Source: Pecten maximus
Lineage: Eukaryota
Direction: 5' to 3'
DNA: 64,000 bases
Assembly: GCF_902652985.1 (NCBI RefSeq)
Contig: NC_047021.1
Location: 7,254,001-7,318,000 of the forward strand
The notes beneath the pieces were generated by a model, which was not told where the DNA came from, searched no databases, and saw only the letters and a program-made list of their open reading frames with translations. Positions 1 to 64,000 of the stretch are shown piece by piece. The translations under genes and the position numbers were made by a program. How positions within the stretch are numbered: position 1 is the first letter of the stretch; every line of letters starts with the position of its first letter.

Positions 1-3000
1 TGGCCCTATAACTGACGTCCCCATGACTGGCCCTATAACTGACGTCCCCATGACTGGCCCCGTTACTGACGTCCTCATGACTGGCCCTATAACTGATGTC
101 CCCATGACTGGCCCTATAACTGACGTCCTCATGACTGGCCCCGTAACTGACGTCCCCATGACTGGCCCTATAACTGACGTCCCCATGACTGGCCCCGTAA
201 CTAACGTCATCATGACTGGCCCCGTAACTGACGTCCCCATGACTGGCCCCGTAACTAACGTCCCCATGACTGGCCCTATAACTGACGTCCTCATGACTGG
301 CCCTATAACTGACGTCCTCATGACTGGCCCCGTAACTGACGTCCCCATGGCTGACCCCGTAACTGACGTCCTCATGTCTGGCCCCGTAACTGACGTCCCC
401 ATGACTGGCCCCGTAACTGACGTCCCCATGACTGGCCCTATAACTGATGTCCCCATGACTGGTCTTATAACTGACGTCCTCATGACTGGCCCCGTAACTG
501 ACGTCCCCATGACTGGCCCTATAACTGACGTCCCCATGACTGGCCCCGTAACTAACGTCATCATGACTGGCCCCGTAACTGACGTCCCCATGACTGGCCC
601 TATAACTGACGTCCTCATGACTGGCCCTATAACTGACGTCCTCATGACTGGCCCCGTAACTGACGTCCCCATGACTGGCCCTCTAACTGACGTCCCCATG
701 ACTGGCCCCGTAACTAACGTCATCATGACTGGCCCCGTAACTGACGTCCCCATGACTGGCCCTATAACTGACGTCCTCATGACTGGCCCTATAACTGACG
801 TCCTCATGACTGGCCCTATAACTGATGTCCCCATGACTTGCCCTATAACTGACGTCCCCATGTCTGGCCCTATAACTGACGTCCCCATGACTGGCCCCGT
901 AACTAACGTCATCATGACTGGCCCCGTAACTGACGTCCCCATGTCTGGCCCCGTAACTAACGTCATCATGACTGGCCCCGTAACTGACGTCCTCATGACT
1001 GGCCCTATAACTGATGTCCCCATGACTGGCCCTATAACTAACGTCATCATGACTGGCCCTATAACTGACGTCCTCATGACTGGCCCCGTAACTGACGTCC
1101 TCATGACTGGCCCTATAACTGACGTCCCCATGTCTGGCCTCGTAACTGACGTCCTCATGACTAGCCCCGTAACTGACGTCCCCATGTCTGGCCCCGTAAC
1201 TGACGTCCTCATGACTGGCCCCGTAACTGACGTCCTCATGTCTGGCCCCGTAACTGACGTCCTCATGACTGGCCCCGTAACTAACGTCCCCATGACTGGC
1301 CCTATAACTGATGTCCCCATGACTGGCCCTATAACTGACGTCCTCATGACTGGCCCCGTAACTGACGTCCCCATGACTGGCCCTATAACTGACGTCCCCA
1401 TGACTGGCCCTATAACTGATGTCCCCATGACTGGCCCTATAACTGATGTCCCCATGACTTTCCCTATAACTGATGTCCCCATGTCTGGCCCCGTAACTGA
1501 CGTCCTCATGACTGGCCCCATAACTGATGTCCCCATGACTGGCCCCGTAACTGACGTCCCCATGACTGGCCCTATAACTGACGTCCTCATGACTGGCCCC
1601 GTAACTGACGTCCCCATGGCTGACCCCGTAACTGACGTCCTCATGACTGGCCCTATAACTGATGTCCCCATGACTGGCCCTATAACTGACGTCCTCATGA
1701 CTGGCCCCGTAACTGACGTCCTCATGACTGGTCCCGTAACTGACGTCCCCATGACTGGCCCCGTAACTGACGTCCCCATGACTGGCCCCGTAACTGACGT
1801 CCCCATGGCTGACCCCGTAACTGACGTCCTCATGACTGGCCCTATAACTGATGTCCCCGTGACTGGCCCTATAACTGACGTCCTCATGACTGGCCCCGTA
1901 ACTGACGTCCTCATGACTGGCCCCGTAACTGACGTCCTCATGACTGGTCCCGTAACTGACGTCCCCATGACTGGCCCCGTAACTGACGTCCCCATGACTG
2001 GCCCCGTAACTGACGTCCTCATGACTGGCCCCGTAACTGACGTCCTCATGACTGGCCCCGTAACTGACGTCCTCGTGACTGGCCCCGTAACTAACGTCCC
2101 CATGACTGGCCCTATAACTGATGTCCCCATGACTGGCCCTATAACTGACGTCCTGATGACTGGCCCTATAACTGACGTCCCCATGACTGGCCCCGTTACT
2201 GACGTCCTCATGACTGGCCCTATAACTGATGTCCCCATGACTGGCCCTATAACTGACGTCCTCATGACTGGCCCCGTAACTGACGTCCCCATGACTGGCC
2301 CTATAACTGACGTCCCCATGACTGGCCCCGTAACTAACGTCATCATGACTGGCCCCGTAACTGACGTCCCCATGACTGACCCCGTAACTAACGTCCCCAT
2401 GACTGGCCCTATAACTGACGTCCTCATGACTGGCCCTATAACTGACGTCCTCATGACTGGCCCTATAACTGACGTCCCCATGTCTGGCCCCGTAACTGAC
2501 GTCCTCATGACTGGCCCCGTAACTGACGTCCCCATGTCTGGCCCCGTAACTGACGTCCTCATGACTGGCCCCGTAACTGACGTCCTCATGTCTGGCCCCG
2601 TAACTGACGTCCCCATGACTGGCCCCGTAACTGACGTCCCCATGACTGGCCCTATAACTGATGTCCCCATGACTGGTCCTATAACTGACGTCCTCATGAC
2701 TGGCCCCGTAACTGACGTCCCCATGACTGGCCCTATAACTGACGTCCCCATGACTGGCCCCGTAACTAACGTCATCATGACTGGCCCCGTAACTGACGTC
2801 CCCATGACTGGCCCTATAACTGACGTCCTCATGACTGGCCCTATAACTGACGTCCTCATGACTGGCCCCGTAACTGACGTCCCCATGACTGGTCCTATAA
2901 CTGACGTCCTCATGACTGGCCCCGTAACTGACGTCCCCATGACTGGCCCTATAACTGACGTCCTCATGACTGGCCCTATAACTGACGTCCTCATGACTGG

Positions 3001-4121
3001 CCCTATAACTGATGTCCCCATGACTTGCCCTATAACTGACGTCCCCATGTCTGGCCCTATAACTGACGTCCCCATGACTGGCCCTATAACTGACGTCCTC
3101 ATGACTGGCCCCGTAACTGACGTCCCCATGACTGGCCCTATAACTAACGTCATCATGACTGGCCCTATAACTGACGTCCTCATGACTGGCCCTATAACTG
3201 ACGTCCTCATGACTGGCCCCGTAACTGACGTCCCCATGACTGGCCCTATAACTAACGTCATCATGACTGGCCCTATAACTGACGTCCTCATGACTGGCCC
3301 CGTAACTGACATCCCCATGACTGGCTCTATAACTAACGTCATCATGACTGGCCCTATAACTGACGTCCCCATGACTGGCCCTATAACTGACGTCCTCATG
3401 ACTGGCCCCGTAACTGACGTCCTCATGACTGGCCCCGTAACTGACGTCCCCATGACTGGCCCTATAACTGACGTCCCCATGACTGACCCCGTAACTGACG
3501 TCCTCATGACTGGCCCCGTAACTAACGTCCTCATGACTGGTCCCGTAACTGACGTCCCCATGACTGGCCGTATAACTAACGTCATCATGATTGGCCCTAT
3601 AATGACGTCCCCATGACTGGCTCTATAACTGACGTCCTCATGACTGGCCCCGTAACTGACGTCCCCATGACTGGCCCTATAACTGACGTCCTCATGACTG
3701 GCCCCGTAACTGACGTCCCCATGACTGGCTCTATAACTAACGTCATCATGACTGGCCCTATAACTGACGTCCCCATGACTGGCCCTATAACTGACGTCCT
3801 CATGACTGTCCCCGTAACTGACGTCCTCATGACTGGCCCCGTAACTGACGTCCCCGTGACTGGCCCCGTAACTGACGTCCCCATGACTGGCCCTATAACT
3901 GACGTCCCCATGACTGACCCCGTAACTGACGTCCTCATGACTGGCCCTATAACTGACGTCCCCATGACTGGCCCTATAACTGACGTCCTCATGACTGGCC
4001 CCGTAACTGACGTCCCCATGACTGGTCCCGTAGCTGACGTCCTCATGACTGGCCCCGTAACTGACGTCCCCATGACTGGCCCCGTAACTGACGTCCCCAT
4101 GACTGGCCCCGTATATAACTG
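1..4121. repeat. 27-bp minisatellite (consensus ATGACTGGCCC(CG/TA)TAACTGACGTCC(C/T)C), ~150 copies, truncated by window start
   Basis: Directly visible tandem array. The 1197-aa and 169-aa ORFs are translations of the 9-codon unit (MTGPI/VTDVP/L). A 2-bp deletion near 3603 shifts the frame. Confidence 0.97.
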
Positions 4122-4367
4122 ACATTATCATATAAGGTATGTAGTTAAGATATGTTAGTATTATTTTTCTACTGCGTCCAGCGAAATATAGGATTTAAAA
4201 TCTCGCCGGCATTTTTGTATCATGATTGAGAAATAAATAGTCTGTATTGGAATTTGAGAAGAGTACTCTTTCTAGCCCAATGACTTATATTAGGGAATTT
4301 ACAGATTGAGGTAAAACTCATGCGTCTGGGTTTACCCGACTGGGATAACCCTTGGTTGGAACTTCCT

Positions 4368-4495
4368 GGTATCTACATTGATGATGTATTGTCTTTAAAT
4401 AGCAATACTAGACTTTGTCTATCGAATGACCACAGAACTCGAAATCAAGGGCACACTACACAATCGTCCACACCAACCGCCTACCTCGATTATTC
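4368..4495 (+). mobile_element. Decayed reverse-transcriptase fragment, Penelope-like element type
   Basis: Translates to YIDDVLSLN, then across frameshifts ELEIK...TT.....AYLD. This matches the YIDD catalytic motif and downstream spacing I recall for invertebrate Penelope-like RTs. Confidence 0.6.
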
Positions 4496-4672
4496 AGCTT
4501 ACACCTTAGCTCCGTGGTAATCGTGATGATTTAACGAACGAAACTCGAGATTCCTTCCAAAAACGTTATCGGTGAAAGTGACCCATTGAAACAATACCTG
4601 TCGCACAGAATGCATTTTCGTTACCCCGGTCTATAGCTGTGATATAGTGTCTTCGAAAACTTCGCAGATTAT

Positions 4673-4890
4673 GTGTAACGATATGGACATCTGTGGTTAC
4701 CTACAGGCGTACATTATCACCATGACATGGTAAAGTGTAACGATATGGACATCTATGGTTACCTACAGGCGTACATTATCACCGTGACATGGTAAAGTGT
4801 AACGGTATGGACATCTGTGGTTACCTACAGGCGTACATTATCACCGTGACATGGTAAAGTGTAACGATATGGACATCTGTGGTTACCTAC
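4673..4890. repeat. 62-bp tandem repeat, ~3.5 copies
   Basis: Unit GTGTAACGATATGGACATCTGTGGTTACCTACAGGCGTACATTATCACC(A/G)TGACATGGTAAA repeats at 62-bp spacing. Confidence 0.95.
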
Positions 4891-5579
4891 TCGGTAGTCT
4901 GTATATAATAAATCTATAGTCACCATACTTTGTTGTTACTTTACGAATTATTTCACTTAGAAGTGTGTCAGAAACTGATAACGTATATACGTCTATTGTT
5001 TAAGGGCATGAGAATACATATCAACCACAGATTTACACTCAGCACACCAAGGAAATCAGTCGTTCGCGAGAACGTAAATGTTTGCAGTAACACTGTACCA
5101 TACTGGATATTTCAAACCACAGGTACTTGTGGACATGATTAAGATGTTTTTTAATCTAAATGTTACATTATAGCATGCTTAATTTGTAAAAACATGTATC
5201 ATACCTTGGCTTTGTATCTATAATGTAACATCTAAGTTAAAAAAAAACATAATCATGTTCACAAAGTACCTGTGCTTCAAACATTATCGCGAGGGGCTGT
5301 GGGAAAAGTAAAACTACAGTTATATTGTGACATAAGGGTTATATAGGGCTGTATATTTCGGAGGAACAGTAAAAATCCAGAGTACTTGACCCACTGTCTA
5401 AGTGTACGCTACATCAGTGTATTCAGCTTATCAGACAACAAATAAAAAAAAAAAAAAAAAAAAAGGTTCGTTTGATGTAAATCTTGTTGTGACCGTCTTG
5501 TAAAGTTATAGTTTGTAAATACTCAACCGTCGTAGACAAACAGGTTGCACAACTGGTGGTTGTTGGATATGGCATTTAT

Positions 5580-6016
5580 TTCGCTCTCGTTGGCTATGAG
5601 CTTATGCCATGGTGCAGCTTCCGTCGTCCGTCTGTCCGGCGTCCTTGACATTTCCTTTAAAATCCTACTAGTCCTGAATGCCTGAATGGTTTTTGATGAA
5701 ATTTGTTCTGGAGCAATATTTGGCAAAGGAGATATAATGTTATTTAAACGGAGGGTGTTGCTCCCCTGAGGCCAAAGAAGCTGGCCCAATAGAGATTTGG
5801 GAACAAAAAAAGAAATTGTGGCAAAAAAAACCCATTAAAAATCCTTTTTTTTTTCAAGAACGACAGGATTTGGTCCACGTGTAGTTTGAACCATTATTGG
5901 GAGAGGTAGTTCGAAAGCAGGAAAATATTTGAAATATCACTTGAATTAAATTGGAGTATTTTGCCATAATTCCCGGAATATCCAAATGACCGATTCAGAC
6001 CCTCTGGACTTCTTGT
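5580..6016 (-). mobile_element. HINE/pearl-like non-autonomous element, diverged
   Basis: The minus strand starts ACAAGAAGTCCAGAGGGTCTGAATCGGTCAT and ends with a GACGGACGACGG microsatellite plus GCCATGG...AAGCTCA, like the copies at 38350, 43192 and 51139. Confidence 0.55.
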
Positions 6017-7189
6017 TAAAATTCAGTTGTTACACACATTTTCATTGGTTTGAAAATTAAGATTATTTCCGCTTAGACCATTTTTTTATGACGTTATAAT
6101 TTTATATCATTTGTTATATACATTTTATTGGTTTAAAAATTAATGCTATTTCCTCATAGACCAAAACAATGTACGTCGTTTCCGCATAGACCAAAACAAT
6201 GTACATCGGTTTTTTATGACATAATAATTTGATTTCATTTGTTACATACATTTTCATTCGTTTGAAAAATCAAGGTTATTCCCGCATAGACCAAAAAAAT
6301 GTACATTGTTGTTTTTTTATGACGTAATACACATATAACTACTTTTTCGTCTGCTGTACAATCAGTCATGGCGTTCAACGTTGAAACCCTGTAGATATTT
6401 TGGGAATTGAGATTATCATGAAAACATGGGAGTTGCTGAGCTCAAGGACATTTTGTATTTTTTGAAACGTCGCCGGACGAAGTATCATAAAAAAAGCCAA
6501 ACAAGAAATGAGCGACCAATCACAAAGCAGGCCAAAGAAAAGAAAAATGAATTAAAAAAGCAATTGAGGACTATTAATTTCAAATTAATACATTTTTTTT
6601 CGGTCGACAAACATAACATAACACAAAACCATAATTGACAATGACGACAAAATTAAGATTGGTACTTAACTTCACCAGAATTTAAATCCAGTTATCCTTA
6701 GACTAAGGGCGTCGTATGACGAATACACTTTGTCACCGTGGATTATATTTCCACTCACAATTAAACTCCAGGATCTTTCAATTTTCACACTGATGTTGAC
6801 AACCAGGAATAGGGCTTAAAGAAACCAAACAAAAGAATTGCCAGGGCGGTCTCGTTAGATGACAAAAGAAATCCGTTGCCCTGTGCAGCCGTTAAAACTT
6901 TTTCTGCGAAAATCTTCTTCTGGCGCAAAACAATTTTTCAACCACTGTGATAAAGATGCTATGAAATTTCCAGAATCGTTTGACCACCATTCCTTCAATA
7001 CATCACAAATTGAGCAACTTTTTACATATTCTGAACATTTTTTTTAACAGCGGTAGCTCAATCCTTTTAACAGATCCAAGATTAGGAAATATCGCATTGT
7101 TTCACAAACCTATAAACGTCTTTACAGGAACTGAAATGCACCTGTTAAACCCTTTCAGTTCTCAAATTTTTCGATGACGTACACCGCCC

Positions 7190-10100
7190 TTTGTTTACGG
7201 ACCATTGAAATGTTCACTTGTTAAACTCATGTTGTCTGGAGCCTTCTTAGTATTAAGTTTGGCGATAGCTTTTTGAATCTCAGCTACTCTGACGGGAGAT
7301 ATCTTGTTATCCTTATCGCTGAGGATGCAAATGATTGTGTTGATTTCGTCGGACATTTCTTTGTTGAAGGTTGAAGCGGTGATCTTCTTTCGGTGTAACA
7401 AGCCTGTTGAAGTATTTGGTCTAGCAATAGAACAATAGTCCCCAGTCGAATCCATAATCCTGTTGGCCCATTCTCTCCTTTTGCTAGCTGACAATTGCCT
7501 TTGAAGTTTCTGTAATTCTTATTAGGCATACTTCATTTCCACGTAATTTCGGTTGTTTAAATCTCGTGGTTTACCAGCAATTTTCAATTTTACATTGCGA
7601 GTTTGTTTTTTTGTGTTTTTTGTGTTTTTTGTTTTTTGTTTTTTTTTGGCTTTTTATTTACTCGTTCCATGGCTTACCTAAGTTTTCCTTCCGAGCCACA
7701 TGTTTATAGTTGGGGGTACCTCTGCTTGTAGCCCTAGTTAGAGTTCTTCCTGGGTGTTGTATAGCAGATATCGTTTCAAGTTCATTAGCTGGTGATTCTA
7801 AGGGTTGTAGGTTTTTGGCGATATAGGATTTAAAGGGTTCCTTGTCACATTTCCCCAAGTTTGTTTTGATGTGGACAGCTGTCTCTCTTTGAACTTTGTC
7901 GATTTGTAGTCTTACTTCTAGTAGTACTGGTACATGCCTATGATCATTGTGGTTGACCGAGCTTTCCTCGAGAACTATACACCTGGATATACTATGTTCT
8001 GCTTTCTTGTTGGATAAGAAGTAATCTGTTTCTGCCTGGTCCTTGTAGTTCCCTTTTGTAGAGTTCGTAATTCCCCTTCCTCGTAGAACTCGGTAAGGAT
8101 TCTGTCTCTGGAATTGTTTGGGCGCAGTTGTAATGAGGCGTTTAGATCACCGCATAATATGATTGCATGATAATCGAACTTGTTAATTATTTCCTCTATT
8201 ATTTGTATCCTTGTATTCACTGTCGGAGAATTTCTCTCTGGGGGGCATGTACACATTTATTATACAGATAGGTGGGAATTAATCGAGTTCTAACACTGAT
8301 CCTCTCATTACCATATGGGTTATGATTATAGTTAGCATTCAATTGATTATTATGTAGTATTGAAAAACCTCCATAACCTCTGGGTATTTGTAGGGGTGAC
8401 ATTGGGTCTTTTGAGTCAGCAAATTTGGCATGGAAGTGATGAAGATCTGTTTAAAGTAGGCTATATTGGAACTGGAAGAGCTAGTTTTCTTGGATGTTCA
8501 GACTGTCTGTGGACTTAAGTAGGTGATCTATAGATAAACAGGACTGCTCGGTACATTTTTGATTTTGAAAGTTCCTAGTATAATAGATCTTGGTTCCGCC
8601 GCCATTCGCGGTTTGCAGCACGGCCCTACAATAAAAACTGTTGGTATAGATCTTTCATCATTTGTGTCGGGAATACCGGTAAATTCATTTGCTTTATCTA
8701 TAAACTTGACTTTCTTTGGCGGTATAAGCGGATCTGGATGGTTATGGTTACATCGAGGAGGGAGTGGATGCATAAGTCGTTCCATGTTCGTGATCATTGT
8801 CCGTAGTTGCAGTTGTTCTAACTCCAGTTGGTGTAGCTACCTCTGTAGGTGTACAATAGGGCTTGATGGTTATAGCTTCCATGAGACGCTATACTATCAT
8901 GTGCGCAGGGTTGTTGTGACTGCGTAGGTGGGGGCCGGGTTACTATGACTTCCTTGTAAGTTGATTTTCGTACGGAGAAGGCGATTACTTTTCTCAATGT
9001 CAATCACTTTTGTTTCCAACTTTGCGATAAAAGATTAAGTATTTAAGATTGTTTTATTTCGTTATCTATGGTTTTAGTTTCAGTTCCTGCTTTGTTCGTC
9101 TCCTAGCTGTATCATCTGGTTTTGAAGATGGTCCTGTAAGAGGTACAAAGGCTAAGATTGGTGACGAGCTTACAGTGTTTATGTTTTGTTTCTCAATAAC
9201 GACAGTTTTTTTGTTTTTTGTTTTGCCTCAGTTGGATTTGGAATACCACAGTTGTGCTTGGCATTGATCTGTAGGGTATCAATGGTATACTGTTTCTCGG
9301 TTGTGACGGGTTTCAGTTCCTGTACTTCATCACCCCATTAAGATCCGTAGGACTGGTATATGAGTATTGTAGGAACTCCGACCTCACAGTTAGGAGTTTA
9401 CATGATAAGAAACTGTATGCGTCATCTCATTCTTCATAAAATTCTGGAAATTAAAAGTGATACCAGTGCTGGCAGATGCCACCTATGCCTTTGGTAGCAT
9501 TAAGATTACAATGGAAATATATATTTAGGTCAGCAGGTTTGGTGTTGCCCGATGTGACAACTTGGTGTTTGATGACTAGGGTATCAGTTAATATCATGTC
9601 ATTGGGGGTATCCCTTGATACATCTTCGCTAGCCAAGGCTTCTGATTACGTTACACTACACGAACCCTTGGCGGATATAGGCGTCAGTTCTGGCCCTCTA
9701 GCGGAGATTCAAAATTACCACTCTTTACGCATGACATTTTCGACCAATCAAAACGAGCGTTACCGATTTACTTCATCTGAGATGTTTACAAACACACATG
9801 GAGGCTTGTGTCATTTTGATGAGATATGTGATCAATGACTTAAATAGTTTGATCAAACACTGCGAATGTTTCCCTAAAGATAGTTCGTCTCTGTATATAG
9901 GTAAAATGGCATGACATAGTCGACATTGTAGCTCTGTACTGGGTGCCGCAATTTTTGTTTACTGCGAAACCAAGCCTGAACGTAAAACGCGATTTGATTG
10001 GGTGCCCTGGGATTCCAGGGCGCGACGGGTTGAACACGACTATATCCGCCAAGGGTTCGTGTAGTGTAACGTAGACAGAAGCCTTGGCTAGCGAAGATGC

Positions 10101-10510
10101 CCTTGATAGTATTCCATCGCATATCCTGGTCTGCTCATCTGGTTTATCTATACTTACTTTCAGACACCTGTCAATGAGGGCAGAAAACTGTTGAGCTTCG
10201 ACATGTTTGGATGTTTTTCTTATTGCATCTTCGATATCAGGAAGACTGTCATCTTGAAATTGATATGTTTCTACCATTGATTAGGAGGGAACAGTGAGTG
10301 TGATACAAGTTGATGGTGAATTCGTGACCTTTTCCTTCTGTATCGGAATGTTTAAATCTGTTATGGGTTTTGATAATCATTTCGGGCGAGCTACCAATCT
10401 TGTCGCTAACGATTTCACAGGAGAAGAAGATCGCAAAATGTTCCGTTAGTTGTTGATCTTTAGTAGCACTAAGTAATTCGTCTTTAGGAGTTCATAGCAG
10501 CCTGTGCTAC
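7190..10510 (-). mobile_element. Decayed non-LTR retrotransposon (LINE; ORF1 with Cys/His cluster, APE endonuclease, pre-RT linker), 3'-truncated
   Basis: Broken ORFs carry APE motifs (RGYGGFSIL, NERI, IILCGDLNAS) and the pre-RT motif EIQKAIAKLNTKKAPD. There is a PHD-like remnant GICQHWYHF upstream. Many stops and frameshifts; the RT core is missing. Confidence 0.8.
9621..10099. mobile_element. MITE (479 bp) inserted in LINE ORF1
   Basis: ~60-bp near-perfect TIRs (CATCTTCGCTAGCCAAGGCTTCTG... / ...CAGAAGCCTTGGCTAGCGAAGATG). Perfect 9-bp TSD CCCTTGATA at 9612-9620 and 10100-10108. Confidence 0.93.
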
Positions 10511-10758
10511 ATCCGATTTTGAGTTGAGGTCCGTTATCCTTTGAAACAGTTATCCTTTTTCTTATGACGAGCGTCTGTTAAATTTAGAATAAAGTCTTTT
10601 CTCAGGAGAAATCGCAGGGACATGGGTGCTTGACTGTCAATAATGGGCGCCGCTATCTTAGATTCAAGTAATCAAATAAATGAATAAGATTGCGATTATC
10701 TTATTAGTGTTGTGTTGAGTTATTTAACTTAAGCTATAAGCATTATTCTTAATTTTTC

Positions 10759-10855
10759 TTAGGTTTATGAAGTCATAGACAAAAAAAAAAACGGATTGGT
10801 ATCCCGACTATGAATAATGCCCATCCGTTTTTTTGTTTATGACTTCATAACCTAA
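10759..10855. repeat. Inverted repeat/hairpin (~35-bp arms, ~26-nt spacer)
   Basis: TTAGGTTTATGAAGTCATAGACA(A)nCGGAT versus ATCCG(T)nGTTTATGACTTCATAACCTAA. Confidence 0.85.
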
Positions 10856-12788
10856 CAACAAAAGAGAGAGAAAAAAACTCTTAAAACGTTACAAAAGACA
10901 CAAGAAACATAACCAACGACAATGAAAAATACCATATTTAACGACCACGAGTCGTGCGACCAGTTTTTTACAACGATAATATGAGTCGACAGCGGCGGAA
11001 TTGTGACCTGGTTTGGATACTCATGTATATGCAAATAAGGCGTAGTGATATTGATATCAATATGGAAATAAAAAAGTTACTAATTAAAAATTCATTATTA
11101 GTCATGATCTAGTTATATGCCAAATCCAATGTAGTTAGACCGTCTTTCAAACTGGCATGCCCACAGTTCTTCAATCCATGAACTTGATAACCGCGGAGTA
11201 TATGCACGTATATAGTATGCATGCTTCCCGCCAAAAAGGTCGACTAACCATTATCACTACTGGAGTACAAGACCCTTGGTCTGGAGCGTTTCTGTGAGAC
11301 GAACGTGCTATTAATGTTAGTGGAATATAGCAGCCTTTTTTTATGAGAAATCCAACACCAATATGATAAACAATTAACCTCTTTATATGACACCAGTTTT
11401 CCAAAGATTGGTTTTCTAAAGTATAGTTAGCTGCGGGTATTTCTGGATAGGCGATTGGGTACCGTAGATCGTAAGTTCGAGGCCTGGTCAAGGCGCGAGT
11501 CATAAAGTTGTCTTCCTTTGTCAACTGTGTTACTATGTTATATATATAGTAAGCTGCGGGTATTTCTGGCTTGGGTAGATCGTAAGTTCGAGGCCCGGTT
11601 AGGGCACGAGTCATAAAGTTGTCCGAAGATAAAGATTTGAATTTTCTGCTACCCAGGTATTCATATCATCTAATAGACGACTTCCACTATGATCATGTCA
11701 GGATATCGGGTCGACCATCACTGCGCCATTGAAACGTTCTTTTTTCAAGAACGCTGATGTGGCGCCGGGGTATACCGGATTCCGGTCAGGGTACGAGTCA
11801 TAAAGTTGTCTTACTTCGTCAACTCTGTTACTATGTTATATATACATATATATAATTAAAAAAAAACTATATATGGTTACCTTTCCACAGGCCTAGGCCC
11901 GTACCAGACCGCCAGGTCCACGGCTTACATACCCGGAAGTCGCGAGACAAGACCTCTTAGTCGTCAGCCAACCAATCATCATCACGTAAGCCTAGCTGTT
12001 TATCTTTTTGTTTCCATTTTTATTCGCAACAGCTAATGCCACATAATGATGACTGTATATGTTAACAGGTATCTAGGTTATGGCGGTAAACGCTTGCCAA
12101 CTCTTCAATGTGGTTCGAGTTGGTATGACCAGCACAAAAGCAGAGCCCTCTGCATGATTGATCAGGCTACCAGGAAACTGGAATATTAGTGCAATATGCC
12201 AATCTCAAATAATATAACTGTGACATTTTTCCATCATTATATTACTACTGAGCTATTTATAGCAACATGTGTTACATATTTATGTATTCAATTATTATTT
12301 AAACTTAACATGTTGTATTTCTATTTTACTATTGATACCAATATTGTGATGATGTTGTAATATGTACATTTTACTTGACCATATGTCAGACGATTCTCGT
12401 TGACTCAATATATCATCAAGAATGAATAAAGTCTTTTATGAAGTGATACTTTCACCAGTATTCGCCACATGTGATTATTTCTGTAATCGAGTAATTTTCT
12501 TCTTCATTGATTTTTCTATTAAACATGTACTGTCTGATGCTATGCTGTTAACAACACACCCGGAGTCTTAATTTTGTATATAAATATATATATATATAGT
12601 CATCCTTGTAGATTCTTACTGATGATAAAGGCCAAAAGAGTGAAAATCAGAAATAGCAATTGTTGAAAACATGAGAATATCAGAGAAGAAAATTACTACA
12701 TAACTTAATCTATTTTGATAATTTCATATATCGCATTTTAAATTAAATTGAGCTGCAGTTGTATTCATGATATTTATTTTTTCGCGGC

Positions 12789-13666
12789 ATGTTTCAGGCA
12801 AGAATTGTAAGTGAAGGCGCCGGTGCTTCTGGTGCACATCGTGCGCCTACTGTTGTCCAACAGGATGTGTCTTCCCAAATGAATAATGTGCTGTCGGAAT
12901 TTTGTCAAAAGATGACGGAAAATTTTGCCGCCCAGTTGGAGAAAGAACGTCGCCATTATCAGGAAGACATGGATAAACGTATGGAAGAGAGGTTTTCTGT
13001 GTTCCAGAAAGACTGGAGTGATCAAAAAGACGAACTGCTTCAGAGAAATGAAGAAGCTATCAACCATTTACAAGAGTGTGTGGACAAACTACACCAGTCC
13101 AACCTCGAGTACCAACATCTGAGGGAGAAATACGAAAAGTTGAAAAACATTGCAACGCGATATACGAGACAAGGAGAATGAACGATGGCAAAAGCTTACA
13201 CAGTCGAACATGGACAATGTGGGTTTACGCAAGGAAAATGACGAATTGCGTCGCAGAATATCTGGTCTCCAAGACCAGGTTCTGGATTTAAATGGCGAAG
13301 TTCGAGTTGCCAAGGACAATGAGCATCAAGATAGAACGGAAATTGAACGACTTACTGCAGAGAATACAAGATTGGAACGTGAGTTGGACGGAAAAAAAAA
13401 GAGAAGCAGAAAAAATCAAACGAGAAGCAGAGGACATGTATTCCAAAATTCAGACGGATATGCTGTCCCAGAGGAAGACATCCAGCCCAGAGGAAACTGA
13501 ATACAAACAGGCACTGGAGAGGCAAAACACAAAGCTGGATGCAATATTTGCCGTCATGGATGACCTGAAATCTCAAGAAAAGGCATCACAGAAGGTCATA
13601 GTGCCCCGTACAGTGACAATTGGTGGGAATATGCATCAGCGTGGCCAGAAGACAACAAAGAAGTAA
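12789..13666 (+). pseudogene. Coiled-coil protein coding exon (~290 aa if repaired) interrupted by two +1 frameshifts; pseudogene or assembly error
   Basis: Three overlapping E/K/Q/R-rich ORFs in successive frames (12789-13181, 13150-13500, 13292-13666). Removing one A from each A-run (~13143-13148 and 13392-13400) gives one continuous ORF. A candidate acceptor TTTCAG lies near 12797. Confidence 0.6.
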
Positions 13667-14867
13667 CATTTTATATGTTCCAAATGAAAAATATTTATTA
13701 CCGACTGCTTGACTTCATAATTAATTTTGTATGCGTTAAATCAAAGACCATCAGTGACGTCCTTTTTACTGGACGCGATAGACAACGCTAGCTTGCTGCA
13801 GTGACGTTTTACAGGTAGAGGTTTTTTATTGGGTGATTTTATATAACATTAGGATGGATACTTCTCTACAAACGTCAACAGTATATAACTTATGTATATC
13901 TCTACTCACTGACTACTTCGTCAGATGGTGAAATAGGTTGTCGACCTAACATGACATTGTAGAATTGAACTTTTGTGCAAGGGTTGGTTCGTGTTTGGTT
14001 TAGTTTTGAAGCTTCTCGTGTTTTGAAAGTTCTGTTATATAATAATTTATTCACCGCTCATTGTACTTAGTATTTAGTAAAAAAAAAAAAAAAAAAGAAA
14101 GAAAAGACGGCAATGTTTTGTGTGTCTCATTAGTTCCTTTATTTTTGTGTTTTAAACAAAAACTAAAATAGAACAAGAACGTTACACGTGCATTTTGGAA
14201 CAATTTATTGCTTAGCAAGACAGGTTTCCATATAAATGTCATAAAAAGTGCAAATACATATCGATTCGTATATTAAAAGGCAGTAAAGAAACTTGTAGAA
14301 AATGAGCTACACATCAATAAACATTTAGGCTTTATTGATTTTACTTTTTGTACCGTTAACAACATGTTAAATAGTAAGTTATTTAATATAAATATAACAA
14401 AGAGAAAAAACAATTTGTAAATATATTTTTAAAATGAAACAGAAAATAGGTGTAAACAATATAAAAACTATAACAAGTTTATATAAATGAAAAAAGAAGG
14501 TAGCGACAATAAACAGTACAAACAACATAGCACATATACCGAATATCTGACTGACGGTACTTGCTCATGTTCTGACACACTAAACTGGTTATATTATCAA
14601 TGGGATACCGTCACACTACATTCCCTTTTTGACAGATACCACCATAGGTATGTTTTTCAACAGCCAATCAGAAACGGGTGTTCGCCTTATTACAAACTAA
14701 ACTTAACAAACCATGATTGTCCTGACAAATAGGATTGGTTTTAACACAAATAGTAATATACGTAAATTAAATGCATATCACACAACATTGTGGGTATTTT
14801 TCTACACCAAAAAATGAAAGAAGCACTGTGTGTATATGGCACTTGAAGCTTAAGCTGCATAAGTGGT

Positions 14868-15350
14868 TATTTTGACCTTTCTATTATTTTTCATTTTGAC
14901 CTTCCTATCATTTATTATTTTGACCTTTCATTTATTCTTACCTATACATTATTTATGATTTTGACCTTTCGATTTTTTATTTTGGCCTTTATATTATTAA
15001 TCATTTTGGACCTTTCCATCATTTAATTTGGCTTTTCTATTATTCATTATTTTGACCCTCCTAATATTTATAATTTTGACCATTTCTTTTTTTATTTTGA
15101 CCTTTCTATTTTTGGTTATTTTGACCATTCTATTATTTATAAGTTTGATCTTTCTATTTTCTATTATTTTTACCTTTATATTATTTATGATTTTGATTTT
15201 TATATTATTTGTTATTTTGACCTTCCTAATATTGATAATTTTGACCTTTCTATTATTGGTTATTTTGACCTGACCATTCTATTATTCATAATTTTGACCT
15301 TTCTATTTTCTATTTTGTTTACCTTTCTATTATTCGTTATTTTGATCTGG
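14868..15350. repeat. Degenerate AT-rich low-complexity tandem repeat (ATTTTGACCTTTCTATT-like units)
   Basis: TTTTGACC recurs about every 20-25 bp. The hydrophobic ORF 15028-15273 is a by-product. Confidence 0.85.
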
Positions 15351-17319
15351 ATATCATTGGTTTAAACAATTACTTGATATATGTTCATGATTGTGGTAAT
15401 TACTACACAAGTTCTTTTGAAAATGAGGATTATTTTCTTGGAGTTCTTGGGTCTTGTGTTGTACATTGTTATATCACGTATTGGGTTATTTTCACGAGTG
15501 TGACAGTTGCTTTAAACAGTGTCATTTCCACAGAGGAAATATTTACTGTGTGTTTAGTTACAAAAAAGTGTAATTTACTGTTTACTATTTTTAGGATGGA
15601 GATTTAATATAAACACAGGGTCGTTTTCACGGTAAGTTTATCAACTTTGTAGTGAACATGTGTGCATTGAACATTTCCAATAATGTGTTACAGAGTGTTT
15701 TACCTTACACAATGCGTCTGCAACACCCGATCTCATTATGGTTGTTCTTTGTCAAGTGTCTCTTGGTGATTATATTATTACATTTCTCCCAGTGAAATAT
15801 CCGAAATTGTCAACTTGATAAACAACCAGTGCTGACTTACATGTTCTTCCATGAGTGAGTATGACAGAAAAATATAATCAATATCCTCTATATATTTCAC
15901 CAGTAACAAAGTGTTTTTATCAAATTGACAAGTCCTTATGTTTCACAGGTAATATGTTATTAATAGAAAGATATAGAATCGTTTTCCGTTCAATAAAACA
16001 TATATTTCACTCGTGTGACAGATCGTTTTCCGTTCAATAAAACATATATTTCTCTCGTGTGACAGAAGAAACCGATATCCTGTTATGCTCCTGATATGGG
16101 AAACCATATAATATCCTCCTGTGTATGTATTTCGATACTATTTCTCGTGTTTAGTGGTTTTTAAGTTTGAATTGAAATTTCGTTTACATGCCGTCGCAAA
16201 CATCTTATATTTACATAGTGTTAATATCTGATTGTTTGATGGAAAAGTTAATATACGTCACTTCTAAAAGGTATATTAAGATGGTGTCGTGACGGAAAAA
16301 AGTTTGAATGGACACAACAATATAATCTCACTAGTCCTTCTGACAAGGTGAGTTACTAAAACCTTATAAATGTAATACATGTATAGTTGTATATATAATA
16401 GAAAATTATATCTTAAGATAAATTACCTCAAATAGACATTTAGACAAACACGAGAGCTGACAACTGGGTGACAATACGTATAAATCATTGATAACAATTG
16501 TAGAACATGTTTTTTTGGCCATGCATAACAGCACAAGGATAAATACACTGCTGGGTCAAAAGTCTTTCTGCACAATCTAATTCTGCTGTATTATTTTGTC
16601 ATTTAACCCGTTTTTCAAAGAATATTCCTGATTTTGTTGATAGGCCGATTTTAACAAAAGTTTGTACGCTGAAAGATACTGGTTTTATTTTCATGATAAT
16701 TCCATTCATTTTTGTTGCTGTTTACATGAAAATTTATTAACCACATTTTGATGATATTTTGGTAAGTGTATGAATGATGACGGTGCCACGGGTAACTGAA
16801 TTGTGTTGCTAATTTTAATTTTTTCTATAACATATGCGTTATTGTGCGTAGGTATTCTACATGAGGAATTTCTATATTTGTCTTGATCAACACGCCAAAC
16901 ATCAATAAAATACAACCATGAATAACGTCAGGGCGAGTGATCGGAAAAAAAAAAAAAAAAAAAACAACATTCAAATTAATATTGAGGAAAGACTTTTGAC
17001 CCAAAAGTGTATTATGACATATTGAATGTGAAACATTTTTATATTCTGAAAAGTAATATTGCATTTCAATAGTATTTATTCATACATTTTACCCTGCTTT
17101 TCATGATAAATGTTTGATCTTGTATATAAACAATGATAGTTTGATAGTCAATTGATGTAGAACATATAGTTACTATGTGAAACAAAAATATAACAATTTT
17201 ATCATATATCACATATTAGTAGAGTAACAGTAAATTAATAGAAATAAATAAATATATAAATCAACAAATTCTAAATAAAGATAAAAAATACAAACTTGAG
17301 CCTTTTCACTCTTCATTAC

Positions 17320-17783
17320 TTTGGTTTGGTTTGGTTTATTTTGTTTAACGTCCTATTAACAGCTAAGGTCATTTAAGGACGGCCTCCCGTGCGTGCGACA
17401 TGCATGCGTGTGGTGAGTGCGTATGTGTGTTTTGGGAGGCTGCAGTATGTTCGTGTTAAGTCTCCTTGTGATAGACCGGAACTTTTGCCGATTTATAGTG
17501 CTACCTCACTGAAGCATACTGCCGAAGACACCCAGCAGCACACCCCACCCGGTCACATTATACTGACAACGGGCGAACCAGTCGTCCCACTCCTAATATG
17601 CTGAGCGCTAAGCAAGGAGCAGCAACTACCATTTTTAAAGACTCTGGTATGTCTCGGCTAGGGGACAGGGCCCAAAGCCTTCCTCACAGGGGCGAACGCT
17701 CAACTAAAGGCCAAAAGTGAGGCATTGTCAAGGGAGACATTAGGAAGAAGAACGTTGTTCAGAAAGAAGAGAAAAGATAAGAT
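17320..17783 (-). mobile_element. SINE-like element with (AAACC)n tail and Meta-type core
   Basis: A GC-richer island with a (TTTGG)n tail on the + strand. The minus-strand core GACTGGTTCGCCCGTTGTCAGTATAATGTGACCGGGTGG resembles the MetaSINE core as I recall it. Degenerate tRNA-like head. Confidence 0.65.
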
Positions 17784-18135
17784 ACATCTGACATATTGAA
17801 CATTATTTAAATGAAGCCCCGCACATTGTTTTTGCCATGGTAACAACGTCCAATAATTCTGTTGCTCCTACAGCGCCACATTGTCTAATTCTTTCGAAGG
17901 TACACTCCTTCAGTGTTCACCTAACACCAGTATGCCCCGATAGGGTTTAACCTTCAGTAACGGCAGATGGTGACATCATAAATACATAGTTATACATATA
18001 TATATAATACATTTCTTAAGTTTGCTACAATGATTCTTCACTATGATATTCAGAATTTTGTATAATTATGTCTCGGCTATCCAGCTTTGTTAGAATAGTA
18101 AGTTTTGAGAAACATCAAAATTTATGAACTAATCT

Positions 18136-18237
18136 GGCCCAGTTTCATCAATGTTCCTTAACTTAAAAACAAATCCATTAATCCTGTATTACTTTCCTAT
18201 GAGACATTAAATCAAGGAATATTGATGAAACTGGCCC
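18136..18237. mobile_element. ~100-bp MITE-like element
   Basis: TIRs GGCCCAGTTTCATCAATGTTCCTT / AAGGAATATTGATGAAACTGGCCC. Confidence 0.7.
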
Positions 18238-19646
18238 CTAATATTTTACAAAACTTGTTGCAATATTTGACTGTCAACTAATTTGTAAGTCAACTTGAGA
18301 TTTGAGAAGCAATAAAACCATATTAATTTCTCAAAATAAAATATTAAAAAAAAAAAAGGTAATACAAACTGTAAATAGGTTGTGTTGTGACGCCAACACT
18401 CCAATGCAACTTATCTTCTAGGTTTGGTTGGAATGACAACGATACGTTTTCAGAAACTGCGCTAAACACAGAAATGTCAAGATCCCCAGTATCCCCAATG
18501 TCCAGAGTCACTGGACCATAAATTCTTAATGATATTCTGTTAACAAAGAGTTTGCTGAGATGTCCACTAAGTTATCTAACTATATACAAAGCTTTGTTAA
18601 AACTGGACTTGCTTTTTGAGTAAAGAATCTAAAGTGCCATGTTGATGCCGCCGCTGTAAAGTACCAATTATTGTATCCTCGTCACTACAGTGTAAAACAT
18701 CGGTGGGTATCCTTTTTTCATTATTGTTGCTACAATGTTTCATTATTATCATATGGCAAGCAATGTCAAACTAGAACTAATCTAATAGCTAGCTAATATC
18801 CCGCTACTGATAATTTCAATATACACTTGTATCAGACAGTGGTGCAGAAAAGTAGGTTCATAGATACCTATAACATGTCTATAATATTGTCCTAGTTAAC
18901 TGATAGTGTAGCCTTAATGAAAATAATCTGTATAAAATAACAATGGCAACTAAAATGTTCGTAAAAACCTGCATGTACATCTACATAATTACGGTTTCTA
19001 TTATTCATGCTTAGTTTTGTTGAAATTGCTTCACGAATAGCAGTACGGAAAAATCTGTCTAGTCATAGGTCTTCTTTTGGTAACCATGGCATCCAAATGA
19101 CAGTCAATGTTTTGAAAAACAGTAATTTTGTAATTGTCACCCCTTAAAACCTTACAAATATATCAATTTTCGGCTGGATCAGACAATATCTTGAATTGAC
19201 TAATCAAGAGCCTCCATTCTGTTTACATAGCAACGACTCTGAAATGTATGAAATTATAGGCATTGATAAGTTACACCAATTGACCAAGTTTAAACAAGCA
19301 CACTGGGTATTGTTTAAGCAAGTCATGACCACTACCGGCCCCCGCTAAAAATAGTAACAGTGACCTTGACCCAAAAACCTGGAAACTAGAACATGATATG
19401 CTCATACTGAAATTAAATACCAACTTTCATCAACATACCTTGAAGCATGGCTTAACAAAACCTGTGTAAAGTAACCCTGCATGCATATTTACACATGGTC
19501 CCTATCATTCCTGTGCAGTTTCTTTGACAGTGATTCAAGATTAGGTGTTTTCCGGACAATTTCAACCCTCCAAAATCGTTGCTGTCAATAACAGAAATAG
19601 ATAATGATTAAAAGGTCACCCTATGACCAATTTCTATGGTAGGGCT

Positions 19647-20933
19647 CTAATCCTCCCTTATAGTTCTGGAATATTTTCTTTCCTGTAGTTCTGTTGCATT
19701 CTTCTCTTGTGTTGGTGGAAGATTTCTCTGTTTCAGTGGTGGAAGATATCTCCGTTTAAGTGGTGGTGGATTCCTCTGTTTAAGTGGTGGTGGAAGATTG
19801 TTCTCTTTTAATGGTGGAAGATTACTACCTTGTAGTGGTTGAACATTATTTTTTTGTAGTGTTGAAACATTCCTCCTTTGCGTAACTGGAACTTTCCTCT
19901 TTGGTAGTGCCGGAAAATTTGTCTTCTGTAGTGCTGGGACATCCTTCCCAGGTAATTCCAGTGGAACATTACTCACGTGTAGCTTCCTTGTAACGTTCAT
20001 CGCTCCTAGTACTGGAAAAGTACCTTCCTTTATTTCTGAAACGTTCCTTCTTTGAAATTCTGCAGCATTCCTTCTTTTCAGTGTTTGAAAGCTCTTCCTT
20101 TGAAGTGCTGGAACATATCTCTCGTGTAGTCCTAGTGGAATATTCCTCCCTTGTAGTGCTTGAACATTCTTATCTAGAATGTCAGGAACATTATCCTCAT
20201 GTATTAGTGAAACGTTCCCCTCTTGTAGTCCTAAAACATTCTCCTCTTGTACCATTGGATCATTCATCTCCTGTAGTCCTAAAACATCATTCTCTTGTAG
20301 TACCAAATCATTCCTCTCCTGTAGTCCTAAAACATCATTCTCTTGTAGCACCAAGTCATTCCTCTCTTGTATCACTGAAGCTCCCCCCTCTTGTTGTACT
20401 AGACCATTCTTCTCCAGTAGTGCTGAGTCATTCCTCCCTTGCTGTACTACAACATCATTCTCCAGTAGTGCTGAGTCATTCCTCCCTTGCTGTACTACAA
20501 CATCATTCTCCAGTAGTGCTGAGTCATCCCTCCCTTGCTGTACCACAACATCATTCTCTTGTAGCACTGAATCATTCCCCTCTTGTAATAATGCAATGTT
20601 CCCCTTTTGTAGTCCGGGGACTTTATCATCTTGTAGTATTGAATCATTTTGCTCTTGTGGTACTGAAACATTTTCCTCTTGTAGTCTTGGAACATTGTTC
20701 TTCTGTAGTCTTCGAACATTCTCATCTTGTAGTGCTTGAACATTCTTCCTTTGCTGTGTTTGAGCAATCCTTCTTTTCAATGCTTGAACATTTCTTCTTC
20801 GCACCGTTAGAACATTTCTCCCTTGTAGTGCTGGAATATAGACAGCAAAAAACTTCAGTGTGTCCTCAATGCTTGACTGTGACCGGATCATCCTCTTTAT
20901 ATCATCTTGATCTAGACGCCGCTGGTTAAACAT
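19647..20933 (-). CDS. Terminal exon of the RBR-like gene, encoding 7/8-aa (15-aa composite) repeats such as LQENDVVVQQGRNDS
   Basis: 428-codon open frame preceded directly by acceptor TATAG. Joins in phase 0 to the donor AAG|GTATCC at 24041. Confidence 0.78.
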   Translation of the reverse strand: MFNQRRLDQDDIKRMIRSQSSIEDTLKFFAVYIPALQGRNVLTVRRRNVQALKRRIAQTQQRKNVQALQDENVRRLQKNNVPRLQEENVSVPQEQNDSILQDDKVPGLQKGNIALLQEGNDSVLQENDVVVQQGRDDSALLENDVVVQQGRNDSALLENDVVVQQGRNDSALLEKNGLVQQEGGASVIQERNDLVLQENDVLGLQERNDLVLQENDVLGLQEMNDPMVQEENVLGLQEGNVSLIHEDNVPDILDKNVQALQGRNIPLGLHERYVPALQRKSFQTLKRRNAAEFQRRNVSEIKEGTFPVLGAMNVTRKLHVSNVPLELPGKDVPALQKTNFPALPKRKVPVTQRRNVSTLQKNNVQPLQGSNLPPLKENNLPPPLKQRNPPPLKRRYLPPLKQRNLPPTQEKNATELQERKYSRTIRED

Positions 20934-23900
20934 CTATATATAACATAAGAAATGGGAATTTGTTATCTATTTGCATATTTATAGGGTATTCATGTACAGA
21001 TAAGCCTACAGAAAGGTAATGACAAACTTAACCTGGGATCAGTAATGACAACCTTAACCTGGGATCAGTAATGACAACCTTAACCTGGGATCAGTAATGA
21101 CAACCTTAACCTGGGATCAGTAATGACAACCCTAACCTGGGATCAGTAATGACAACCTTAATCTGGGATCAGTAATGACAACCCTAACCTGGGATCAGTA
21201 ATGACAACCTTAACCTGGGATCAGTAATGACAACGTTAACCTGGGATCAGTAATGACAACGTTAACCTGGGATCAGTAATGACAACCCTAACCTGGGATC
21301 AGTAATGACAACCTTAACCTGGGATCAGTAATGACAACCCTAACCTGGGATCAGTAATGACAACCTTAACCTGGGATCAGTAATGACAACCTTAACCTGG
21401 GATCAGTAATGACAACCCTAACCTGGGATCAGTAATGATAACCCTAACCTGGGATCAGTAATGACAACCTTAATCTGGGATCAGTAATGACAACGTTAAC
21501 CTGGGATCAACCCTAACCTGGGATCAGTAATGACAACCTTAACCTGGGATCAGTAATGACAACCCTAACCTGGGATCAGTAATGACAACCTTAACCTGGG
21601 ATCAGTAATGACAACCCTAACCTGGGATCAGTAATGACAACCCTAACCTGGGATCAGTAATGACAACCCTAACCTGGGATCAGTAATGACAACCTTAACC
21701 TGGGATCAGTAATGACAACGTTAACCTGGGATCAGTAATGACAACGTTAACCTGGGATCTGTAATAACAACCTTAACCTGGGATCAGTAAATGACACTTA
21801 GTGACACCCTAACCTGGGATCATAATGACACCTAACCTGGGATCAGTAATGACACCCTAACCTGGGATCAGTAATGACAACCCTAACCTGGATCAGTAAT
21901 GACAACCCTAACCTGGGATCAGTAATGACAACCCTAACCTGGGATCAGTAATGACAACCCTTAACCTGGGATCAGTAATGACAACCCTAACCTGTTTCTG
22001 TAATAACAACCCTAACCTGGGATCAAATGACAACCCTAACCTGGGATCAGTAATGACAACCCTAACCTGGGATCAGTAATGACAACCTTAACCTGGGATC
22101 AGTAATGACAACCCTAACCTGGGATCAGTAATGACAACCTTAACCTTGGATCAGTAATGACAACCTTAACCTGGGATCAGTAATGACAACCCTAACCTGG
22201 GATCAGTAATGACAACCTTAACCTTGGATCAGTAATGACAACCTTAACCTGGGATCAGTAATGACAACCTTAACCCGGGATCAGTAATGACAACCCTAAC
22301 CTGGGATCAGTAATGACAACCTTAACCTGGGATCAGTAATAACAACCTTAACCTGAGATCAGTAATGACAACCTTAACCTGGGATCAGTAATGACAACCT
22401 TAACCTGGGATCAGTAATGACAACCCTAACCTGTTTCTGTAATAACAACCTTAACCTGGGATCAGTAATGACAAAGACAAATATGTTAAGTCTCGTAACA
22501 AATTTGCAGAAATAGTATTAATAGATCATAATCAATTTCAAGTAATATTTCAAATTTAGAAATGCCGACCTTAATGGACAAATAATATTGATAGTGGTTC
22601 TCTAACCAATGGTCATGGCTGGGGTTACTATGGCTACCTACATGGCTTGGCTGAGTTTACCATGACTACTTACAGACCATTGCTTGGGTTATTATAACTA
22701 TCTAAAGGCCATAGCCTTGGTTACTATAACTACATACAGACCATGGCTTGGGTTACTATGACTACATACAGACCATGGCTTGGGTTAATATGACTACATA
22801 CAGACCATGGCTTGGGTTATTATAACTATCTAAAGGCCATGGCATGGGTTACTATGACTGCCTACAGACCATAGCCTTGGTTACTATAACTACCTACAGG
22901 CCATGTCTATGGTTACCATGACTACATACAGATGATGACTTGGGTTACCATGACTACATGCAAACCATGGCTTGGGCTACCATGACTACCTATACTGACC
23001 ATGGCTGAGAATACCATGAAAACCTACAAAACCATGGCTCTGGTTACCAGGACTACCTACAGACTACCTACAAACTATGACTTGGGTTACAATGACTACC
23101 TACAATCCATTGCCAGGGTTACCATAACTACCTACAAGCCATGGGTTGGATTACTATGACTACCACTTGCCATGGCTTGGATTACTATGACTACCCAATG
23201 GCCATAGCTTAGATTACTATGACTACCAACAGGCCATGATTAGGTTACTATGACTACCTACAGACTATGGCTTGGATTACTATGACTACCTACAGACCAT
23301 GGCTTGGGATTACTATGACTACCTACAGACTATGGCTTGGGTTACTATGACTACATACAGTCCATGGGTGTGGTTACTATGACTACATACAGTCCATGGC
23401 TGTGGTTACTATGACTACCTACAAACCATGGCTTGGGTTACTATGACTACCTACAGACCATGGCTTGGGTTACTATGACTACCTACAGACCATGGCTTAG
23501 GTTACCATGACTTCCTACAAACCATGGCTTGGGTTACCATGACTACATACAGACCATGGCTTGGGTTAATATGACTACATACAGACCATGGCTTGGGTTA
23601 CCATGACTACCTACAGACCATGGCTTGGGTTACTATGACTACCTACAGACCATAGCTTAGGTTACCATGACTTCCTACAAACCATGGCTTGGGTTACCAT
23701 GACTACATACAGACCATGGCTTGGGTTAATATGACTACCTACAAACCATGGCTTGTGTTACCATGGATACATACAGACCATGGCTTGGGTTACTATGACT
23801 ACCTACAGACCATGGCTTAGGTTACCATGACTACCTACAAACCATGGCTTGGGTTACCATGACTACCTACAGACCATGGCTTGGGTTACTATGACTACCT

Positions 23901-26900
23901 ACAGACCATGGCTTAGGTTACCATGACTACCTACAAACCATGGCTTGGGTTACCATGACTACATACAGACCATGGCTTGGGTTACTATGACTACCTACAG
24001 ACCATGGATTATAAATACCACTCTAGATTTGAGAGGATACCTTTGTCATTGTGTTGATACCACAGTATAGTTGTTGCAGTAGGAGCCTGACCTTGAGAGG
24101 CTGCATCTTTTGAGTAATGTTTGATAGTAGCAGACAAACACTCTCCATTATAAAATGAACATCGCTGAGAAAATTTACGCTCGACTCCAGCTGCTCTAGG
24201 TTGGCTTTCTCCAAGCCTGTGTGGCCATATAGATCCATCTTTCTCATCTTCTTCCATGAAACAATTCTTTCTTTCTAGAACAGTGAAGTGGAAAGAGGAC
24301 AATTAACATTCGAATGCAAATAACATGGGTAGATAGAATGAGAGAACTCTGAGGGGATTACATTGCAATGTTTAAATGTTTTTTGTTTTTTTTTGTGAAA
24401 TGAATAGTTGATATAATTTTGTATTTCAGGGCAAGTAAATTAAAGAGATAGACTACCTTTCTACCGAGTTTTTTCCACAGTTGTGATTTGATATTCTTGA
24501 GTTGGACAGTCCATCTGCTTCTGTGCTCTGTACACATCATGTAGTAATCCGTAGATGAGTGACGTAGAAATGAGTTGTACTGGTCTATTGTCTAGGTACC
24601 AAAAATACATTATCAACAATTTTAACACAAACTATTATAAATAAAATTTAATGAACCTGTAGATGTTCAAACTTACTAACATCTTGTTACTATAATGAAG
24701 AACTTTTTAACTATTTTTTTTTCTTTTATTTTTTTTATTATTACCTGAAATAGATCGATGCAAGTATTCTTCAATCTTCTCTATTAAATAAAAAACAATT
24801 GTCTGTGTTCAAAGTATCAATGGCTGTAATAACAGATAAAAGCGATGCCTGAGTTGACAACTGTTGTAGGACTTACATGTGTCTTTTGGTTAGCTTCTGG
24901 ACGGTCAACTTGTTCTTCATCCACATGACAAGGGATGTTTGACAGTGATTCCCTGGTAGACAGAGTACTGGCTACATGTGGCTGGCCAGTGTGTGTCCGA
25001 CCCACAGGAGAAACACCAAACTCGGTTACAGCCACACAGGACTGGCTCATTACCATCAGAGAAACTTTTACCTGTAGTAAAAGAAATTCTTTCAAATCAA
25101 ATTTACATTGTACTTATTACATTTGGCCATTGACTGATAGAATAAAATCAACAAGGATGATAATCATCATCTATTGAAATAATGATAATGAAACCTGTTT
25201 TGAACTGGGATTGAGAAAATACACACACTTCATTTAAAAGTGTGAAACAATATATGTCTCTGAAAATTCATGAATGAACAAGGAGCCACAAAGCCTGGCA
25301 TGAAATGGAAATCACTATGGTCCTTGGAGAAAAGGCAGCAAATACAATAGTAACAGTAAATTCTGTAGTTTTGACAGCATGTATGTTTCTATGGTTACAG
25401 AGATATTATAAAATGAAGTTTGGCCAAAGTAGATGAACTCCCCTTCACATGTAACAGATCATTGGCTTCCAAGAAACAAATGAATGATTTATAGGAAACA
25501 ACTGAATAACCTGTAGGAAACAAATGAATGGCTTCCATGAAACAACTAAATCTCTCCCATGAAACAACTGAATGGTTCATAGGAAAACAACTAAATCTCT
25601 CTCATGAAACAACTGAATGGTTCATAGGAAAACAACTAAATGGCTCCCATGAAATAACTAAATCTCTCCCATGAAACAACTGAAGGGCTCACAGGAAAAC
25701 AACTAAATGGCTCCCAGAAATAAATGTATGGTTCCCATGAAACAATTATGAATCCTATGTGTGCAGTGAATATTTTGGTACTAAGTATGTTAATTTCAAT
25801 GATACCCCTTTGCCATTACGTTAACATGTTATAGTTATAGTTACTGGTTATAGTTGACTATATCTGTTTAAACAACTAGTAGTCATATAACGTACCAAAT
25901 CTGGTCACCTTAGCAACCAAGTCACATGATTGCTTCGGACACTGGCGCCATTGACCGGACTTTGCTACTGTATCCTCTGCACGGCTACATAGCCATTGGT
26001 TGAAAAGTTGACATGGTAGAAGTATCTGAATCATCACCTCATCCACCACTTCATCACATGTATCATCCTACAAAACCAGCCACATAACAGTGTCTCTCTC
26101 ACATTTGAGAAAATATTAATCAAACATCGATGTAAAAATAAAATTATGATCGAAATTTCTTATGCTGCCTGCATAAACTATCAAATTGGACAATTTTGGC
26201 GTAGATAAAAGCTGGCATCAATGAATGTATTAACAATATTATCAATTACTTGATCCTTGAATATACATGTGCTATTTTGAAACTAAAAGTAGGTATGATT
26301 TAAAACTGATGTAAAATGTTCATTAGAATAAGGGGAACTAAAAAAATATAAACCCATACTGGTCCTGTTTTTTTTGTTTTTTTTATTGAATTGATGAATG
26401 TATATACAACATACCTGACAACAAATACTGTGACATCGCATCTGAACTTTCTCCCAGATGTATTTTCTCCAGCAATTAACACAGTAGTAGTGTAGGCATG
26501 GCAACAGGACACATCCATTCAGCAGTGGTGGATCAAAGTTACGTAGGCATGACTTACAGAATCCAAAATCAACAGTCTGGGTAAGAGAGGTAGGTAACAA
26601 CTCATAGGATTCCAGCAAACCTCCCTGTCAAATAGAGAGTTGGGGAAGTGATGGCAGTTCAGATTCTTTTGTTCAAATTGTGGTATCTACATTTAATTTT
26701 CATCGACTGGGAACCTTGGACAGTCATCACCCAGGACTAACCTTACCAGTTTAACAAAGTCTGGGACAGTCATCACCCAGGACTAACCTTACCAGTTTAA
26801 CAAAGTCATGGACAGTCATCACCCAGGACTAACCTTACCAGTTTAACAAAGTCTGGGACAGTCATCACCCAGGACTAACCTTACCAGTTTAACCAGTCTG

Positions 26901-29900
26901 GGACAGTCATCACCCAGGACTAACCTTACCAGTTTAACCAGTCTGGGACAGTCATCACCCAGGACTAACCTTACCAGTTTAACAAAGTCTGGGGCAGTCA
27001 TCACCCAGGACTAACCTTACCAGTTTAACCAGTCTGGGACAGTCATCACTCAGGACTAACCTAACCAGTTTAACCAGTCATGGACAGTCATCACCCAGGA
27101 CTAACCTTACCAGTTTAACAAAGTCTGGAACAGTCATCACCCAGGACTAACCTTACCAGTTTAACTAGTCTGGGACAGTCATCACCCAGGACTAACCTTA
27201 CCAGTTTAACCAGTCTGGGACAGTCATCACCAGGACTAACCTTACCAGTTTAACCAGTCATGGACAGTCATCACTCAGGACTAACCTTACCAGTTTAACC
27301 GGTCTGGGACAGTCATCACCAGGACTAACCTTACCAGTTTAACAAAGTCTGGAACAGTCATCACCCAGGACTAACCTTACCAGTTTAACAAAGTCTGGAA
27401 CAGTCATCACTCAGGACTAACCTTACCAGTTTAACAAAGTCTGAGACAGTCATCACCCAGGACTAACCTTACCAGTTTAACCAGTCATGGACAGTCATCA
27501 CCCAGGACTAACCTTACCAGTTTAACAAAGTCTGGGACAGTCATCACCCAGGACTAACCTTACCAGTTTAACAAAGTCTGGAACAGTCATCACTCAGGAC
27601 TAACCTTACCAGTTTAACAAAGTCTGGGACAGTCATCACCCAGGACTAACCTTACCAGTTTAACAAAGTCTGGAACAGTCATCACCCAGGACTAACCTTA
27701 CCAGTTTAACAAAGTCTGGGACAGTCATCACCCAGGACTAACCTTACCAGTTTAACAAAGTCTGGGACAGTTATCACCCAGGACTAACCTTACCAGTTTA
27801 ACAAAGTCTGGAACAGTCATCACTCAGGACTAACCCTTCTGGTAACTAGACTGGAGCAGTCATCACCCAGGACTAACCCTGGGTTATTGAACTTCAATAA
27901 TGTACATGTAGATGGATAATTTGGAAACAGATTTTATTCATGGCTTTACATGTGCACAAAACCCCTGTGATTTAATGTCACACAGACAAAATCAAAAACA
28001 TTTTCAAAAGTTTTCCCAATTGTTATAGTTTGCGATAATGTCCTTAAAGTCCTGGAAACTCTTAATTTGACCGGAAGAATCTCTTATTATCGCCAAGACA
28101 TCATTACATGTAGGCACAGACACTCATATGATCGTCGTTTGGACATAGATTTCATCAATAGAAATTGTGCATGATTCTGATGTCTGAATGAAGGAATGCC
28201 CTTTTAACAGGGTCACAGGGTCATAAAATAATAAACTGATTGCCATGAAAATTGACATGAGTGATCTTTGTGCCACCATTCAGTTTCTTGCAAAACAGTT
28301 GCAATACCTTTCCTTGCTTATTTTCTCTATATCTAGACTTTTTGGGAAAAAAACACAATTTTTCCAAAAAAATAATGATTATTTCAAAATAAGGATTAAA
28401 AAAAATGCCACATTTCCCTGTAAATGTTTGTTGGTACAGCAAGAATCATTTTTCCAGTTGAGAAACTTTTCCTACAAGTAAGAATTTTTAGGGGCATCTT
28501 TATTTGAGAAAACTAACTCACCTCTACTTTCAAAGAAAATAAATGAGGACATGATTTGTAGCACCAGTGATAATTAAATTTAAAAGATCCATGTAACTTC
28601 ACTTACATCAAAATCCAAGGCCATTTCCCACATTTTCCTCTTCTGGTCAATAGATTTCTGTACATCTACAGGAGACAGTGTTTTGTAAGCTTCCGGTACT
28701 GTCTTCACATCAACTCTGGCTCTACTAACTCTGGCGGTCAGCTGACCAGGCTCAAACTTTGATTTTCCCTGATAGTCTGTAAACATATTCAACACTTCTG
28801 GTTTACAAAATATGAAGACATGATTATATCCTCAAGAAAGAACTCATCTGATATCAAGTAATTAATCCAGAGTATAGGATCATGAAATTTAATGTTCTGC
28901 CAAGTGAACACATGTCTTAGCTTTGTGGTTATGAGGGAAACACACATCGCTGCTGTGTGGTTATGAGGTAAACACACACCCCTGTTGTGTGGTTATGAGG
29001 TAAATACACACCCCTGCTGTGTGGTTATGAGGTAAATACACACCCCTGTTGTGTGGCTATGAGGTAAATACACACCCCTGTTGTGTGGTTATGAGGTAAA
29101 TACACACCCCTGTTGTGTGGCTATGAGGTAAATACACACACCTGTTGTGTGGTTATGAGGTAAATACACACCCCTGCTGTGTGGTTATGAGGTAAATACA
29201 CACCCCTGCTGTGTGGTTATGAGGTAAATACACATCCCTGTTGTGTGGTAATGAGGTAAATACACACTCCTGCTGTGTGGTTATGAGGTAAATACACACC
29301 CCTGTTGTGTGGTTATGAGGTAAATACACACCCCTGTTGTGAGGTTATGAGGTAAATACACACCCCTGTTGTGTGGTTATGAGGTAAATACACCCCCCTG
29401 TTGTGTGGTTATGAGGTAAATACACACTCCTGCTGTGTCGTTATGAGGTAAATACACACCCCTGTTGTGTGGTTATGAGGTAAATACACACTCCTGCTGT
29501 GTCGTTATGAGGTAAATACATACCCCTGTTGTGTGGTTATGAGGTAAATACACACCCCTGTTGTGTGGTTATGAGGTAAATACACACCCCTGTTGTGAGG
29601 TTATGAGGTAAATACACACCCTTGTTGTGTGGTTATGAGGTAAATACACCCCCCTGTTGTGTGGTTATGAGGTAAATACACCCCCCTGTTGTGTGGTTAT
29701 GAGGTAAATACACCCCCCTGTTGTGTGGTTATGAGGTAAATACACACCCCTGTTGTGTGGTTATGAGGTAAATACACACCCATGCTGTGTGGTTATGAGG
29801 TAAATACACACCCCTGCTGTGTGGTTATGAGGTAAATACACATCCCCTGTTGTGTGGTTATGAGGTAAATACACATCCCTGTTGTGTGGTTATGAGGTAA

Positions 29901-32900
29901 ATACATACCCTGTTGTGAGGTTATGAGGTAAATACACACCCCTGTTGTGAGGTTATGAGGTAAATACACATCTCTGTTGTGTGGTTATGAGGTAAATACA
30001 CACCCCTGTTGTGAGGTTATGAGGTAAATACACACCCCTGTGGTGTGGTTATGAGGTAAATACACACCCCTGTTGTGTGGTTATGAGGTAAATACACACC
30101 CCTGTTGTGTGGTTATGAGGTAAATACACACCCCTGTTGTGAGGTTATGAGGTAAATACACATCCCTGATGTGTGGTTATGAGGTAAATACACACCCCTG
30201 TTGTGTGGTTATGAGGTAAATACACACCCCTGTTGTGTGGTTATGAGGTAAATACACACCCCTGTTGTGTGGTTATGAGGTAAATACACACCCCTGCTGT
30301 GTGGTAATGAGGTAAATACACACCCCTGTTGTGTGGCTATGAGGTAAATACACACCCCTGTTGTGTGGTTATGAGGTAAATACACACCCCTGTTGTGTGG
30401 TTATGAGGTAAATACACCCCCCTGTGGTGTGGTTATGAGGTAAATACACACCCCTGCTGTGTGGTAATGAGGTAAATACACACCCCTGTTGTGTGGCTAT
30501 GAGGTAAATACACACCCCTGTTGTGTGGTTATGAGGTAAATACACCCCCCTGTTGTGTGGTTATGAGGTAAATACACACCCCTGTTGTGTGGTTATGAGG
30601 TAAATACACAACCCTGTTGTGTGGTTATGAGGTAAATACACATCCCTGTCGTGTGGATATGAGGTAAATACACACCCCTGTTGTGTGGTTATGAGGTAAA
30701 TACACACCCCTGTTGTGTGGTTATGAGGTAAATACACTCCCCTGTTGTGTGGTTATGAGGTAAACACACACCCCTGCTGTGTGGTTATGAGGTAAATACA
30801 CACCCCTGTTGTGTGGCTATGAGGTAAATACACACCCCTGCTGTGTGGTTATGAGGTAAATACACATGTAACCCTGGTAAATACTAGCCGCAATATACCG
30901 CTCGGCTAGAGAGATCTTCTCTTTAGCTCGATCGGTTGAGCGTAAGACTAGTAAGCCAGGGGTCCCGGGTTCGATCCCTAGCGGAGGCAGTGATTTAAAT
31001 TTAATTAATCCTGCGCTCTGTTACATTGGCGCCCATGTAGGGACTCGGGAATGATACTCATCGCTGCTTGCGAAAGCATCGCTGTTAACCCTGGAAACTC
31101 GAGGACGAGTTCTTTCCTGGAGGGTGAGTATGTAACCCTGGTAAATACTAGCCGCAATATACCGCTCGGCTAGAGAGATCTTCTCTTTAGCTCGATCGGT
31201 TGAGCGTAAGACTAGTAAGCCAGGGGTCCCGGGTTCGATCCCTAGCGGAGGCAGTGATTTAAATTTAATTAATCCTGCGCTCTGTTACACACACCCCTGT
31301 TGTGTGGTTATGAGGTAAATACACATCCCTGTTGTGTGGTTATGAGGTAAATACACACCCCTGTTGTGTGGTAATGAGGTAAATACACACCCCTGTTGTG
31401 TGGTTATGAGGTAAATACACCCCCCTGTTGTGTGGTTATGAGGTAAATACACATCCCTGTTGTGTGGTAATGAGGTTAATACACACCCCTGTTTTACGGT
31501 TGCTAGGTTAACAACACGACGTGCAACATCCACAAGTTCGTGAACTTTGTACACTCGGTCTGGTTTTCCAGTAAGCTCTTTTCGGAGAAAGGCTGGCAGC
31601 AAACGGTGACCTCTTGTGTTAGGCTTCAACAGGACCTTCAGCCTGAAAGTAACCAATATGAAGCAAATTCTATGAAAGATAACTTATAAATAGAAATCTG
31701 TGTAATCTCTGTTTCAACAATTAATTATGTCAATAAAATGTAAAATTACTTTCTACATATTTCTTGTATATTACGGGGAAATACACTGTTGTCATGACTA
31801 ATGGATCTTTTTATCAAGAATTAGTAAATCCACAGCAGGAATTGAATGTAATGCTTATTTAATTAAGCTTTGATAATAACATTTCTGTACAACAAGGCCC
31901 TTTGGCAATATCTATTTTTGTAGCATTAGCTAAATATTACAGATCAGCTTTGGTCTTCTGTTCAGTACACATTTTATATCTCAACAAAATTCCAAAATAA
32001 ACTTAAAATCATCAATAGGTTTATTTTCTTTTTTCTTCTTAACTAATTACAATCTACTTTTATTTTGATTTTTGTAGATATAGATTTTCTCTTCAACAAA
32101 CTCATTTAAATGTACATTTTCTATTTTTAATTATTGAGGATAAATATTAAAATCGGAGTTTTGTGAATAACTGTTCTACCATTATCAATTCATTATCAAT
32201 TTACCAGTATTCGGCCACTGATGACCACTTAGACCATTCCGATTTCTGCCAAAGTAACAGATGAGCTTGAGTTGTCTCCCCTGTCACTCCCAGACTCATT
32301 TGTTGTGGAACACAATTTCCAGTGAGGATTTGGATTTCATTTGGATTAGTTCTAATTTTCTCTATGCTGTCTTTGTCCACCATACAGCTGCAGAAAGACT
32401 TGTCAAAATCTTTGCTCAAGGCATCAGATTTAATTCTATATCTCTTTCCTTTTTTCTTCCACTGGGTCTCTGGTTCTTGTTTTGTACCAACTTTTGTTAT
32501 CTTCTTTTTGATCACTGATTGGCTAGTACCAATATTCTGTCCGTAAATAAGTGGAGCTTGTTTTGAAGTAGACCTAGGTATTGTGGTATATGAAATATTT
32601 TCATTATTTTCTTGACCGCGTAATCTTTTCTTCTTTCTTTTTTCTTTTTTTGTTTTTTTTGAAGAATTGCACTTGGTATCATTTATATAAAAGTCTTTGA
32701 TTGTAAATTTTCTAACTTGATTTCCTGAAGGATGAATATAGCTTGCAATGTTTCCATCATCAAAATACTCCTCATACAACAGGTAATCTGTAACATGGTT
32801 ACTGTTGTCTCGGTAACCATCACAGTACATCTGATGCTCCTTGTGATCCAGCCCCTGGTAAAACCAAAGACTCCATGACCTATTGTGATTCCCCTTTTTC

Positions 32901-35900
32901 TTCCATCCAGACCTTTTAATTTTCGTCTCCCACCTGTGTCTGAAAGCTGATACCAACAGAATTAAATTTCCCATGCTGTGCTCCTTCCCAAATTATAAAT
33001 AATAGAGTTTGACAGCCTTTAAATTTGTAAATAACTACCTCATATATGGTTTTTAAGCTGCTAATTATTTGAACCAAAAGAATCATGTACCAGTAAACTG
33101 AGTGAGTTTTACTATTGTTATTTGATTTGAAGCTGTTATCAGCACTTTGTGACAAGTGCTCCAAACCAGGCTTTTTAATCGACAATAATCATAACAATAT
33201 TACAAAGTAGTGTGTAGTCAAATCTGTCATCCTAGACCTGTAACTGGGTTTTAGTATACAACTAGTATGGCAGGCCAAGTTGTCATTTATTCGCTGAGCA
33301 ATGTTGATCCAGTATTTGCCAAATAATCAACTCCTTCAGCGAGTGGAGGAGAGTTCATTACCTCAAATTCAAATCTCATTATTTATAAGATATCTTATGT
33401 AATTTCCTTTATAAGATATCTCATATAATATATAAGATATCTTATTTAATTTTCTTTATAAGATATCTTATATCTTTTATGAGATATCTTATATATTATA
33501 TGAGATATCTTATAAAGAAAAGTATACAAGATATCTTATATAAAGTATATAATTTATTTTATAAAGTTTATAAGATATCTGATATAATTATATAAGATAT
33601 CTTATACAATAGGCCCATGGGATCTGTATCACTCACCTGGTTGGATTTGACCAAACGTCAAAATAATGTTCATGTTCAATTCCTTAATACATAGCTTTGT
33701 TTGTCAATCTCAAACAATGCAATATATGGTTATAGTTTGGGGATCCATGAATAAATATGACACCTTGGCTTGCCATATACAACACTCATCAGGATGTCAA
33801 CCAAAACATATTTTGTTGGCACTTAATATAACAGTGAAAATATGGTTCACAGTATTGACCTACTTTTTAAGTTACATTCTAGCATCCTTAAGCAGCATTA
33901 CTCAAGACAAGCTTTGTATGAAGATTTTGTAAAAGGGAATTACTTCCAAGGAAATAAGAGAATAATGATCAATAGTTGATGTTGTCTATCTGGTGGCATT
34001 ATAAAACAGCCAAAAGTTTACAGTATCTATCTTTACATTAGATTTGAAATACCACATTAAATCAATCGGTGTGATTGGTATGGTTTTTTTATCTGTTTAT
34101 TATAAGATTGTTTCTGTGTAGATGTTGATATGGTAATCCCATTACATTGTATATATCATTAAGGTATATATTTTTTAAATTCTATATTTAAGTAATTTTC
34201 TGTCGGGTACATATTCCTTTCCATAATGTAAATGGTCTGTGTTTGCTAGAATGAGTATTAGCTAAACACTTTGAACAGAATAGTAAACATTTACCTGTAT
34301 TTGAAGGACATTTACATGGCCCTACGATATTGTCGGTGTTTGTTATCTCATATCTGATCTCGGGGACTGCCACAGGATGGACATCTCCTCGCATCACACT
34401 ACAAACACATTCAATGACAGTTTGCTACTACTTCAGATATCCTTGTAACCCAAGTTACTGTACACAACAAAACATCATTATTGTACACAATAAAACATCA
34501 TTAAGTCTGTTGTTTACAGGTAAAAATGTGAACTACCCAATAACTCCATCACATTCAATCATTGCATGACTATTATTGATAAAGTACTTGGTGTACATGT
34601 TGGATTGGGAAACTTTTCCCACCATTTTAAAGATTTGTAATTTCAGCCAAATTATGAGCAGGGCAAATTAAACATAGCAGTGAAATTTTGATAACATAAA
34701 TTAATATTATCTTAAATGTTATATAAATATTAAATAAACATTATATGATTATTATACATGTATAAATATCATGTAAACATTGCATAAACATTAAATAAAT
34801 ATTATATTAATGTTGTACGTACAAATATTATATAAGTTTCTACATTACGAAGTCCACAGATTTATGACCCTGAGACAGGATAAGGAAGGTTATTCAGTAT
34901 GCCTGCCTTTGTTACCAGGGTAGTTAATACAACAGAACCAAATAACCTGGAGACTATGGTCACTGGCAGTAGTGATATCAGTCTAGACCAACTTCACTCG
35001 TTCCTCTTTTAAATATGTTCACCTCAAGAAAATAATCTACCTACAACCCAGTGTTTAAGTATCCTTTTCCAAGCATATCACACTAGATACACAAAGTTTA
35101 CTGTAAAGAATTTGGCATCCTTGATACTCCAGCGGTTATATCGACTTATGGAATATCATTAAAGGTCATGGAAAAATAGAAAGTACACAATTTAATTGGT
35201 GTAAAAAGAAAAAAAAAAATAATAACAAAAAAAACTGCTAACCTGATGCATTTCCTTTGAAGATCACAGAGGAGTGACAAGAGATCAAAGGCAGTCAATT
35301 TAACTATGCCTTTATTAATTTATATAGATTCATTTGATGTACATAAAAAGATCAAACAAAAATTATTTTTTGCTTTATCTACAAAGTAGCAGTGACCAGT
35401 CTTCGATTCTTCTATTCCTGGAGTAATATACAGACTGCAGAGAGCAAAAGTAAAAGTGACCTCTGGGAGTATCCAGGATGTGGATCTGGTTACAATCACC
35501 TTTGACAGGTTTACAGGAGGAAAAGCCAGCAGGCCCAAATAAACCAGGATTTGATTTTGAACCCAAAACATCCAAAATCTAGCAATTTCTCTAACCAATG
35601 CAGCTAGCTAGACATTGGTAGTCCTTCAGCCTAGAACTGGCACACAACACTTATTTCTCTTTCCAGTTTCTTTGCTCATAAAGACACCAAAAATCAGGTT
35701 AATGCAGGTACATCCTAATTGCCAAGTGAACATGCTACTTAATCAATGTTTGATCACAAGCACAAAATGCAACGAATAGCACTGGACCTAAAATTCTAGA
35801 CAGGTGTTCTGACCAACCATAGAGCTGTCTGGTTATCGTTATCCAAATGTTTCTGATGTTTTATCAGCCTTTAACAGAGATCTCAGAGCAATCTTGGCAC

Positions 35901-37078
35901 TTACCATTGAATGGTCTTTATTGGTTCTTTTCATTCTTATCTTTTCCCAAAAATAATGATTTCAAAACAAGGAAAACCTTCATATGAAATCTAAGAAAGA
36001 TCTCAGAACTTTCTTATAAATAGTGATAATTAACAAACTTAAACCATCAAAATCGAAGATGGCTGTCTGTTTGCCATTTTGTTTTCCCAATCAGACTCAG
36101 GTTTCAAGGGAATCTACATGTGAAGTTGAGAAACACCCCATCAGCTCTTTTCAGGAAATGGTGATAACAATCTTCAACTGTAAAAATACAAAATGGCCAC
36201 CTGTCAGCCATTTTGTTTTCCTTATAAAAATCAAAATCAGACAGGCATGACATGGATGGAAGGATGGACAGCCAGACCACAGGCATACAGTAATTTGAAC
36301 CAAATGGTGGGCTAAGAACTTGATACTGGCTCGGTTAATAGGCCAATATCATATTTTGTAAATGTTTGATAAAATATTGGGAACTTTCAAATTAGGTTAC
36401 CACCTGGGACCATCCTGGACCAGTTCTTGTATAAAATGTATCTCCTTTGGTTTAGCAAGACAATAAATGTAAATTGTTTATCATTGTCAAATTAGGATAC
36501 AATGCAGTTTGTATCACATAAATATATACAATGGACAGATGGGATGTCCAAAATGAAGCATACCTTTTAAGCTGAAGCTTAAGAGATTTTAGTTCCGGTG
36601 AAACATTGCTGTGACTGATAGGCCTAACGTTCTTATAACACGTCAGGGATAGGTCAGTTAGAGTTGAGAAATAGCTTCTTGGATAAATGTGATGATTCTC
36701 GCATTTACTGTCATGGTATGAGATAGTTTGTTCTTTGAGTTCCACAGGGTCCAACTCAACTCTACGTTTTGTTGGTGGAGCAGCCGATCGTTCGTGTAGA
36801 ACAAGTCGAAATGCATCATTCTTCACTTCATTTCTTTCCACTAGGTCTTCAATGTGATCGAAAAGCATCCATCTTTTATGCTTGTTGAGGGAATATAACA
36901 AGCAACCATTTTGGAGATTGTCGTATCCATGGACCATATCCCCGTCGTCCAAATACTCTTCCAACAATTCCAATGCATGATTCTTGTCTTCCAAATCGAA
37001 TCTTTGATCTAATACAAATTTACAAACTAAACCCTGAGCTCTTGTAGCTTTGTATTTACAGCGCTTGCAAAACTGCAT
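19647..37078 (-). CDS. RBR/Ariadne-like E3 ubiquitin ligase-like protein (RING1 + IBR + helical Ariadne-like region + repetitive C-terminus; no RING2 seen), ~1270 aa, 10 exons
   Basis: Exons (minus): 37078-36564, 32939-32205, 31642-~31486, ~28776-28607, 26624-26415, 26067-25896, 25071-24877, 24591-24457, 24274-24041, 20933-19647. GT-AG sites are phase-consistent except the exon3/4 junction (unresolved) and one extra base at 24951-24953. RING1: CKSC...LPCLHYYCVNCW...CCQDDTC. IBR: WRQCPKQSC...VLCGCNRVWCFSCGSDTHWPATC. Confidence 0.8.
21016..22474. repeat. 26-bp intronic minisatellite (TAACCTGGGATCAGTAATGACAACC(C/T))
   Basis: Directly visible, ~55 copies. Confidence 0.97.
22605..24008. repeat. 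32-bp intronic minisatellite (CCATGGCTTGGGTTACTATGACTACCTACAGA)
   Basis: ~43 copies, homogeneous at the right end and diverged at the left. Confidence 0.96.
25470..25745. repeat. Degenerate intronic tandem repeat (CATGAAACAACTGAATGG-like)
   Basis: GAAACAACT motifs recur at ~21-22 bp spacing. Confidence 0.75.
26717..27880. repeat. 45-46-bp intronic minisatellite (GGGACAGTCATCACCCAGGACTAACCTTACCAGTTTAACAAAGTCT)
   Basis: ~25 copies, directly visible. Confidence 0.97.
30917..30989 (+). pseudogene. tRNA-Thr(AGT)-derived sequence in LTR1 (Pol III A and B boxes)
   Basis: A-box TAGCTCGATCGGTTGAGC, loop CTAGTAA, B-box GGTTCGATCC, end GGAGGCA. The anticodon and acceptor stems pair poorly, so it is not a functional tRNA. 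Confidence 0.8.
31181..31253 (+). pseudogene. tRNA-Thr(AGT)-derived sequence in LTR2
   Basis: Identical copy of 30917-30989. Confidence 0.8.
33383..33607. repeat. AT-rich cluster of palindromic ATAAGATATCTTAT motifs (foldback-like)
   Basis: About 9 copies of the self-complementary motif within ~220 bp. Confidence 0.8.
35874..36315 (+). mobile_element. HINE/pearl-like element, family B, diverged
   Basis: Similar to 47697-48237: GAGATCTCAGAGCAATCTTGGCAC head, AAAATCGAAGATGGCTG units, GGAT/GGAC microsatellite, GGTGGGCTAA end. Confidence 0.6.
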
Positions 37079-37669
37079 GCTTCATCCCTCTCTGTATGAC
37101 CACTTTGTTTATATGTTGCGGTGCACGATCTTAATCTTTAAAACGCTTATAATCAATATGCTAATTAGTATGATTAAGCGTTCAACTGATTTACTATGAA
37201 CGGTTACACTAAACCACCTGCCGGCTTCCCGTAGGCATATATCCGTTAGACTACTATTACCACTACTTTGTGCGAAATCGCTAATACTGAAAAAAGAAAA
37301 CCACTCTTGTTTACGAACGGCTCCAGGAAAATGTCAGTCAGTAAATAAATCGATGCATTAAAAAAAATATCTCCCCTTTACTTCTATTACCCCTAATCGG
37401 TTAATCAGTACATATTTCACATGTATGTATAGATGTATACAGTTGTCCTATATTTTAAGACAACAATTTAAAAGACATTTAAAAAATAATTTTGTTCTGC
37501 AACAATGTCAAAACGTTAACTTAACGTTGTTCAAAAAGCTCTATTTATAGTTCTGTGACCTTGACCTTTAAACTTATTATTGTGAAAATGTTAATGTAGT
37601 CATCAACTCGATGTTCTCTATCATTTAATCTAGTTTTTCTAGTGTTTACATATATCTGTGGAAATAAGA

Positions 37670-38345
37670 ATAAGAAATGCAATCCCAGAAGGTTCTTGGC
37701 ACCCACCATTGATTGATCCATATCAGTTTAATGAAAGACTGATCTTTCTCTTCTTTTCCCTTCTTCCACTCTTCCTTCAAAACATTTAATAACTTGATAT
37801 AACACGGTATAGCAGGAACAACCTGCAATTGTCAAAATCAAAGATGGCCATACTCTATGTCATCCATTTAGTTCTTTCAATCAGACTTAAATGTACAACT
37901 GGAGACCAAGGGGGACCTCTACATTCAAATATGAGAAAGATCCATAATGGTCATTTAGTACTTTAAGAAATTGTTAATTAAGTAATAATTGTCAAAATCA
38001 AAGATGGCTGCCTGTTGGCCTCGTTGTTGTCAAGTTGGTCCTACAGGAATATGCATTAAAGATCAAGGGGGGGTCTACATATGAAATTTGAGAAAGGTCC
38101 CTTTAGTACTTTCTCAGAAATAGCGAGAACAATCTTTAATTGTCAAAATCAAAGATGGCCACCTGTCGGCCATATTGTTTTCTTATCACTCCCAAAATGC
38201 AATATGCATAACTACGGACCAAGCAGAACTTACCTATGAAATTTGAGAAAGATCCCTGAAAGTCTTTCTGAGAAATAGTGATAAGATTTTTTTACGCAGG
38301 GACGGATGGACACAAGACTGCCTACAGACGCAAGGTGATTTGAAT
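37670..38345 (+). mobile_element. HINE/pearl-like element, family B, with ~155-bp internal repeats
   Basis: ATCCCAGAAGGTTCTTGGCACCCACC head, three AATTGTCAAAATCAAAGATGGC units and a GGACGGATGGAC tail. Confidence 0.7.
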
Positions 38346-38349
38346 GGAA

Positions 38350-40034
38350 ACAAGAGGCCCAGGGGCCTTAACGGTCATCTGACTCTAAATTAAAACCCTT
38401 ATACATGTATTATTGTAGTATGCATTCTCTGTAGCAAGTATATAGTGGCACTGTTGGCCATGGTGGCCATCTTGGATTTCTGACCGACCCAATAAATAAT
38501 AACACTTGGTCTGGACCATCTAAGGATAATTTCTGGTAAGTAAGAGCTGAATCCCACCAGTGGAATTTGAGAAGAAGTTTGAAATAGGTGTTGTTCATGA
38601 AAACCATGATAGCGCAATCATGTTACAAAATGGCCGTCCTTGCTGCCATGTCAAAGTTTTTACGAGGCCGAAAAAAACAACAACACTTTGTTGGCCCTCC
38701 TTCCTTAACATCCTCACCAATTTCCAGCTCAATGGCACCAGTGGAACTGGAGAAGAAGTTTAAAATGTGTTTTTTAAGATTGCGGATATGGCGGCCTTCT
38801 TGGATTTCAGACCAATCTAAAAAATAACAACACTTGGTCGGGATCATCTCAGGAACATTTCAGGCAAGTTTCAGCCCAACAACACTGGTGGAACTTGAGA
38901 AGAAGTTTAAAATGTGTTTTTGAAGATGGTGGTTATGGTGGCCATCTTGGATTTCGGATCGACCCGAAAAAAACCAACACTTGGTCGGGATCATATCAGG
39001 ATCATTTCAGGCAAGTTTCAGCTCAATAGCACTGGTGGAACTTGAGAAGAAGTTTAAAATGTGTTTTTCAAGATGGCGGCTATGGCAGCCATCTTGGATT
39101 TCCGACCGACCAAAAAAATAACAACACTTGATCGGGATCATCTCAGGATCATTTCAGGCAAGTTTCAGCCCAACAGCACTGGTGGAACTTGGGAAGAAGT
39201 TTAAAATGTGTTTTTCAAGATGGCGGCTATGGCGGCCATCTTGGATTTCGGACCAACCCGAAAAATAACAACACTTGGTCAGGATCGTCTCAGGATCATT
39301 TCTGGCAAGTTTCAGCCCAGCAGCACTGGTGGAACTTGAGAAGTTTAAAATGTGTTTTTCAAGATGGCGGCTATGGCGGCCATCTTGGATTTCGGACCAA
39401 CCCGGAAAATAACAACACTTGGTCAGGATCATCTCAGGATCATTTCTGGCAAGTTTCAGCCCAGCAGCACTGGTGGAACTTGAGAAGAAGTTTAAAATGT
39501 GTTTTTCAAGACGGCCATCTTGGAATTCTGAACGACCGGAGAAATAACAACACTTGGTCAGGATCATCTCAGGATCATTTCTGGCAAGTTTCAGCCCAAC
39601 AGCACTGGTGGAACTTTAGAAGAAGTTTAAAATATGTTTTTCAAGATGGCGGCTATGGCGGCCATCTTGGATTTCGGACCGACCCGAAAAATAACAACAC
39701 TTGGTCGCAATCATATCAGGATCATTTCAGGCAAGTTTCAGACCAACAGCACTGGTGGAACTTGAGAAGAAGTTTAAAATGTGTTTTCAAAATGGCGGCT
39801 ATGGCGGCCATCTTGGATTTCAGACTGACCCGAAAAATAACAACACTTGGTCAGGACCATCTCAGGATAATTTCAGGCAAGTTTCAGCTTAATCCCACTG
39901 GTGGAACTCGAGAAGAAGATTGAAATGTGAAAAGTTTACGCACGACGCACGGCGGACGGCGCATGGCGCACGACGACGGACGAAGCATGATGACTATAGG
40001 TCATCCTGACCCTTCGGGTCAGATGACCTAAAAA
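38350..40034 (+). mobile_element. HINE/pearl-like element, family A, carrying an internal ~147-bp satellite array (~9-10 units)
   Basis: Head ACAAGAGGCCC...CGGTCATCTGAC. CAACACTTGG recurs at 147,147,147,144,135,147,146-bp spacing. GACG/GGAC microsatellite and 3' palindrome GGTCATCCTGACCCTTCGGGTCAGATGACC followed by TAAAAA. Confidence 0.85.
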
Positions 40035-41420
40035 GAAAATAATAGTGATTTCCATCCTTGTTATAGAGGAGAGATAGATGCTGCACCATTCTGTAAGTCA
40101 CAGGAATTCAATGTCAGTTGGGTGAATCAAATAAAAACATATTGTCTAAACATAAATGCATTTATCATTTATTCTTTTTCATATAATGAAATAATCTTTT
40201 TAAGTGATCATTTCATTTCATCATCTTGCCAAGACAACACATTCCAATGAACTCTGACCTCTTACTTTACATGTATTTCAATAGTTACATATCACACACT
40301 GCAATCAAACATAATTTTACTGAACCAGAAATCCATATACCTCCAGTCACTAAAAACAATTCACCATCTCTGGTTTGAACTCTTTAATTTTCAATCATGA
40401 AAATCGTGAATTGAGAAAAATGCTTTTTGTTTTATTTAACACTTCTCATAAAACAGTGAATGAAAACTTGTCTAATTAGTATTATTTATACAGTTGCTAC
40501 ATGTACATACATTTCTCTTTGACTGATTAAGACATATATGGTACACACAATGTATCTAAATTCACAGAATACACAATTAGGTCATGAAGATGGTTTTCTT
40601 CTCCATTCTTCTAAGATTCACAACTACATAATACAGATTCCTTCTGTAATACATCATTATTATTCTACATGGCTGTAAAGACTTTCTTTAGAGAAAATCT
40701 CCATTGATACACTTGGATCACCTACTGCCTATATAGCTACTGCCTTTTATTATAACAGATGTAGTGACTAGTGTTAAGCCTACTTCCTACTTACAGTATG
40801 TAAATAGGTTGAAAATCAACAAGTCCAACACATTTAATACATAATTATGTAGTCAAATTTAAAGCTAATCACAAAATATAGTTTTGAAATACAGTAATTT
40901 GTTTTGTACTTTCATTTCAAATTTTCAAACAAGCATACATTTCACCCAACCTCTCAATATCATTATTTTATTCTATTTCCTATTCAATGTACATAAATTG
41001 TAGTTACATCATCACTTCTGGTGTTTATTCACCCAAAACACTGATCACAATAAATCTGAAAAATATCATTATCATATTCTCACAAGTATCCATTAGCCTT
41101 GCTATACTGCCATCCTGATCCATCAGAGCTACTTCCTTTTGTTTCACTCTGCCGGATGGTGAAGCAACAACTTAACAACTGATGATGTGCAAGAATGCTC
41201 TACTGTAAATATCCTACAACACCTTCACCTTAAACACCAGTCAAAGTCAATCAATGTCACATTTGTACTTCCAACCAGTTCATACTACAAGGTCAAGGTC
41301 ACTACCATCTACTTCCAGTTAAATCATCGTTAATTAGTTTAGTCATGTATCTGTTTGTCATTTAAGCCAAATCATGATTTGTGATTCAAATTTTATTTGC
41401 TCTGTCAACCTAAATAAGAC

Positions 41421-41865
41421 GATTGAGACCACCGAGGGCCAGATATAACCATCGAGATGATTGAGACCACCGAGGGCCAGATATAACGATCGAGCTGATC
41501 GAGACCACCGAGGGCCAGATATAACCATTGAGATGATCGAGACCACCGAGGGCAGGATATAGCCATCGAGATGATCGAGACCACCAAGGCCAAATATAAC
41601 CATTGAGATGATTGAGACCACCATGGCCAGATATAACCATCGAGATGATCGAGACCACCAAGGCCCAGATATAACCATCGAGATGATCGAGACCACCATG
41701 GCCAGATATAACCATCGAGATGATTGAGACCACCAAGGCCAAATATAACCATCGAGATGATCGAGACCACCAAGGCCAGATATAACCATTGAGATGATTG
41801 AGACCACCGAGGCCAGAAATAACCATCAAGATGATCGAGACCACCAAGGCCCAGATATAACCATC
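41421..41865. repeat. 37-38-bp minisatellite (GAGACCACC(G/A)AGG(G)CCAGATATAACCATCGAGATGAT(C/T)), ~12 copies
   Basis: Directly visible. Explains three spurious minus-strand ORFs. Confidence 0.95.
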
Positions 41866-42854
41866 ACAAAAACTAACTGGACAAATTGATACTTATAATC
41901 ATCCTAGCAGTCAAGTTATACTTCATGTTCCCTTTTCAAAGCAGATTATAAATAAATTATTTCATATACTTAATGTAACAGGAAATTTGAATGTATTCTT
42001 CAGGTATATATAAGGACATTATAGTATGTATATACCAACAGAATAAATTGTTTAGTGTATGATTACAGGATACCACACACAATTACACTATGCTAAAAGT
42101 GGTAACTTTGTTAAATTTATAAGCATTGTCCAGCATAATCACAGTGTACATGGGAGGATAAGGATTAATCATAAAGCATTAGTAGCAGCATGGATAGATA
42201 CAGCAGTGACATAAAGCTTTGATTGTCAACAAAAATATCAGTGTAACATTCCCTTTATACTTCCTACAGGATAACATTATTTTAGTCAAGGACTTAAAAA
42301 TATGTAAATTTTCCTTAACCTCAATTAAAGCCTTCATCTCAATTATTCTTAGGTAAGGAAAATTTCGTACCTATAACTTTCGTAAATCTAGTGTCAGAAG
42401 ATTCAATAAAATTAAGTACATGTACATGGAAAGGTATGATACATTTAGGCCACTGTTACAAACAGTTGTACAGGCTAAATCTCAGTCAGATTTTCGTTGG
42501 AAAATTCTCTTCAAAACATTTTCATTGAATTCTAATGTTTTGTAACATGAATATTTTAACATAAATCATGTCTTTATATATTTTTGTAAGTAAAATTCCA
42601 AAGAAAGATTCAATATAATTAGTCATAATGAAAACATATATTGTCCACTGTATTCACAGAAGCTGTAGGACTGTCAAATACACACTGTTACACACTAGAT
42701 ATGTGATAGACTGCATATTTACAAGCTGCTATATCATAAACAACTCAGACAAGAAAACACAAAGTTTGAAAGTACTTGGCCATCTAAATAACAATTCCTA
42801 AAATATCAACAATGTCACCAACCATGCTACATCTGCAAAAGACTTTAGAAGGGA

Positions 42855-42945
42855 ATACATGTTGTATGATCTGTGACACCTTAGAAGATACTTGTTGTAT
42901 GATCTGTGACACTTTAGAAGATACATGTTGTATGATCTGTGACAT
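42855..42945. repeat. 30-bp tandem repeat, 3 copies
   Basis: ATAC(A/T)TGTTGTATGATCTGTGACAC.TTAGAAG repeats. Confidence 0.85.
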
Positions 42946-43943
42946 ACTAAGTATTGGGACTAACTCAGTAAACCTACTCCATACTCACTACAGGAAGCCC
43001 GTTATCTAACTACTCGCGGACTATTCTGGGACACTGGCAACCATTAGTGGCAAGAATCTTGCATTCTTCAGTTTCAAGTTGTGCCTATTACTTCCAACAT
43101 AGGACTATTTGTCAGTTGTTCTACTCTTTGTTTTATTCCAAAATGACAATGTCATTGTGCAAATATTATGTCACTAACTTTTGAACATTCAACAAGAGGT
43201 CCAAGGGGCCTGTATCGTTCACCTGGGTATTTAAACACAAGCAGCAATTAAAAGAAATGACCTCTATTTCTCCCACTGGAACACACACGTCCTGCCCAGA
43301 GAGTCCAGAGCAACAATGTATTCAAAATGTTCCCCTCCCTGACTAGAAGTGATTTAAACAAACAGTTTGACGGATGCTGTGCCATGGAAGAAGCTTACCA
43401 GTCCTTCAGACTGTCAGACATAAAACAGGTTTGCACCATGTTATATATCTATACTGTAATACATTAAGTCCACTAAATAGAAGTCACTGAGAGACAAGGT
43501 TTTTAGCATTTGGTCATAACTTTAAAACAATAAATCTGCAAAACATGCCAAAATCATCAGAATTAAGGAAGAACCAAACAAAATACATATCGTTCAGTGT
43601 CAAAATTAAACATTTTATATTAAAAGCAATTTTAATACACGAACTGTTATGTTTGTACCATAACAGAAATGTATTTTACCATGACTTATCTGTATAGTAA
43701 GGGCAGTGATAGTGATACACAGAGAACATCATGTTTTTAGACCAGAGATTATCTCATAAGTAACAAAATCACGTCATACATTTTTAACTGGTAGCAACCA
43801 ACCAACTTTTAAATAAAAATTAATTATCATGCTATATCAATGAAATTCAACGATTACATAGAAATAATGAAAAAAAAATTGTTTGATTATAAGCATTAGA
43901 ATAAGTCTCATGAATGGATTTTCTTCCAAAGAATCTAAAAATA

Positions 43944-44518
43944 ACAAGAGGCCCATGGGCCCTTACGGTCACCACCTGAGTTTTGAAATATTTCTGTAAA
44001 TTTGACCCTTTTTGACCCCGCCAATCAGCCGCTGGGGACCAATAATTGCATACCAGCAAACTGCCTTCCAAAACTGATAATTTCAATATGACACAAATGA
44101 TAGTCAAAAATGGGATTTCAATATATACTAGAGTAAATGGTACCTCCTCCCCAGGGGCAAATATGTGACCCCAAGGTCATGAAATTCACAATTTTGATAA
44201 AGCACCTTAGGACCTTTCTATCTGTGGTGAGTATTTGATTCTACCATATCTGGAAATTGAGAAGAAGATTTAGTCAATTTGACCCTTTTTGGCACCATTC
44301 CTCTGGCCCCTGGGAGGTGGGGACCATATAATTAACAATTTTGGTTGACATTTGACCATAGAAGCTTCCTGCCAAATTTCACTGAATTTGGTTCAGCGGT
44401 TTTTGGAAAAGAAGTCGAAAATGTAAATTGTTTACGACGCACAACAGGCGCTGGATGCCGCAGGACAAAAGACGATCGCAATAGGTCAATTGAGACTGTG
44501 TCTCAGGTGACCTAAAAA
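43944..44518 (+). mobile_element. HINE/pearl-like element, family A
   Basis: Head ACAAGAGGCCCATGGGCCC...CACCTGAG. 3' hairpin AGGTCAATTGAGACTGTGTCTCAGGTGACCT followed by AAAAA. Homologous to 49918-50548. Confidence 0.8.
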
Positions 44519-47350
44519 TTTTAACAGAATAATCAGTGTATTACATCTGCTACATTGTAAATATATTTCTATAAAAAATTATGATAAAACCAAAAGCTAT
44601 AATATTTTGGTAATGATGGATACAATTTGACAGGAAATAAATATGATATATCAAACTGTGATAAAACTATTTCATATACATTGTTCATTATACATTAGGC
44701 ATACAGAAATGAATTTCAAAATATAAGTCCCTGAAAAAAAATATGAATTTTGGCATTGGATATAAATATTATATAACAAAGGAAAATCCTGGATTTGTAC
44801 GCGATCCCACACACATGTGATCAGAAAAACAATACCTGGTGATTTAAAACTCACTATTTATAAGAATCTCTTACATGAAGTGGTACTTTAAGCAAAAAGA
44901 AAGCTTATCTATTTTTATAGAAAATCCAAATGAGGTACAAATAAATTAATGTATGTAATACTTACATATTATGTAATACATATTCCTACAAATGTATGTA
45001 ATATATGTACCTATAAATGTATGTAATAAAATGTTCTTACACATATATGTAATACTTACAAAGATGTGGAATATACGTATTGTACTTACAAATGTATGTA
45101 GTACAACACATTTGTAAGAACATGTATTGCATATCTTTGTAAATACTTACAAACATATGTAATACTTACAAATATATGTAATAATAACAAGCATATGTAT
45201 TACTTTAATGCAAGTTAAATATAGATTAAAATGATAGATTATTCTAATTAGGTGATACAGCACATTATGATATTTCTGTCTAAGTTCAAAATAAGATACA
45301 CACATATATCAAATCAAAAAGAAAAATCTTAAATAACATTAAAGACAGAACACATTCCAACAACATTTACTTGAATATTGGTTTAAAATGTATCTATCTT
45401 TAATGAAATAATAATACTTGAAGTTCCTGGCCATATTTTTCTCTCTTTCTACAAAGTACATGTAGTACAATACAATGACTTCTAGGTATTTTGCTCGGCA
45501 CATCACATGAAAACATATTTTTTTTCGTTTTGTGAAATATCCATGTTGATGACTCTCAAGTATGAGATGCATAATTTGTAGTAAAAAACATGTACCTAAA
45601 ATATATTGAAAATATGCATTAACTTGTTTATTGCATTCAGTTATTGGATTAAAGCTGTCTTATCGGTCCAATTATTGGCAATAACAATCAGGCCCTGTAT
45701 CTTACAATGCAATTAATGTTACAACTATCATTTTGGTTCAATAGATATGAATATGTGTATTTAATCATCAAATATATTGTATAAATGTATATAAGTGTTT
45801 CATTAAAATAGAGCATCAAATCTCGTAGATATATAGAACGGCCTTATACACACTATAATAGAATTATTGTTGTAATCCTCACTTTGGTAATGTCTTCTGT
45901 CAGTTGTATTATGCACAACCATACATATCATTTTAACATACACAAAAAGCAGGGTGAACTGCAAAAATGTCTTCCAGATAACAATATAGTAGTACTTACA
46001 AGATGTTTACATGATGTTATGACAGAGAACAATGAGATAGAACAATGAGATAGAACAATGAAATAAATCAATGAGATAGAGGCATGTCTGGTTTAAGCAC
46101 ACAAGGCAACATACAATACTTAATATCACAAATAGAATATTGTCAATGTTTACAATGAGGTGTAAAATAAATATATAAATGAATGAAGATGATGATTTTA
46201 CAAATGAAGCCTGACACACAACCCTGAAATGTCTGATCTTGAAATAATTCCGTGGAGAGGATTTAGTATCTTGATAATAAGTAGAAGATAATAGAGGTTC
46301 CAGAATAATTTTGCCACTAGTAGATCACATCTCGGTACACTTATAGTCCAGCATAATTTCGATGTTAAAAAAGGATTTGCTGAAAAGTGTAAATCGTATA
46401 TAAATACAATAAAGACTTGTTTAGTAAAAAGGACCAGGAACTGTAATTGATTATGCTGGCAGCAAGTTAGGTGTAAAATCAAAAGAGGCCCACTGTGCTA
46501 AGGTTTTAGGTATTTTTTCTTTAATATATACAATATCTTTGATACTGGTACCAGTGATTTTATTTTTCAGTTATAAGACTTTAATCTAGGTATTACAATG
46601 AGCCTGTACACTGATGGGTAAAATAACAGAATGTTGGTCCCATTCCCGTATAATTCTATGACACATGTTTGTTATTTTCATTTTGTAGCTTGTCTCATGG
46701 GATTAAAACCTCAAATATTGTTTTAACAGTTCAATAGAAAAAGTGTGAATATAAAAATTCCACTGGATATAAAATGCATGAAAAACTCAAAATATATTTG
46801 GCATTTCTTGAACTACATGTATGATACAGTACAGGTGTGAGTGTCCTGGCGGATGTTTACAAGTAAGAGTGACCATTGAAAATACATGACCAAACTCAGC
46901 TAATTTACGAGAAATTATTGTTCTTCTAAATGAAAAATCAAATTTGAAAAACAAATCCTGATGAGAACCAACCCTACTATGTCTGTGGGACTGTTCTACT
47001 TCTTTGTACCAATGCTTTGATTGTTGAACACAATGTATAGCCTACTAAAATACAGAACCTGTCCAAATAGAATCTGTAGTCCACGATGTAAAGATATCTA
47101 TCACACCATGGGGTATGTCTTATAAGACAAAGTATTTAATGTAACTTAGTTGTAGGTGCTGGTTAAAATATAGTGAACTTCTATTCATTAAATCTGTTAT
47201 GCAATCTATAGTTCAAATTTGGTGTTAAAACTATTTTACCTCTCAAGAGTTAAGCTTTATTTTATCTTGGGAAAGGGTCATTGTTTGTAGTGAAGGCATG
47301 CTGTATCACGTAACAAAAAGCTGTGATGAATGACATTTCAGGAGATCGCA

Positions 47351-50300
47351 CTATGTGATTAGATGTTCTGTCCCGTCTACCCTGCGCCTGGCCTCTCCTT
47401 CTTCATCTGTTGACACCAGCAGATCTGATTCTATAAAGTCCTCAGCTTTTTCAATTCGGTTGTAACATCGCACCTGTTCTGTCGTTTTGTAGAACTTTAC
47501 TGACGGATCATTGTCACTCACATAAATCCTTTTCGTTCCTTTCATTTCTCTCTTCAGGAAGTTGTCAACCACCCAGAATATAAAAGCCTATAAATAAAAG
47601 CAATCATGGCAAATCAATATATGGGGTATGTTAAAAGACTGGAAAATGAAAATGTAAACATTGAGAGAGTTACAGAATTTTATACAATAAAATTAGACAA
47701 GAGATCCCAGAGGGATCTTGGCGCCCACCATTGAATGACCCATATCAGTTTAATGAAAGACTGATCTTTTCTTTTCCCTTCTTTCACTCTTCTTTTAAAA
47801 CATTTAATAACTTAAACAAGATATAGCAGGGGCAACCAGCGATTGTCAAAATCCAAGATGGCCTTCTGTTAGCCATGTTCTTTTTCGATTGGTCCAAAAA
47901 TGCAACATGCACAACAAGGGACCAAAGAAAACTTACATATGAAATATGAGAAAGAACCCTTAAGGACTTGAGAAATAGCAACTACAAACTTTAATCGTCA
48001 AAATTTAAGATGGCTGCCTGTCTGCCATGTTGTTTTCCGATCGGTCCCAAAATGCAATATGCACAACTAGGGACCAAGGTGAACTTACATTTGAAATTTG
48101 AGAAATATCCTTTTAGTACTCTCTGCGAAATAGCGATAACAAGAATTGTTAACGCAGGGACGGAAAGACGAACGACGGGATGGGATGTACAAGAGTAACA
48201 TTTTATGCCCCCCAATTTCGTGGTGAGGGCATAAAAATTCCTGGAAATTTACGAATATACCTTAAATGTCAAAAAATTTATCTTCATTTTCCTTTGTAGA
48301 CCTGTCACCTAGTCAATCCACTCATATATTTATTATCATTCGATCAGAGTGTGTCTTGTAAAGATATATAGAACATTTACTGTATATCATCATTAAACCA
48401 TAATGTGTTCTGTCAAGCTATATAGAACATTTACTGTATATTATAATTAAACCATAATGTGTTCTGTCAAGCTATATAGAACATTTACTGTATATTATCA
48501 TTAAACCATAATGTGTTCTGTCAAGCTATATAGAACATTTACTGTAAATTATCATTAAACCATAATGTGTTCTGTCAAGCTATATAGAACATTTACTGTA
48601 AATTATCATTAAACCATAATGTGTTCTGTCAAGCTATATAGAACATTTACTGTATATTATCATTTGACCATAATGTGTTCAGTGTAGATTGTATTTGGTA
48701 ATTACTTACATTAACAATCAGTGGTATGATGAACATTACAATGATGAGTTCTACATGAGGGTCCTTCACAGGAGACATCAGAAATGACCGCACCTACCGA
48801 CACAAACATATCAATTTATACACAATATCAAAAAACTCACCTACAGACACAAAACATATCAATTTATACACAATATCAAAAAACTCACCTACCGACACAA
48901 ACATATCAATTTATACACAATATCAAAAAACTCACCTACAGACACAAACATATCAATTTATACACAATATCAAAAAACTGACATTTCAAAAATTTATCAC
49001 ATGCAGTTCACATTTCAAGATCTTGTAAAGCATAAATCATTATCACACTATTTACCACTGATAGGCTTTTAAGAATATAATTACATCAAATTAACTATAT
49101 CTACCATGTGAGATTACCAACCGGAGACAAGTTCTACAGATAATATTTATGAATGACAAGACACTAATTTTAGAAGGGAATACCGATTGCCTCCCCTTAT
49201 AGACTGTTGAAGGCACATTGTACTTTAAATGGTTTACAATGATTACTATGAGAATGTTCATAAAAACACAATCAGGTTTTATTTAATAGGTATTTACTTT
49301 TTTGTGAAAATGATAATTAAAGCTACTACATTACACTGTGTATATGATTTTAGTACTTCTATTCTTAGTATTTAATAGGTAATACTAAGGACCTCATAAA
49401 CATGTGTTATAACTGACAAAAGTTCAAATATTGTACTTACATCTTTCCAGAAGTCAAACTGCACCAAGAGAGTCATTAGGAACTTTTCTAGGATCATGAC
49501 TAAGATGTATAGTCCACACTGCCCTACCCAAGCATTACACTCCGGAGGATTCCCTGTTACAAAATTCACCACCTTAACATGTTGTACACATACTTACTCA
49601 TATCATCTCTTTTTGTTTTATAATATATAGCCAATGTAATATAATTTTCTAAGCAATATTATATCAACTCAATCAACATTACCACAATAATGGCTTATTC
49701 CTGATATAAAACTAGTCCAAACACCTACACTACACTAAATTCATACAAAGTCATAAACTTTGTCAGATATAAATTGTTAATTATTTATCAGTTAAATAAT
49801 CAACATTATTGATTATTTATTTATTGAAAGAAATGATATATAATACATTGGGTTTAGATGTACATGTTATGTCCTTTTGTCACAGTAAATAGGGACTGAA
49901 CAGAATTGTAATATTCAACAAGAGGCCCATAGACATTAACGGTCACCTGAGTTAAGAAATAATTCAGTTAATTTGACCCTTTTTGGCCCTGCCGATCAGC
50001 CCAGGGAGTCAGTCAGGGCCAACATGTGAAAACCATCAAACTGTCTACCCAACCTGCTATTTGAACTAAGTTAGAATGAATTCCAATAGAAGTCAAGACA
50101 AATGGTAGTCAAAAATGTGATTTTCTTCAATAAAGGAGAGATCCGTGTGTGACAAAATTCACAATTTTGTTAAAGCACCTTCAGACCCTTCCATCTATAA
50201 AGAATATTGATTCTAAATTATTTGGGTTTTGAGAACAAGTGCTCTTTGAAATTTCAGTTAATTTGACCCTATTTGGCTCAGCTACCTGCCATTTTGTAAA

Positions 50301-53300
50301 GCCCTGGCTGCCTCAATGTAAATCGTGATTTCCCTATATAAACTCCTTCCCAAGGGGCAAATGTGAGACTCAAGGGTCGTGAAAATCACATTTTTTGTAA
50401 AGCACCTTAATTAAGACCCTTCATCTAAGAGGAGTATTTGATTCTACCTTATTTGGGTCCTGAGAAGAAGACAACACATGACAGAAGACGACGGAGAAAA
50501 GGCAATCAGAATAGGTCACTTGAGACTTTGTTTGGGGTGACCTAAAAATAGGGATATATATACATATTATATATATATATAGGAAATACACAATTAAAAG
50601 ACAACTCACCATATTCTCCAAACTTTAGTGACTGGTAATTGTATTTTTTGACAACAATTTGGGTCATTTTTAAACCTAAGTATACCACAAATAGACCTAT
50701 GGTAGAGTCCAGCATAAAACTGATAAAGTACCTGGAATGACAAAAGTAAGATATTTGATAACAATCATGCAATATACAAACTTTATGACAACAAAACCAA
50801 GATCAATAAAGTGACTATTATGGCAGAATATGATATTATAGTCCGGATCTTTATCTAGATTGTGAATTTGAGAAATGTGTATGATTTTAGTTTACAAACA
50901 ATGCCTTACCATGTACATGGATCACCTTGGAAAATATCTGCCAGCAGGACATTAGCAAAATGAATGACCATTGCTCCAAGAGCTTGTTTCGATGTATCAA
51001 AAGTCCTGAAAAACAATAATTAATAACTGCAAGAACATCTTTGGATAATGTTTTAATTTATATTGTTGATTAGAAAGAAAGAGTGAGTGATATACCAAGG
51101 TTACAATACACGAGATAAATTGTATGCATATTCAGTGGACATGAGGCCCAATGGGCCTGAATCGCTCATCTGCTTCTAGAGCAACTTTGAAGCCGATCTA
51201 GGTTATTTATATGTAGATACTACTAATGCTGATAACCGCTTTATTAAATCAACAGAGAGGGCTAGCTAGACTTATTCGACAAGTACATTTTTAAGCCTTC
51301 ATTCCAGCATACTAATGGCCAAATATCAGATTTAAGGATTAACATATCTAACCCCTGTGACCTTGAATGTAAGTCAAGGTTATTCCCTTGAACGAACTTG
51401 GTAGCCCTTCACTCCAGCATGCTACAGACCGAATATCATCTCCCTGGGCCTCTCAGTTATTGAAAAGAAGTTGTTTAAAGATTTTAGTCTATTAGACCCA
51501 TGTGACCTTGAAAAGAGGTCAGGTCATTCATCTGAACAAACTTGATAGCCCTTGATCCAATCATGCTACAGGCCTAATATTAACTTGCTGGACATTCTGG
51601 ATATTAAAAAGGAGTCATTTGAAGATTTTAGCATATTTGACCCCTGTGACCATCAGGGTTCGTCCACTCGTCTTGCCTGGGTCAAAACAGGCAAGTGTCA
51701 AGTGAACAGTTGGGTCTGATATGTCCTTGTGCTGAATAAAAGTTTAGCTCAAATTATCAAATTGTTATGAATCCAAATAAAATATAACAAGATTTTAATA
51801 TCGTAATATGCGTAATATGTAGATAAGACAAGTGCAATCAATGATTGCGAAAGCTCACCGGCGGCAGCAATCACACTATGCATTCATTTTTTATGTATGT
51901 ATAAGCATGTCATTTTGAAATTGTATGTCACATAATATCGGTCCTAGACCTCTAATGGTTGTATAAACCAAATAAGAAGGGTGTGGACTTACAAGCTTTT
52001 CAAAACAAAGTCCACTAAATAGTAAAATGCCAAAATGCCAATTTTTTTCTGCATGATTTGCCACAGCATCCCTCCTGGACCTCTAATGAATGTATAAACC
52101 AATCTAGAAGGGCACGAGGTGTATACTTTTGGACTTACAAACTTTCCAAAAACTGACCCAAAAAACTTTAGTGGGTTTTGGTGCCAAAAAAGTTAAGTCC
52201 ATAAAATGGTAAAATGCGAAAAAATCTCAATTTTTTTCTGCATGATTTTGCCATAACATCATTCCTAGACTTCTAATGAATGTATAAATCAAATAAGAAG
52301 GACATGAGGTGTATACTTTTGGACTTAAAAGCTTTCCAAAAACTTACCCCAAAAACTTTGAAGTTTTGGGGTGGGACGCGGACGCGGGGGTGACAGCATT
52401 GGCTCTCGGTTACTCGTAACCGGTGAGCTAAAAAACCATAAACTTACCTTAGGCTAATGTGACGTGTTTACGATTGCTTCACTAGTACAGGCCGGGTCAT
52501 ACAAACACTTGCAATTTTCGAAAGCATGTGTCAGATAATTAAGCATGAAAGCTATTTGGTGCTGAGTGGACTTCAAATAGTGCCGAGTGCTGGTACTATT
52601 TTCCCTAGGCACAGTGCCAAGTGGTTATAAAAATTCTATCTGAGCCCTGGTCACCTTGAATGTTGGTCAAGGTCATTCATTTGAACAAAATTGGTAGCCT
52701 TTCACCCCAGCATGCTTAAGGCCTAATATCAAATCCCTGGGCATCTTTGTTATTATGAGGTTTTTTAGCATATTTGATCCCTGTGACCTTGAAAGTGGGT
52801 TGAGGTCATTCATTCAAACAAACTTGGTAGCCCTTCATCCCAGCATAAGACATGACCAGTATCAGGTCTCTTGGTCATCGAGGAAAAAGTTGAACGGACC
52901 GATGGACGAGGGATGTTGCACCCATGGCATAAAAACAAATAACATATAAGCTCTGAGGAGCTTTTGACTAACATATGCAGCATAACCTACAGTTATGTGT
53001 GGTGCAATGCACTACAATTTGTACTGTTACTCCTGTAAGAATCCTTCAAACTATAGTATGGTATAAAGCAATGGAGATAAAGGCTAAATTCAGCATTTTA
53101 GCATGAATATATTTAAGCAACCTTAACTTTTATGACCTGAAATTCTGAATTCAGTTACCTCCTATATTTGTCAACCAAATACAAAGACCCTAGCATCATC
53201 CTGCTGAACGTCAAATATATCATCACTAAGGGCCATATATGGTTGATTTAGATGAAATCAACTTCAGATTTTTCACTCTGTGATCCTGATCATAAATATA

Positions 53301-56300
53301 ATTCCAGACATTCACAAGATATTCCAGAGGGATCTTGGCACCCACCAAGAATTGATCAATATCAGTCAAATGAAAGACTGATCTTTTCTCTACTTTTCCC
53401 TTCTTCCACTCTTCCTTCAAAACATTTTATAAATTTATATGACACTATTAAGCAGGAGCAACCTGCAATTGTCAAAACCAAAGATAGCCATAATCTTTGT
53501 CATCCATTAAGTTCTTTCGATCAGACTTGCATGCACAACTGGAGACTAAGTTTCAATTGTTAAAATCAAATATGGCTGCCTTTTGGCCATGTTGTTGTCA
53601 GGTTGGTCCTGTACAGGAAAATGCATAACTATAGGGATCAAGGGAAACCTACATATGAAATTTGAGATCTAGCAGTAACAAACTTCAATTGTCAAAATCC
53701 TAGATGATCATGATCACCTGTTGGCTATGTTGTTTTCTGATCGCTTCCAAAATGCAATATGCACAACTAGGGACCAATGGAAACTTACATAGGAAATATG
53801 AGAAAGATCCCTTCAGTGATTTCTGAGAAATGGCTATAACAAACTTCAATTGTCAAAATCCAAGATGGCTGCCTGTCGGCCATGTTGTTTTCCGATCAGC
53901 CCCAAAATGCAATATGCACAACTAGGAACCAAGGATAACTTACATATGAAATTTGAGAAAGATCACTTTGGCATTTTCTGAGTAATAGCGATAACAAACT
54001 TAAATTGTCAAAATCCAAAAGCCTGTAGGCCATGTTGTTTTCAGATCAGTCCAAATATGCAATATGCACAGCTAGGGACCATGGACGATGGACCATGGAT
54101 GATGGACCATGGATGCAGGGCAATTTGAATAGCCTTCCATCTGATATTGGTGGGCTATAAAACATCGTTCATTACAAGAAATCATTTGAAGTTTTTTCCT
54201 CATTTAATACATGACCCTGAACACTGGTATACGAGTAAACTTGCAACCTTTCACCTTAGAAATCCATGTGGCAATTTTAAAACTCATGTTTTTCAAAAGT
54301 TTTAGGTAGACGTGTAGTGAAATCAGTCATCTTAGATCACTAAGGACACCATATCAGCTCCCTTGTACAGGCATGTCAGTGATCCGAAACTTACCATATC
54401 TTCCAAGGTCTACGTTCATATTTTGGCTCACAGTATCGTTTTACTGAAAGTACAACAAAGAATAATTTGAAAAAAATTCTTCATTTTGGAATTTAAATAC
54501 AGATGTTAATAAGATTCACACATACAAAATGCACATGAACATTGCACAACAAGTGAAATTTTAGTCATCAATCTTGTACATTTTATAGCACACACACACT
54601 TTCTGGACAATGTATGATGACTGGTGATAATAAATGATTTATATATCTATGAAATTTTTTTATAAGTTGCAACAATGTCTTACATTTATCTTGTTTTCTG
54701 TAAGAATTACACACTGTACACATGTATTTGAGCATATCAATATTACAATTATTTGACATTTAGAATTATACCCTGTAAAACAAACCCTGAGCAATTAATA
54801 TTTATCATGTAACTTATTTGTACTTGATTCATACCTTCAACACTGAAGCCAAATAAAAATATGTGTTTAGGGTTACAAGTTGAGAATTTGGTAGGTAGGT
54901 AGGTAGGTAGGAAAGTTATTTTATTTTATTCCACTTATTCCATTTCACTTATTTTTGCGATACATCATTTGGAATTAGTCAATTAGAACATATATATTTT
55001 TAGCAAAATCATATGTTAATCACGCCATTGAGAGCTAAACCATGTAAATATGTTTTTTCCTAACATTCCTTCTTTTGGGCTATTCTTAAATTGTTAAACA
55101 TCTATCCCAACCTAGCACCCTATATTATAGGTTTTGTTTACTGGTAGAATTGAATTGAATACAATTGAATTTATTTCTAACCTTATAGGGAATTCCTAGG
55201 TTTGGGTAGGTTTTCCGATTGGTCTCAAAATGCAATATTCACAACTAGAGACCAAAGGAACCTTTAAGTGAAATTTGAGAAAAATCGCTTTGTACTTTCT
55301 GAGAAATAGCGATAACAAGGCTTGTTTACGGATGGATTAACTGACTGACAGACAGACAGACAGACAGATGGACGCAGGGCGATTTGAATACTAATGAATC
55401 AGATGGTGGGCTAAAAATGAAATGTTATCATGGCAACTGCTCCAATTCCATATTATAAACGCTAATATTTTCAGGCCTTGCAGCTCTTTCAGGCAATTGA
55501 GGTTATACCATAGTTACATATTATAGAAACCTACTTTATGACATAATGCTATTGTTCATTTTAAGGAGAGATACATTTATAATAACGTCTTGGCAACCAC
55601 ATTATGATGTCATACATAGTATATGATAGAAGATACAGTTGTCATGTTTTTTTCCAGTTAATTAATCGATACACAAAGCATCTAAAGGTTATATATATAT
55701 AAAGCATATAAGAACAAGAAATCTGTCCATACAAAGGGTGAATATATCAAAAATAACAACAACAAAAAAGACTTTGCTGCAAGGCCTTTCCGATAACTTT
55801 TGATTCCATAAAATACAATTGTCTATATCACAGTTGCATGTTGTTTGGCGACAGGTATTATGACACTATTTGATTATATGTTACTGAAAAAGGGAATCTA
55901 GGGCATGCAATATCCTCACCGGACACTCATATGCACATCTATGCACCATAACTTTGCCAGCGCATTTCTGTAATTTATATGCATTGTCCGATCAAAGTGA
56001 AGCTTTGTGTGATATTGAGGTTCATCAGTATTTTACGTAAAAAATAATTGGAAAATATCATTAAATGAATTGTAAGGCGTTTAAAAACCTTCCAGGACAC
56101 TCATTACTTATAATCAACTGTACAGTCAATGCCACTCCCATTTTGCCTTATAGAAGGAAAGTAACATAAATATATTTTAAGCAGAGATCAAACATCTTTT
56201 GGAACTTTGGAGGCCCGCTGTGGATGTCTGATTTTAACCATACTCGTGTTCAAATAATCGAACTTCCATACCATTGACTAATAACATAGTTATTTATGAT

Positions 56301-56486
56301 ATTTGCACATGTAGATATACAGATACCTATTAGTGAAGTGAAGGCTAGGAAGGCCAAAACGGCTTGAACCAGTAGTCCCAGCGGTCCCATCAAATCTCCT
56401 GTGTTGCAATGATCATCCATATTTAATCTGTTCTCGTTCACAAGATCACTATGATTTAAATTAGAATTCGTTGCTACGACCGACAT
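47351..56486 (-). CDS. STIMATE: Store-operated calcium entry regulator STIMATE / TMEM110 (286 aa, 7 coding exons)
   Basis: Exons 56486-56327, 54443-54395, 51005-50910, 50731-50610, 49553-49441, 48793-48710, 47587-47351. All GT-AG and phase-consistent (861 nt). Family motifs: [24 protein letters not shown]...[57 protein letters not shown]. The start ATG choice is inferred. Confidence 0.95.
47697..48237 (+). mobile_element. HINE/pearl-like element, family B (STIMATE intron 6)
   Basis: Head ACAAGAGATCCCAGAGGGATCTTGGCGCCCACC, two internal units, GACG tail and 3' hairpin ATGCCCCC...GAGGGCAT followed by AAAAA. Confidence 0.8.
48367..48680. repeat. 54-bp tandem repeat, ~6 copies, next to the STIMATE exon 6 donor
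   Basis: TATAGAACATTTACTGTA(T/A)ATTATCATTAAACCATAATGTGTTCTGTCAAGCTA repeats. Confidence 0.95.
48794..48982 (-). repeat. 47-48-bp tandem repeat x4 containing the exon 6 splice acceptor
   Basis: Minus-strand unit GTGAGTTTTTTGATATTGTGTATAAATTGATATGTTTGTGTC(T/G)GTAG. Confidence 0.95.
49918..50548 (+). mobile_element. HINE/pearl-like element, family A (STIMATE intron 4)
   Basis: Head ACAAGAGGCCCATAGAC...CGGTCACCTGAG and 3' AGGTCACTTGAGAC...GGTGACCTAAAAA. Confidence 0.8.
51139..52960 (+). mobile_element. HINE/pearl-like element with internal TGTGACCTTGAA repeats, host of nested insertions
   Basis: Head ACATGAGGCCCCAATGGGCCTGAATCGCTCATCTG. Repeat units are interrupted at 51653 and resume at 52650. 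GGAC-type tail near 52895. Confidence 0.7.
51654..52649. mobile_element. hAT-like non-autonomous element, itself containing a HINE-like element (51828-52435)
   Basis: Ends CAGGGTTCG / TGAGCCCTG. The 8-bp flanks GTGACCAT and GTCACCTT each differ by one base from the host GTGACCTT. The inner element has an ACAAGTG...GCTCACCGG head and GCTCTCGGTTACTCGTAACCGGTGAGC + TAAAAA end. Confidence 0.6.
53313..54162 (+). mobile_element. HINE/pearl-like element, family B, with 155-160-bp internal repeats
   Basis: Head ACAAGATATTCCAGAGGGATCTTGGCACCCACC, repeated ATTGTCAAAATCCAAGATGGC units, (GGACCAT)n tail and GGTGGGCTATAAAA end. Confidence 0.8.
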
Positions 56487-56739
56487 ATTCAGTTCATACA
56501 CTCTGACTCAAACACAACGAACTGTCAGTGTCAAATTTGTTATCGAGCAGATATGCAGCCGAGCCGTCGAATGCTTTGCAGCAATTTTTAACTTTTCATA
56601 CCGTCAAAACATGTGTAATGGAGACGTGTCACCTTACTTGCCATACCATTGATTTGGTATGTATTAATCTGTTTATCAAATAATCAATTATCATCTTGAA
56701 TATACTTCATCTTCACAAAACAGGAAGCAGCACCATGTG

Positions 56740-57040
56740 TTAGAAGTTGGCATGCGTAAAGCCTACACACACAAAATCTCGAGTCATATAAAGAAGTCCG
56801 AGGTCATCCGAAGGTAAAAAAAAATAACACAACTAACTCTAATTTGATACCTAAGCCGATAAAAACTAAACATATTTAGTGGTACTTATAGCGGGAAATA
56901 TTTTAACGTGCCAATTAATTGCATTGCGATGGGTTTCTGCATCACCGTGTCCGTTAAATTTATATTTCCCGAATTTGGATAGAAACTGTATATATTACGC
57001 TGCGCATGCGTAGAGTACCTGCTAGTTGCCATCTTGAATG
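56740..57040. promoter_or_regulatory. Putative bidirectional promoter between STIMATE and the divergent gene
   Basis: NRF1-type palindrome (C)TGCGCATGCG at ~57000-57010 and YY1-type GCCATCTTG at 57028-57036. Followed by a strong donor GTGAGT at ~57099. The STIMATE ATG is ~520 bp away on the other strand. Confidence 0.6.
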
Positions 57041-60000
57041 TGGAAGTTGGAAAGGAAAACTGATCTTTTTCCGTCTCAAATATGATGACAGAAGGAATGT
57101 GAGTAATTTTTCTTTTAATTCTGGTCTTTTATGATATCTAGTGCATGCAATCCTGTATTTTTTCCAGTGTTATTTTGTGTTTTCGTCACGGAATAAGCAT
57201 GTCATATTTGCTCTCGCTGCCTCTTTTGGGTTATACATATTCATGACCCTTTTCAGTGGCAAAACAGGGATGCTTATCGTCATGTTTCATTGCTAAATTT
57301 TACAAGAAAAATATTTTACGTTAATGCATGCACATCGGAAAAGCTTTGAGCAATTAGGATGCACACTTTGTAATCATTTGTTGTATTTTATATCAGCGAA
57401 AAGAGTTTTTATCTTGGAAAATGCATGGCTTAGTTTGCGGTGTTCTAAGTTCTATTTTTAGAACCACCGTTTTCAGTAGAGCGGACATTATAATTTGTTT
57501 ACAGCCTTGGAGAAGAAGAAACGGTAATTATCTCTTTTAGAACAGTACTAATAAAAAATATATATGTTTTAATACTGTATTTAAATTACGTATTTTCCTA
57601 TCGTTTTCTTTTAGATCGTTAAACATTAAAATTATAAGATAACTATTTTCAAAAGGAAAATATAAACGTTCAATGACCTTGCAAAATGTATTATTATAAC
57701 ATAATATTTGATCGCCTGAATGTGCCAGGTTTACAGGGAGATTTTGGTTTTGTTTACAGTCTGTTAGATAAAAATGTTTTTAAAATCCCCAGTGTGGCAT
57801 TTATTAGGATTATCCTTTTTGCTGATTAAAATTACTTTCAAGATTATATATCATGTATCACAACAGCATAAGTTAAAACAAAATATTTCAATAATGTACC
57901 ACAACAGCATAAGTTTAAACAAAATAATTCAATTGATGCGTTTTCATTTTGAGGAATAAGATAATCTTAATAAAGTTTTTTTTCTTAAATGTAAAAAAAA
58001 ACCTGTATTTCTTTGCTGTTTCAATAAAAAAATTGCATAAAGACCATTAAGATACATCTGGATGAAAATATATAATTTCATTTGAAAATGAAATAATCAT
58101 TTCACAAAGAATGCAAAATGTGAAGAGGTAAGCACAAAGAATGAAAACTAAGAAAGGTCAGTTTTTTTTAAACCTTGATCGAGTAAATATATTTTCTCAG
58201 GAAAAAAATCAATTTGTAAAAATGAACATGTTCTGTAGTTTGAAACAAATTTATATTATGGTTAGTAAAAGAAATGTTTTTGTAACATTAATCACTTTGT
58301 GTTTCAATCATTTGAGATTAATTGTATACCTTAATTTATACTCAAATTTAAAGTCATTCAATTTCACTAAAATAAGTATATATATATACAAATCAAAGTC
58401 AAGACTTATTTTTTAAAACAATTTGAACAGCTTCATAAGGAGGGCTTTTTGTTTCCATGCCCCTCTTGCTCTTTCTACTCATTGTTGAAATTGGCTAAAA
58501 ACCCAAAATTGGTCACTGATATCACTGTGAAGGATTTAAAAAAAAAGGAATTATTGGAGTTGCTTCCCTTTACCTGTTATCATATAAGCTGACAAGTTAA
58601 TATCTGTCGCACTACGATATTTATTTACAAATAAACCCTCTTCATTTTTGTAGAATATTTCATTTTAAGATTTATATATAAAGTGGTTTTAAAAATAAGC
58701 TTCCCTCAAACTTTTACACGAGTGGTAAGGGCTTATTTGAGGATAAATACCATATTAGAAAAAATGTCTGTTGTGTTGTATATGACATCTGTAGTGTATG
58801 GGATTGGTTTTTGCACTTGTATTGGGAGAAATACCAATTATCCTGACAATCGTTTATGTATAATCTACCCTTGTCATACTGCAGCCTTTTGTCCACAGCG
58901 GTTTTGGCATTATAAGGAGGGTGGTGGTATACGTAGTATCAAAATTTGATGAAATACAACAGAAAGGTAATATTTTGACTCCTGAAATCCATTTGGATAA
59001 AATACATCGAAATATCATGAATCGAGCTGCAGTGGTTAGACATTCTTTTTGCAGACATGTAAGTATAAGGTAAGTATAGAGTATATATCAATTATGTTGT
59101 TACACAACACATTGTTTAACTGCAAAGCCAAACTTTGACAAGCAAATACTTAAAACTTAAACAAACACAATATGAGTAGAATTCAATGATTGTTTCATTA
59201 CAAAAACATCGTGCATCTAAACTATCTCTGAATACCTATTGATCTGTTCAGTGAACGAAATCACTGAATCGTTAAACTGGTAACGGGTATTTCCAGTCTC
59301 TAAAAATAGAACATTAGACATTTCCAAAGTAGAACATTAGAGAGTTCCAGGATGACCAAATTGGCGATAACATGGATAAAAAAGTAGTGATTAAGAACTT
59401 TTGTATATTATTATATCATATATGGCGAATGGCGGTATGTGAGCTGGTGGCAAACTTATCGCAAGAATGATATAGTGAGGAAATCTGTTTTAGGGCTTAT
59501 AGTTGCAATTGGCTGCAGGCGAGGATGGTGGTATTATCAGGTGGCAATAGGTCGAGGGATCCGGAGCACTGTATATTGTATTCATCCACAAAAACAAAGA
59601 TTATAGTGTATTGGTATCTCATTCATGAGGAACATTTTTAATACGAGGATAACTTATCAATCATCAGCCCTCATATGTATACAATGTATAAGAGAATTAG
59701 GCTCAGTACATGTTCTTTGAATTACAACTCATAATTAATTATTTTCTGTTTAGATAGATTGAAATGAGTTTTTTCTTATTTTTATACAAGGCTGTAGATA
59801 GCTTAATACCTAATTATATATGTTTAGGTTGTCTTTCATAAATGGGTTTTAAGTAAATAATGGATGTTTTATATATTGTTATTATATGTACCCCTGTCAT
59901 AAATCTATTGGCTCTTGCATTGTCCTCAGAGCTGTACACCTGACCTGCTGGTGGGTTCTGCATGTTTTTGTGTGCAGCTGGGTCTCCCTGTGTACCATTG

Positions 60001-62886
60001 TGATTTAATATAGAAATGCTATGTTGACATCTAGAACTATCTAATAGCTATATATAGGCCAATAAATTTGTCAAAATTGAGTCATTTTAAGTTAAGCAGG
60101 AAATCTGCCTGCATAGTCACTTGTTTGGTAAGTATAATTACCCTAGACAATTTTTGCTATTGAAATTTGACTATAAACACTGGATATGGATGACAACAAT
60201 TAAATGTGCTTTATATTTATTTCAAAGTAGAAGAGTAAGTTACCAGATCTGCATAATACGCTAATATTGTATTTGCCTTTTTACCATATATGAAAGTTTA
60301 AAAAAATCCCATTAGCATTCATCCTATATATCATGTGTATATAGAAGCTAAGGATTCATCAGTTGAAGTTTGAATATTAGGTTTCCAAAAGCAAAATGCC
60401 CTATATAGTAATATTTCTGTTTTTTTTTTTTTTTTTGCAAAAATTATATTTGATTATACATGGCCTCCAATAAAGATGAAGAATCAGATTTATGTAAATT
60501 GCTAACTCAGTGTGTTAAAAAATTAATTAAGGAATATTTAGTTTGGTTTGACTAGTTGGTATAAATTACTTGAGTATGAAATATTATATTAAGATTATTC
60601 TGTTTTTAAATACACAGCAAATAATATTCATGGAGTATGTTTAATTTGAATGTACTACATTATGTACATGTATAATTATGACCAGTCATGCACAGTTTAT
60701 GATAGTGAAATTACAAAGCAAGCTCAAACATGATATTAAGCTTGGCGTGTGTATTATCACTAATTATCAATACAGGTTATGATAGTGTGTAAGCACTATG
60801 ACACTTGATGAGGTCATTACTAAGATTAAAATACTTGACTGTTATAATGTCAGTAATGTGCTTTACACAGGTAATGGAGAGAGATATACGTATACAATAT
60901 GATATATATATATAGGACACATTAACGAGGTGTAGGGTGGTATATATTGTATACACTAGACATGGACAACTGTATGTTTGTGCTTGACTTGCCAAGAATT
61001 ACAAAACCACTGTGATCAGTATGTAATATATATATGCATTCATTACATAACTTAGAACAAATTAGCATGCTGTCTTTTATGTATGTACAATTACTACAAA
61101 TATGCATAGAAACAACATTTACACATATGCCTTATCCACATCACTTTAAAAACAATATTGTTCTAAGCATGGATATTTAATTAAGGTATTTTAAGTCCAT
61201 ATTGTGGGTTTCCAGTGCAATTTTGTGATGTATATATACATGTGTATATGCAAAAGTATAAGGAATAAATTCATAGTCAGGGCTTTATAAATCCAGACAA
61301 TTTTCACTTCTAGTTTTTGGTAAATTCACTTATACTAACAATATTTATAGAAGTTAACCTTTTAATAACCTGTATTTTCTCCATTTTTACTCTAGATATT
61401 CTGTCATTCTTTAGAATCAGATAAAAAAAAAGATATCCCCAGAGATCTAGATTAGAAAATACTAAAAATAGCCATGAGAATTTTGTAAACACTCCTTTAT
61501 CTCTTTATTCTCAGGAGTGTCTTATTCTTTTGCTGTACTCAAAGGTCGCACGTAGGAAAACAGGGGACCACGATAACTTCCATATTTAATCCAAATATAC
61601 TACATTTATATACAAGTATGCACACTGGCACGTAGTGTGAACCACAAGTGTGTTGGTGAAATGAACCACAATACATGTACAATACAAGGAGCTTATTCTA
61701 CAAGGATTTACTCCTCTTTAGGCTCCTGGTACCTCTACAATATTTTATAGTTCATTTTATTTTTTATACTTTGCTTTGATAGATAAATCACAATAGATGC
61801 AACATTTTTCATAAGAATTCTTTTCATTGAAATATTTTTTTCCAGAATGTATAAACTTCATAAAAATAAATAAAATATGTCTAGATGTAAAAACAACTAC
61901 TGGAGTTGAGGTTTGAAACTTGTTCAACAAACATGCAACCTTCATAAAATCAAATACATTGAAGATAGATTATGATTAGATAAGAAAAATATGTATTCAA
62001 ACAATTGATCCTGTGAGACAAATTAAAGGTGCATGCAACATGTCCATTAAAACCCTAGTCAGAAATAACTATTCAACTGACCCTAGCCTATAGCATATGG
62101 ATGCATTTAAGATGTTTATCCAATAAATAAATAAATGAAATGGATTAACATTTATTCGTTGTATATGATTTATTTGTTTGCAAACTTGTGCAAATTTCAG
62201 ATTGAACGGAATTTTATAAAAAAAAAATTGTGGTAGCATGCATCTGCATCTTATACATCTTTGGCCCCCGGTGAAAATCACGAGGTCGCTATTTAGTGAA
62301 AGTATGATTCTCACCGAGGGTCAAGAATGCCCTTCATAATACCAATAGTCTAGAAACTGGGAAGGTTTCTGAATATATTGGCTAGTAGCATGCTGAGATC
62401 AAGTGGCAGTGTTGCCGAAATTGAAATAAATGACGCTGATCATGGACATGGTCATCATGAAATGAAATGAATGACCTTGATTTATGTTTTAGGTCACAAG
62501 TTGATTTATGTTTTAGGTCACAAGGTTAAAATCCTTTGAAATCTTTCAGAAACAGTAGGATAAGGTTAATCTTCCAACAAAGATCATATTGGTGCATAAT
62601 AAGATGATATATTAAATTATGTTATTAATGTGAATTTGAACACCTTTGAAATCCCCAGAACAATGTGTAGATGAATAACTGGCGATTATATATAATGCAG
62701 GTCTATTGGGCTTCTTGCATTTGAAAAAATAATTTGTGGTCATGGGGACCTTTTTATTAACGACCAAGATAAATTTGATATTTCCTGATGAGGATCCCCA
62801 TAATGAGTTATGTAACAGTTTTGTTGTGTTTCAGGAACAAGAACAAATGTAGCTGTTGATGCTAGCTACACCTGACCAGACTTAAA

Positions 62887-63805
62887 ATGCAGAACCATCC
62901 AGGTCAGCATGCCAGTCGTCCAGGGTCCAGTCCAATACAACTTCCAAATTCTCCACTTTTGTCACCAAATCCAGGAGTGGCAAATTTCTATCAACAACTG
63001 TCACCAGGTGGGACTATGAGGGGCCCTATGACTGTCCAATCACCAATCCCTGGGGGACAGATTCCTCATCTGGTTCCTAGTGGGGCCTTTCGCCAGCCCA
63101 TGGGACAGCCAGTGCAGCAGATTATTAGTCCCACCACACCCATTTCCATGGGAATGCCTCTTAACTCCAACATCTTTCATGTGACAACTATGGCTGGACC
63201 AACTCCAGTGTTTGCAGCATCTCAGCAGGGCATGACACAATTTCAGCCAATTTTTCTCAATGGCCAACAAGCAGCCATCATAAACTCTGTCCCAGGTAGC
63301 CCTGGAGGTATTGGTATCCTGGGAGGCACACAGAACAGTGGCATTCCTACAGGACTGTTTACAGCAGGCCCTCCACCAGGGGGACACAACCCTGTACAAA
63401 CACTGCAGCATCAACCCATTCAATATTTAAATGCACCAATTTCACCTGCCAGTCATGGTCCCCCGTCCAGGCCAGGGTCCTTTCCGGGGACCGATACAGA
63501 TATGCCAACAGACCTTAGTAAAAAGACTCCATCAGCATCCAAAAGTAATACTCCAGACCTGCCACCTGTATTAGTCCCAGTCACTAGCTCTAGTTCAAAA
63601 CCAAATACTCCTGTTCCTGTTACTGACAAACCGATTGTAGAAACCAGTAAAAAGGATCCTAACAGTAGGGAAAAGTCAGTAGAAGAAAGCACCAAAAAGT
63701 CAGACTCCAATATTACCAGCAACACAGAAGAAACAAAGGGAGATCAATCTAGTCCACAAAATAGCTCCAAATATGATAATATTGACACAGCTGATTATAC
63801 AGAAG
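62887..63805 (+). CDS. First large coding exon of an unidentified gene: Pro/Gly/Gln/Ser-rich disordered N-terminus with a PTDLS motif (partial, continues beyond window)
   Basis: Acceptor TTTCAG at ~62834 and ATG at 62887 (MQNHPGQHASRPGSSPIQLPNSPLLSPNPG...). Open for ~306 codons to donor AAG|GTGAGA at 63805/6. It is absent from the ORF track because the frame has no stop before the window end. Confidence 0.75.
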
Positions 63806-64000
63806 GTGAGATTTGTTTCCTTTATACACCTAGCCTGTACTTCATGAAAATTAATGTTATTTATAATGTTGAATTCAGAGTCAGTGATCTTATTTTACTT
63901 ATCTTTCAAATTCTTTCTTGTTCACTAATTATGTATCAAAGATTTGATTATGTAATTTCCATTAAATGGAATTTAAACCTTATATATATGTATATAAATT

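What the first reader, a model, noticed from the sequence alone, without database searches (positions are those of the whole stretch)
48794..48982. Tandem stack of AG|GTGAGT zero-length-exon junctions at the STIMATE exon 6 acceptor
Seen: the 3' end of intron 5 is quadruplicated. On the gene strand each 47-48-nt unit reads GTGAGT...TAG, giving three TAG|GTGAGT junctions (48935/6, 48888/9, 48840/1) before the true TAG|GTGCGG. Using any upstream AG would add 47, 95 or 142 nt, all frameshifting. Inference: the consensus donor was created by duplication through GT microhomology. Correct mRNA then needs either selection of the most distal of four near-identical acceptors or recursive (ratchet) splicing of unusually short introns. 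This resembles intron gain by tandem duplication at AG|GT.
Basis: partly seen in the sequence, partly recalled or inferred. Interest (0 to 1): 0.7.

Follow-up and report, generated by a model that had tools for sequence, protein, structure and literature searches.

The report
Stacked splice acceptors, last one used
In an invertebrate's STIMATE gene the 47 bases around the start of exon 6 are repeated several times in a row, yet assembled RNA joins exon 5 only to the last copy, likely by choosing it directly, as in a repeat type already described in lancelet and human genes.

Summary
Real, but a known kind. The last 44 nt of STIMATE intron 5 plus 3 nt of exon 6 form four 47-48-nt units, giving three TAG|GTGAGT junctions before the true TAG|GTGCGG. 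Contigs of 3 of 3 DNA runs hold the repeat at about 2-3.5 times flank depth, so multiple copies are real; one run's contig pattern does not fit the assembled unit order. In 5 of 5 RNA-type runs (probably four data sets) one contig joins exon 5 to 48793, with no other joint. This is an acceptor-side 'mirage' minisatellite like amphioxus BflGb6 or human CBS 844ins68, where the last acceptor also wins. Recursive splicing could not be tested (contigs only); it would need a 95- or 142-nt intron, not a 47-nt one, and no intron was gained. The perfect donor is the odd part: 1 of 1,371 possible duplications here gives it. The scan noted the same kind before, in an octopus gene and three times in this genome.

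The parts
48791..48979 (-). Tandem array of four 47-48-nt units, each the last 44 nt of intron 5 plus the first 3 nt (GTG) of exon 6
48930..48938 (-). Decoy junction 1, TAG|GTGAGT (A-type unit); use would add 142 nt
   Evidence: bridged by DNA contigs of X1 and X4
48883..48891 (-). Decoy junction 2 (B-type unit, same 44 intron nt as the used acceptor); use would add 95 nt. Not seen in X1's contigs
48835..48843 (-). Decoy junction 3 (48-nt A' unit); use would add 47 nt
48794..48837 (-). Used acceptor region: predicted branch points TTGAT with A at -18 and -35, U/G-rich tract, TAG
   Evidence: motif scan; use shown by RNA joints
48710..48793 (-). STIMATE exon 6, 84 nt, phase 0-0, donor AAT|GTAAGT
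49441..49553 (-). STIMATE exon 5, 113 nt, donor GAT|GTAAGT
48794..49440 (-). Intron 5, 647 nt (505 nt with one unit)
   Evidence: joint 'skips 647'
47351..56486 (-). STIMATE coding span, seven exons, 286 aa; exons 1-3 read from sequence, exons 4 and 7 seen as loose ends of RNA contigs

Best explanation
This is a minisatellite built from the intron 5-exon 6 border of STIMATE, and the spliceosome likely picks the last acceptor directly, leaving the upstream copies as silent decoys. Shown: the array, its presence as several copies in DNA runs, and exon 5 joined to 48793 in assembled RNA. Inferred: one 47-nt duplication (break after exon base +3) was amplified by slippage or unequal crossing-over, and copy number varies between alleles. 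Inferred: the choice is made downstream of base +3, because decoy 2 and the used acceptor share all 44 intron bases; only the last AG is followed by exon 6 sequence, while each decoy AG is followed by a donor-like GTGAGT and a U run. The perfect donor is likely a by-product of the breakpoint. Rare slips to a decoy would be re-spliced (95 or 142 nt) or, being frameshifted with an early stop, likely degraded.
For: 5 of 5 RNA-type runs laid (X6, X8, X10, X14, X16) give one contig each with the single joint exon 5 to 48793, no intron cover and no exon 6 skipping; 4 of 5 bridge the joint by 83 nt, X16 by 23; X8 and X10 look like one data set. The used acceptor is not the stronger variant (9 of 17 pyrimidines and G at -5, against 10 of 17 and T in A-type decoys), so local strength does not decide. 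Precedents without any donor at the junction end the same way: amphioxus BflGb6 mirage (3' end of intron plus 5' part of exon 2; 6 against 3 units in two haplotypes; regular splicing; PMC3087553, passages) and CBS c.844_845ins68 (52 intron + 16 exon nt; upstream copy excised; PMC7490669, one passage). For human introns under 1,000 nt, conventional lariats outnumber recursive ones (PMC10156609, passages). Splice-site minisatellites are common in this genome: 11,407 tandem YAG|GTRAGT matches against 2,415 for the reversed pattern.
Against: Contigs at word depth 4-14 drop rare forms and cannot show intermediates, so direct and stepwise routes give the same result here. The junction is a strong donor (8 of 11 matches to a recalled consensus in the pre-mRNA, 7 after joining to exon 5, against 6-8 for the gene's six real donors and 4 for the single-unit state) and only 1 of 1,371 possible duplications across this acceptor would give GTRAG. 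An earlier scan note reports the same coincidence in an octopus gene (e1-9532346, unchecked). Decoy AGs would define exons of 131-226 nt with the exon 6 donor, so exon size alone does not exclude them.
Confidence: 0.72

Rival explanations
1. Stepwise removal is a main route: exon 5 is spliced to decoy 1 or 2, the regenerated donor GAT|GTGAGT is then spliced to the last AG (142 or 95 nt), or the inner 142/95-nt piece is cut out first, restoring the single-unit intron.
For: The junctions fit the ratchet-point form, acceptor directly followed by donor (PMC5126111 part 1 of 3; PMC8605326 introduction). Regenerated donor has 7 of 11 consensus matches plus a wobble. 95 and 142 nt exceed the roughly 60-nt minimum quoted for human cells (PMC3265369). 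1 of 1,371 duplications gives this donor.
Against: No intermediate or inclusion product in 5 of 5 RNA runs, though sensitivity is low. Described ratchet points are conserved and lie mostly in long introns; this intron is 647 nt and the array is young and variable. The exon junction complex represses regenerated splice sites in flies (PMC8184009, abstract). The ordinary precedents need no donor.
Confidence: 0.15
2. The decoys are used at a substantial rate and the frameshifted RNAs are destroyed, so the array lowers STIMATE output in a copy-number-dependent way.
For: All three decoy products stop at codon 189, 101-196 nt before the last junction, beyond the 50-55-nt rule for nonsense-mediated decay (recalled). 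Steady-state contigs would not show them.
Against: No sign in contigs; amphioxus mirages are reported not to give aberrant mRNA (PMC3902484, one passage). The array occurs in 3 of 3 DNA runs, which suggests little cost.
Confidence: 0.1
3. The array is an assembly artefact.
For: X1's pieces (39 nt at 3.5x, 68 nt at 1.9x, an unbroken exit contig) match simulated A(n)-B alleles, not the assembled A-B-A'-B, so the unit order, the extra T and decoy 2's G variant may be assembly errors or another allele.
Against: A single-unit allele would give one unbroken contig; instead 3 of 3 DNA runs hold junction sequence at raised depth, and X1 and X4 bridge the junction by 31 or more bases on both sides.
Confidence: 0.03

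Closest known systems
Amphioxus 'mirages' (BflGb6, BflGb9, Adh3, troponin C, PGBD5; PMC3087553 passages; PMC3902484 one passage)
   Same: Minisatellite-like tandem copies of an intron-exon border; BflGb6 copies the intron 3' end plus the exon start; copy number varies; normal mRNA is made.
   Different: Unit is 47 nt with only 3 exon bases (BflGb6: 150-160 bp), so each seam reads as acceptor plus consensus donor. Different phylum.
Human CBS c.844_845ins68 (PMC7490669 one passage; lead from an earlier scan note)
   Same: Duplicated intron end plus exon start; the downstream acceptor is used and the extra copy is lost with the intron.
   Different: One extra copy with 16 exon bases; no donor at the seam is described in the passage seen.
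Human F7 intron 7 37-bp VNTR (PMC1557585 abstract)
   Same: Border-spanning VNTR with functional but silent pseudo-sites; the site next to the real exon wins.
   Different: Donor side. It is the model for the many donor-anchored arrays elsewhere in this genome.
Recursive-splicing ratchet points (PMC8605326 introduction; PMC5126111 part 1; PMC10156609 passages)
   Same: AG directly followed by GTRAGT.
   Different: Those are conserved, mostly deep in long introns and shown by intermediates; here three sit within 142 nt of the real acceptor in a 647-nt intron, in a variable repeat, with no intermediate seen.
Intron gain by tandem duplication at AG|GT (Rogers model; PMC3265369 part 1 of 4)
   Same: A duplication across AG|GT creates a donor-acceptor pair around the redundant copy.
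   Different: There the AG|GT lies inside an exon and a new intron splits it; here it is an existing acceptor, and exon number is unchanged.

Membership tests
Mirage minisatellite | Tandem units that span an exon-intron border | tested here: met
   44 intron nt + 3 exon nt per unit
Mirage minisatellite | Normal mRNA despite repeated splice signals | tested here: met
   5 of 5 RNA-type runs join exon 5 to 48793 only; contigs, so main form only
Mirage minisatellite | Length or unit variation between alleles | tested here: inconclusive
   Contig patterns and depths differ between X1, X4, X5 and the assembly, but contigs give no allele lengths
Recursive splice site (ratchet point) | Acceptor directly followed by a consensus donor | tested here: met
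   TAG|GTGAGT x3
Recursive splice site (ratchet point) | Splicing intermediates or recursive lariats | not testable with these tools
   All 24 listed runs are contigs, no raw reads; none seen in 5 laid
Recursive splice site (ratchet point) | Location in a long intron | tested here: not met
   647 nt; not strictly required
Recursive splice site (ratchet point) | Conservation across species | not testable with these tools
   No relatives of G000 are held; all runs found are one organism
Intron gain by tandem duplication | A new intron splits an ancestral exon | tested here: not met
   Exon 6 is whole and contiguous with exon 5 in the Pfam profile

The most novel reading that the evidence does not exclude
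A self-correcting acceptor array: each decoy AG carries its own donor, so mis-splicing to a decoy is repaired by a second 95- or 142-nt splice (or blocked by U1 binding). Acceptor duplications with such a seam are tolerated and can expand, which would make young, copy-number-variable ratchet points in a short intron and show how recursive sites are born.
Probability: 0.13. Interest if true: 0.65.

Novelty: new member of a known kind. Interest (0 to 1): 0.25.

Why it matters
As read here it is one more mirage, useful mainly as a clean natural test piece: two acceptors with the same 44 intron bases, of which only one is used, and alleles that likely differ in copy number. If intermediates were found, it would be a newly born, polymorphic recursive splice site in a short intron, bearing on how ratchet points arise and why border duplications are tolerated.

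Tried and rejected
Single-unit artefact: rejected. Exact GT microhomology: rejected. RNA structure hiding the decoys: no support; 48700-49010 folds no better than shuffles (z 1.18, 89 of 100 shuffles as good). The unit as a dispersed repeat: a search of G000 gave the window and one 72% match in an unrelated AT-rich minisatellite; that search skips common words, so it does not prove rarity. The AG at +4/+5 of each seam as acceptor: all three also end in early stops and none appears in RNA. Other acceptor-anchored stacks: 39 loci from the heads of three pattern listings (L051 and L052 left out, lying inside one long array) gave 33 arrays after 6 loci without a called array were dropped. Pfam matches above cut-off lay upstream of the array in 4 of 32 and downstream in 0 of 33 (one array ran off its locus upstream, one to the edge downstream). 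Short exons mostly escape Pfam, so this is a weak, non-random sample. X4's loose ends begin at GATC, which suggests a proximity-ligation library with uneven depth; its ratio is given little weight. X1 may be the assembly's own sample. Holes in contig cover were not used as evidence except for the unbroken X1 exit contig. Minimum intron length in this species: one paper search gave nothing usable in its listing; not determined. The original mirage paper and the human tandem-array intron paper are not held. PMC10078293 (passages) and PMC2630376 (passages) added nothing used. No supplements were read. No paper on this locus appeared in the listings; the library lacks most subscription journals.

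Full report
Observation. On the minus strand four units of 47, 47, 48 and 47 nt fill 48979-48791. Each is the last 44 nt of intron 5 followed by GTG, the first codon of exon 6; the next unit starts with AGT, so three seams read TAG|GTGAGT (48935, 48888, 48840) and the fourth AG opens exon 6 (TAG|GTGCGG, 48793). The gene is STIMATE: seven exons give an open frame of 286 aa, and exons 5 and 6 match PF12400 contiguously. The organism was not determined here; earlier scan notes call this genome a scallop.

Is it real? One search listed 24 runs, all kept as contigs; I laid 8. In 3 of 3 DNA runs the contigs break at the array and its pieces have raised depth: X1 39 nt at 67.8 and 68 nt at 37.1 against flanks of 18-19; X4 77 nt at 186 against 53-58; X5 46 and 61 nt at 77.5 and 63.7 against 23-27. 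X1 and X4 bridge the first seam by 31 or more bases on both sides; X5's pieces are shorter. A single-unit allele would give one unbroken contig. So several copies are real. Against the assembly: simulated graphs show that X1's pieces fit arrays of identical A units ending in one B (two to three A units per allele), not A-B-A'-B. The assembled order may be another allele or an error; graph cleaning could also hide a path. X1 may be the assembly's own sample, X4 looks like a proximity-ligation library, and X5 differs at many sites and is likely another individual.

What RNA shows. 5 of 5 RNA-type runs (X6, X8, X10, X14, X16; the RNA label is on record only for X16, but all skip the intron at GT..AG) give one contig each, with one joint that skips 647 nt from exon 5 to 48793, running on into exon 7. 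No decoy junction, intron cover or exon 6 skipping appears. Depth is 4-14 and contigs drop rare forms, so this fixes the main product only.

How it arose. The left break reads ...TGTC|AGT and the right ...GGTG|CGG. An exact GT-microhomology event would give TAG|GTCAGT; the observed seam needs a break one base further or a later change. Of 1,371 duplications of 30-80 nt across this acceptor, 1 gives GTRAG, the observed one, and 29 give GTRA. This figure is post hoc and ignores the near-homology that favours this breakpoint, but it marks the donor as the unusual part.

How it is spliced. Three routes give the same mRNA: direct; exon 5 to a decoy and then on; or the inner piece first. The stepwise routes need 142 or 95 nt, and 47 nt only from decoy 3. 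In the assembly decoy 2 and the used acceptor share 44 intron bases and three exon bases, and the used one is the weaker variant by pyrimidine count, so the deciding signal lies downstream: exon 6 sequence after the last AG, a donor and U run after the others (inference; the classic tandem-acceptor experiments of Reed and Maniatis point the same way, recalled). I favour the direct route (0.72) because border duplications without a seam donor end the same way (BflGb6; CBS), because recursive use is the minor mode in short human introns, and because regenerated sites are repressed by the exon junction complex in flies. Stepwise use as a main route (0.15) and leaky use with decay (0.10) are not excluded.

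Genome context. Tandem repeats cover 26% of the window. Tandem YAG|GTRAGT pairs occur 11,407 times in G000 against 2,415 for the reversed pattern; in the first 7.33 Mb of C1 the listings show 16 arrays against 3 (my note said 17, but two hits lie in one array). Many start at an exon's own donor. Of 33 arrays examined, Pfam matches above cut-off lay upstream in 4 of 32 and downstream in 0 of 33. So splice-site minisatellites are common here, mostly on the donor side, and the acceptor-side form with a donor at the seam is the rarer one; I found no second case.

Comparison and verdict. It meets the two testable marks of an amphioxus-type mirage, has the sequence form but no shown activity of a ratchet point, and is not an intron gain. 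No paper on this locus appeared in ten searches. The scan has noted the kind before. New member of a known kind; interest 0.25. The bold reading, a self-correcting array of newborn ratchet points, has probability about 0.13.

Noticed in passing
G000 genome-wide; L033-L073: Minisatellites carrying YAG|GTRAGT are about five times more frequent than the reversed control, and many start at an exon's own donor (EGF, DNA polymerase beta thumb, WD40 and ATP synthase D exons by Pfam). Whether this exceeds what repeat density alone gives was not tested; earlier scan notes saw the same pattern.
   Followed up: partly
window 48331-48680: A 54-nt x 6.5 array begins 29 nt after the exon 6 donor, so exon 6 is flanked by young arrays on both sides; this one does not include the donor.
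   Followed up: no
window 49554-49573: The exon 5 acceptor is pyrimidine-poor (7 of 17) with another AG 19 nt upstream, yet it is the one used in RNA contigs.
   Followed up: partly
L044 (G000:C1:5448500-5458400): A 6.3-kb array of 50-nt donor-bearing units follows an exon matching DNA polymerase beta thumb.
   Followed up: no
L056 (G000:C1:34254200 and 34256440): Two near-identical donor arrays 2.2 kb apart in a WD40 gene, possibly a duplicated exon-plus-array block.
   Followed up: no
window 28924-30866 and 31289-31493: A 32-nt array of about 60 copies carries AG|GTAAAT on the plus strand and seems interrupted by about 420 nt of other sequence.
   Followed up: no
window 15978-16066: A 44-nt x 2 repeat on the plus strand ends in CAG; possibly another duplicated acceptor, no exon checked.
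   Followed up: no
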